A stretch of 63,913 bases of DNA, counting the filler, from Basidiobolus ranarum (taxonomy: Eukaryota), in the NCBI GenBank assembly GCA_040143965.1. It is 3 parts of 3 records of this genome, joined end to end, with 100 filler letters (N's around TTAATTAATTAA, not from the genome) between each part and the next. Parts side by side here need not be neighbours in the genome. Positions count along the whole stretch, not along the records: positions 21,645 to 43,124 come from JASJQH010000203.1; 2 more parts are not named here. One strand, written 5' to 3'. The notes under the pieces were generated by a model. The model was not told the origin of the DNA. It ran no database searches and was given only the letters and a program-made list of their open reading frames with translations. Positions 1 through 63,913 of this stretch are shown here, in pieces. Made by a program: the position numbers and the translations under genes. How positions within the stretch are numbered: position 1 is the stretch's first letter; each line of letters opens with the position of its first letter.

Positions 1-149
1 TCAGTCTGATCAATGCCAGTTATCAATAAAGATTCTTGCCAAAGTATCTCCCTTGTCCAGTCTTGTCTTGTGGTCTACACCTGAGTACTCTCCTGCCTTC
101 TAGCCTCTTGTTGTTGTTTCCAGTCCTTGTCCAGTTCCTTATTGTGACA
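1..149 (+). mobile_element. Probable 3' end of an LTR from a second family, inserted into the copia RNase H remnant
   Basis: AATAAA at 25-30 and a TGTGACA end at 143-149. Copia RNase H homology begins immediately after. Sequence is CpG-free. Confidence 0.35.
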
Positions 150-296
150 TATAGAGAATAAGTTTATTGACTTGACTTATTGTTCCTCAGAAGATGTGAT
201 TGCTGATATGCTAACCAAACCATTAGCTAGACAGAAATATGAAAAATTTAGACCTTCCTTAGGATTAGTTTATATAACTATTTAGCTGAGGGAGAG
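150..296 (+). mobile_element. Ty1/copia RNase H C-terminal remnant plus polypurine tract
   Basis: Translates IENKFIDLTYCSSEDVIADMLTKPLARQKYEKFRPSLGL (copia ADxLTK motif). PPT GAGGGAGAG at 288-296. Closely matches 22987-23132. Confidence 0.9.
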
Positions 297-1415
297 TGTC
301 AAAATTAGCATTTCCTAATCACCTATATAGTCATATGAAGCTTTGCATTTGTGGAAATTAGCATTGTCTTAGCACTTATATAATCATATATAGCTTTGAT
401 GTTGTTATCTTATGTTTTAATAAGATATTACCTATTATTCTCAATTGAATATATTTGGAATATTTCTACTAACTTAGAAGTTCTCCAATATAATGATTTT
501 TTAAACTTGTGCTAGAAGCACAAAACTCTGCACTCTTTTGCGTCCAAAAGAAAAGTAGGTAAAAAGTCTTGAAATTTACTGATCCAGAGAAACTGTTAAA
601 TGCAGAATCTTAGTACTGTTTAAGCAGGAAATGTTGGCAGAGCAGATCTAACTAATAAGAGTCTTTAGAATAGCAGTGGTTTGCTATGTAATGGTACAGA
701 GCTGGTTTACTATGTAACTAGGCTTGGTGTTCTGTGGGTGCTAGTGATTACTAGGCTTTGATAGAAATGGGAGAGGAATATTGAATTCATTGAGACATAC
801 TGAGAAATGCTGAGATCCTACTTTTGTTGCAACACACACTAAATCAAAAGTTTCAGTTAGCTTTGGTTGTACCTTTTCATAGCAGAGAGAATTAGTCATC
901 ATCAAGATAATTGATGACTGATTCTGATAAAAGTGAAATACAATTGGATAGATGTATAGATAGATAAGTAAGTCATGTAGCAGCTGAAGTCTTGGCAGTG
1001 AAAGATCATAGCTTATGATTCTTGTGACTCATCTTGAATTGTGTCTTGGCAGATGACTCAGTTGTTAATACTGATTGGATAATCATCATGTGATAGGGCA
1101 TATGTTTTATTAGAAGGGATAAGAGAATAGGGAAATAGTTATGTGCTAAAGTCAGGTGACTTCTCAACTGTAGTGATTAACTAAGCAGATACTTGGGTAA
1201 GTTGATTCAAGATACCATAAGTGAGCCAATTTTCAGTGTTGGTGCACAACACATGCATGTTCCTGGGACCTTCCTTAACATATTCCACCCATTGGTGTGT
1301 TTACATCTTGACAAAACTATAAATGTCAACTTTCAATTCAATAAATCAATAAGTGAGAATCATCAATTTCTATAATTCACCAAACCACTTCAACAGGCTC
1401 CCAAATACTTTAACT
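297..1415 (+). mobile_element. Copia LTR with a restarted 5' end at ~350, split by a ~720-bp insertion (534-1253)
   Basis: Starts TGTCAAAATTAGCATT directly after the PPT. Homology to the LTR at 23133-23480 stops at 533, resumes at ~1254 (CATGTTCCTGGGACC) and ends CCCAAATACTTTAAC. Confidence 0.85.
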
Positions 1416-2153
1416 ACATATGCAAGAATACATGGACACTCTCTAAAGCCAATCATATATGTTATGATTTTTTGATTTCAAGTGATAAGTAATAGCAGTG
1501 TGTGAATTACTGCTCACAGTGCCTCTCTCAAGTCTGAATATAGTAGCTTATTAGTATCCATTAACTGAATCATTGAGCTTTTCTGCTTACATCTAAGATT
1601 GTAATCAACTAAAGTGCCATAATCCATTACATGAACTAAAAGAAGCTATTCAAGTGTAACTCCCCTTGGAGGAAGTTGCCAGTTTTCTACTATTGTGGTG
1701 AAACCTATAACCCAGAGTGTAAAGTAATATTTTTCTATTTTTATGGTTGACCATTGCTAACAAAGCATGAACATATTTCAATCAAAGGTTGTGAACTCAA
1801 GGAACAAATATTTTACCCATTAACTAGACTGAATATGGTACATCTACCAATAACTTAGGGTTAGGTTGATATAAATACATATATATGTGCAATTTATGGT
1901 TTGTATTCATTGAATGCTAGCTGGAACGCGCTAAGTGTACTAGCATGTATGAGCGCAGAAAAGTCACCGAAAAAAACATAAAGTATGGTACAATTGAATG
2001 TAATATATTACAACTTTTAACCATTTGAAAACCTACGAAATGGGCTGAACCAAATCCACTTGAATAGTGGTGAGTGAGAGCAAGGAAGCAAAAGGGATGG
2101 AGGGGGAAGGGAAGGGAAATCAAAGCCAATTCGGTCAACGAAACCTAACCCAA

Positions 2154-2870
2154 TCATCTAGACTCATATATGTGTTTACCTCTCTGTTTAAAATCGGTCA
2201 TACCCTTTCCACTACCGACAACACCTACCTTACCTTCCGGTTCAGTAGGAGTGGCAAAGATAGATTTCTTATTTATTGCCGTGGAGTTCTTCCCTTTCTT
2301 ATTGTTAGCGAATTTTAACCAAGCTTGTTGTTTAACGGCGGTTTCCGAGGTTTTACTGGTGGTCTTCTTCTTCTTTTTAGTTGGATCGTCCACAACAGCT
2401 TCGCTAGTTTGTTCGCGTTTTTTCTGAGTTTTGTTACTGATAGGTTTAAGTTCTTCTGCTGATACCACCTCAGTATTACCGTAACCTTTAAAAGTAACAG
2501 AATATGTACCGTCACCACTAATAGCAACAATAACAGCTTCATAAAACTGCTTATCTGAACTCCATTTAGCCTGACAAGTATCACCTATCGTCCACCTATG
2601 ATCTGAGGCAGGAATTTCAAAAGCAGAGATCTTTTGCACTTTGGGGGGTAAACTAGTTGTGGCTTTAGGTGGAGCGGAAGGTTTTTTCACTGGTTTTGTT
2701 TGTGGTGGAGGGACTTGTTCCTGTTGTTGTAGAAAGCTTTCAGTTAGAGAAATTAAGTCGTTTAAATCTTGTTTAAGCTTATTCAATTCAGCATTCTCGG
2801 GATCTGCTTCTAATGCTGTGTTGACTTGATCCAATTGATATTGATAGGAAGCGAGTTCTTCTGCGTTCAT
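2154..2870 (-). CDS. SPF30: Tudor-domain splicing factor SPF30/SMNDC1
   Basis: N-terminal LASYQYQLDQVNTALEADPEN, Tudor domain (WTIGDTCQAKWSSDKQFYEAVI...FKGYGNTEVV), C-terminal SIFATP..GKVGVVGSGKGMT. Intronless, ATG at 2870. Confidence 0.93.
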   Translation of the reverse strand: MNAEELASYQYQLDQVNTALEADPENAELNKLKQDLNDLISLTESFLQQQEQVPPPQTKPVKKPSAPPKATTSLPPKVQKISAFEIPASDHRWTIGDTCQAKWSSDKQFYEAVIVAISGDGTYSVTFKGYGNTEVVSAEELKPISNKTQKKREQTSEAVVDDPTKKKKKTTSKTSETAVKQQAWLKFANNKKGKNSTAINKKSIFATPTEPEGKVGVVGSGKGMTDFKQRGKHIYESR

Positions 2871-3520
2871 GTTTACGGCGATCAAATAAGTCCAAAAAAT
2901 AAGTATATAAAGGAGTTGTTGATTAAAGGATAAAAAAGATTATGGATAGGAACTTAATTTACGCATACAACTCCCTTCCACTCCTTCTTCCACCCATGCC
3001 AGTGGATTTTTTTTTGATTCAACCTGATGATGAAAAATTGTTCGACCATAAATCGATCATTCACTATTAATCGATTCTAAAACCACCAGGATCTGGAATC
3101 GAAACTGTAACAAAATTAACAGACAAAGTGATGTCATTTTCTTGCTATTTTTATATGGGGCACAGTCAAACGAGTATCGGCCCTTGATATTCCATATAGT
3201 AATGTCGATTAACCATTTTGGCACGTAAAGTACTAGTAACTTACAAGTCTATCCAGCTAGCCAATAGGAACGAGTTAAAGCCTATGTCTATTTGATAAAA
3301 GAATGGTCGGAGAATCGGATTAGGACTGGGATGTTAGAGCCAAGTTAATTACGTTAAGATCAAGAAAAATTTAGTTTAATTATATGTAACAACGCACAAC
3401 GCATTAAATAGAGGACGACATTAAGGTTGTTCAAAATGTGGGGTACATAACTAATATGTATATATATAGGTGTACATAGGATACATTGCAAGGTAATCGA
3501 GTGCTCATTATCGTACTTCA

Positions 3521-4822
3521 TCATCGTACTTCAGGTGAGTCGTATGTGCCTTCTGGCGAATGCGTTGGCTCCATGAACGTATAGTTGGTATCACTTACTT
3601 GTCGTGCCACTACATAGCTAAACGCTATTGCGACATAGAGCAAAGCCCAGTTAATACCAATCACTGCAGTTGGGATAACTGCTTCGGCGTCCAAATACCA
3701 CGCTATGGCAGTGCCTGCTGATTGAATGGCCTTGTAGATTCCAGCATAGCGCGATAGAATCATCGCGTTATTAGTTAGAGTCCCTATTATCCAGTAGCAC
3801 CAGGTCTGAAGCATAGCATCGGAAAAGCCGGAGAGAAGAAATAATACCAACAGTGATGTGTATTGATCATCGAGGATGTCCACCATCTCAGAGTTGGCCT
3901 CATTGACATATTTGATCTCAACAAATAAACAGCCAAGCCATGTTGTAGTATAAAACACACCGATGAATGCAAGACCTATGGTAGCCCGTTTTGAGCGAAC
4001 AAACAGTGGGTTATCCAAAAACTGACCAAAAGTAAAGGCACCTAGCATTTGAGACGCCCAATAAAAGATATTATTGAAGGTACGAGTTCTTGGTGAAAAG
4101 AAAGTCCCATTCATATCGCCAAATCGATAACTATAGAACCAGTTGGAATAAAGAAACATAGGCCATAAGAACAGAAGTTTTCGGTTCGTAAATGCATGTA
4201 CGAGCTGTCGAAGTTCGTGAGCAATACTGAATCCAGTTTTGGAGGTTACTCGTGATCCGTCATCCCGGATAACTTGCGCGGGGGAAATGAGAAAATAGGT
4301 AATCATGACGCCAAAGGCCATTAGACAAAGGAAACTAATGGTAACAATTTGAAAGTCGAAATCAAGTAGTGGTAGAAAGCCTCCAAGAAAGGCACCGATA
4401 TTGAATAAAATCCAAAAGATTCCAAAAAAACGACCTTTTTGATTCTCCATAGGATATGAGGTGACAATCATACCCGCCGCGGCCCATAATAACGCTGACC
4501 CAAACCCGACTAACACGGAACCTGTAACTGTCAGCTCGGTATTCTCGATTTTGGTATAAGTCCAAAGTAAAAAAACATACAAGATATAGGATAGACCACC
4601 GACTATGATGGATATTCGAGGACCGAGCATGTTGTTGATCGATCCGGCGATAATCCCAAACACTGAACAACTAGCGTAGAGAGCAATAGTTATGTGTCGG
4701 GAGATCTCAGGGCTAAGTGTACCTATAGTGCCTATGCCGTAATAGACATTGTAGACGCCCACAATAAAGCAGCATACAAAGCCTAGGATTATGAGTTGAC
4801 TCAATGGATTTTCCCATCTCAT
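3521..4822 (-). CDS. UNC-93-like MFS membrane protein (DUF895 type)
   Basis: Many hydrophobic helices, ALLWAAAGMIVTSYP..KGRFFGIFW, YSNWFYSY, RTRTFNN.FYW, RYAGIYKAIQSAG. A short upstream exon (ATG ~4901) is possible. Confidence 0.85.
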   Translation of the reverse strand: MRWENPLSQLIILGFVCCFIVGVYNVYYGIGTIGTLSPEISRHITIALYASCSVFGIIAGSINNMLGPRISIIVGGLSYILYVFLLWTYTKIENTELTVTGSVLVGFGSALLWAAAGMIVTSYPMENQKGRFFGIFWILFNIGAFLGGFLPLLDFDFQIVTISFLCLMAFGVMITYFLISPAQVIRDDGSRVTSKTGFSIAHELRQLVHAFTNRKLLFLWPMFLYSNWFYSYRFGDMNGTFFSPRTRTFNNIFYWASQMLGAFTFGQFLDNPLFVRSKRATIGLAFIGVFYTTTWLGCLFVEIKYVNEANSEMVDILDDQYTSLLVLFLLSGFSDAMLQTWCYWIIGTLTNNAMILSRYAGIYKAIQSAGTAIAWYLDAEAVIPTAVIGINWALLYVAIAFSYVVARQVSDTNYTFMEPTHSPEGTYDSPEVR

Positions 4823-5311
4823 AATTTCGAAGGCAGTTAATATTCGAGCAGAAAAAGGAAGGAAATGGTTTTTGCTAAACACACACGGCAGCTTCGGCCA
4901 TCACAACAATATATATATATTGGTAGAAATATTGCTTATTGGCCAGTGTACAAACTAATCTAATGATCGAGATCCTGTTTCTGGTGAGTGAAGGTTTTTA
5001 GGTTGATTAAGCTTGTCTATATATATATATGAACCACCAGTTGGTGAGGACACGAGGATCACACGCCTTACTGACATAGTCCATGACTTTCCAGGCTAGA
5101 ATCCATCATGTAATCTTTCCCATGTCGGTTTGAGTATACTAGAATACACTGATGATCAATGGTCATGGAATCGATTAACTGCTTGCATCAAAAGAACTCC
5201 TATTAAAGTTGAGACCATCATCAATGGGAAAGTGAGGACTGAGCAAAACCCTAGTCGAGTTCGTCAGGGTGCTGTGTTTTAACTTAACATTTTTAATTTG
5301 TGGTAGCAGTA

Positions 5312-5935
5312 ATGGCTAAATCTTCCACTTTTCGAGCAACAACATGGGATCCTTTACTAATCATAAGTCAAATAGTAACGTTACAATCCCTTTGCTATCT
5401 ATCTGCTGCGTTAATCACCTTAATCGTTGATGGACTTACTGGCGCAGATATTACCTTGGACAATCTATTGAATTTTAGAGAGTATAGAGGTGACACAATG
5501 TTTGGCTGGACACTTGCAACTGGGTGGTTAACCAACTCGGTATTTGGGTAAGAGCCATTTTTCTCATCATCCACAGTACATATTTTAATTTTATAAATTT
5601 CTTTCAGTGTTTTTATTTTACTTCACATCGTTGAACGTGCCAAACTCTGCTTGGACTTCACCATCACGTTTCACTTCTTTCATTTTCTATTCACATCTAT
5701 GTACTCACAACAGATACCTTCCCATTTCATGTGGTGGGCTTTGAATATTATATCTTGTTGTCTAATGAGCATAGGTGGAGAATGGATGTGTATGCGTAAA
5801 GAAATGACCCCCATTCAGTTGGGAGGTGGTGCTTCTGGTGAAGCTAGTAGTAGTCGCTCAAAGTCTGATGCGAAAAGGCGCAAATCATCTTCTCCTACTT
5901 ATGAAATGTTGCCTTTGGAGGAGGAAAGCCAATGA
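5312..5935 (+). CDS. SYS1: Golgi integral membrane protein Sys1
   Basis: WDPLLIISQIVTLQSLCY, VERAKLCLDF, GEWMCMRKEMTPI. Intron 5548-5607 (GT-AG) joins the two ORFs in frame. Confidence 0.93.
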
Positions 5936-6462
5936 GGGGGTAAATGTTCCCTCTATTCTTGGCAGTGTACATTTACCTTGTTATTATTATTCCGATAGGC
6001 AATTCTCTTAAAGAACAGTGATCATAGGATGTTCGTTTCTCTTCAAGCTCGAAAGTATCTACTTTATCAACCCACTGTTACTTAACACCAGCCAGCAAAG
6101 TGATATATGGCATTGTTTACATAGCTTACTATATTCTAAAGCCAAGCTATTAATACTCTATTAAACTAAATATATACTATACTGAGCAAATTCAATAGTA
6201 TAAGGTTTTTATCCTCAGATCTATCATGCATGTTGAGTGCCAAGACGCGAACACGTAAATCACTTCAATGAGAGTATTCCAAGTAACATGATAAAATAGC
6301 ATAATCCTAGCCAAGTGAATGTCTAATGAATAAGTGTATTTAATTGTCTTTGTTTCTCTTCGACCGATGTTTATACCGATTAAAAAGAAATGGAATACAT
6401 GCAATGAAGAGGTGGGAGAAAGTGAATACGTATGGCCGAGAAAACGATATACTTCGGATGAT

Positions 6463-6902
6463 TTATTTTCCAAGACGCTTTCTCAAAGCACGAGTATTCT
6501 TTCTAAGCTTCTTATATTTATGTTTGTTCATCTTGAGCTTTCTCTTTCTTAAGATACTAGTCATCAACATAGTTTCCTTAGGTGCTTCGGGGGTTTGGTA
6601 CTTTTGTTTGATATTCTCTAAAAAGTCGATGGCTTTCTTCTGTTGGCTTTCAACTTGAACAGGACTAGCCTTCAAAGGAGAAAGATTTAGAGCATTCCAT
6701 CCTAATAACAGAGTTTAATAATCTTAAAAAAGAGACCAATCAAGTCAAAGCCATTACCTTCTACAGACGCTACATTTTGGAAACGAGGGACAAAGCTTAT
6801 AGGTTTAATAGAGGCAACTACCGAGGGGGTAGAGTAAAGGGCTCTCATAGCGCCCTTAGGAGCCTGAGTGACACATGAAAACACACGGTTCAAAAGGCTC
6901 AT
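6463..6902 (-). CDS. COX24: Mitochondrial small-subunit ribosomal protein mS38/Cox24 (DUF1713)
   Basis: C-terminal TSILRKRKLKMNKHKYKKLRK signature and presequence-like N-terminus. Intron 6702-6757 restores the frame. Confidence 0.85.
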
Positions 6903-7189
6903 GTTTTTAGTCTAGATAGACGGGGTAGGAACAATCCGAAGTTGCTTTCCGATGAGCCTCTTGAATTTACAAAAATTTTCCCTTTCCACACCCACCGTGT
7001 ACAGGATCTACTGAGCCGTATCACGTGATCCGCACTTGAAATTGCTGATAGGTAGAGATAAAAAAAGCAAGGAAACTGTAATAAAGGTGGGTGAGCAAGA
7101 TACGATATTTATTGATTGATAGGGAATTACAAAGCTAGAATTAGTTGTAGATTGAGATCAGTTTCAACATCAGAGGCTAACCCGGCTTA

Positions 7190-7681
7190 CTAACGGTTGG
7201 TAGAGTTTTGGACTTGATCTCCAGCCTGACGAGCAGTCTCGGCAACTGTCTCCGAAGCGTCCTCCACTTTGGGATACACCCAGTTGTAGAGTCGACGAAG
7301 TATATCGAAGCCAAATTTAAAACTCTGGTAGGTACCGACTCCCAACAATGCTATGAAGGCGGCAGTTAACAAAATCGGGATCAGTACGAGACTTCCAATC
7401 CCGAGAAAAGTGCCGATTGCAGTGATGGAACCAGCAGTAGCCACGCCAACTGTTCCTAGAATCACCATACCCGCGTACCCGATAAAGAGAATTGCAGGAA
7501 TCGCGGAAAGAGCAAATACACTATATCCGTATCTCTTTATCACAGGTGATTTCTCTGCATAATCCACGTACGAACCAACAATATCTTGAGTCCGATCTTT
7601 CATTTCATGATAACCTTCTTTAGTCTGGTGAAGCACTTGCTTGGTTTTTTCCTGGATATTGTGAGTCGTATCTTGGGACAT
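7190..7681 (-). CDS. Promethin/LDAF1 (Ldo16)-like lipid droplet membrane protein
   Basis: Long hydrophobic hairpin segment (ALSAIPAILFIGY...LIPILLTAAFIAL) between hydrophilic ends. Likely ATG at 7681. Confidence 0.55.
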   Translation of the reverse strand: MSQDTTHNIQEKTKQVLHQTKEGYHEMKDRTQDIVGSYVDYAEKSPVIKRYGYSVFALSAIPAILFIGYAGMVILGTVGVATAGSITAIGTFLGIGSLVLIPILLTAAFIALLGVGTYQSFKFGFDILRRLYNWVYPKVEDASETVAETARQAGDQVQNSTNR

Positions 7682-8808
7682 TGTGTAGGGATACTTGGAT
7701 GACAACTGTAGAATACTTTCACTTCTAACCTACCATTCCCAGTATTTATGTTGTTCTCTAAGGAGGATTCGTTCATTTCAAAGCTGAATCACCTTCATCC
7801 TGATGATTACAACTGCTTCCATCGCTCAAACTTTGACACATGTATTGAATCATCTAGGCAAAGATTATTAAGAGATGCTGCATTCATGATCGTTTTGATG
7901 ATATGCTGATTTGGCTTGATTTCCGTTGATTCCTTTGCTTCCCTTGATTTAATATACTCTCCTCTGAATCAGAGCTGAGTAGTCATCAAAACTTTAATCC
8001 GGAATATGCAACATGCTTTTGTGCTGATCAAAACTGCCATTTTTCGGGTTAATCCATGGTATAAATCAGACTCTGATCTAAGCCAGGTGCAGGTGGAGAT
8101 GTAGATGCAGATGTATGTGTACCACAAATTGAACAAGCAAGTCAGATATAAACAGAATTTAACCAGAAAGCTAATCAGGAACAATTGCTTGCTTAACCAG
8201 TAACATGGAAGAATAAATAATCTGACTCGACTGCTTTTGCGTCCCCCATCAATCATGAAGAGATATCTATATTTTGCGCATGGTGGTGAAGTTTGGATTC
8301 AGGGTGCTGCTGCAAGCTCCTTAATACACCCTGCACCAGTTGCGTCGCTATTCCCTCAAGTAAGACCATATTCAAGTGATCATCTTACACAACCCTGGCA
8401 AAAAAACGGAGTATAGATGGTTCGTTGGTAAATGATCTCATCTTAATACTCAAACAAATCAGGGTTGTGCTTGGTTTGAGTTAGTTCGATTCTTGCGATA
8501 TATAATTTATTTCCTATTTGGAATATTTGTTACCATATAATTGATTTCTTCCAAGGAACACTGTATGTGGCTATATGCATATAACTTAGCCTAGGCCAAC
8601 ATCCTAAAAGATTTGCTAATTTGATGCCAAGTCTCTCCTCATATTATTGCTAGTTCCTTTTTTGACTTTAAAGTTGTGACGAGACCAAAGCAGAACAAAA
8701 TTACTTTCTATAGTCATTTGACCTTGTTCGTTGTCAGCTTTCAAACGTACTTTTTGGTTCATTTGGTTTAAAGCGGAGCTGCTGTTACCAGGTACAATTT
8801 AGAGTGGC

Positions 8809-11800
8809 ATGCTTCAATTTCTACAGTCTTACCAGAAGCGCTCCTCTGGAAAAACCTCTCCCCATTCGCCTGGTGGAAAGCCCCCAATAGCTTCACTCAG
8901 AAGAAAAGTTAAAGAAACAAATAAGGCTCCAAATGTTTGCTTCCCAGTAGTTACTATATATGCTTTAATAGTTTGTAACTTTTTTCTTCTTAGGCTACGC
9001 TTAAACATATCCTTGGCTTGACAACCAGTCAAAATTCCGCTTTTGCTGTTCATCCTTCCCAAGACATTATAGCATATTCAGCTGGTTGTGTTGTGGTACT
9101 GTATCACTACAAAAAGAACAAACAAATTGTATTCTTGCAGGCCATTGGGGCCACGGTCCAACAGCCTAATGCATCTACCGAGGCTAATAAGGCGGTATTT
9201 AGTGTATCCGCTGCCCCTGTTGCACCCAATAATGCTTCTCAAACTAAGAAAGCTCTCATTAATGCACCTAAAGCTATCTCTTGTTTGTCATTTTCATCCG
9301 ATGGCAACTATCTGGCTGTCGGTGAGGTAATCATATGCAAAAGTTGCTCTGATAAATATTGTGCACCTTCTCTTACCATGTCTTTGCGTATTTAGTCTGG
9401 ATACCGGCCTCGCGTTTTGGTATGGGATTGGCAAGTGTCGGTCATTGTAAGCGAACTGCTGGGTCACAAATTTGGTGTTTCCACCGTAGAATTTTCACCA
9501 GATATGAAATATTTGGTCTCTATTGGATTCCAGGTTTGATAATTTTATAACGTATATTCAATTTCTGATGATCTAACGAAATTATTTGATGCCATATATG
9601 TTCAGCACGATGGATTTCTTTACGCTTGGGATTGGAAAGCCGGAGTGATGCTTGCTTCCAATAAGATTACGTCCAAGGTAGTCCTTTACGTCCATTCTTT
9701 CTACATTTCGAGTGACTGATGTATTCTTAAATTCATCAGGTGTCAGCATTGACTTTTTCAAATGGAGGCACATACTGCATTACAGCTGGTCTTCGACATA
9801 TCAAATATTGGTACTTTGACGGTTATGGAAATAGTAATTCATTGGTAAACTTGATTGAAAGAAATTTTTCTGATTCGATACTTGAGACATTGTAATAACC
9901 AATTTCAATAGAAGACGACAAAAGTGATGACAGGACGCTCTGGGATACTTTCCGGCCTTAGTAATAATACATTTATTGATGCTGCTTGCGGTAGAGATAA
10001 AGATGGAAGTGAAGTAATGTACTCCATCACCTCTAGTGGACTTCTTTGCCAGTTTAGTGAAGGGAGAGTGGTCCAAAAATGGATCAATTTGCAGGTACCT
10101 TGTATATTAAACCTACAGCACGAAAGAAAGCGCATTTAACGAATTTGACCAGGTTAAAAGAGCGTATTCAATATGCGCCGATGATAGATACATCGCATGT
10201 GGGTGTGAAAATGGAATCATTCGGTACGAGTTTTTGTTGTTTCTAGAGTAGTAGATTGAACTAATATTTGGGAACTAGATTATTTGAACCGGAAACTTTG
10301 AGATATCTGGGAACACTTCCAAGACCACATCAACTAGACGTCGATGTGACATCTCCAGGGTAAGATTTACTTAGATATGGTTGAAGAAGGTTTGGTACTA
10401 AATTCATGCTCAGTTATCAACCACATACTGAAGGTGTTTACCCAAACGTAATTGCAGTGAAAGTAACTTCGCACAGTGAAAAAATTGCGTGTATTTACAG
10501 TGATCGTAGTATGTTCATTTGGGATATCAAAAATCTGGAACGTGTGGGAAAATATCGAAGTTTCTTGTATCATAGCAATTGTATTTGGAATGTTGAGGTA
10601 TTGGAGTTAATACCGTAAACAATATATTAACTATGCTAATAATTAATACCTTAGACTTATCCTGAAGTAACTCATCTTCCAAGCTCCCTCGATTCTTACA
10701 TTCCCTCCAATAGTTTTGCGACATGCTCTTCCGATGGAACTATCCGATTCTGGAATTTGGAACACCTTTACTCTCCATCTTCAATCACCTCCCCTGTGGT
10801 TTCTCCAACTAGTCCAGGTTCGATTTCATCATACAGAGGAAATATATATAGTAAAGAGCTTCTACGTATGCTATTTATTGACCAGTATCAACCTGTGGTA
10901 TCTGAGAACCTTGAAGGTAACTTGAACTCTCTCTAATTCCCATAGAATCTCACTAAGCTCGTATTGTTCCAGATTCAAGTACCTCCCCAAGAGGGGCCAA
11001 TACCACAGTGATTCGCTCAATCAAAATCAGTGCAGATGGTCGGTATCTCGCTTCAGGTGATAAGGAGGGAAATTTAAGGTGGGCATCAATCTTCAGCGAG
11101 AAGAGTGGAAATGATTACATATTTAACGCATGATATTTAGGGTTCATGATTTGCTCTCTATGGAGCAAATTGTTTATCAAGAGGCCCATAATGGAGATAT
11201 ATTAACCATAGACTTCTCAAATCCTTCTACAACAGGTATTTCTTTTGTACCAAATTTAGATATATGTTGGTTGTTTGGCTGATATATATATATATATATT
11301 AGGTTTACCTTCTATGGTTGCTACCGCCGGGCGAGACAGATTGATTCATGTATTTGATGCCAATAACTCGTTTACCCCGATCCAAACTTTAGATGATCAT
11401 TCTGCGGCGATTACCTCACTCAAGTTCACAGATGGAGGTGGAGTGCTTATTAGCAGCAGTGCTGATAAAAGTATTATATTCCGAAAAGCATTACCGGTAA
11501 ATTCAGCCTCATTTAGAAAACATCATAGGCCTTGATATTGACCAATATTCCATAGCAATTAGATACTCCTTTTTTCACCAGCTATCAAAACCATTTTGCC
11601 AAAGCTTCTGTTTATGATATGGACCTGGATTCCACAAAACCTATAATAGCTTCGGTAACTCAAGATAAGCGATTCCATTTGTTTGGTGTTGAATCAGGCA
11701 AATTAGAGAAATCTCATCGGCCAGAATCACTTGATGAAAATAACCCGGATACAAACATCTTGAAAATTGCCTTAGATCCCTCTGGTTCTTTTGTTGCTAC

Positions 11801-13845
11801 CTGTTGTTCCGATAAAAGTATTCGTATCTTCGATGTTCACAATGGCAATCTCATCGCGAAACTGTACGGACACTCGGAGCAGGTTACTTCAATCAAGTTT
11901 TCTCAAGATTGTACTTCCTTGATTTCCACAGCGGGTGATGGATGTATCTTTATATGGTCATTAAGCCTGGCTGTAACGAAACAAATGTTGAGAAACCGAA
12001 GGCTCTTATCTCCGTACAGCGACTATTCAACAAATAGAGGAAATGATATGGGGAATACTATGCTTCAGTCTCCCCCAAAGGGACTAGCAAAAGTTAGATC
12101 AATGGATAATATGAACCGAGATCAGGACACCGCAGAAATGAAAGATATGAGCATAATGATAGATCCTCGAAGAGTTGGCACCCTCCCCCGACGCAAAGTG
12201 TCTGAGTATAATGAACACGAGAACGCAAGAATTCATAGTCCTGAGGTGATATTCCTTGAATTTTTTTTGTCACTAATCGATCATTACTAACTCCTTGGTT
12301 ATAGGGTATCTCTAAGCTTAACCACAGTCTGAATTTTCCTGGCATCAATTATACCCTGGATTCGTCTAGTGTTGTATCCTCAAATCCCCCGGACATAGAC
12401 AAATTCCCGTTTTCTAAAGCCATAAAATCTCCATCCCAATCGAGTACGGATGATGAAGAAATAGCTCATGGAGCAACTATGGAATCTTCTGATGACGAAG
12501 GCTGTGATGATATCATATATCTTGAATCTCCAGACGATAAATTACCTGCATCGACTACGATTGAGTTTACCATCGAAGAGAATAAACCAACCGATCCAGA
12601 TCAAAGTTCAGTCGAGGAAGAGATTCCGGAGGAGATCCAAAGTCTGGAAGGAGATGTAAATGAACTGGAGGAAGATGAAGCCTTTGTAGAAAGCTCCGGA
12701 CAGTACCTGGACGAGCTCTTTGATTCGGCACAAGAATCGAATAATTCTAAAAGAGCCAGTCACAGACAGAGTATGAGCGCCAAATTCTTGTCAACTTCAT
12801 CCGTGACAACGTTGAAAAATATTCTTGAAAATATACCGGAACAGGATGCTACAGAAACCAATGTCGTAGAAGCTCACACTAAATTATGTAGTTCTCCGGT
12901 AAAAGTAGATAATATTACATGATTTTAGTAACTGTATTTACCATAATTCTTATTACATTATAGATCGCAGCCTCTCCTACTCCCTCTAGTCAGAAAACAC
13001 CTTATAGACACTGGCGTAAGCGTTCCTGCTCTCTTGATTTTCCAATCGATACTTCAGATACTTTTCAAATAATGACTCCACCACAACGTAACAAGACTGA
13101 TCAAGAGCTCGAGCACCCCAGGAGAGCTTTGCGAAATGCAGGCCTGTTATCAGTTAATACTTCTAAAAAAGACTATTCTCCTAAAAGTCTCTCGCCAATC
13201 CCATCCCCCCGTCTACGACAAATCACTCCAAGAAAAATCTCGACCTCCTCTCACGAATCTGCTCGAACATATAGAGAAACCAAAGACACCGATGATAAAG
13301 TTGATTCAACGACTAGATCTCTTCAGGCATTAAGTAAAATCTTACATCTTCAACGCAGTCTTAGTCAGGCACTAGACGCAAATCGATATTTATTTCAGTC
13401 TCCTCCTCGGAGTAGTACCGAGGATGATTTAACGAAGAAAGTTTGTCGCGGATTAACTAGTTTACGGGGACAAATTGATTCTAACCTAAGAAAACAAGGA
13501 ACTAAATCACCCAAGCCCGCAGCTACCAACAATGCTTTGGGGGTTCTTGTAGAGGATGACAATTCAAGTAATGACACTCGCTACAAAAACATCAAAGCTG
13601 ATGAAGACGAAATTAGCGTAGTAGAATCGGAATCTAATTGGACAGAAAACACCGATCATGAGGATAGTGCTATCTCCACTCCCTCAACACCCATTTACCC
13701 TGGCTTAACCGACGTACTAGAAAAATACTCCGACTTACTATTGAAGATGGTTGAAGAAAAGATGGAACGTATGAAAGGCACTACGCCTGAGGAAGCGCCG
13801 GCACATGTATCTTTTTTAACCGATAATCATCCTAATGACCAATAG
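8809..13845 (+). CDS. WDR62/MAPKBP1-like WD40-repeat protein (many exons)
   Basis: Exons read LKHILGLT, IAYSAGCVVVLY, FSSDGNYLAVGE, GHKFGV, FLYHSNCIWNVE, TCSSDGTIRFW, ATAGRDRLIHVFD..QTLDDHSAAIT, GHSEQVT, followed by a low-complexity C-terminus. Internal junctions are approximate. Confidence 0.85.
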
Positions 13846-14934
13846 ATATCCCCCTGTATTTTAAGGCTCAACAATAACATAATATGTTTCTTTCTGTTCT
13901 TTGATATGTATTAATATAGCAGTTTAATTAAATTATACATACTTTGTTGATGACATGTCTCAATTTGTTAGCTATACTGCTTGTACTTGGATTGCGTACT
14001 TTCTTGCTAGTCACAAAACAATATGCAAGCATAAATTTGTACCGGTGTTTGTGGTAACAACAAGCTCTACTCTAAAAAAAGCCGTTATAGAGGAGCACCT
14101 GTAGGGGGTTAACAATGTTTAAATCTCTATTCTTGAAATAAAATAGATTGATTTATATACAATAGAATAATGGCGGAATAGCTTATTGTCGGAATTATCT
14201 CACAACTGAAGGGGGATAGTTTCAGAAATTGTCTAGGCGTATAAGGAACGGGAAATGATGATTGAGACGTTAGTATTAGCGAGGTGGTATTAGTGCGTTG
14301 GTATTAATGCAATATCTCCGCGTTGTTGATTTGTTTATTGATTTTTGGATGAACTTGGAGCTAGCTGCAATGGCCCAATAGTGCTTGGGATTAAGCGCAA
14401 TGTTGCATATCGTCTAACAACGAATGCCAACGGTCCTAGAAACTCTAAATCTCGATAGTTTTAATTGGCACAAGATTCGTCAAGTGACGATTGTTTTCTC
14501 TTATTCAATCGGAATTTATCTAAGCCAACAGAACGATGCGAGAATTTGTTGATCGCCAAACAAGTTCAGGCCCTAAAGGATTTGGATCCCATTATCAGAG
14601 AGTGAGCAAATAGCGAACCCTAGGTGCTATTATACTTCAATATATCATCTGCCACCCATTTGGAGTCTACTTTGATGATCAACATGTATGTATGCGCGAT
14701 GGAGTTAGCAGATAAAAAGCCCACAGTTCCCTCAATTTTAGCCATTGCAAGATCATCTCACCTTCCTGCTCTAATTTGTGTTCGTTTCGTATAGATTTAG
14801 ATCAACCGGCCGAGTCTGCTGAAAATCGCTCCTTTCCCCTCTTTTACCCATATTCCTTTAGTACATCCTCATTTTTTGGATCAGCAATAACACAATTTTT
14901 TATCCACCAGTTCAATAGTATTCGCTAGGTCAAC

Positions 14935-16395
14935 ATGGCAAACACCGATATATTAGAGCAACTAGAACAACTTAAATACTTCTTGGCCACAGCGCCGGCC
15001 AATTGGAGATCAGAGCAAGCTATAAGGAAATTCATGCTTCCCAATGGCGAATATGTTTCTTGCATCCTCTGGAATAACCTCTTCCATATTACTGGCACTG
15101 ACATTGTGAGATGTCTGGTCTTTCGGTTCCAGGCGTTCGGTAGACCAGTCAAAAATATCAAGAAATTCGAGGAGGGAATTTTTAGTGATCTTCGTAATTT
15201 GAAGCCTGGTATTGATGCTACACTTGAAGAGCCTAGATCGGAATTCCTGGAAATGTTATATAAGAATAATTGCATCCGAACTCAAAAGAAACAAAAGGTC
15301 TTTTACTGGTATTCAGTTCCGCACGATCGTCTTTTCATGGACGCCCTCGAAAGAGACTTGAAGCGAGAGGCCCTAGGTGCTGAACCCACCACTATGCTAC
15401 TGAACTCACACTCACCTAACTCTTATCCATCATCGACATCTCCTCCTTCCACTTTCCACTACCCTGCCATGAATATGGAGTCACGTAACGAGTCAGCGGT
15501 GGATGCTTCAGAGTTGGTCCTGGATTCTCATGGAGCCTTTTCAAATATGAATAGAGAGTTCAGACAGCAAACCAGAGCTGAACAGGATTTGATGCAAGCT
15601 ATTGATCAATCTATGGACAACTGGTTATCCTCTGGTACTTGTTCGGACTCACGGACGCTCTCACTTATTGACCACTTGGATACATCAGGAGATTTGGATT
15701 CCTCAACTAAAAATCAAGTCAACTATCCGGTCAAGCAATACACCCCTGATACACCAAGCTCATTGAGTCAAGGGAGTAATTTCTTTCCTACACCAGAGCC
15801 AGTTTTCTCGAGATACGAAGATGGAAACCGAACTAAGTCGGAATCTGGCCTTGGCTTGGATAGAGAAGAGTTGCTCTTAGGCGCAGCCTTTCCCAATCAC
15901 GAGTTACCATTGAATCATTCAGATTTACAATTCCCAGTTGATATATTCCCATCACTTCCCATAGGGAATTCGATGAATCCTGTCTTCAATATGCTCAATG
16001 GGCTGGAGGGATCACCTAGTTACAAGCAGCGTAGAAAAAACCTAATTCTTAACCAAGGGGTTTGGGGAAATCCATATCCTAGTCCTTACATGAATCTGAC
16101 CCACCATTCTGCTGACTTGACCAAGGAGGCGCGCTCCCCTCATGCCAAACCAGCACCTTACTCGAGAAAAGTCAAAGGTTATGATCATCTACAAAGGTAT
16201 GGTAATGCTTTTACTGATGCCAAACCGTTTGCGTGTCCGATGGAGAACTGTAATCAAGGGTTCTCTCAACTAGATAACTTCCATCAGCATCTACGAGTAC
16301 ACGCCGACAACACATTCCCTGTGTCCTCTCCGGCTCCCAACACCAACTTGAATGAGCTGGACTTTGATGACTCTAATTCACCTTTGTTACTGTAA
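14935..16395 (+). CDS. STE12: Ste12-like transcription factor (STE domain plus C2H2 finger)
   Basis: LKYFLATAPANW...KKFEEGIFSDLRNLKPG...CIRTQKKQKVFYWYSVPHDRLFMDALERDLKRE, LEGSPSYKQRR, and one C2H2 finger. Intronless. Confidence 0.95.
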   Translation: MANTDILEQLEQLKYFLATAPANWRSEQAIRKFMLPNGEYVSCILWNNLFHITGTDIVRCLVFRFQAFGRPVKNIKKFEEGIFSDLRNLKPGIDATLEEPRSEFLEMLYKNNCIRTQKKQKVFYWYSVPHDRLFMDALERDLKREALGAEPTTMLLNSHSPNSYPSSTSPPSTFHYPAMNMESRNESAVDASELVLDSHGAFSNMNREFRQQTRAEQDLMQAIDQSMDNWLSSGTCSDSRTLSLIDHLDTSGDLDSSTKNQVNYPVKQYTPDTPSSLSQGSNFFPTPEPVFSRYEDGNRTKSESGLGLDREELLLGAAFPNHELPLNHSDLQFPVDIFPSLPIGNSMNPVFNMLNGLEGSPSYKQRRKNLILNQGVWGNPYPSPYMNLTHHSADLTKEARSPHAKPAPYSRKVKGYDHLQRYGNAFTDAKPFACPMENCNQGFSQLDNFHQHLRVHADNTFPVSSPAPNTNLNELDFDDSNSPLLL

Positions 16396-16715
16396 TAATC
16401 TATTTTCACTCTTCTCCTCTCCACCCCACCTCGCTTCCTTCTCTGTTGATTAAGTTTTGTTTGATTACCCCGACATTTTGAGTACCTAGAACTATTATTT
16501 CCTAGAGCGTGGTGAACAAATGTGTATATACCGTTTAGATAATCTAGGTTTGATTGAATCATTAATGTTAGTTCCATTCAATCTGTAGCTAATCAGTTTC
16601 CTTGCCTTCTTTTGCGTTTTAATGATAGATCTGATTATAGACTGACCCAGGAATTTTGTAGAATTCTCGAATAAATAGATTAAGTGATTTGTTGAATTCC
16701 TCATTTCTCCTAACA

Positions 16716-17868
16716 ATGTCATTGAATACGTTAAGAATAGTACCAGAAACAAATAATCAAGACTCCATTAATAGTGAGTTTGCCGGGGAAGAATATGAAA
16801 AAATCCTTTCTGAGCTTGAACAACGTCTTGAACCAAAACCTATAGAGACTTTATTACCTGAAAAATCATATAAAGATTTCACCGTACCCTTACGTATTGA
16901 ACCACTTCCAGGTTTTATCCTAAGCACTGTGACAGCTTCTAAAAGTGAAAAATATCCTTCGAATTATCCTATCTTTGTGAACATTTGTCATTCACCGGAC
17001 TTTCCTAAACCTCCTAAAGTAACTGAACAAGAGATTCAAAAAGCACTCAATGCAGATCCTACTTCGAACTATCAGATACCTCTTAGTCTTACCGAACCAA
17101 GAACCGACACTAATGGTGACTACTTCACTATGATTAAGAAGGGAAATATTGGTTTCTTATTAAGTTTATATTAACGTTGTGATAGATGGAAAAGCTTGTT
17201 TAGTATTCGATGCCTGTATTCATAGTGAACCCTTTCAAAGATCTTGTCAAGACTTTGATTTTCGACTATATATTATCGAGTTGGCCATTGAGTGGGTTGA
17301 AGAGAAAAACAAACTTGAACTGAGAAGAGGTGCATTTTGAATAGATCATTTATTCACTCCATTGTTTTCTCACTTGACTTGTTTCTTTTAGAGTTTACTC
17401 TTCCAGCTGGATCTTCTAAAGGTCCTCTAGCTCCTCATACTATTCCAGTGACAAAATCAGCACCAGTTACGGAGATAACCTCTATCCCTCCAAAGAAGGA
17501 CACTCCCACTACTCTTTCTCCAAAAACCAACACCCCTAGAGTACCGGAATATCGTATTCAAGAGATTCCTGGCTTAACTGGACCTTCAAATCAACTCCAT
17601 ATCTCTATAATGTTACCAGAACTGGTAAGTTGTCGTTAAAATCCAGTCACAAGTGAATTTTAACTTAGCAACATCTCTTTAGGCTAGTACAAAAACCACG
17701 ACACTGGATATAGAACCCGATCAAATAATTTTGGATACACCTAATATATATCATTTAGAAGTCCCTCTACCATATAAAATAGATCACACTCAAGGTAGAG
17801 CATTGTTTAGTAGAAAAAGTAAACAATTGAAAGTAATGTTGTTTAGATTGCAAGAACCATCTACTTAA
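16716..17868 (+). CDS. PIH1-domain protein (R2TP/PIH1 family) with C-terminal CS-like domain
   Basis: IEPLPGFILST, IFVNICHSPDFPKP, IPLSLTEPR, KACLVFDACIH, YIIELAIEWVEEK. Four exons. Confidence 0.85.
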
Positions 17869-18058
17869 AATTCCTTCAAGTTTGAGTTGAAAAGAGTGAT
17901 TAAATTAAGTCATTTCATAAAATTAAGGTTCATTTTTTTCGAGATTTTTTTTTTTTAATAAATTTTTTCTACGCATCTCCCTTGACCTGAGGTGGATATT
18001 AGGCTACCATATACGTTAACCTGTATTCTACTTTTCTTAAGTTGTCAATTTACTCATA

Positions 18059-19636
18059 ATGTCAAAGAGAGAAGCACCCGATTTTGAAGAACCGGAAAAC
18101 AAGACCGCTATCTTGGGAAACGGTCAAGCCTCCATCAAAGGTGATCAGGGCGATGTTGATATGGGAGAGTTCGAGGATAACTGGGAAGATGAGATAGAAT
18201 CAGAGGAAGATGTCATCGATGGTGAAGAACAAGAAGGTACATAATTTTTTTACCAAAATAGTTATAATATACAGTATACTTATTATGCTTTCTGGGAATA
18301 GGTATGGAAGTTGACGACGAAGAAGAGGAGGAAAAAGAACCTGAAGTTCAAGTTTACTTACCTGGTCAAACCATGGAAAAGGACGAGGTCCTTGAGGTAG
18401 ATAATTCTGCTTATCATATGCTTCATACTATGACCGTCAAATGGCCTTGTTTGAGTTTCGATATTTTGAACGATAATCTCGGAGAAAATCGTAACACTGT
18501 AAGTTTTTGGATTTTTTACTTTTGGCAAGTAGAAGGATGATCACTTATATTATTACTTGTTTACACAGTATCCTGCTACCTCCTATATGGTTGCTGGTAC
18601 TCAAGCTGATCGTCCCAAGAATAATGAATTGATGATCATGAAGATGTCACAGCTTTGCAAAACCATTCACGATAATGCTGACTCCGATGCTGAAGAATCG
18701 GATGATGAAGTTGACGATGATCCTATTTTGGAAACCAAGAGTCTTAAGCACGTAGGTGGTGTGAACCGTGTCAGAGCTATGCCTCAAGCTGGAAACCATA
18801 TTGTTGCCTCATGGGCCGAGACTGGTAAGGTTCATATCTGGGATGTTGCACCATTGGTCAATGCCCTCGATACACCAGGAACCACTATCCCTCAACAAGC
18901 TATGCAGCCTATCTATACTGTTGGCAGTCATTCCATCGAAGGATTCGCTATGGATTGGTCAGACACCGTTACCGGAAGACTCCTTACTGGTGATTTCAAC
19001 AACAGTATCTACCTCACCAACCCTGCCGAAAGTACTTTCATTCCTGATATGATTCCTTTCCACGGACACACCTCCTCAATTGAAGATCTCCAATGGTCAC
19101 CTAACCAAAAGAGTGTCTTTGCCAGTTGCTCTGCTGATCAAACTGTACGTATCTGGGATGTCAAGAACAAGAAGAAGGATGTCTTCTCCATCAAGGCTCA
19201 TGAGGCCGACGTCAACGTTATTTCTTGGAACAAGAAGGTCAACTATCTCTTGGCATCTGGATCAGATGACGGTATCTTCAGTATCTGGGATATGCGTACT
19301 TTCTCTAACCAGTCTGCCGTCACTCCTGTGGCTACTTTCAAGTGGCATTCTGGACCCATCACATCCATTGAATGGCATCCTCATGAAGAGTCCGTCCTCG
19401 GAGTCGCCGGTGCCGATGACCAGGTTACCATCTGGGATCTGTCAGTCGAACAGGATGCTGAAGAAGAAGGTGGAGTTATTATGCAAGAGAATGGTATGCA
19501 GGTTCCACCTCAATTGCTCTTCATCCATCAAGGACAAAAGGACATCAAGGAGATTCATTGGCACAAGCAGATCCCTGGTTGTATGACCACCACAGCCGGG
19601 TCCGGATTCAATATCTTCAAGACGATTTCAGTGTAA
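18059..19636 (+). CDS. RRB1: Ribosome assembly protein Rrb1/GRWD1
   Basis: Acidic N-terminus, WPCLSFD, H.GGVNRVR, EGFAMDWS, GHTSSIEDLQWSP, PPQLLFIHQGQKDIKEIHWH, GFNIFKTISV. Three exons. Confidence 0.96.
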
Positions 19637-20128
19637 AGCAGATACTTTGGTTCATCTACATTAGAGTAAACAGATATCATCATCGATCACCCATTAAACC
19701 CTTTAATTTGATAGCTGAGTTTTGTTTCATCGAATATTGAACATTGACCTGTGTGCCCTCTTCCTTCCCTATTATAAGAATAATCTTGAGTGAATGTTTA
19801 CACCAATCATGCGGCTAATCATCTAACTCTTTACTATAAATAAATCCTCCAATATACATAACTTACCCCATATGTCGATGTTGTTAAAATATCATCTGGA
19901 GTATGCTATATATATGTACCAAGCTATATTTATTCTTTACCTTGCACACACACACACACTGACGACCTAAAGGAAAAATCACAACCCATTTGTACATTGA
20001 AATTTCATTAAATTCCAGTGAAACGAATGGGATATATTTAGTCACTTTAACTTCTATAAAATCTCCACTAATTACTACATTTCGATACATTTCAAAATAT
20101 ACTTGGTGATTGTTGAATCCCTTTACTG

Positions 20129-21046
20129 ATGAGTTCTATTCGTCTCTTTTATCTATACACCACTTTGTTGGCTTTAACTTTCTCTCTTCCTGACCCGGTA
20201 CTAGGTCAGTCCGTGTCGAGTGATATTGTTCCACCTCAAACGATTGTGGATGTTATCAGTGGATCCACTATATCTCTAATCCTCCCAGGAGAGACTATTC
20301 TCTCAACATTGAGTGGAAGTGGAGGAGTACCAAGTAGCTCCAGTGCACCTCCGACTAGTTCTACCCCGGTTGTGGTCAGTAGTCCAACTACAGCACCATC
20401 ATCAAGTACTATGAGTAGTGCAAGCTCATCCGTGATAGAGTCTTCTTCTACCTCCACTTCTGCCTCTGCTACAGTCACCCAATCTATAGTAACCCCAACA
20501 GCAGCACCATCTAGTATTCCAGAAACGAGTGCCTCCGTAACGAAATGTCCTCCTCCCTCTTCAACTACTGATAAATGTATACCCCCTACTCCAACAAGTG
20601 ATAAATGTGTCCCAGATGATAGTCATGATGATGACTGCGATGATGGCGGAGATGAGGATGAAGATGACTGTGATGATGGAGGGGATAAGGATAACGGTGA
20701 GGACGATTGTGACGGTGGAAGTAATGAAGACCATGGTGAGGACGATTGTGACGATGGAAGTAATGAAGACCATGGTGAAGATGATTGTGATGATGGAGAC
20801 GATAAAGATGATGGTAAAGATGATGACTGCGATGATGGAAACGATGAAGACCATGGTGAAGATGACTGTGACGACGATGAGGATGGTGGTGATGATGGAG
20901 ACAAGGGGAAAGAATGTACTCACGGTTCTTATGTTTGTGATGGAGATGACTTCCGTCAATGTATCAATGGCTATTGGAAATATAAGAAGTGTAGTGAAGG
21001 AACATGTTGCCAAAGTGTAAGCAATCATCGAGTGATTTGTGTTTAA
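20129..21046 (+). CDS. Secreted Ser/Thr-rich protein with Asp-rich DDCDDG repeats and C-terminal CBM19-like domain
   Basis: Signal peptide, S/T/P-rich stalk, eight DDCD(D/G)-type units, C-terminal CTHGSYVC..FRQCINGYW...CSEGTCC. Confidence 0.75.
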   Translation: MSSIRLFYLYTTLLALTFSLPDPVLGQSVSSDIVPPQTIVDVISGSTISLILPGETILSTLSGSGGVPSSSSAPPTSSTPVVVSSPTTAPSSSTMSSASSSVIESSSTSTSASATVTQSIVTPTAAPSSIPETSASVTKCPPPSSTTDKCIPPTPTSDKCVPDDSHDDDCDDGGDEDEDDCDDGGDKDNGEDDCDGGSNEDHGEDDCDDGSNEDHGEDDCDDGDDKDDGKDDDCDDGNDEDHGEDDCDDDEDGGDDGDKGKECTHGSYVCDGDDFRQCINGYWKYKKCSEGTCCQSVSNHRVICV

Positions 21047-21544
21047 AATTAACTGCTATTATCAATTATCGAAATAAAAATCAGTTTACTAAATTACATC
21101 GAGTAGTGTTATCCATCTAATCTAAATATAGCATCTAAACAAGAAGATATATAAAATCAATGCTAACATAGGTCAAGCAAAATCATAGTCATCATGGTGG
21201 CTATTATCAGATGACGTCGATTAAGATATTTTTAACCAACTCTAAATCATTTTTTTCTTCCATCATTTTGGCTATTTTAGTATACAGTCTTGAAGAAGTT
21301 TCAGTAACGACAATTCCAAGATAATGAATGCTCTAAAGATTACCACTTTCCTTAGAAATATCTCTACACGTGTATGTGAATATTCCATAAGCACTATCGG
21401 TTTCCGTTGAACTTCGAATTAACTTTATTTTTTATAGGGTTCCATCCACACGAGTGTTAGAAATTATGGTATCCTTGACATCAGCAACCATTGTTTATCT
21501 AAACATGTTGGACTGAAAATTTCTTCCCCTTAGGTCAAAACCCT

Positions 21545-21644
21545 NNNNNNNNNNNNNNNNNNNNNNNNNNNNNNNNNNNNNNNNNNNNTTAATTAATTAA
21601 NNNNNNNNNNNNNNNNNNNNNNNNNNNNNNNNNNNNNNNNNNNN
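21545..21644. other. Assembly gap with TTAATTAATTAA filler
   Basis: N run with an embedded six-frame-stop linker at 21589-21600. Confidence 0.95.
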
Positions 21645-22246
21645 AGGATAAGAATAAGGTGCAGCTTTGGATTGTGCTAAGGCTCAAAGCTTTTTCAATA
21701 GAGGGAAGGGTTGCTTATATAAAGAAACAGCTTAGAATAAATGCTATGAATTGGTGGCTGAGAATAAATGCTATGAGTGGGTGGCTTAGCATCAAAGTGC
21801 CAATAAGATCACTAATATAGAAGCTGCAGCTTTGAAACTTTGAACATATTAGCATCAAGTACTGTTGCAGCTCTGTGCAAAATTTGAAGTGAATCATTGG
21901 CTAGTTCAAAAGTTAGCACTAATTTTGTGAGCATCTTGAGGTCCTGAATTCCTGTGTTCTGAATATATGCTAGTGTTGATTTTTGTGTTGGCAAATTTGA
22001 AATGATTGTAGCTCCACCAGGAATTGATCAAATCTTATGATTCTTGCATGGTTGCAAAGCTCTAATTCTGGAGTTTATTATTGCAGCTTGAACTACTGTA
22101 ATAAATTAAGTATTGATGTAACTATGGGCAATCAAATATACTTGTTCTTTTTCTTGATCTGTAAAATATTATAAGATAGCAATAGATAATTTTCTTTCTA
22201 CTTATAACATGCAATATACAATTGGAATATTTCCAACACTACAACA

Positions 22247-23132
22247 TACTATCTTGGAATCCAAATTAAGGTAGATAGAACTACCAAAACAATAACTTTA
22301 AACCAGTCTAAGTAGATCCTAGATATACTAAAGAAGTTTAAAATGGAAGAAAATAATCCAGTATCTACCCCAATAGAGACAAATCTTAACTTGGCCAAAA
22401 ATGGCTCAAACCAGATGTTTTTGGATTCAAATAAAAGCCAGATATTTCCTTATTAATCCATGTTTGGTAGTTTGATGTATAGCATGGTTGGAACACAGCC
22501 AGATATTGCATATTCAGTGGGAGTTATGTGCAATATCTTCAAATTCATGGATCTGTTCAAATCATAGCAGTTAAGTGGACTTTCAGATATTTGAAAGGTC
22601 CTGTGGATCTGTGATTAAAATACACATATCCTGGATCAAATTTTGATCTGACGGCATATTCAGATGCAAGTTGGGGAAGAGATATTGAAGACAGGAGACG
22701 TACAACAGGATACTTATTTCTTTGCTATAATGGAGCTATATCTTGGAATTCAAAGAAACAACCTACCATAACACTTTCAACAACAGAAGCTGAATACATG
22801 ACTGCCTGAAAAGCAACAATAGAAGCAATATGGTTATGAAAACTCTTAACAGATTTAGGTTATTCTCAAAAGTCACTAACTACAATATTTCAAGATAATC
22901 AAAGTTGCATCAAATTAGCTAAAGATCCCATGTTTCACAATAGAAGTAGAAGTATAGATAGTAAGCATCACTTCATTAGAGAGACAATAGAGAATAAGTT
23001 TACTGACTTAACTTATTGCTCTACAGAAGATATGGCTGCTGATATATTAACCAAACCATTAGCTAGACAGAAATTTGAGAAATTTAGACCTTTATGAGGA
23101 TTAGTTTATATGACTATTTAGTTGAGGGAGAG
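22247..23132 (+). mobile_element. Decayed Ty1/copia pol (RT C-terminus plus RNase H) and PPT
   Basis: YLGIQI..ITLNQSK*ILDILKKFKME, GSLMY..GTQPDIAYSVG, YSDASW, ISWNSKKQ..LSTTEAEY, DNQSCI, ADILTKPL. Several in-frame stops. PPT GAGGGAGAG at 23124-23132. Confidence 0.95.
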
Positions 23133-23480
23133 TGTTGAGATTAGCATTGCCTAAACACCTATATAGTCATATATAACTTAGTACTTAGTTATCTTATATT
23201 ACATTTAGATATTATCGGTTATTCTCAATTGGAGCTTACTTAGAATATCTTTACCAACTCAGAAGTTTGCAGATATGTAGATTCTTCAAACTTGTGCTAG
23301 AAGCCCCAAACTTTCCACACATGTTCCTGGGACCTTCCCTGACATATTGTACATGTTAGTTTGCTTACATCTTGACAAAACTATATATGTCAACTTTCTA
23401 CTCAATAAATCAATAGGTGAAAACCGCTAATTCCTCAAATTCTCCAAACCACTTCCAACAGGCTTCCAAATACTTTAACA
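23133..23480 (+). mobile_element. 3' LTR of the copia element (348 bp)
   Basis: TGTT...AACA termini, directly after the PPT, contains AATAAA, same length as the copy at 54162-54509. Confidence 0.92.
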
Positions 23481-23718
23481 TTTACTTGGAATATTTTTAC
23501 CAACTTATAAGTTCTCAGATATATAGATTTTTCAAACTTGTGCTAGAAGCCCCAAACTTTGCACACATGTTCCTGGGACCTTCCTTAACACATTCTGCAT
23601 GTTAGTGTGCTTACATCTCAACAAAACAATAAATGTCAACTGAATACTCAATAGGTGAAAGCCACTAACTTCTGTAATTCTCTAAACCACTTCCAACAGG
23701 CTCCCAAATACTTTAACA
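23481..23718 (+). mobile_element. 5'-truncated LTR copy abutting the previous LTR
   Basis: Matches the LTR from about position 103 to the terminal TACTTTAACA. Confidence 0.88.
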
Positions 23719-23872
23719 CTGGCTTGATCAATATCAATCACAATTACTTTAATATATCCAGCCAAGGTCTAATAAATCCTGGCACAATGGAACAAGTCCT
23801 GTATATTTGTCCTTTCACCAGTTCCTCTAAGCATGGCTTTAACTTTAGAGGAACTATATGCTATCAGTTTAT

Positions 23873-24202
23873 TGTTAAAGCATTTTGAGAGCCTGTTGGA
23901 AGTGGTTTGGAGAAATAAAGAAATTGGTGGTTTGCACTTATTGATTTATCAAGTTGAAAGTTGGCAGTTATAGTTGTGTCAAGATGTAAACAAACTAACA
24001 TGCGGAATGTGTTAAGAAAGGTCTCACAAATATATGTGTAAAGTTTGAGGCTTTGAGCACAAGTTATCAAAATCTTTTTATCTTTAAACTTGTTAGTAAA
24101 TTCCTCTTGAGAATAATGGGTGAAATCTTACTCCAATATAGGATAACTAAATACTAAGCTATTTATGACTATATTGGTGTTTAAGTAATGCTAATTTCAA
24201 TA
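23873..24202 (-). mobile_element. Solo LTR of the same family, inverted
   Basis: Reverse complement matches the LTR end to end. Flanks TTTAT/TCTAT may be a decayed 5-bp TSD. Confidence 0.88.
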
Positions 24203-24485
24203 TCTATTGCTTACATCAGAACAAAATCAGAATTAGATATTAAGTAGGAGATTGCTCAACTCCTAACAGCTTCTTTCTTTAAGTCTGTTATTGTACCAAA
24301 CGAAGATTACACTACCATGGTGCATGTTCATTCTCCTACAATTTACTAATGAATGGACTCTTATTTAATCATTGATATTTTATACATTCCAGCATCAAGT
24401 ATATTCCTATTGAATCACTTGTATTGAACATGTTTAGAATAATAAGCCATCATATGCAACTGTGTTGCCGTTAAGTAGCCTAGTG

Positions 24486-25732
24486 TTACTGATTAGAGTT
24501 GAAAACCAAGGCATTAGGAGTTGTTCCTGTCAATCCGGTAAGCACATTCTTTGTTGCTCTGGAAACGAGAGCAGAGTATGCAGCTGCAGGCGTGTCAAGA
24601 CCACCTTGAGAGAAGTAAATTGCTGCAACTCCAGCAACATGAGCACTGGCCATACTTGATCCGGGGAGTACCTTGCTAGCTGATGGACCTCCAATCCAAG
24701 CTGACTTGATGTCCTGTCCAGGCGCAAATAACTTAATACACGGCCCATAGCTGCTTGAACTAGACACACTATCATTGGCAGTGCTAGCTCCGACAGCAAA
24801 TGCCAAAGCAGCATTGGCTGGAGAAGTGTTGCAGGCATCTTGATTCCCATTACCAGCTGCTACAATGAAAGTCACTCCAGCGTTGACTGCGGCATTGACA
24901 GCTTGCTTCAGTGCCTCACTATTGCCACCACCAAGTGACATATTTGCAATACTCTTGCGGCCACTGGCTATAGCCTGCTGTGCTACCCAGTTGATCCCGG
25001 AGATTACGGCCGAGGTAGTGCCACTGCCACTTCCGCTGAGTACCTTGACCCCGATAAGCTTCACCTTCTTGGCCACACCGTAACTGGTACCACCTATTAT
25101 TCCAGCAACGTGGGTTCCATGTCCATTAAGATCATCAGCAGCCTCACCATTGATAAAACTGATTGGAAGCGATGCTCTGCCCTGAAATTCTGAGTGATTG
25201 ACGTAGATTCCAGTGTCAATGACATATACATCTACTCCTTCACCAGCTGAATCTGGGTAATGGTATGGAGCACTGAGATTCGACGCACGTTGAGAGATTC
25301 TTGGGAGGCCCCAACTTGGTGGACTGAGCTGGATTCCAGAGGTGGTGAATACCTGCTCAGCCTCAACATACTCAATATTTTCATTGGCCTTGAGCTCGCT
25401 GACGAACGCTTCGCTGAATATACCAGTGTAAGCATTGAAATTTTTCAGAGAGAATTTGGTTTTGAGCTCATTTTTTATGGAATTAGTACCACTGCGTCCA
25501 CGGTTGTATTGGTCAAGTTTTGCTTTCAGGAATTGATTGACTACAACAGCGGTTAAAGATATGTTAGTGCTACTTTCTTCTAATCATCTAATGATATATC
25601 CTTACCCTCGTTAGAGTTAGCACTCTCTTTAATCTTGACAATATAGCGGTTAGCTATGTCAAGATTCTGAGCTTCTGTAATGGATATGGTTAGGAAAACT
25701 GCAAGCAGTGTAAAAGTTGGAAAATTGACCAT
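24486..25732 (-). CDS. Secreted subtilisin-like (S8, proteinase K type) serine protease with I9 propeptide
   Basis: Signal peptide MVNFPTFTLLAVFL, one intron (~25543-25605), catalytic motifs VYVIDTG, GHGTHVAG and GSSMASAHVAG, oxyanion AAGN. Exon 2 is open throughout. Confidence 0.93.
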
Positions 25733-26252
25733 ATTCGAGAAGTATATGGGAGAGATTTATATTTAAGACGGCATGACTGCTGGATTTTATACGTTGCAGA
25801 TAGCTCACAAACTTTCCCACCCTACAAACCTATACTTCACACTCAGCGTAAAGACATCATTCCTCTAGCCTACTTCAATTTCTTTATCTAGAGCCCTCTT
25901 TTCAAACAATAACTTGTAGTAGACTCGGTATGCTTCCTCTATATCCTGATGTTCGGGTCAATCATTTCTAAATTGGTTGAACACTCTCATAATCTTCCCA
26001 GGAAAGATAGCAGAACGAGTTTCAATAGAAATGTGAGTATTTTGGAAATCTCGATATTTCCTGTAAAGTGACTAACAAATAGGTTTAGCATTGCTGCAGT
26101 ATATATAAATATGGTATTCTGGTCTTCGTTAGTAATATTTACCATAGTTGTCGAATTCTATGACTAAGCGATTAATCCAATGTTTCATATCCGTACCTAT
26201 GATCAGAATCATAAAGCAATTAATTCAATGTTTCATATCGAACACTCACAAT

Positions 26253-26447
26253 GACACTTTGTGGTCCAACTTGTATACTCTCTATGACAAACTAAGCCCA
26301 GAGTTCAAGGCTTTCCTAGAAAAGCTCACAGCAATCCACAGCGGTGGTGTTTTCATCAAGCTTGCTGAACTTTCAGGTAAACCGCTGACAAGAGAGATCC
26401 CAACTCACACCGAGCATCCATTAGTCTGGACAAATCCAATGACGAAT
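26253..26447 (+). pseudogene. 195-bp inverted duplicate of an internal part of the adjacent TauD gene
   Basis: Reverse complement of 27436-27630 with about 7 mismatches, all near the ends. Encodes DTLWSN.Y.LYDKLSPEFKAFLEKLTAIHSGG...TEHPLV. Confidence 0.95.
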
Positions 26448-27090
26448 GTACGTTTTATCTAAGCAGTAATTCTACTCTTTAGCTTGAGTTATTCTAATAA
26501 ATTAATAATTAAGTTGATACTACGACAAAGTAAACCTTTTACAGCGCAAGTGATATTCACAAAGTTTGGGTTACTATTCAGTATAATATAAATGAATTCA
26601 ATCACTCAAAGCAATAAAGAGCAATATATTGCAGTTTGTTAGATCTTTTATAAAGTAATATACGCTGCATCAAAAACATAGCACTATCATAAGAGTACAT
26701 GATATCATGCAAGTGTTTGTTCACTCTGCACGCCTCTAATTTCAGGTGGACCATACATCTTCAAATAAATCGGCACTTCAACAAGCATAGAGTAACATTT
26801 CTAAGCGCTATTTCTCAATTAAAGAATATAACGGTATTTTACTTAGGCTATCTAACAATAGGATGGTTTTGTGATGATTAGAGTAAACATTGGTCAACCA
26901 CTAGTCCGCTTAGACTGACTATCGATATCATAATTCTGAACAAGATAGGGTTGGGGTTGGGGTTTCGATATGTTCATATATTATTTTGAAATATCAAGTT
27001 TCAAGTATTTATTGAGGTGAGATAATGCAAGTAGTTAATGATTTATTGAGATTAGAAATAGTTTACTCCGCGTTATATTCTTAAATGGAA

Positions 27091-28140
27091 CTATTGCGTA
27101 AGTTGATCCAACTTGAGCTTCTCTAACAAAGCTTCAATTTGAGGTGCTTTAACTTCGGCTTCAGTGGTACTATTAGGATTAAAATAGGGTCTCTCGCCTA
27201 CAACTGTGACACGCTCTCCATATCTGAGGTATGGATAGTAGTCAAAGGTGGCATTATGCTGGGTACTGCGATTATCCCAAATCGCTACTGAATTAGCAGT
27301 CCAGGTCCAGCGCACTTGTGCTTCGTGTGTGCGTTGAAGATGCTTGAACAGGAAATCAAGAATAACATCCGATTCTACTGGAGTGAGTTCTTTGATTGAT
27401 TTGGTGAAGACTGCATTGGCAAATAATCCTTTCTGATTGGTCAGTGGATTTGTGCGGACTAATGGATGCTCGGTGTGAGTTGGGATCTCTCTTGTCAGCG
27501 GTTTACCTGAAAGTTCAGCAAGCTTGATGAAAACACCACCGCTGTGGATTGCTGTGAGCTTTTCTAGGAAAGCCTTGAACTCTGGGCTTAGTTTGTCATA
27601 GAGAGCATATGAGTTGGACCACAAAGTGTCTCCCCCAGTTACCGGAACTTGTTTCAGCTGGAGGATGGAGAATGAGGCTGGACGCTCCTCAAATGAGATA
27701 TCAGTGTGCCAATATCCATTGCGATAGAGCCCATCCACGGAAGCATGGGTTTTTCCAGCTCCAGATGGGATCACAATTTCAGGATGGGAATCGGGAGTTG
27801 GAATGAATGGATGAATATGGAGCTCACCCAGTCGTCGACCAAAGGCCACTTCATCCTCCTGACTAAACTCCTGTCCACGGAAGAATACAACACCACGCTC
27901 AGCAGCTAGTGCTAAGAGATCCTCAAGTTGAGCGTCTGTCAGCTTGGCTAGTTGTAAGCCTTCAATTTCAGTCCCAATGGAGGAAGTCAGATCTGTACGT
28001 TTAGTTGCCACATCCAACAAGTTCTTATATTCTGGGTGAGCATTGAATCCTTGGATATATTTAGGGTTGCGATACTCGTTGAAAGAGCTGTTGGAGATAT
28101 TGTCGGTGGAAGTAGTGTTCTCTTGGTTAGTGACAGTCAT
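27091..28140 (-). CDS. TauD/JLP1-family alpha-ketoglutarate-dependent (sulfonate) dioxygenase
   Basis: IGTEIEGLQL, AERGVVFFRGQ, WHTDISFE (HxD), GGDTLW, HPLVRTNP, WDNRSTQH, RVTV. Intronless. Confidence 0.95.
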   Translation of the reverse strand: MTVTNQENTTSTDNISNSSFNEYRNPKYIQGFNAHPEYKNLLDVATKRTDLTSSIGTEIEGLQLAKLTDAQLEDLLALAAERGVVFFRGQEFSQEDEVAFGRRLGELHIHPFIPTPDSHPEIVIPSGAGKTHASVDGLYRNGYWHTDISFEERPASFSILQLKQVPVTGGDTLWSNSYALYDKLSPEFKAFLEKLTAIHSGGVFIKLAELSGKPLTREIPTHTEHPLVRTNPLTNQKGLFANAVFTKSIKELTPVESDVILDFLFKHLQRTHEAQVRWTWTANSVAIWDNRSTQHNATFDYYPYLRYGERVTVVGERPYFNPNSTTEAEVKAPQIEALLEKLKLDQLTQ

Positions 28141-28824
28141 AGTGCTTAAGAAGTAGATAGTAAAACTTGGTTGATAATGAGAAACTCAGCGTTAGTCCGT
28201 ATATATACTCGGCCATGGAATAATGCGGAGGGTGTCGCCATTATTCGAGATATTGTCACAATCGTACTCAACTGTCACATCATCGTCTTTCGTATACAAG
28301 ATTCAATTCAATCCGATTTTTAAGTTGCAGTAGTTTGTTGGTGCCTACAATGAATCTAGTGATATAATTGGCTTATTGGGGTTGGGTGCAATGCTAACCG
28401 GATACCACAATCTAGTTGTAGATATAATTAGGTGATCATCGAGGTGAATTAGGATATCATTACTGTGACCTGAAGAAACCTGATTTAGACACCTGATTTA
28501 TATTCTAGACTGGGATATGCATTTTATATACAATGTCGAAGATGCTATTGCAGTCACTGATAAACTAGCTAATGAAATGTTTAAACAGTTGGTTTATTTA
28601 TGATAAAATACTCTTCTAAAGTCATTGAACGTACAGTCAGTATAGGAGATAGTGTTCATAAAGGTGATATACTCTATATAGTATACACAAGAACTCCATC
28701 TAGTATATACGCTACTAAGATAGTTGCGAGAACACAGTTAATTCAAAAGATAGTTGTGGGAACGCAGCATGCTAACTATATGGAATGACATCGAGCTAAT
28801 GTACAACGATAAAGAAGTCTTTTT

Positions 28825-30001
28825 GTTATTGATCTCACATCAAAGGTAATGAAACCACAAGGAAAAAGCAAGTCAATGAAGTTTAGATGTATGATATACA
28901 CTGAGGGTGTATGTGTGTTGGTGTTAAAGCAAAACCACAATACAAAGAAGAAGGGTGGTAGTGATGCAAAATCAAAGTCTCTTGCTTCAAAAGAAGAGTT
29001 TCAGTATGAGAAGAGTTGAAGGCTGGTGTTGGCAAATGTGCGATAATTGATCCTGGATGTCACAATTTGCTATACTGTATGCACAAAGAAAGTACTGCTG
29101 AAAACAAAATGATTTACTGATATACAAGCAACCAAAAAGTAGTTGAAACAAAATACAGAAAATTTAGGAAGCTCAGAGAGAACTTTAAGACAGACCAAGT
29201 CATCACAGCTGAGTGATCCCTATCACATTTGAAATCTTCAACTGCCAACAAAGACAAGTTTGTCAGGTATCTTCAAGAAAAAGTCAAAGTCACTCCAGTC
29301 ATGAGAACATATTACTCAAATGAAGATCACCCTGCAGGAGAAGACTGGTGTACCAGCGGTTTGTTACCTTTTAGAAAAATGAAGCTCTCAAGTTTCATTA
29401 ACCAACTATAATCAGACAAACAGCTTGCCAAGAATCTTTGAGAGAAGTTTGGGAAGGATACTATATTAATACATGGTGACTGGTCAGCTGGGAAGGAAAG
29501 TATCATTTGCCCAATAGAGGCGTTGGAATGAGAAAAATGATAGCCAAAGAAGGCTTCCAGCTATACCTCCTTGACGAGTTTAAAATTTCAAGCCTGTGCT
29601 ACTTGCAAGAACAGTGAACTGCAAAAGTTTCAAAAAGCACAGAATCTTAGACCATACAAAAGAGAAAAGTATCCTATTGTGGCCTTTTAAAGTAAACGCT
29701 TTTTATATGCAAGTAAAAAATTCCAACCTAATTTCTGTTCATGTGCCAAAACCAACAGTGTTTAAAAGTTGTGGCCAATACTACTGAAGATTCTCCCTTT
29801 CATCTTTGGAATCGTGACCTGGCTGCTACTTTAAACTTTAGACATATCCTTTTTAACTTGCGCTCAAATGGGGAAAGACATGAAGGTTTTTGCAGATTGA
29901 ACGAGCCTCTCTCCACTGGGTATAAAAGAAAGGGTATCTCGTCAGCTAGCAGCCAACCAACGAAAAAAGCAAATAATCCTGTGTGGTTATCGCTACACTA
30001 A
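28825..30001 (+). pseudogene. Decayed Fanzor1 (TnpB-like RNA-guided RuvC nuclease) gene, 5'-truncated, with a spliceosomal intron
   Basis: Stitched translation: MIYTEGVCVLVLKQN, IIDPG (D at 29049), LLYCMH, PFRKMKLSSFIN, IHGDWSAG, RGVGMRKM, LYLLDEFKISSLC-TC (E at 29576), RPY, GLLK|CQNQQC, LWNRDLAATLNFRHIL (D at 29816). Several stops and frameshifts. Confidence 0.88.
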
Positions 30002-30270
30002 ACACAATCGATATACTAAACATTTGATACAAAGTAAGTTTCTTTTACCATTAGTCCTCACTTATCTCCAATTTATTTTATGAAATGTCTAATTGATTTT
30101 TTTAATTCATCTAGATTAAGCACTGTAGGAATTATGATCACAGGGGATGAGCTCAACTTTGATGCAATCATTCAGGAATTCGTTTAGAACGTATCACAAT
30201 TCGAGAACCAACTCATAGTAGTGCTTACATTAAAGAACTAAAAGACAGTGGCTCATTAAGGCTGTATAAT

Positions 30271-33729
<3,459 letters not shown>

Positions 33730-34028
33730 AGAGTGACTTTCACTCGCCTCTACAATGCTGTTCGTTTTGACCAAGAGAATTACCCAGCCACTTCCCAACC
33801 GATTGCCCACTCCTCTGCTACTATTTATTACGCAGCATTAGTAGTAGCATATACATATAGTTCTAATAAAGAACTTATTATATTATCCGGTTTCTAATTT
33901 CGCGTTTTTATAATCGTGAATCCTAATTAGGATTTGCTTACTTTGGGTAAAAAATATGATATTGAGGGATGCTTTTTTAGTAGTAATTTCCTTCTTTCCA
34001 TTACAAGTTGTTTCGTAGTGTAGAAAAC

Positions 34029-34784
34029 ATGCTCACTCAAGGGACATTTGATATCGAGCCAAAGCAAAGCTTTCACCCAAATCTATTAATACATTTCCCA
34101 ACCTCAGATTTAAGTACTCCTCATGCTCTTTGTAAATTAAATGTATTTTACGACCTTCCACGAGACATCATTTTAGATCCATATCAATTAAATGACTTGG
34201 AACCCTACTTGGGTAAAGCCAAAATATATGGGAAGGTGGAACTTGAGGTGCCTGTAAGTGAGATTTCCGAGAAAGAAGCTCCTTCTCTTCTTATCTCACC
34301 AGTAATAAGCACACAAGATGGACAAGAATTAGTTGAAATTAAAGTTCCAGTTCACATGAGATATCAGCTTCCAGCAAACATAGGTGAAGGAACTCACGAA
34401 AGTATAATGATTAAGGCACCATATGTATTCTGGAGTTGTCCTGAAGGTATCTTAGCCAAGTTTCTTTTTAACTAGAATGTTCTATCCTTTTGCTAGTTTA
34501 TTTAATCCTTTTTTTTAGGAGTCAAGTTGTCGGAGGCATATAACGTGGATGAACTTGCACCTTCTTTACTTCAAAAAGAATATCTTGAACCAACGAACAT
34601 ATATCCTATAACGTTGAGTAATCAAAATATAACACAAGAAATACTGATGCCTAAAGGACAACTAGAAAGCGAAGAACTAGTCCAGAATATCACTTTAGGA
34701 TGTATGATCCTAAGCTTTCTCTGGGTTGTATTCACTATAGTACGCAAGGCCATTCGCAATTTTCGTATCTCGAAAGAGGATTAG
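34029..34784 (+). CDS. PIG-X/Pbn1 GPI mannosyltransferase I subunit
   Basis: SFHPNL, LPRDIILDPYQL, ELEVPV, VPVHMRYQ, APYVFWSC, MPKG, C-terminal TM. One intron (~34447-34518). Start codon uncertain. Confidence 0.8.
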
Positions 34785-34982
34785 TTGACATTATAATTTA
34801 CAATATTCGTTCCCAAGCTGCAATTATTCAATCAATAATAAACTTTGATCATCATTTTCATCATACATATTATCATGTACACTTTACTAAAACCAAATTT
34901 AGTTGTAGTAAATCACAATTCAATAAATATCAAGCTTTGTTATTTATCTTAGATTTTCGCTTAGAACACGTTCATGTTGGAC

Positions 34983-35942
34983 ATGGCTTCTACACCGAGG
35001 AGATTAAAGGTGATTTGGAAACGTTGAAAATTCTTCCACTCTAAAGGTGCAGAGAGACTGTATCTGTAGATTTACTAAACTCAACTTATTTATCAGGGGT
35101 TATCCATTTCCAAGTCGATCGTCTATGGAACAATTGCAACCCCGATTTTTAGCAAAAAAGTTATAGAACCTGGCTCCCATACACATAACTGGGTAGTATC
35201 TGTACGGGGTTTAAATAACGAAGATATATCCCATTTCATCAAAAAAGTGAACTTTAAACTCCACGAGTCTTTTGCAAATCCCAATCGAGGTATGGATTGA
35301 AGCATTTTACTCAAATTAGCTATATAAATTCAATCAAGAAGTTCACACCTTTCATTCTAGTGGTCGAGAAGGCACCTTTTGAGGTGAGTGAGACTGGTTG
35401 GGGTGAGTTTGAGATAGTCATAAAGATCTACTTCAATAGTGTTAGTCATGAAAAACCCGTCACTTTATATCATCCCTTAAGACTTCATCCCTATGAAGAC
35501 CTCGACAAAGTAAAATCATCAGCAAAGAATCCGATTGTACAGTATTATCAGTATGAAGAGCTGGTACATACACAACATGTTAACTAGTTAATTGCGCCCA
35601 CTCCTTCAACTCACTTTAAATTTAGATATTTAACGAGCCAACCGAGGCTATGTACAAACTACTGACTGAAAATGGGCCATCCACCTTACCGCTCCGCCAA
35701 ACCGAGCATCATAAATTTAGTGAGTTACTACAGTGGGACCACCACCTTCAATTGACCTTCTGACAGTTTTATGAACACATTTAGGTGTTGAATATGAAAA
35801 GGAAGAGCTTGAGCGCTTAGTGGCCGTTCAAGAAGAAATCAAATTAGAAACGCAAAGTTATATAGACAGAATTCAAATACTAAATGAAGAACTGGCGAAA
35901 CATCGGAATCAATTGACAGCCCTGGAAGAGGCAAAGAAATGA
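34983..35942 (+). CDS. YAF9: YEATS-domain protein Yaf9/GAS41
   Basis: [55 protein letters not shown]-terminal coiled coil. Five exons. Confidence 0.93.
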
Positions 35943-36004
35943 TAATAAATTGGTTTATTTCACGCGCCAGGAATCCCGATATTACATGTCTTTCACAATT
36001 CATA

Positions 36005-37710
36005 TCATTTATGCACATTTACCGAGCGCTTGAACATGCGGACGATCTCGTCTTCCTGCTCGCCTGATTGTGACTGCGTGTTAGCGTTATTGTTCGCTTC
36101 TTCTTCATCTTCTATTTCCTCCTCTTCCTCGCTCTCCTCATCTTCATCTTCTGTTTCCTCCTCTTCTTCGCTTTCCTCCTCCTCCTCGCTGCTTTCCTCT
36201 ACTTCGCGTCTGGATACAATAGGTCAGTGACTGTCTCAATACGATATAAAACAGGGAGGCTACTAACCTAGAGCTATGATTTGGATTTTCGAAAAGAAGA
36301 TCATCGACATCCGCCTCATCTATAAGACAAATGATGAACAACAGGCTCAACAAATTCAACCACTCCATTTCACGATTCCATACCTCTTTTACGTTGATGA
36401 TCCTCTTCGATACTAGCCAACCATTCGTTTTGTACTCTTACGATATCTGCTGAGTCTTTGCATGCCGCGTATTTCTTGAGGATTTCCCTGATGGTTGTTA
36501 AATGAAAAGAAATTCAATAAAATCATCGACAGTTGTGGAGGCGTGTGTGCGAGTGTGAAGCTTACTCATTAACTTCTTTAAAACCATGGCCCCATTTAAA
36601 TTTGCTCATGACTTCGTCTCCATATTCATCCATGCCTATTTGAGTCACCAGTTAATCTAACTGAATGAATGCATATGCTGAAGATAAACATACCACAGAT
36701 GTAGAAGCAAGCAGCATAAGCTTCCGCACAATTTAATCTGTATGGTTTTCCATAATTGACGGGATTAGCAGCCACCAAGAATGGTACTGAAAGAGTATAG
36801 AGTGAGATTAGAAACTGGGAGCGTAGAGAGAGAATCTATTAGAGTAAAATAACCACTTACAAAGTCTATTATGTTTAGCACGTAATCTATTGAGGGGTAC
36901 TTCGTCTAATTTAGCCCATGAGCATTCAACTACTGCAATACCATTTTCAAGGATGATATCTTTATCCTCAGGAGAGACTGCCTGCTTTCCACTTGGACTG
37001 AAAGGAGTTCGACAATATAAATACTAATTGGTTCCATGGTAAGGTATAATTCGTCTTTTACCTGAGTACAACTCCACGAAAACCCTGAGTGACTTTCAGA
37101 GATCTGACCATACCCAATCTTTCCAACCTCTTACCAGAGCAACGTTTAGGATCACATTGTTCGAAATCCTGTTGAAAAAGGTAACTAACGTGTTAAACAG
37201 CCGTAAAACAAGGAGACCAAGTCAAATGGATAAACTTGCCCACATAGCAAGAGGAATCGGGATCTTTCTTGCGCCATTTTCTTTAAAACCCAAGATAAGA
37301 AAATCAAATGGATCAGTAAGTGTAGAAAGATGGACTGAAAACTCTCTAACCAAAGTAAAACTTTAAAATCACCTTTTGGGGTATCATTTAAGTCAGCAGC
37401 ATTCTCCACTACCTCACGAACTCTATTAAGAGAGTGAAAAAAGGTGGGTTAAATAAACCTTGTCAAAATATGGAGTATTGATAGGTCTCCTTCAACTTTT
37501 ACTTTGATATTCATTAAGAAAAAGTATTTTGAGCAAAGATTCGAACTAGGTTCTTTTTACTTTTGAAAGAAGTCTATCAAACTAAAGGGAATAAATATAA
37601 AACCTGTTCCCACGTTCGTATTTTTCATTTCTACCTTTGGAGGTTTTTTTAGCTGGTTTATGGTGGTGTTTACCGTTACCACCACCGTCTTCGTTTCCCT
37701 TTCTACCCAT
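36005..37710 (-). CDS. TSR3: 18S rRNA aminocarboxypropyltransferase Tsr3 (many short exons, missed by the ORF track)
   Basis: Manual translation: [64 protein letters not shown], acidic C-terminus. Confidence 0.93.
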
Positions 37711-38075
37711 GAATACTGTTTGTTAAAGAAGAACGAAGTCTAAAACTTCAATGGATATTATAATAATCTAGATTTTTGTTAAGATAAATCCTCGGGAATG
37801 TTTCCTTTTTTTTTCCTAATAGTGAGGACTCTGGTTCGAGAAGGTAAATATTGGATTTCTTTGGCCAAGGGAATCTCTTCCATGGAAAAATTCCATTAAT
37901 TTCCATGATTTCCGACACAAATGGGATATTTAAATTTGAATGTAAAAGAACTGTCCGATTTTACAACTGATTGTTTATAGTACTTTAGTGAACAAAACTA
38001 TCTTTATTCTTTAAGCCGAAGATGGAGCATTTGGTACAAGAGAGATGACAATTGGGGGGGGGGAAGAATTGATGT

Positions 38076-40112
38076 TTAAAATGGTTGGGCAATGAGATGT
38101 GGAACAGGTTTGTTTTCGTAGTATTTAATGGTTTTCTGCGCCTTCTCCGAAATATTGGATGGTGTGAAACCGAAACGTTCATATAGTTGTTCGTATGGTG
38201 CGGATGAACCAAAGCCCTTCATTCCTATGCTTGCATGTGCGTAGCGAGACCATCCAAAAGTACTCATGGCCTCCACACTAAGAACTGGGATACCTTCTGG
38301 GAATACCGACTCCTTGTAGGCCTGCTTTTGCTCTTCAAACAACTCCATCGAAGGCATCGATACCACTCTGGTTTTAACCCCCTTCTTCTCCAATTCTTTA
38401 GCTGCATCTACCACAATAGATACCTCTGAGCCAGTGGCAACCAGAATGATTTGTGGTTTGTCGGCCCCTTGTAAGACATAACCACCCTTGAGTACATTCT
38501 CAACCGATGAACCTTCTAGTTGAGGTAAATTCTGACGTGTTAACGCAATAACACTAGGACGCTTATTATTCCTAAGTGCAACCAAGTAAGCACCTGAGAC
38601 TTCATTACCATCCGCAGGTCTGAGAACTAAGGTGTTGGGTGTGGCACGGAGAGTGGCCAAGGTTTCGATAGGCTGATGGGTAGGCCCATCCTCACCCAGG
38701 CCAATAGAGTCGTGAGTCATGATATAAATGATTCGTAGATGTGAAAGTGCAGATAAGCGAGAGGCACCAACCGCATACGAAATGAAGTTAAGGAATGTGG
38801 ATGCAAAAGGTATCAAGGAACCATAAGCAGCAATTCCATTGGAAATGGCGGCCATACCATGTTCACGGACACCATAACGAATGTAACGACCAGAATAATC
38901 ACCCAAGCCAGTGCTTTTAGGTTGGAAGTCAACTGCAGTTTTCCATCTGGTGAGATTAGAATGGGTAAGATCGGCAGAACCACCCACTAGCTCAGGCACC
39001 TTGTCGGCAATAGCATTCAAAAGGGTTTCCGATAATTTTCTAGTAGCAATGGCCGCATCTGAAGGCTTATAACGAGGAAGTGCCTCTTCCCAGCCAGATG
39101 GAAGTTCTCCTGCAAAGCGACGCTTGAATTCTTTAGCAAGATCTGGATATTTCTCACTATACTTCTTGAAAGTTTCATTCCATTCCTTTTCATAAACGGC
39201 ACCTTGCTTCTTAACCTGGTCATAGAACTCATATACGTCATCGGACACGAAGAACTTTTTATCTCCATCAAGTCCAAATTTGTTCTTGATGGAGACAATA
39301 TCATCGCTCTTGAGAGGAGCACCATGGACTTTCTCAGTACCTTCGAGAAGAGATCCATAACCGATAGTGGTTTTTATCTTAATGATACTGGGCTTATCGG
39401 TGACTTTCTTCGCTTCAGCAATAGCCTTAACAATACTTTCGATATCCGTGTCACCATCGCCCACAGAAAGAGTATGCCATCCGTAAGCTTCATAACGCTT
39501 GAGGACATCTTCAGTGAAGCTGAGATCGGTGCTGCCATCAATTTGGATTTGGTTATCGTCATAGAGGGCAATAAGTTTACCAAGTTTAAGATGACCAGCC
39601 AAGGAAGCAGTTTCAGAAGCCACACCTTCTTGAAGACAACCATCGCCTAAGATGGAGAAAGTGTAGTTGTCGATGATTTTGAAATCATCCTTGTTGAAAG
39701 TGGCTTCCATATGGGCTTCAGCAAGAGCGAGTCCAACAGCGTTGGAAATACCTTGGCCCAAGGGACCAGTGGTTACCTCGATACCATCGGTCATATAGTT
39801 CTCCGGATGACCAGGGCAGATACTGTCCAACTGGCGGAAAGTCTTTAGATCCTCCATGGTCACCTTGTAACCCAGAAGATGAAGGAGAACGTATTGAAGG
39901 GCACAAGCGTGACCATTAGACAGAATAAACCGATCTCTATTAGGCCATGCGGGATTTTCGGGGTTGAACTTCATATATTTTGTAAACAGCACATGGGCCA
40001 TAGGAGCACACCCCATGGGCGCGCCAGGATGTCCTGAGTTGGCTTTGAAAACTACATCAGCAGCGAGAGTACGGATGGTGTTGATACAACGAATGTCTTT
40101 CGAGTCGCTCAT
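38076..40112 (-). CDS. TKL1: Transketolase
   Basis: SGHPGAPMG, RDRFILSNGH, GDGCLQEG (TPP-binding), GVREHGM, THDSIGLGEDGPTHQP. Intronless, ATG at 40112. Confidence 0.98.
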   Translation of the reverse strand: MSDSKDIRCINTIRTLAADVVFKANSGHPGAPMGCAPMAHVLFTKYMKFNPENPAWPNRDRFILSNGHACALQYVLLHLLGYKVTMEDLKTFRQLDSICPGHPENYMTDGIEVTTGPLGQGISNAVGLALAEAHMEATFNKDDFKIIDNYTFSILGDGCLQEGVASETASLAGHLKLGKLIALYDDNQIQIDGSTDLSFTEDVLKRYEAYGWHTLSVGDGDTDIESIVKAIAEAKKVTDKPSIIKIKTTIGYGSLLEGTEKVHGAPLKSDDIVSIKNKFGLDGDKKFFVSDDVYEFYDQVKKQGAVYEKEWNETFKKYSEKYPDLAKEFKRRFAGELPSGWEEALPRYKPSDAAIATRKLSETLLNAIADKVPELVGGSADLTHSNLTRWKTAVDFQPKSTGLGDYSGRYIRYGVREHGMAAISNGIAAYGSLIPFASTFLNFISYAVGASRLSALSHLRIIYIMTHDSIGLGEDGPTHQPIETLATLRATPNTLVLRPADGNEVSGAYLVALRNNKRPSVIALTRQNLPQLEGSSVENVLKGGYVLQGADKPQIILVATGSEVSIVVDAAKELEKKGVKTRVVSMPSMELFEEQKQAYKESVFPEGIPVLSVEAMSTFGWSRYAHASIGMKGFGSSAPYEQLYERFGFTPSNISEKAQKTIKYYENKPVPHLIAQPF

Positions 40113-40366
40113 GTTTAAATTGCACGAATAGGGGCGGGACAGCAATAGAAAATGCAAATTTCACAATGCCTCTTGAATGGCCTTATATAGGGGATGATGA
40201 ATGAATGTCTCAGAATTTTATCTCAGACTAGCTTACGAAGATACGTCTTCATAATGGCATTTCATTGACATACCATTTCTTTCTACCTTCACCAATGAGG
40301 TGTCATAGCGATTGGGTGACGAATTATGGCTATTATGGCTATTTTAAACGACTAGTTGGGGAGCAT

Positions 40367-40454
40367 AATGATCGTATTGAGCTTTAGTGTCCATTTATTG
40401 GCAATGATCGTATTGAGCTTTGGTGTCCATTTATTGGTAATGATCGTATTGAGC
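40367..40454. repeat. 36-bp tandem repeat, about 2.4 copies
   Basis: AATGATCGTATTGAGCTTT(A/G)GTGTCCATTTATTGG(C/T) repeated in the divergent TKL1/14-3-3 intergenic region. Confidence 0.9.
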
Positions 40455-41072
40455 GAGCTGGGCAATTATGGTGATTCTGAATGGTTCAGCCCAGACGAAA
40501 AAGAGGCTTTGAGGTTAATGCATTAGAGCATATAAAAAAGTCTCTTCATGTGAAGATATTCTCTAACAGCACCAAAGTCAAGTCAACTATGATTCTATCC
40601 GAACGCTGCTATGACCTTGACTTTGGCCACGACTTTAATCGTGACTACCAATTAAAGTGGCTTGGCTCATTACTTAGCTAGGGGTACAAGAAAGATAGCA
40701 GTAACCCTTGCAATAGTTAAGATGATTGAGTCATAGCATACAGTGTAGGTACAAATCTCTAGAGAATTGGACGGATTCATGTGACCGCTATAGGGGAATC
40801 TGTTGTAATTGGTTTAAATGACTGACCACTGTACTTGAAGGCACTGCGAATTATTAAATTTGGATGCGTATATCCTAGAAAATACGTGTATATTGACACT
40901 GATGGATATAATGGTGACGACACCGTCTAATCCAGGGTTTATTGGGGGATTCTAATTCGTCATAAGTGACCTTCTTTTCCCTAGTTACTCCTATTGCCTT
41001 CCTTATTGCTGCTCTGTTCAAGTTTCTTTACCTCACCTTCACTACTACCGAATTAATCCCTAGAAAAACAGA

Positions 41073-42076
41073 ATGGAACTATCCAAAGCCGATCAAGTTT
41101 ACATGGCTAAGCTCGCTGAGCAGGCTGAGCGGTATGATGGTAATATACACTTACAATATTTGAGTAATTCATATTTTCGACCATAGTTTTATTTACTTTG
41201 TATTTCTTTTAAAAGAAATGGTCTCTCATATGAAGAAAGTTGCTGCTCTTGGAGAAGAACTCACGGTTGAAGAGAGAAATCTTTTATCTGTGGCTTACAA
41301 AAATGTTATTGGCGCTCGTCGTGCCTCATGGCGTATCGTTTCCTCTATTGAACAAAAAGAAGAGAGTAAAGGAAACGACGCTCAATATACTAAAGTACGA
41401 GCTTACAGAAACAAGATTGAACTTGAGCTTAGTGATATTTGCCATGATGTTCTGAAGGTTCTGGATGACCACCTTGTTCCCAAGGCTGTCAATGGCGAGT
41501 CTAAAGTATTTTATTTGAAGATGTAAGTTATTTATTGACTAATTTAGCGTCGAAATGGTACGATTAACATGTAATTTTCACGGAAATTCAGGAAAGGTGA
41601 CTATTATCGCTATCTTTCTGAGTTCGCAGCAGAGGATAAGCGCAAAGAGACTGCTGACCAATCTTTAGAAGCCTACAAGGCTGCTAGTGATGTGGCTGTA
41701 ACTGATTTAGCCCCTACTCATCCTATTCGTCTTGGCCTTGCCCTTAACTTCTCAGTTTTCTACTATGAAATTCTCAACTCCCCTGATCGTGCCTGCCACT
41801 TGGCCAAGCAGGCGTTTGATGATGCCATCGCTGAGTTGGACACCCTGAGTGAGGAAAGCTACAAGGATAGTACGCTTATTATGCAGCTCTTGAGAGATAA
41901 TCTTACTCTTTGGAGTTCGGACATCCAAGACTCTGGTAAGTAAATTAAAGATATCTACTATGTTTCAAGAGAAGACATGATAATAAATTTCTAACATTCT
42001 AGAAAAAGCAGACGAGAAGTCGAAGGAAGATGAAGAGGCTAAAGAGGATGAGGAGAAAGCCGAGGAGGATATCTAA
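41073..42076 (+). CDS. 14-3-3 protein
   Basis: [71 protein letters not shown]. Four exons. Confidence 0.98.
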
Positions 42077-42698
42077 GAAACAATGTTGATGTAGTAAAGA
42101 AACTAAATCTTACAGTTTGTCTTTGCCCAACCTATGTTCTTCACTCATTGTGACTTGCAATATACATCCATACAAAGACCAATATTCCCTTTTCTGCACT
42201 TTTATTTTCTACAATGATAGGATTCTTCGTAATTTTCTTTATGCCAGCGGTTTTTATAAAGACTTCTAATTATCCAATTACCTTAACAAATCATTTTCCA
42301 ATTAAAACCAGATCAACACCATTTGTGACATTTCTCAGATCACTAAACAAATTCAGTGTTGCATAGTAACTGATTAAACTTATTTTGACACGTCGTTCGA
42401 TCAGCTGGAATATGGCTGCTGGTAAGCTCGGATTGGTAGAATCAGTCGAGAAAACACGAATAGAGTCATGACTGAGGGCAAGTAGAAATCGAGGTATCTA
42501 GGTAGACGAGATTTAATTTGAACATTTTGATCGATGTTCCGAAATAAGGTTACATTCGAATAAATCTAGGTTACATTCCATTGGAGTAAGGAATTCTATC
42601 TACAAAGGGTCAATATATATGCACAAATATATATCGAAGAAACTATTAAAAGAGCGGGATGGTCCCACTTTCCAACCATTATCTTCTCTACCTTTGCC

Positions 42699-43046
42699 AT
42701 GTTCTCTTTGTCCAAATATCTCACTGTCATCACTCTCATTTTGGCTCCCTTGGTAGTCCGTGGATTGGACATCCCTAACGTTCCCGATTGTAACATTTGC
42801 TTCAGTGTTCTGCCCGAGGGTTGCCGAGAGATCATGGGCAACGCCAAGACCTCTACTGCAAATGGACTTCGTGCTATGACTGAATGTATGTGTACCGATG
42901 AATACTTCACCGCCTTCAAAAGTTGCTCCGGTTGCTCTGCCAAAGCTATGGGTCACTTCACCAAGTCCGCTACCGAGGAAGATTTCAAGCAAACTCAGGA
43001 AGCGTGCAAGATGCTCTTGGAACATTTGAAAAAGCAAAAGCAATAG
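42699..43046 (+). CDS. Small secreted 8-cysteine protein (CFEM-like spacing)
   Basis: Hydrophobic signal peptide, 115 aa, Cys pattern PxC-x2-C-x7-C-x20-CxC-x10-C-x2-C-x23-C. Confidence 0.7.
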   Translation: MFSLSKYLTVITLILAPLVVRGLDIPNVPDCNICFSVLPEGCREIMGNAKTSTANGLRAMTECMCTDEYFTAFKSCSGCSAKAMGHFTKSATEEDFKQTQEACKMLLEHLKKQKQ

Positions 43047-43124
43047 GTGGATCTGACTGGATTAGATTTTCGTTTTTTTCCTTGACCCTTCCCTCTCCCC
43101 TCCCCCTCCCCCTCCCCTTCACTC

Positions 43125-43224
43125 NNNNNNNNNNNNNNNNNNNNNNNNNNNNNNNNNNNNNNNNNNNNTTAATTAATTAANNNNNNNNNNNNNNNNNNNN
43201 NNNNNNNNNNNNNNNNNNNNNNNN
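43125..43224. other. Assembly gap with TTAATTAATTAA filler
   Basis: N run. It must hide the 5' part of the chitin synthase gene. Confidence 0.95.
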
Positions 43225-44984
43225 CCGTACACGTTCCTCCGACCCCGCCACCCGTTACCTTTCAGCCATTCAACTTTCCTCTAGCTCACACCATCATGTT
43301 GGTCACATGCTATTCTGAAGGAGAACAAGGACTACGAACCACACTTGATTCACTTACCTTGACGGACTATCCTTCTTCCCATAAACTGATCTTGGTAATT
43401 GCTGATGGAGTAATTACTGGGTATGGAAATGACAAGTCTACACCTGAAATCTGTCTATCCATGATGAAGGATTTCGTTATTGCACCAGAGTTGGTTCAAC
43501 CCATGTCTTATATTGCTATAGCCGACGGAACTAAGAGGCACAATATGTCGAAGATCTACGCAGGATATTATAAATTTGACGAAACCACAGTACCCGCTGA
43601 GAGACAACCTCGAGTTCCTATGATTTTAATATCGAAATGTGGAAATCAAGAGGAAGCAAATCTTCCGAAGCCAGGCAACCGCGGTAAACGTGACAGTCAG
43701 ATCATTCTCATGTCTTTCCTACAACACGTTATGTTCGATGAACGAATGACCGAAATGGAGTATGAGCTTTTCAATGCGATATGGGGTGTTACTGGAGTTA
43801 GTCCTGACAATTTTGAGATTGTCTTGATGGTTGATGCTGATACGAAAGTATACCCAGATTCTGTCACCCGAATGGTCTCCTGTATGGTTAGAGATCCGCA
43901 AATCATGGGCTTGTGTGGCGAGACTAAGATTGCAACCAACCGGGAGTCTTGGGTCACCATGATTCAAGTATTCGAATATTACATATCTCATCATTTGAGC
44001 AAAGCCTTTGAATCGGTATTTGGCGGTGTTACCTGCTTACCCGGATGCTTTTGCATGTACCGCATCAAAGCTCCTAAAGGAACGAGCGGACTCTGGGTCC
44101 CCGTACTAGCAAGTCCAGATATTGTAGAACATTATTCCGAAAATGTAGTCGACACACTTCACAAAAAGAATCTATTATTACTAGGAGAAGATCGATTCCT
44201 TACCACTCTAATGTTACGCACTTTTCCGAAACGAAAGATGATCTTTGTACCACAAGCCGTATGTAAAACGGTAGTACCCGATACTTTTAGTATATTATTA
44301 TCGCAACGTCGTCGATGGATCAACTCCACTGTTCATAATCTACTAGAATTGGTCCTTATTAGAGATCTTTGTGGAACCTTTTGCTTCTCTATGCAATTTG
44401 TGGTATTTTTGGAACTCTTAGGGACGGTGGTTCTTCCAGCAGCCATATGCTTCACTCTATATCTGATTATTGTCTCATTTCTTACCACACCAGCACCAAT
44501 CATTCCATTGATCCTTTTAGCGGTGATATTAGGACTGCCAGCTATTTTAATTCTCATGACCACACGTAAAGTGGTCTACGTTGGCTGGATGTTGATATAT
44601 CTCTTATCCTTATTTGTTTGGAACTTTTTACTTCCGGTGTATGCGTTCTGGCATTTTGACGATTTTAGTTGGGGACAAACTCGTCAAGTGGAGGGGGAGA
44701 AAGAAGGAGAAGGGGGACATGGTGAGAAAGAGGGAGAATTTGATGCAAGTCGTATCACTATGAAGAAATGGTCGGAATTCGAACGTAACAAACGTAGAAA
44801 GACGAATTTAGCTTTAAACAAAGTACCTGGATTGAATTTATCCAGTAGTTCGCTGGATCAATTGGGATACCATACACCCAGTCAACTTGCCAGACTATCT
44901 TCGGTAAATTTGGGTACTAATCCTAGGACAACCTTGAGCGATTCGGAAAATGAGACCTCCAGCAATGCTGAACAGCCAAGATAA
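43225..44984 (+). CDS. Class IV (Chs3-like) chitin synthase, 5' part lost in the gap
   Basis: [80 protein letters not shown]. Confidence 0.96.
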
Positions 44985-45704
44985 TTCATTCATTCATTAT
45001 CCAATAGTCAATATTTCTCCTCCCTTCCCCTTCCCCTTTCCACTCACGCAATCATAATTATCATACACATTAAGATCGTTTGTTTCAATAATTCCGATCT
45101 ATTCGATAAATAACCTCCAATTTTCTTGTATTCCCAAGATATATGAATCAAACATACAATACGTATAGAATTCTGGTAGATCAATCAAGAATTAGTGAAT
45201 TTATTCGAATAAAAGTTACATTAGCCAGATATGACTCCATGAGATGGAGAAACTCCAAGCCTAACTCGTAGGTTCTTTTTTGAGGAAACTGGGGTGAGGC
45301 GCAGAGAAGGTACTGGGTGTATTAAAGATACAACATGTTGCATATCTTTATACAGATTATCTACATTGTCAGTGGTTGAAACCTGTCAAAATATTTTCAT
45401 GAATCAATGAGTTGCTGCGAAGCCCTACTTGGGTCACTACATTTCCAGTTCGGTGGGAGGTGGATCGTTGATTTCATTAATCAAGTATATAGGAGCCATT
45501 AGATGCTAGGTAGTGCATGCCATGTTAATAAAGGATGAGTGTATAGGGAAGAGGAGTCGTCAGCTTCGAAGGTAAAGGATAATTTGGAAAATAGAAAGAA
45601 AATAGGGATAACGGTATATTCAAAAACTGTTGAGATGCTTGAAACAAACTAATGTGGACTCGTGGTGAATTCCAAGGAATAATTTAATCTCTCGTTCACA
45701 TTGA

Positions 45705-46995
45705 CTATAGAACACTGGAAGTTTCTTCAGTTCTTGATTCTCGCCTGGATTTTTTGGCCCACCGTAATCCACAGGCATTACAAAGACTATATGGGAAAAG
45801 AATGTTAGAGGATTTCGGGGAATCATCTCAATACTCATTGGTATATTTACGTTTTAGGTCCATGAGGCCCTTTACGCCATTCTGGTGAATCGGTTTTGCC
45901 ACATTCTGTACATACACGGTCGATATCATCTTCAATCTTATGTTTACGTTGCTGTGAGGAGTACGTCGTTATGGGAGGTGAGAATAGATGAAAAGAGATT
46001 CGATTAGCGGTTGTAACATTAACTTGAATATCTACGACGCTTACCTTTTTCTTACTTACACTAGCTGTGTTTGGAGTTTGGGGTAATGTTGAGCTCTCTT
46101 CTCTCTTGGACACTGAACAAGAATTTGAATTGGATGTTGACGTTGAGCTAGATGCTCCTCGATCCACCCTTCCGCCTCTAAGGTCTAAAGAATTGCGTAG
46201 ATCTTCTTCATTATAGGAATTCTCGTCAGGTAAGTTATCATCAAAATCAAGATTTAAACTAGGCTGAGGACTACTAGAATCCTCATCATCCCCTCCACGA
46301 AGTCGAGTTAATCGTTGACGTAGTACTTCATTCTCCAATTTCAACTCCAAGAGTTTATCCATACTCGCTGTAGCTTTCAATGGATAAGGGCGTGCGATGG
46401 TAAAGAAACATTTAGCTTCGGCACCTCCTTTGGTGTACGCATGTCCTTGCGCTTCCAACATAATAAATCTATCATCTTTCTTACGAAACCGATAAAATAA
46501 TTTAAACTGGTGTTCTGATAAAGACTGCTTGATATCACGTACAAAGATATCAACATCATCTACGTGAATAAAATCCACAATATTTCTTCCTATTAATTCA
46601 GGAGGAGAATAACCAACGAGGGATAAGGAAGAGGGTGAACAATACATAAAACTTCCTCCTGGGTTGATAACATAGTAAAAGTCGGGTAATTGGTCGATGA
46701 TTCGATGGGACCAATTTTTGCGTTTGGTAAACTCTAGTAGATGAGAGTTACTTATGGGATAAATACTTTTAGCTAGAGAGCTCGAAGCCTGAGAACTGGT
46801 TTTCAAATTGAGGAAAGGATTGGTGGACAAATTGTCTCGAGAAGTGGAAATATCATTAGTACTACTGTTAGGTGTGTCCTGATGAGAACCGTTATACGCA
46901 TAGCGTGAACGTACAGGAGAAACGATATTTGAGCTGTTATTGGAATTGGATGGATCACAGGAGGTGGAGTTATTTGGTGTGCTAGAGGAGTCCAT
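45705..46995 (-). CDS. wc-2: White collar-2-like PAS plus GATA zinc-finger transcription factor
   Basis: LLEFTKRKNWSHRII, PAS domain, ARPYP..MDKLLELKLENEVL, CTECGKTDSPEWRKGPHGPKT|LCNACGLRW. Introns ~45952-46044 and ~45788-45850. Stop at 45705. Confidence 0.9.
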
Positions 46996-47841
46996 ACTTT
47001 TTGGCCAAATAAACGAACTATAAGGCTTGTGGTTAAAGCAGGAAGTACGGTAGAGCGTATTCGGAGTAGAATAGCTAACAAAAAAGGATCAATGCTAGCC
47101 TAGCGGTGGTATTGAATAGTTAACGAAATAGTTGGAATATGGTTAACAGTCTCTTGCAAGAGAAGTGAGGGATGTGATATTGATCTGAATTATCGAAAAA
47201 AGTAACCAAGCGAAAAGGGGCTTAATAAATGACTTGTGAATACTCGACCAATTGAAAAACTCTATAATATTAGATCAAAAAGGATTAATTTTCCATGAGT
47301 TTTTCAGCAGCTGATATGAGGTGGTGAATGTGCGTCTAGATAATATCCCCAAAATGACCCACATTTCCACTCCCTCGTTACTATTGTCAAACAATTTTGC
47401 TGCCTCTTTCCATTAAAAGCCGACGGAAACGAAACACAGAGCAGAGATCGTAATATTCTATAGCTTTTTCCGATCTGAAGGTGGCATCGATGCTAATCAC
47501 TGAGCTTGTTGAAATCCAACTCTTTCTAGCCAATTATTCCTGATTTCACCACTTCTATTGAAGATCTGACTCGACCTGTCTTGGGAGCAATATGGGTGAG
47601 GATGAGCCAATCCGCTGATTTTCCGTTGTAAATACTGATATTTTCCAATGGAAATTGGATTATAAATCGGCATTCAGCATTAGATTCTTAAATAAGCATG
47701 GATATGGAGATTTTTATTTGGATATGATTTAAAACTAATGTGGGATAAGATTTATATATGGTGGCTATACATGTTAGTGCTTATTTAAAATAAAATATCT
47801 AAAGAATGAGGGTGCTTCAAGCTAATATTCAAATGCTCTTT

Positions 47842-49221
47842 CTATGCCCATTTACTGGCTTTTCCGTCTTCTACATCCATATTACGTGACATTGCTTGCT
47901 CCTGCTGTTGGGCAACATGGAGCATTCCACTGCGACTGATTTCTTCGCGGAGGTCTTCCTGCTTCAAGGTGATTCGATCCGAAAAATGATGATTGGTATC
48001 TCGATGTAGGGCTTCATCGGCACGAACAGCTAGAACCACATCTCGAAGGGTGGCGGACTTTTGCAAGTTCCAGTAATCCACAGCAATCTGTGGTGCGGGT
48101 TTATCTTCGATACGACCTTCATCGATCTCCTTCAAAAATCCAGTGTAGGAAATAACTGCCTCTTCCTCAAGGTATCCCACAATTCTACATGTATGAAATG
48201 TTTAATCAACTACTCAGCCTCCAAATAAAAGACCGTCTTGAACTTACCGATGGGCAGTCTTTGGTGTGAACAGATAGAACAAAAAGAAACAGTTGAAAAA
48301 TACGCCCTAAATATGATGTGGTGAGTTCGGTGTGATGATCTAGAGCAAGTATGGCTTGACAAGTACCTGAACAGCAGTCACCAGCATTCTCTCGAGGAGT
48401 GTGGGTTGGCATACTTTCATCCAAGTAAGTAAATGCATTCTGTATGGAAAGATGGTGAGACAAAGTACAAATCCGTTCATTAAATAGCTTGATTACCTTT
48501 CATTCTCGGCCTCATGAAGAAGATGTGTGATCCATCCTAAACATCCCAATTGAGTGAATTGAATTTGGTTAATTATGCAAAGCTCTCCTATTTACCTCCA
48601 TCATGCTTCATTTTACGAAGACTTCTTAAATGACGAATAACCGCTAGTAGAAATTGAATAATTAGTGATAGTTCCAGCTAGTCGGATTTCTCTCACAATG
48701 TAAGTCACTTACCACCAACCATGCCAGGCACAGCTGCCACTGTCTCAAGGGCCTAATTAAAATATTTCAGTAAGAAAGATGATCAACTAAGAATTGCCTA
48801 TAATAAGTCTACATACGACTGCTCTGTGTAAATATTTCTTTCGGAAGAAGAGATCGGCGGGGATACGCAAGGATTTAACTACCGTTAAAGCTACCTTGTC
48901 GCCAAAGGTAATAGGTTCGCGATGTTTAGTTAGACCAATATCTAACTTTTCCAAATCCGCCGAGGTAAGTTTTTGCGAAATGAAGTCGTTTCGAATTGGC
49001 TTGGGATGCACTTCGTTTAGCAGTTCTTCGGGCACCTTGAAGAAGTCGGGATTCACAACACCTTTCCTATCTTCCTTGTGCAATTGAAGATGAACCTGAC
49101 GAGTGCAGGCAGGTACCGAACGAACGAAAGAGGTACGTAGGTTGGACGAGGCTAAAATAGATGTAGGAAGGCCCACCATTGACTTGGAAGCTAAGAGCTG
49201 CGTTGCTTTGAATGCGTTCAT
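47842..49221 (-). CDS. AOX1: Mitochondrial alternative oxidase
   Basis: [46 protein letters not shown] diiron motifs. Presequence-like N-terminus. Many exons. Confidence 0.96.
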
Positions 49222-49305
49222 GATTAAACTTGATTGGTTTTGTGATGTGATGGTAGTTCAAATCTTTGTATATATAGAAGTTTAAAAATTTCTTGATGTG
49301 AGCAT

Positions 49306-49318
49306 CGGAATCAATCGG
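49306..49318. promoter_or_regulatory. CGG(N7)CGG motif (AOX induction motif-like)
   Basis: CGG-AATCAAT-CGG, 85-97 bp upstream of the AOX ATG and just upstream of a TATA-like TATATA (~49269-49276). A second match lies at 49631-49643. Confidence 0.6.
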
Positions 49319-49630
49319 AAGCTTGTACACAAACATACTTCCTATTATTCTCGTTAAACTTCAATATTTGAACAATATCGGAATAAACATCCTCCTGATG
49401 TTTCCATAAATTAGGGTTTACGTTCATATCTATCATATGTAAATAGTCAATATGTTCTGTAGATGGAAATCCATCGGAAGCTTGTACGTGGACCTACTTC
49501 CTATTATTCTCGTTGGCCTCCAATATGGAGCTAACAATATCGGAATTGACATCCTCCTGACGTTTCCACAAATTAGGGTTTACGTTCATATCTATCATAT
49601 GTAAATAGTCAATATATTCCCCAGATGAAA
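49313..49630. repeat. ~160-bp tandem duplication in the AOX promoter
   Basis: ATCGGAAGCTTGTAC...TTAGGGTTTACGTTCATATCTATCATATGTAAATAGTCAATAT occurs at ~49314-49472 and again at ~49473-49630. Confidence 0.92.
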
Positions 49631-51831
49631 CGGAGCGGAGCGGAAAGGTAAATCACAAGGGTATGCTTACTGCGGTGGACATTGGACAGTTATATTGCTC
49701 GGGTAGTGTAGGAGGGGGAATTTCTATTTACGTGTACATGGTAATCTCTTTCTTGGATTCAGCCTTAGTTGCATTCGTTTTAGCCATATATCTCAGATAT
49801 ACCATATGGATACGTATCATTCTTTCCATTGCTCTTCCAAAGGCCCCAGTTTCAAGACTATGTGGGCCATATCTTTGTTAACTATAAATATACAACGGTG
49901 ACTTTCAGGTGGATTCGATCATAGATGCACCAATCTTTCCTAAGAATGGTTTGGTGTACTTGGTAATGTACACGAGCTTGGGGCAATATATTGGTCACTA
50001 GTTGATTCCTTTCCTGACTCAGAATGAGTAGAATTGATTGGGGAAATTTAGGCTGGTTTCACAATAATTTAGGGATCGTCGGAGATCACAATAGTATTTT
50101 TGGTGGGCGATATTATGGTATTTGTAAGCATTTGTTAACTAATTTCTATCTGTAGAATGATTGTAAACCATATGGATTGGAGTCACCATTCATGTCAAAT
50201 TTCAATCTTAATTGGGTAGCTTCGGATTTATGGCAACTGGATTAAAGAAAGGTTCCATTAGAGGAGTTTTCTAAATAAAGGTAGCCGGTCTCCACCATAA
50301 TATAGTAACTGCCTGAATAACAAGATTTTCCTTTTACCAAACATTACATCAACTGTTTCACACTGATGTAGTGGGGTGCTTTCCTATCATCAGTAAATCT
50401 TTGAGGCAAAGGAGTTGCCGGGAGGTTGTCTATCACCAACACCACACTTTCCTTCGTTGATCAGGGAGTGTGGTTGTGTGTCAGTGACTTCATCTGGAAG
50501 AGTATCATTGTAGTTAAAGATAAACTTATCTAGCGTATGAGACATGTGAGCTTAAGCATGTGTCTACCTTTTATTTCCCTTAACCCTTGATCCACTCTTG
50601 ATTGATACCTTCGAATGATTATTACCTTTGACCATTTTAGGTAGATTTTGAAATATTCCTCTCACAGAGTTCCGATTGGACTGATATCTAAGCATAGATG
50701 TTTATAGTTATACCCGTAATCATTGTTTAATACATCAAGTATTTGTGTGTGTATTTGTGGGTTAAGCTTAGAGATGAGAAAGCATGTATTGTCAAAAATC
50801 ATTCCTTTGGTAGTAAGCAAATCATTGCCTTTGCAAGTCCAACCTTCCTAGTCCTTAGATGATTCACATGTGTGCTAAATATATGTTCCAGCTTTAACTA
50901 ATATATAGTTAGGTACAGACCAAGGGGGATAATGAATTGAATTGTCAATACCCATCACTCTACATCATCTTCACCAATCAAAGTATAGTGTTAAGACACA
51001 TTCCACTTAATATACCTTTATAGTCGCAAACTTCTTTGTCTGAATTAGTCAACATGTAATGCTTTGATCCTAAGAAACCTTATTGACTACCAACCCCGCA
51101 AAAAATGTATATGTCAATCCAGAGTATGTAATACACATAACAAATCTGTAAATGCTCCAAATTTTATTCCAAGAATACTCAATACTAGGACTAGGTATGA
51201 TCCTTACGCTCCTTTGAGCATTGAGATTGTTTAACGTATTTTACGTTAATCACCTATAGTTCCAAGTGAAGTAAAACTAGGATTCAACTGGAATTTTAAC
51301 TACTAAGAGTTACCTTCATATTAGGTGTGAAAGTTATCGTAACTTGAAATCGTGTGAACCAACTCTTTATAGATCTAACCACCGAATTCCAGAAAGTAGC
51401 TGCCGTATAACCACGCCGATGTTAAACGAAGCTATTCCATGGGAATTTATGGAGGTTTATCAAAATCTAGCAATATAGACATTAATACTTGTATTGCTCA
51501 CTAACCTATGCTCACTAGAATCTTTCATCACTTTTGCTGAGAATTTGCCAATCATTGACGGCCTATTTAGTAAATCCAGAATAAACTTCGATTTTGGATC
51601 AATACACAAGATTTCAGATAATGAATTTTGGTGATACGGGAATAGTCACTTGAGTGGTGATTTTGCTCTGTAAAGCGTAGTGCACATGTAATCATTGGTT
51701 TTACTACAATTCCATTAACACGGTAAGCATGATCAAAGTTCATGGGAAGTATTAGTTATCCCAAAATGAGACAACAGTCAGAGTATAAATAACCGGGTTC
51801 AAGTAGGAATGAAAGCAATAAGTCATTCAAG

Positions 51832-53886
51832 ATGAAGTGGTTGTGCTATATCGCTCTTATCGCAGTCCCCTTGGTTAGCGCGGCGCGCAATTTTACTCCT
51901 CAGGATCTAGTAACTTTAGACCGACCAGGAAATGCTGTACCTTCTCCCGATGGTAAATGGGCCGTGTTCAGTAGCTCAAACTACACCATTGCTACCAACT
52001 CTAACACAAGAAACCTTTGGCTTTTGAATATTGCTAATGGTAACGTAAATCCTTTAACTGCACCTGGTAAGACCGGTGATAGTGAGCCACTTTGGTTGGA
52101 TTCAGCTACAGTAGGATTTGTCTCATCCCGTACGGCTACTTCCCAACTCTGGTCTATTGATGTTACTAAGGCCAATGCTCAACCAGTCCAAGTGACCAAT
52201 TTCACGGTTGATATTGGTAATGTCAAGTATAATTCACATGCGAATTTGTTTGTATTCTCCACCGGTGTATATGCAGATGGAAGTATTGAAAAAGCAGTAC
52301 AAATAGATAAACTTAACGCACAAAGAACCGATACCGGCTTAGTATACGATAAACTTTTCGTCAGACATTGGGACCACTTCGTGACTGAGAAGAAGCAAAA
52401 CATCTTCACAGTTAAACTCAACAAGAAAAATGGAAACTATGGAGTAGTTGGTAATCCTGTGAATGTTATGGCTAAAGCAGGATTAGAATCCCCTGTTGCT
52501 CCCTTTGGAGATGCTGGTGACTATGATATTTCACCAGATGGTAAAGAAATAGCCTTTATCGCTAAAAGACCTGGAAGAGATCAAGCTTGGGAGACCGATA
52601 TTAACGTATATGTGGTTCCATCGAATGGTCGCAAATCTCCCAAATCACTGACTGACAAAAATTTGGGACAAACCGCATCACCGGCATACTCACCAGACGG
52701 TAAAACTTTAGCATGGTTACAAATGGAGCGTCGTGGATTCGAAGCGGATCGCAAGCATATAATCTTACATGATCGTACCAAACAGAGATCCAGTTACTTC
52801 AACAAGAACTGGGATCGTAGTCCCAATAGTGTTGGATGGTCTTCTGACTCTAAGTCACTCTATCTCCCAACTCAAGAGCATGGACGAGTAAAATTATTTA
52901 CCGCCAGCATTCGTGATGGCAAAGTTAAGGCTATCACTCAAAAGGGAAATACCGTATCTGTGTCCGTTCTCAACAAAGATACTCTATTTTTGACTCAAAA
53001 TGCTATGCATCATCCTAATGAGTACTACACCATCAAAACTAATGGAAAGGATCTTAAACAAGTATCACGCCTCCACGCTGCCAAGACTAAAGATCTTTAC
53101 TTACCAGAGGCAGAAGAGTTCTGGTTTACTGGCGCCAAGGGGGACAAGGTTCATGGTTGGATCCTTAAACCATACAACTTTGACCCCAAGAAAAAGTATC
53201 CAGTAGCCTTCCTTGTCCATGGTGGTCCTCAAAGTGCTTGGACAGATTCCTGGAGCAACCGCTGGAATCCCGAGATCTATGCCTCAGCAGGAAATGTGAT
53301 GATTGCTATTAATCCACGTGGTTCCACTGGCTACGGCCAAAAGTTCACCGATGAAATTTCTCGTAACTGGGGTGGTCTTCCATTCAAAGATCTTATGAAA
53401 GGTCTTGATTATGTCTTGGATAAGTACAAGTTCCCTGATGAGTACCGAGTTTGCGCTCTAGGTGCTAGTTATGGTGGCTATATGATGAATTGGTTCAATG
53501 GTCACACAGATCGCTTCAAGTGCTTAATCAATCACGATGGAATGTTCTCCAGCGTGAGTACATTCTACTCTACTGAAGAGCTCTGGTTCCCCGAGTGGGA
53601 GTTCGGTGGTAAGCCCTGGGAGCCCAAGGCTAAGAAGATCTACGAGAAATGGTCCCCCTCCAACTATGTTCAAAATTGGAAAACTCCTACATTGGTCATT
53701 CATGGTGGTAAGGACTATCGCTTGGTAGATGGCGAAGGTTTCGCTACATTTACTGCTTTGCAACGTCAAAATATTCCATCTCGTCTTGTTTATTTCCCAG
53801 ATGAAAATCATTGGGTATTGAAGCAAGCAAATTCTCTTCGCTGGCATTCAGAGGTACTAGGTTGGCTCAAGAAGTGGACCCAGTAA
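51832..53886 (+). CDS. DPP5: Secreted dipeptidyl-peptidase V (S9 family)
   Basis: Signal peptide, YDKLFVRHWD, SPDG beta-propeller repeats, HGGPQ, GASYGG (Ser), KDYR (Asp), DENHWV (His). Intronless. Confidence 0.93.
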   Translation: MKWLCYIALIAVPLVSAARNFTPQDLVTLDRPGNAVPSPDGKWAVFSSSNYTIATNSNTRNLWLLNIANGNVNPLTAPGKTGDSEPLWLDSATVGFVSSRTATSQLWSIDVTKANAQPVQVTNFTVDIGNVKYNSHANLFVFSTGVYADGSIEKAVQIDKLNAQRTDTGLVYDKLFVRHWDHFVTEKKQNIFTVKLNKKNGNYGVVGNPVNVMAKAGLESPVAPFGDAGDYDISPDGKEIAFIAKRPGRDQAWETDINVYVVPSNGRKSPKSLTDKNLGQTASPAYSPDGKTLAWLQMERRGFEADRKHIILHDRTKQRSSYFNKNWDRSPNSVGWSSDSKSLYLPTQEHGRVKLFTASIRDGKVKAITQKGNTVSVSVLNKDTLFLTQNAMHHPNEYYTIKTNGKDLKQVSRLHAAKTKDLYLPEAEEFWFTGAKGDKVHGWILKPYNFDPKKKYPVAFLVHGGPQSAWTDSWSNRWNPEIYASAGNVMIAINPRGSTGYGQKFTDEISRNWGGLPFKDLMKGLDYVLDKYKFPDEYRVCALGASYGGYMMNWFNGHTDRFKCLINHDGMFSSVSTFYSTEELWFPEWEFGGKPWEPKAKKIYEKWSPSNYVQNWKTPTLVIHGGKDYRLVDGEGFATFTALQRQNIPSRLVYFPDENHWVLKQANSLRWHSEVLGWLKKWTQ

Positions 53887-54161
53887 CTCTCCTTTCATTA
53901 ATTCATTTGAGTAGTCAGTTAGGCTCAATAATTATTATTTGCTAATTAATAAATCCTCTCTACTTTCATTATGCATCTCTGGATATTCTTTGTACTACAT
54001 GGGTGTAGGAGTCAACAAGTCAATTTATTGGTTAGTTTGGTGGCAAGTATTTAGGATAGTCAATGGAAATGTGTGAGTTGTATTTTGTTGAAGTGAAGGG
54101 AAGTATCTATCCTTGTAAAGGAAATGAGGAAAAATAACAACGGTGCTATATAGCCCAAGAA

Positions 54162-54509
54162 TGTTGAAATTAGCTTTGCCTAAACACCTATATAGTCATA
54201 TATAGCTTAGTACTTAGTTATCTTATAATTCACTAAGATGTTATCCATTATTCTCATAAGGAATTTACTTAGAATATTGACACCAACTTAGAAGTTCTCA
54301 GATATATAGATTTTTCAAACTTGTTCTAGAAGCCCCAAACTTTGCACACATGCTCCTGGGACCTTCCTTAACACATTCTACATGTTAGTTTGCTTACATC
54401 TTGACAAAACTATAAATGTCAACTTTCCACTCAATAAATCAATAAGTGAAAACCACCAATTCCTCTAATTCTCCAAACCACTTCCAACAGGCTCCCAAAT
54501 ACTTTAACA
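54162..54509 (+). mobile_element. Solo copia LTR (348 bp)
   Basis: TGTTGAAATTAGC...TACTTTAACA, end-to-end match to 23133-23480. Confidence 0.93.
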
Positions 54510-54771
54510 AGTATTTAGTTATTCTATTTTGAACTAAGATATCACAAACTATTCTCAAGAGGAATATAGATTTTTTCAAACTTGTGCTAGAAGCCCCTAA
54601 CCTTGCACATATGTTCCTGGGACCTTCCTTAACACATTCTACACGTTAGTTTGTCTACATCTTGACAAAGCTATAAATGTCAACTTTCTACTCAATTAAT
54701 CAATAAATGAAAACCATCAATTTCTCTAACTCTCCAAACCACTTCAAACAGGCTCCCAAAATACTTCAACA
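54510..54771 (+). mobile_element. 5'-truncated LTR copy abutting the previous LTR
   Basis: Begins at about LTR position 48 (AGTATTTAGTT), has an internal deletion, ends TACTTCAACA. Confidence 0.88.
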
Positions 54772-57396
54772 TATATAGCATACTTACATAAGCCAATTAA
54801 ATTTTTCTTTTCACAAGGCACCAACAACATGATATATGGGCAGAAAGTTGAGAGTACTAGAGGTGCAATAATAAACAGAGAGAATATATTAGCATTTCCT
54901 TTATTTACTATTGAGCTTGTCAAGAGATAGGAATAAGTGGTTTCAATTTTGAGACAGGAATAGGTAGTTACAATTTTGAAATATGACTTATTCTTGCTAT
55001 TGAGTTAGTTAAACTTAAGGTTAATAACCAGCACACGGTCCATAAATTTCTTGAATCAAATAAGAATGGGATTCGACTTTACCTTGGTACATATTTTGGA
55101 ATCAAGATTAAACCGGAACTCAGGTTGTTAACCTCAGAATAGCTGAACTCATGACTCCCTATAACGGTGACACCAAAGAAAAAAGCAGAACTTATTATAT
55201 CATGCTCCAAGTTTTAATTAAATCCATTATGCTTTGTGCCGCCAAAGTCTCCACTCTTTTGCTGTACAACTACCTTCTACCAAAAGCATAGAGGATCTTC
55301 TTGTTGCTATCCGCTCGCTTCTTTGTTTAGCCAGAAATGTTGGCTATTCTAAGTGGATTGGCGGTTCTAAGCAATCCCGAACAAACCTGCTTTCCTCTTT
55401 CAATGAGTTCTCTGGTGGTTGGTATGTTGTTCAATGCAAATTAGGTGTATACATTTGGGAACTCAAGGTCACGCGGAAGTGGACAGAGTAAGCCAATGGC
55501 CGATGATACTGGCGAACGTTTGTTTTGTGTCGATCAAGAGAGATAACTACGAGCCGAATGAGGCAGAAGTAAATAAAAACCAAATGTCTTCAATGACGAA
55601 GCAGCTGCTGTAGAAACTACACACTAATAACTAATCTCTACCCTTGTAGGTAGATGAGATTACTCAGAATTAGTCTGAAGCAACCTAGTACAAGCTTAAT
55701 GATTTTGAGATCTCGTGACGAACCAAGCACTTACCCTACCTCCTTATGGCTATATGACCTATACTCTACTGTACGCTGCTTATATCCTGCCTGCTTGTAT
55801 CCTACCTGTACGCTGCTTATACGCTGTTCAAATAGTCGATCCCAAAACAGGCTATTTGTTTTAATGGAGTGATTCATCGTTGTATCTCGATATCCAGAGA
55901 CACAGTCTAGACCATTACTTGCCATATCTGGTTATCGCACAGTACTCAGTGCCATTTACAGGCCAATCTCCAGTACTCATTCAATCCGAGTTCAGCGTGT
56001 CATTTTGACGTAGAAGCTTAATAATCAATCGAGATTAAGTATGTTACATTCTTGACTCACTTGCTTCGAGCCAACCACTGCATGAATGTAGGATCGAGCT
56101 TAAGCCAGATGCTTTGAAATAGCATTAGCCAATGAACTCGAGAGTGCCATATGGTAAGTTATGCGAGGTGGTAGATATGCATTGCGCGTACCATCGAACA
56201 GGAAAATCCTGAATTTGAAGAACTTTCTACTGCTTATAGAAACTGGTGAATATTGTCTCAGTTGCAGATCCAATTGTGTTGACTAGCAAAGCTTATCGTA
56301 ATAACAATAACTCCTTCTTTGTTCTCTGAGTTAGAGCTGGAGATGTTTCACACTTGAGTGGCAGAATGAACCAATACAATCAGTCTAATTAGTCTGTCTC
56401 CATACGACCAAAAGGAAATGAATTGATGTCGTCTTTGTTGTTGTATAGCTGTTGTAGCCAGATAACCTCCAATTATACAGGTGCAAATCGACCCACAAAC
56501 TTACCCTGGTAAATTAACTGCTTCTAAATTAGGGAATCTGATTTGCACCTGGCTTAGGATTGGGGTGGGGTTACTACTACTCGTGGCATTGACAATATCA
56601 CTACTGATTCCATTCTTCCCCTGAATCGAGGGCAATCGAAAGCAATCTGTAAATCGTGGCAAGAATCAAGTTGAAAATATCCGAGGTTAAGCTTAAGGGT
56701 TAGGGTTAGGCAAAGGCCCACATGTGCATACTTCAATGTCGCCAACTACTGATGTAATTGAAGGTAAGGATGTTGATCCTCCTGTAGTATGTAGTTCTTC
56801 GACGTGCTGTTGGATGAGTGTGGATTACTCAGCTAAGATAGTCTATTATATTATATATGATGCTTCCTTCACTACACCAAATAGCTGCAAATTTCAATAT
56901 AAATACGTATATATTTAGAAAAGAACTCGATTATATTGCTTTTCGCGTCTAATTCTCTATTTTATTTATCGAACACTGCATAAACCACGATGAACAAATC
57001 ACCTAAACTTGGAAGGTGAAACCATCAGCTGACCCACTATTACTGAGCTATCTATTAAACTCAATTGGTAGTTATTGGCAACACAATGGGCGCATCAATG
57101 ACTGATACAAATATCTGATTATTGATGGTAATTGGGAATTAATGATCAGAAAGGAGGGTTTATACGGTATTTTATGAGTGGTTTTTGACAACCTAACACT
57201 AACACCAACTCCAGCCTGAATTACATCCGTCTCGCCTCAATTTATACAGTCTCTCCACACAACTTGGTTCAAATCATACAGGTGGCACATAGGAATTGAG
57301 CAGAGCATTAGTTTGTATTTGTTCAATTCTCTTTTGTACTCGTCCTTGTTCGATTCCCTTTTGTACTAAATTGATTGTATTTCATATCTTGGCATG

Positions 57397-57463
57397 TATT
57401 CTCTACCCAACTACTCTATTCTCTACCCAACTACTCTATTCTCTACCCAACTACTCTATTCTC
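57397..57463. repeat. 20-bp minisatellite, about 3.3 copies
   Basis: (TATTCTCTACCCAACTACTC)n, perfect copies. Confidence 0.92.
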
Positions 57464-58312
57464 ATTCATCTTCGCTGACGTATCTCAAATAACTGACAAA
57501 ACTATTGTTCGCATATATATTAGATATATACATGCGTCAACTAGTTTGATTCTCGTTTATGTCCTGGTTGAGCTTAACTTAGTATCAACGGAAATATGTA
57601 ACTGATCCACTACTGGTAACTGATCCTCTGCCGGTATCAACGGAATTGTATGTAGCTACCGGTATTTTACCGAGGAACATTACCGCTTCACCCGATTGTT
57701 GCAGCATTGATTGGCGCTAAGGTAGTGGCTCAAAGTGTAAGGTTATGGTGGATGACTTAGGGCTAGGATGACTTGGAATTCGAGGTTTCAAATGATATTT
57801 AGGTCAGAATATTGGTTAGCATGATGCAGTTGAGATAATTGGCTGACAACTTTTTATTGATGAGTGGTTCATTCTCTCGTTCCCCAACAAAATCCAACAA
57901 AATCTGTGGACCGTCAAATATATCGGGTGACTATTTGTGGAGGTCAGCGATTTATGTATAAAAAGGTACAAAACCTCGCCCCTTATTTTATTTTGTTAAT
58001 ATTCAACTCGATACGAGTTACCTTTGTCCTTATTTTCAATCTGCGTACTCTGATTGAATTGACGTCTCCACTACTGATTTTCAGTTTTGCTTCCTTTTTC
58101 TCGTTGAAGTACTTCCCCTATTTTCTTTGGTGAATACTTCTCGGTTGTATACTTGTATCTTTTACCTGTTCATAAAAAGGAAACCCCATTTTCTTCTCAG
58201 TTTTGTTTCGTCTCGTTTTTCCTTCGTCTAAATTTTATTAGCTGCCTCCATTCGTTCGCGAGAAAACCATATTTCGTTCATTCGCTTCTCTCACTATCTT
58301 TGATTCCTGGTA

Positions 58313-61300
58313 ATGGGCTATTCATCATACCCTTCTCATCCTTATTTTTACTCAACTCCTGAAAATCAAGCGAACATGAGAAAGCGCAGTTTTGACATGA
58401 GCTCTCCTATATCCTCCATTCCTGTATATCAACGTCATAATTCACACAACGGCCATATAATGTCACATGAATCCAACTGGGACTCGGGAATCAATGGTGA
58501 TGATATGGCCTATTCCGAACCTGCGACCCCCGGCCTCCTAAACGCAGAGGGACATTGGACGTTTGGCTCAGACGGCCCATCATCTCTCCAAGAAATGAAG
58601 CTAGAGAACTTTGATCCATCGTTAGATATGTCCTCATTAGTATCTAACACTCTACCGAAACAAGAGAGTTTTGGTTTATTATTTCCTTTCGATGATTTTG
58701 AGTGTAGAAATGGCTCTTTAGATTCTTCATCCAATTCCCACCAACAAAACCATACCTTGGAACGTACACACTCTTCGACCTCTTTGAATAGCTACTCTCA
58801 ATCCTTCCCATCTATTCATGAATCTTCAATGCCAGTTCACGAGAGTATGATGCCAAACTCAATGGAGGAGCCACCATATTATCAACGGCAGTTGAAGAAC
58901 ATGCAATTCAATCGCTTAAGGATGGTGTCTGAGAATCATTCAGAGTTTGGTAGTTCTCTCACAAGTCCAGTGGATTCTGGTTTTTGCACACCCATTGATA
59001 GCTACACTTCCAGTCCCATTTTACCTCACTCAAATGCAAGCACTAGAAGTTACTTCGCTTCAGAGTTCCTTGATCATCATAGACGTCCAAGCATCACAAC
59101 TGGCCTTCAGTCCCTCCATATGGCCGATGAACTTTCCCTTGATCCCACGCTCTCTATGACTCAGGCTTCATCATCTTTGTCAACTTCACATTCTGTTGGC
59201 CATTTTCTGGACTCTAATCATGATCTAACTGGAACGTTAATGCATTCACCAGATACTTTGGACTACGGCCACTTCTATAATGATCATCATTCGGCATTCT
59301 CAACAAATCCAAGTCACGATGATATAATGAATGGTACTCATACAAGCTATCATGGATTTCATGATGGCGCTCCTCCAACTTTATCACCACCATCTTCCCC
59401 CAACTCAGAAAATGGTAATACACCTGTCTCCCCCGCTGATGGCATAAACTATCCTTTGGATGGGAAGCTTGAGTTGAGTAATAACTCGACTTTGAAGCCT
59501 CTCGTTCATAGTTATGTATCCTCCCCAAATTCACTCTTGAATGGTGAGAAAACTGTCGTTATACTGACATCCAAAGTGGCGCAGAAATCATATGGAACAG
59601 AAAAACGGTTCTTATGCCCCCCTCCTACCGTTCTGCTCTTGGGACAAAATTGGCGCATGAATGCACTCCACAAGAGTGGATCACCTGCCGATAACTCTGC
59701 ATTGGTAAGCCCAAAGCTAACCATTACTATACCAGGTGAGTCTGGTCAGCAACAAGGAGTACTCGAATGGTCAGGACCATCTAGTCCTTCAGTTGATTCA
59801 TCCATGATGGACTCCAGCTCTGTTGGAAGGTGCGTTGCTAAGCATTTATTTATCAATGATGCTGATGAAAAACGTAAGCGTGTCGAGGTTCTAGTAAACG
59901 TTCAATCCTCTTCTGGTCACCCTATGGGTACTTTTGTCTCCAAACCCATTAAGGTCATCTCAAAGCCATCAAAAAAGCGTCAAAGCGTCAAAAATATGGA
60001 ACTATGCATTCACCATGGCACCACCATTTCCCTCTTCAATCGCATTCGTTCTCAAACAGTCTCTACAAAATACCTTGGTGTTTCCACTCCATCATCATCC
60101 ACTACTGCCTTTGGAAATTCCAGATGGCCCTCCAATATGAACAATATTGGTTCATCCAGCGACTCTGCATGCTTTGTTGCCCGTACTGGTCGTTGGGACC
60201 CATTTGTTATTTGGCTAGTTGATTTGAATAGAAGAAACTCTTCTCCCTCTGAACACAACGTTACCACTCCTCCTCCCGGTTTCCCTGCTCCCCCTACTAT
60301 CGCTGTTCATCCCCAAGAGTACTCAATGTCTTTCTCTCCAGGATCTGACCCTAGAGCTGGTTCTGATGGTAAAACTCCTATCCCTATTCATTACAATCAA
60401 CCAGTTGTTCTCCAATGTCTTTCGACTGGTTTGATTAGCCCAGTCATGATTATCCGCAAGGTTGACAAAGGTAGCATGGTTGTTGGCAATGGAACCGGAA
60501 CAGGCCGCGAAGAAATGTTAGGTGACCCAGTTTCACAATTGCACAAGGTTGCCTTCCAAATTGTTGAAGATGCTGCTGAGGAAGAAAACCCATTCCCAGT
60601 TCGTTCTTCGGCTGGATCTTACCTCGTCTGCCTTGGAGATGTAGTCGGAGTTCAACGCTCTAATGAGGGTCGGAAATTCGACGTGCCCTCTGGTCAAAAA
60701 CCACAATCTCGCTCCGAATCTCTACCCAATATCTTGGAAAATAATGAAGGATGGCAGAATGCACCATTTGAGAATTCTTCCAATGGAGTTGAAGGAGAAA
60801 ATAGCTCGCGCAAAAGACGTGCATTAAGCATTACTGGCAATGCACCCCTCGTCAAGGCAGCTAAAGGTGGTAGAAGAAATTCAATAAGAGATGACTTGTT
60901 TTCTACTGGTGATGGTGGATCTCCCAACATCTGGTCCGAAGATGTTTCAGACACGGCAGTCTGGACTATTGTAGGTACTGACTGTGTTCAGTACTCCTTC
61001 TACACACCCAACTCGAATACACTTGGCAATGAATCGGTCGTGAATCCCATCACCCCAATCCCTTTCATCACACATATTGTCCCTTCAGCTCAAAATGGTG
61101 CGCCTAGCGTTCTTACCATTTATGGAGAAAACCTTACTCCTGACCTCTCAGTTTGGTTTGGTGAAATTCAAAGTAAAATCACCGAATTCAAGAACCGTGA
61201 AAGTGCCATTTGTACTCTGCCCGTTGCAGGACAAAATGGAGTTACGGAAGGTACCTCATTACCGATTTTGCTGGTCAGAAGCGATGGAGTAGTGTACAAG

Positions 61301-61324
61301 ACGGGGAAATTTTACACCGTTTAA
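58313..61324 (+). CDS. Fungal CSL (CBF1/Su(H)/LAG-1) transcription factor, probably class F2 (Cbf12-like)
   Basis: KVAQKSYGTEKRFLCPPP, KHLFINDADEKRK, IKVISKPSKKRQS, ISLFNRIRSQTVSTKYL, DPVSQLHKVAF, WTIVGTD, IPT domain (LTIYGEN..VWFGE). Low-complexity N-terminus of ~390 aa. Confidence 0.95.
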   Translation: MGYSSYPSHPYFYSTPENQANMRKRSFDMSSPISSIPVYQRHNSHNGHIMSHESNWDSGINGDDMAYSEPATPGLLNAEGHWTFGSDGPSSLQEMKLENFDPSLDMSSLVSNTLPKQESFGLLFPFDDFECRNGSLDSSSNSHQQNHTLERTHSSTSLNSYSQSFPSIHESSMPVHESMMPNSMEEPPYYQRQLKNMQFNRLRMVSENHSEFGSSLTSPVDSGFCTPIDSYTSSPILPHSNASTRSYFASEFLDHHRRPSITTGLQSLHMADELSLDPTLSMTQASSSLSTSHSVGHFLDSNHDLTGTLMHSPDTLDYGHFYNDHHSAFSTNPSHDDIMNGTHTSYHGFHDGAPPTLSPPSSPNSENGNTPVSPADGINYPLDGKLELSNNSTLKPLVHSYVSSPNSLLNGEKTVVILTSKVAQKSYGTEKRFLCPPPTVLLLGQNWRMNALHKSGSPADNSALVSPKLTITIPGESGQQQGVLEWSGPSSPSVDSSMMDSSSVGRCVAKHLFINDADEKRKRVEVLVNVQSSSGHPMGTFVSKPIKVISKPSKKRQSVKNMELCIHHGTTISLFNRIRSQTVSTKYLGVSTPSSSTTAFGNSRWPSNMNNIGSSSDSACFVARTGRWDPFVIWLVDLNRRNSSPSEHNVTTPPPGFPAPPTIAVHPQEYSMSFSPGSDPRAGSDGKTPIPIHYNQPVVLQCLSTGLISPVMIIRKVDKGSMVVGNGTGTGREEMLGDPVSQLHKVAFQIVEDAAEEENPFPVRSSAGSYLVCLGDVVGVQRSNEGRKFDVPSGQKPQSRSESLPNILENNEGWQNAPFENSSNGVEGENSSRKRRALSITGNAPLVKAAKGGRRNSIRDDLFSTGDGGSPNIWSEDVSDTAVWTIVGTDCVQYSFYTPNSNTLGNESVVNPITPIPFITHIVPSAQNGAPSVLTIYGENLTPDLSVWFGEIQSKITEFKNRESAICTLPVAGQNGVTEGTSLPILLVRSDGVVYKTGKFYTV

Positions 61325-63803
61325 ATTCACCTGTCAGGTACTGGTCATTTTGTTTGGTAACCATATTCACACTTTTACATTTTCCCATTTCTCGTTTCCG
61401 CTTCCACTTCCGTTCCCAGACCACTTTTAATAATTGTAATTTCCTAATGCATTTATCATTTCCCTTTATTTCAATCTCACCTTCTACCGGTGAACAGCAT
61501 CTCAGTACAGTATTTTGAATCATCATTTCTCTCTTCACCTTTGTATAAAATCAGTGAGCCCTCCATTACTTGGCATTTTCGAGATTTCTATAAAGATACC
61601 ATCTGCAACAACATTATCTGCTACGGCATGATAAGATTGATCATATAATCTATTTGTACCTGGTGACCTATGCTGGTGACATGTACTGTGGTACTAAATT
61701 AGCCCATCGTTACGCTTACGAATATGGCAAGTACCATCGAAAGCAAATATATTAAATCAATGGCCAAAAGCATCAGGAAGTAGGAATTTGACACCAACTT
61801 CCTCTGTGGGTTGGCTTGGTTGGTTTTCTTAAAAAGAGTTCTATCATCTAAATCCACATTCGATAGCATCAGGTGACTGGCGATTTTTGGATCCCATCAG
61901 GTGACTGGGACTCTTATGGTATTCATCTCTTGTTAACACCACTTTCAAGGTGAATGGGGTGTTATAAGTATGCACGAAGATAAGTAAACACAGTGGCAAA
62001 GAAACGACGTTACAGTTACGCCTTTTCTCCCATGCCGAGCCTACCGTCTTAACCTTCTATTCCTCATATATCGTAGGTGATCGGTGTTTAGAATGGGTGC
62101 TTGGAATGGGATTGATTCGAAATGGATGATTTTCTTCCAATTCATACGGAGTATTTCTTGGGCCCATATCCCGAAGTGAGTGAAACCTGGATAATAAACG
62201 AATACCAAAACTGGAATCCATCATCATAGATAATTTTCTATTCATGAATTAAACTTCATATTCGTGGAGAACTTGTCTAACGTGGATAAAAAAGAATCCA
62301 TTGAAAAAACCATTCGTATCACTGTTATTAAAACCTTGTCCAACTCATGAGACTTCGTTCAACTTACCAGTACCACTACCACTACCCTTGCACGACCATT
62401 ACCCTCCCAGTGATCTTGTCTTCGGTAGATTCACCTGATGATCTATATTTGGTGATCTTCTTGTGGGGTTATCTATACGGTGGTAATGCAAACTTACCCA
62501 TATTTGCGATCTATCAATGCTATCTGGTTTCCTGCATGATTCTACTCACGAGTTTTGTTACAGCCTCTACTAATACCTGAACGTTCTTTGTCTCGGTTAG
62601 TTGATTCATCCAGTCCAGTCGGCTTTTTTTCCATATGAGACTATGGTCACATCTGAGTGGGATACATGCAGATAAGTTTCAGATCCATAGAATATAATCA
62701 CCAATAGAACTCCGAGAATGTACTAGGTATTTAGCGATATTTAACTAGCGGTATTTATCGGTAATTAGCTCAAGACCTTCCAAATCATTCGCTTTCATGT
62801 TGTTTCATAAAATATCAGAATTACCAAATATAGTGGAGTGGTAGGTTGGATTGTCTTTTACTTTGTGATTATGAATTCAGCATTCTATTTGGTGGATATC
62901 CGGTTATGGCGCTTCTATAGCTGGCGAATTGGCGAATGGATTGAGTAGAGAATCATCAAGTATGGCTAGCAAGAATTAGGGTTAGGGTTAGAATCAAGGT
63001 AAGGGTGAGATGATTCAACTTGAAGAACGAAACGGATTAAAAGGTATGCTAGGCAAAGATCCGATTCATCCGATAAATGATCCGTTAAACGAACTAAAAA
63101 TATCTTCGTTACTACATCCGCATTAGATGAAAATCATCACTAAGCCACAATGGATAATATAGTTGAAATATTTTGAGGCTTAAATTGAACAGTTGATTTT
63201 GGTCTTTTATGGTCTTGGTAGTTTATCTAGCATTTCGTATGATCACTGGCTTACTTCACTATTAATGTTTCATTCTGCTATTTCTTTAGTCATCATGAAT
63301 TCTTTATGGACGCTTAAAGTTGATGTAAATGATGAGTGTTCGTTAATCTTATAACTATTTTTACTTTTAATGTGAACTGGCTTCCATTCCATTCCAAACG
63401 TACCTAAGCACTAAGCTATTTAGTGATGGTTTACCATTCTAGAGTTAGATTTCTATTTGTTAATCCAACTGCAGGAAATATAGAATATAACGTTTCTGGA
63501 GAGTATGTATAATATGTAATAATGGAAATTCTGGGTGATTGGTATACCCAGGAATCTCCTATTTTCAACCATGGATTATAATCCTTTTTCCAACTATCAA
63601 TCAGATGAGTATTGGTATAATGAATGCGAGAAGAGATGAAAGACACGTTGCAATCAGATCAAATATGGATTGTCAGTTACTAATTCATAGATGAACAAGA
63701 CTCTAATGTTTCCATCTCTAAACTGGACATCACAGTTTCACTTGGCCAATCGTAGGTAACAAGTCAGTCATAAACAAATATCAAAGAAGTCTAAGGATAT
63801 ATG

Positions 63804-63913
63804 TGTTGAAATTAGCATTGCCTAAACACCTATATAGTCATATATAGCTTAGTACTTAGTTATCTTATATTTCACTAAGATATTATCCATTATTCTCATA
63901 AGGAATTTACTTA
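63804..63913 (+). mobile_element. Start of another copia LTR, cut off by the window edge
   Basis: TGTTGAAATTAGCATTGCCTAAACACCTATATAGTC..., nearly identical to 54162 onward. Confidence 0.92.

Follow-up and report, generated by a model that had tools for sequence, protein, structure and literature searches.

The stretch of Basidiobolus ranarum DNA analyzed here (63,913 nt, filler included, from assembly GCA_040143965.1; hereafter the window) carries a dead fragment of a Fanzor1 gene on its plus strand, extending by DNA homology to a Rhizopus copy from position 28807 to ~30010 (about 30010–30015). In our judgment a Fanzor1 element of the Rhizopus lineage probably entered an ancestor of Basidiobolus by horizontal transfer and has since decayed; passage out of Mucorales and into Basidiobolus is favored, although not proven. 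The intact gene would have specified a TnpB-like nuclease in which the RuvC domain cuts DNA at sites set by an omega RNA that the transposon encodes, a function established for its relatives. The Basidiobolus ancestor would have acquired the element, whole or in part, by horizontal means, and the present copy retains the C-terminal ~60% of the gene, namely the end of the WED domain, RuvC-I, -II and -III, the C4 zinc finger, one intron and a basic tail. The fossil is ordinary in itself; the new point is its host, a Basidiobolus carrying a Fanzor1 of the Rhizopus type, and a search of one library of papers found none naming Fanzor together with Basidiobolus.

A preliminary description of this DNA had recognized a TnpB-like Fanzor1 protein with a D-E-D catalytic layout and a C4 zinc finger, and that identification is borne out by matches to two structurally solved Fanzor1 proteins and by a family profile that detects all three reading frames. 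The peptides that it quoted (GKCAIIDPG, HGDWS, LLDEFKISSLC, CQNQQC, WNRDLAATLN and KRK...PTKK) are all encoded across the three plus-strand frames of 28500–30100. The RuvC-I Asp is the GAT codon at 29049–29051 and the RuvC-II Glu is the GAG codon at 29576–29578 within LLDEF, both in agreement with the Rhizopus copy, and the RuvC-III Asp, read directly from the sequence, is the GAC codon at 29816–29818 within WNRD. When translated with X at the stops, the read-through pieces 29010–29500 and 29480–30001 matched the Fanzor1 of Parasitella parasitica (PpFz1, PDB 9cf0) with E values of 5.8e-27 and 2.2e-13, respectively, and the three catalytic codons aligned with the DPG, IDEF and NRD motifs of that protein. 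The piece covering 28501–29019 matched 9cf0 with an E value of 0.012, the match beginning at 28825, and gave no match to the Fanzor1 of Spizellomyces punctatus (SpuFz1, PDB 8gkh), which was matched by 29010–29500 (E 8.4e-11) and by 29480–30001 (E 0.31). A profile built from 14 relatives scored E values of 2.4e-81, 6.8e-33 and 1.4e-20 on the three frames. On these comparisons, the match to Fanzor1 is far above chance. Homology at the DNA level proved slightly wider at both ends than the limits first assigned to the feature, 28825–30001.

Of the database searches proposed for the stitched peptide, the comparison with known fungal Fanzor1 proteins succeeded, as described above, and the Pfam search of seven single-frame fragments and two read-through pieces returned nothing relevant. 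Neither the fossil fragments nor the read-through pieces reached the gathering cutoff of PF07282 (OrfB_Zn_ribbon / Cas12f1-like TNB), a family for which one of six intact relatives gave a match, itself below cutoff (P0026, 16.8 bits vs a cutoff of 26.3, E 0.0079). The precomputed label PF26935.1 is attached to 35 of 40 relatives, and was never returned by our Pfam scans of relatives.

The lesions were mapped against a 577-residue Rhizopus arrhizus protein (P0004) and against L001, a contig from a metagenome with an ORF that matches this protein at 100% identity. The 5′ edge of the fossil (28807–29007) starts with homology at ~28807 (DKEV) followed by a 7-nt deletion, and the frame +1 portion from 28825 to 29007 corresponds to P0004 residues 192–252, the strands just before RuvC-I. 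After a net loss of 16 nt at ~29007, the RuvC-I segment (29010–29495, frame +3) covers P0004 residues 259–~421 and includes the RuvC-I Asp codon. Four premature stops, at 29118 (CGA to TGA), 29214, 29409 (CAA to TAA) and 29439, interrupt the coding sequence. A 1-nt deletion at ~29496 shifts the reading to frame +2 for the RuvC-II segment (29498–29599), in which the Glu codon lies, and the rest of exon 1 (29601–29691) follows a 2-nt deletion at ~29598, carries a 10-nt deletion at ~29679 and ends in ...CGLLK (AA|). Exon 2 (29743–29986, frame +2) contains CQNQQC, the RuvC-III Asp codon and the basic KRK...PTKK tail, which could plausibly serve as a nuclear localization signal, as first suggested. 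Its native stop codon, TAG, has mutated to TGG at 29984–29986, so that the next stop is the TAA at 29999–30001. Beyond it, a 3′ noncoding tail (29987–30015) matches the Rhizopus copy at 21 of 26 bases, and homology fades between 30010 and ~30035, at a point 59 nt before the start of an inverted-repeat arm in the Rhizopus locus. All four cysteines of the C4 zinc finger persist at the codon level (29597–29599, 29604–29606, 29744 and 29759, the last two within CQNQQC at 29744–29761), with the first pair split by the 2-nt deletion and the two pairs parted by an intron relic.

This relic, a 51-nt spliceosomal intron (29692–29742) with a 5′ GTAAAC, a branch-like CTAAT and a 3′ TTCAT, is homologous to a 59-nt intron at positions 4038–4096 of L001 (GTAAGT...CTCAG), with 44 of 51 aligned bases identical. 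The alternative that these 51 nt are an insertion was ruled out, the L001 intron being located at exactly the same site. The acceptor AG has become AT in the fossil (TTCAT vs CTCAG in the Rhizopus copy). The same site is of practical consequence elsewhere in the family: the public gene models of four relatives (P0015, P0023, P0024 and P0041) break off at HGLLR, on the site of the conserved intron, and do not include the RuvC-III motif, which suggests that predictors often miss the intron. That public models are often cut at this position matters for anyone mining the family, since such cuts would make intact nucleases appear dead in protein-only surveys.

The preliminary description judged the copy dead by 5′ truncation, stops and frameshifts, each of which has now been mapped. 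A search of all six frames of 26500–30300 with the family profile recovered profile positions 243–609 only; positions 1–242, about 40% of the protein, are absent. N-terminal remains were sought further upstream by tblastn and by the profile at E values up to 10, with two chance-level minus-strand matches as the only result (E 2.7 and 5.4). The window holds a single copy of the fossil, no repeats of 28186–30270 were found elsewhere within it, and by base composition the fossil cannot be separated from its flanks. A short way upstream of its 5′ edge, two imperfect direct copies of ~22 nt (AGATAGTTG.G.GAAC.CAG), 31 nt apart, were noticed by eye at 28718–28775. The copy cannot work because ~40% of the N terminus is missing, four stops and five frameshifts interrupt the remainder, the intron acceptor has been lost and terminal repeats are lacking; the codons of the catalytic residues remain, without a working protein. 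Since the codons for the three catalytic residues and for the cysteines have survived, one might suppose that the locus still yields a functional protein, whether by splicing, by recoding or from an alternative start. We give this next to no chance in view of the four in-frame stops, the five frameshifts in four frame changes, the lost acceptor and the absent REC/WED half, and no plausible intron set removes these lesions. A complete ORF with an N-terminal REC/WED half was not found in the fossil. Because only profile positions 243–609 are present, with four stops and five frameshifts, the fossil is filed as a pseudogene fragment of the Fanzor1 family, not as a functional member.

The relatives of this dead fragment lie in a different group of fungi from its host. 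Among 264 scored candidates, 40 were retained at E ≤ 1e-3, the best being R. arrhizus P0004 at 70% protein identity. All of the named relatives (37 of the 40) are from Mucorales (Rhizopus, Helicostylum, Pilaira and Thamnidium), and none is from Basidiobolus. The claim that the fossil marks a Fanzor family in this fungal lineage is thus not supported in the form in which it was made; the fossil is a member of the Rhizopus arrhizus/delemar Fanzor1 family. A metagenome scan yielded six loci, of which three are close to the fossil and were used for DNA comparison (L001, L004 and L005), two are 41–42% identical and entered as tree rows only (L002 and L003), and one is 24% identical and was left unused (L006). 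Contigs of viral origin supplied 15 Fanzor1-like loci at 23–28% identity. A HMMER scan of 1.84 billion representatives returned 463 proteins at E ≤ 1e-3, and the best match was an unnamed protein of 195 residues (P0284) that is 78% identical to the fossil and 73% identical to P0004. P0284 and a second short, unnamed protein (P0314) are closer to the fossil than is any named Rhizopus protein, and they grouped with it (SH-aLRT 91 and 84, not starred) in a tree made from 14 of the 40 relatives and six of the 150 listed representatives. The first 40-odd residues of P0284 are unrelated, and alignment of P0314 with P0004 leaves an internal gap; with this odd structure, both look like ORFs of other decayed copies from the same sublineage as the fossil.

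The genes on either side of the fossil are of another origin. On the left, an intact gene for a TauD/TfdA dioxygenase (27094–28140, minus strand) is 91% identical to B. ranarum and 44% identical to Rhizopus delemar at the protein level; its best 10 matches are all from Basidiobolus (91–55%), the next best reaches 48%, and Rhizopus 44%. On the right, an intact multi-exon cullin-1 gene (30271–33726, plus strand) has clean exons that are 98–100% identical to B. ranarum and 64–77% identical to Mucorales, and one of its exons matches B. ranarum at 100%, B. meristosporus at 96% and Mucorales at 76–82% identity. Housekeeping genes of an ordinary kind make up the large ORFs of the window: transketolase, chitin synthase, peptidases, and factors of the CSL and STE12 types. 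Continuous sequence joins the fossil to TauD, no more than 670 nt away, and to cullin, no more than 260 nt away. These two neighbors are ordinary genes of a genome like that of B. ranarum, a label that for the flanks derives from the names attached by sources to the best matches. Two further features of this neighborhood were noted. A second TauD-like piece (26181–26471, plus strand) lies on the strand opposite to the intact gene; it shares 68% identity with residues 149–245 of the TauD protein from B. ranarum and probably derives from a paralogue. In addition, a canonical-looking short intron (GTAAGT ... CTAAT ... TCTAG) at 30036–30117, past the fossil and ahead of the cullin start codon (ATG at 30271), suggests that the cullin 5′ UTR may begin inside or adjoining the fossil, and raises the question of whether the fossil now provides promoter or UTR sequence.

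This context bears on the possibility that the fossil is an assembly artefact, in which a Mucorales contaminant read or contig was misjoined into a Basidiobolus scaffold. Such an error would account for the taxonomic mismatch, and the window does contain four 44-nt runs of N, taken to be masked stretches or gaps. However, the N runs occur as one pair in each of the intervals 21545–21644 and 43125–43224, with 12 nt between the members of a pair, away from the fossil and 5.4 kb or more from the nearest flanking gene; there is no N within 21645–43124, and no break in the sequence separates the fossil from TauD or cullin. Moreover, the fossil is truncated and has decayed in place, and its overall identity of 77–79% to Rhizopus-like DNA implies that it is not a fresh contaminant. 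We therefore regard a misjoin as very improbable.

The case for transfer rests on how little the fossil has diverged from its Rhizopus counterpart. Over 1254 aligned columns, the DNA of the fossil and that of L001 are 77.6% identical. By category, identity to L001 is 84.1% at codon position 1, 85.8% at position 2, 75.9% at position 3, 86.3% in the intron and 80.8% in the 26-nt tail, and the Nei-Gojobori method, applied to 355 codons, gave a dS of 0.45 and a dN of 0.15. Basidiobolus belongs to the phylum Basidiobolomycota and Rhizopus to Mucoromycota, and unselected sites of a pseudogene cannot keep such similarity across a phylum split of the established depth. Given that known depth, the similarity at third positions, in the intron and in dS points to horizontal transfer of a transposon, not to vertical descent. 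Against this reading, the dN/dS ratio between the fossil and L001 is 0.34, no higher than the 0.39–0.40 between Rhizopus-like copies; neutral drift over most of the fossil's existence would have been expected to raise it.

The same data weigh on the alternative that the fossil is a vertical relic of an ancient Fanzor1 family already present in the common ancestor of Basidiobolus and Mucorales. Table 1 of PMC3627910 shows a wide distribution of Fanzor1 among early-diverging fungi, and the root of our tree is not fixed statistically, both of which would be compatible with such a relic. Nevertheless, it would have to be a pseudogene that is still 76% identical to the Rhizopus copy at third positions and 86% in the intron, with a dS of 0.45, while its intact neighbors are far more diverged as proteins (TauD 44% to Rhizopus; cullin clean exons 64–77% to Mucorales). 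Furthermore, the fossil is nearer to the R. arrhizus proteins (71% identity) than are those of R. microsporus (65%). Vertical descent is for these reasons a most unlikely account, and the fossil probably reflects transfer between fungal phyla.

Phylogenetic analysis speaks to the direction of this transfer. In a tree of 41 rows, the fossil was sister to 15 R. arrhizus/delemar proteins (SH-aLRT 99). A second tree had 32 rows, was rooted on six homologues from giant-virus contigs and omitted 17 of the 40 relatives (partial, near-duplicate and long-branch rows); here the fossil was sister to eight R. arrhizus/delemar proteins (SH-aLRT 98), and R. microsporus, Helicostylum, and Pilaira with Thamnidium branched off successively outside this pair, an order that favors a Mucorales donor. 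The trees were made by a quick method with SH-aLRT as the measure of support and without bootstrap, and the branch leading to the fossil is long (0.3). An approximately unbiased (AU) test did not reject a topology that unites the 21 named Mucorales rows to the exclusion of both fossil and outgroup (p 0.12, with lnL lower by 11.5), an alternative that was named after the tree had been seen, and the protein tree alone consequently fixes neither the root nor the direction.

The transfer may instead have taken another route: the R. arrhizus/delemar lineage could have acquired the element from a donor resembling Basidiobolus, or both could have received it from a third party, for instance a virus or a fungus outside the present sampling. 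The root left open by the AU test would allow this, as would the position of the fossil as sister to the R. arrhizus/delemar clade instead of nested in it, and the grouping of P0284 and P0314 with the fossil, which could represent a non-Rhizopus sublineage; a third party is conceivable in that giant-virus contigs carry Fanzor1-like genes. On the other hand, successive Mucorales groups lie outside the pair formed by the fossil and R. arrhizus/delemar in the virus-rooted tree, and every named relative comes from Mucorales, none from Basidiobolus. As to a viral vector, the 23–28% identity of the viral homologues means that no close vector is present among the 15 loci. We consider these other routes unlikely, and movement from Mucorales to Basidiobolus, although not proven, remains the favored direction.

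An extension of the favored account supposes that a whole Fanzor1 sublineage, to which the fossil belongs, passed from the Rhizopus lineage to Basidiobolus and multiplied there, that P0284 and P0314 derive from further Basidiobolus copies, and that an intact nuclease lacking the Fanzor RuvC insertion (FRI) survives with its omega RNA in some Basidiobolus genome. We put forward this scenario tentatively, as one with a small but real chance of being correct. If true, it would represent a dated natural transfer of an RNA-guided nuclease element across phyla.

The element that would have carried the gene can be glimpsed in the Rhizopus copy. In L001, the gene lies between inverted arms at 1721–1855 and 4446–4580 that are 88.9% alike over 135 nt and that lengthen to ~440 nt by way of L004. 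Because homology in the window ends ~59 nt before the right arm, the fossil has evidently lost both ends, and terminal inverted repeats with a 9-bp target-site duplication, as in MuDr-like carriers (ROr-4), were not found in the window. Upstream of the gene, L001 has an ORF resembling tyrosine recombinases (Phage_integrase, E 6.4e-4) and a faint similarity to zf-RVT (E 0.0065), both below cutoff; together with the inverted repeats, these suggest that the L001 region is a mosaic of mobile elements. At L001 2417–2430, an N-terminal exon (MEPPLK..., from 2211) is thrown out of frame within a run of T, which may explain the downstream start of the public P0004 protein and could be either a real lesion or an assembly error. 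Searches for an omega RNA gave no support from Rfam, from a single fold or from a three-sequence consensus: Rfam returned no matches for L001 and L004 and one chance-level match (E 0.41) for 28100–30400 of the window, the fold of L001 4290–4400 had a z score of –0.04, and in a consensus drawn from three sequences only, one of 16 pairs was compensatory.

As a lead to a new nuclease, the locus offers little: this copy cannot work, the Fanzor1 genes of Rhizopus that are its living relatives were catalogued long ago, and one related enzyme from Mucorales has been characterized. Its value is evolutionary, as a clean trace, open to dating, of the probable passage of a transposon with Fanzor1 from one fungal phylum to another. 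This trace keeps its intron and lies in a gene-rich region of the host, and it bears on how RNA-guided nuclease elements spread among eukaryotes.

Bacterial TnpB of the IS200/IS605 elements, such as ISDra2 TnpB, has the RuvC D-E-D and zinc-ribbon layout that is also found in the family of the fossil. This family differs in being eukaryotic, intron-bearing and larger, and in being carried by a TIR-type element instead of IS200/605. SpuFz1 belongs to the same family and has the same domain order as the fossil, but it is far more distant and comes from a chytrid host. Fanzors are described as carrying introns and nuclear localization signals (PMC10530073), and the motif D-X(125,275)-[TS][TS]-X-X-C4-X(5,50)-RD (PMC3627910), which TnpB also has, is matched in spacing by P0004 (D272, TSS at ~450 and RD at ~519, the last two positions counted by eye).

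The preliminary description also supposed that intact copies could be an uncharacterized nuclease, a supposition that, as worded, is not supported in view of earlier work: Rhizopus Fanzor1 was catalogued in 2013, and the Fanzor1 of Parasitella has a known TAM, a cleavage assay and structures. Xu et al. (2024, PMC11423790) report that PpFz1 is a DNA endonuclease guided by an omega RNA of 75 nt and that its TAM is 5′-ATN; its structures are deposited as PDB 9cf0–9cf3. It is the best solved relative of the fossil, to which the RuvC-I DPG, the Glu of LIDEF, the CxxC...CxxxxC finger and WNRD align residue for residue. PpFz1 differs from the truncated and broken fossil in having an FRI of ~100 residues that binds cyclophilin, which is absent from both the fossil and its nearest Rhizopus relatives; the alignment passes from residue 988 to residue 1092 of the 9cf0 chain with seven query residues between, and an insert at this site was seen in P0041 alone among 14 aligned relatives. 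In Rhizopus oryzae RA 99-880, four Fanzor1 families (ROr) have been described, one of which, ROr-4, resides in a MuDr-like element (Bao and Jurka 2013, PMC3627910). The Fanzor1 genes of R. arrhizus/delemar (the 577-residue P0004, RO3G_11178 and others) are the closest named relatives of the fossil, at 70–71% protein and 77.6% DNA identity, and they share with it the intron site and the C-terminal basic tail. Unlike the fossil, however, these copies occur in a different phylum, where they are numerous and mostly open, and the Rhizopus copy in L001 sits between long inverted repeats that the fossil does not have.
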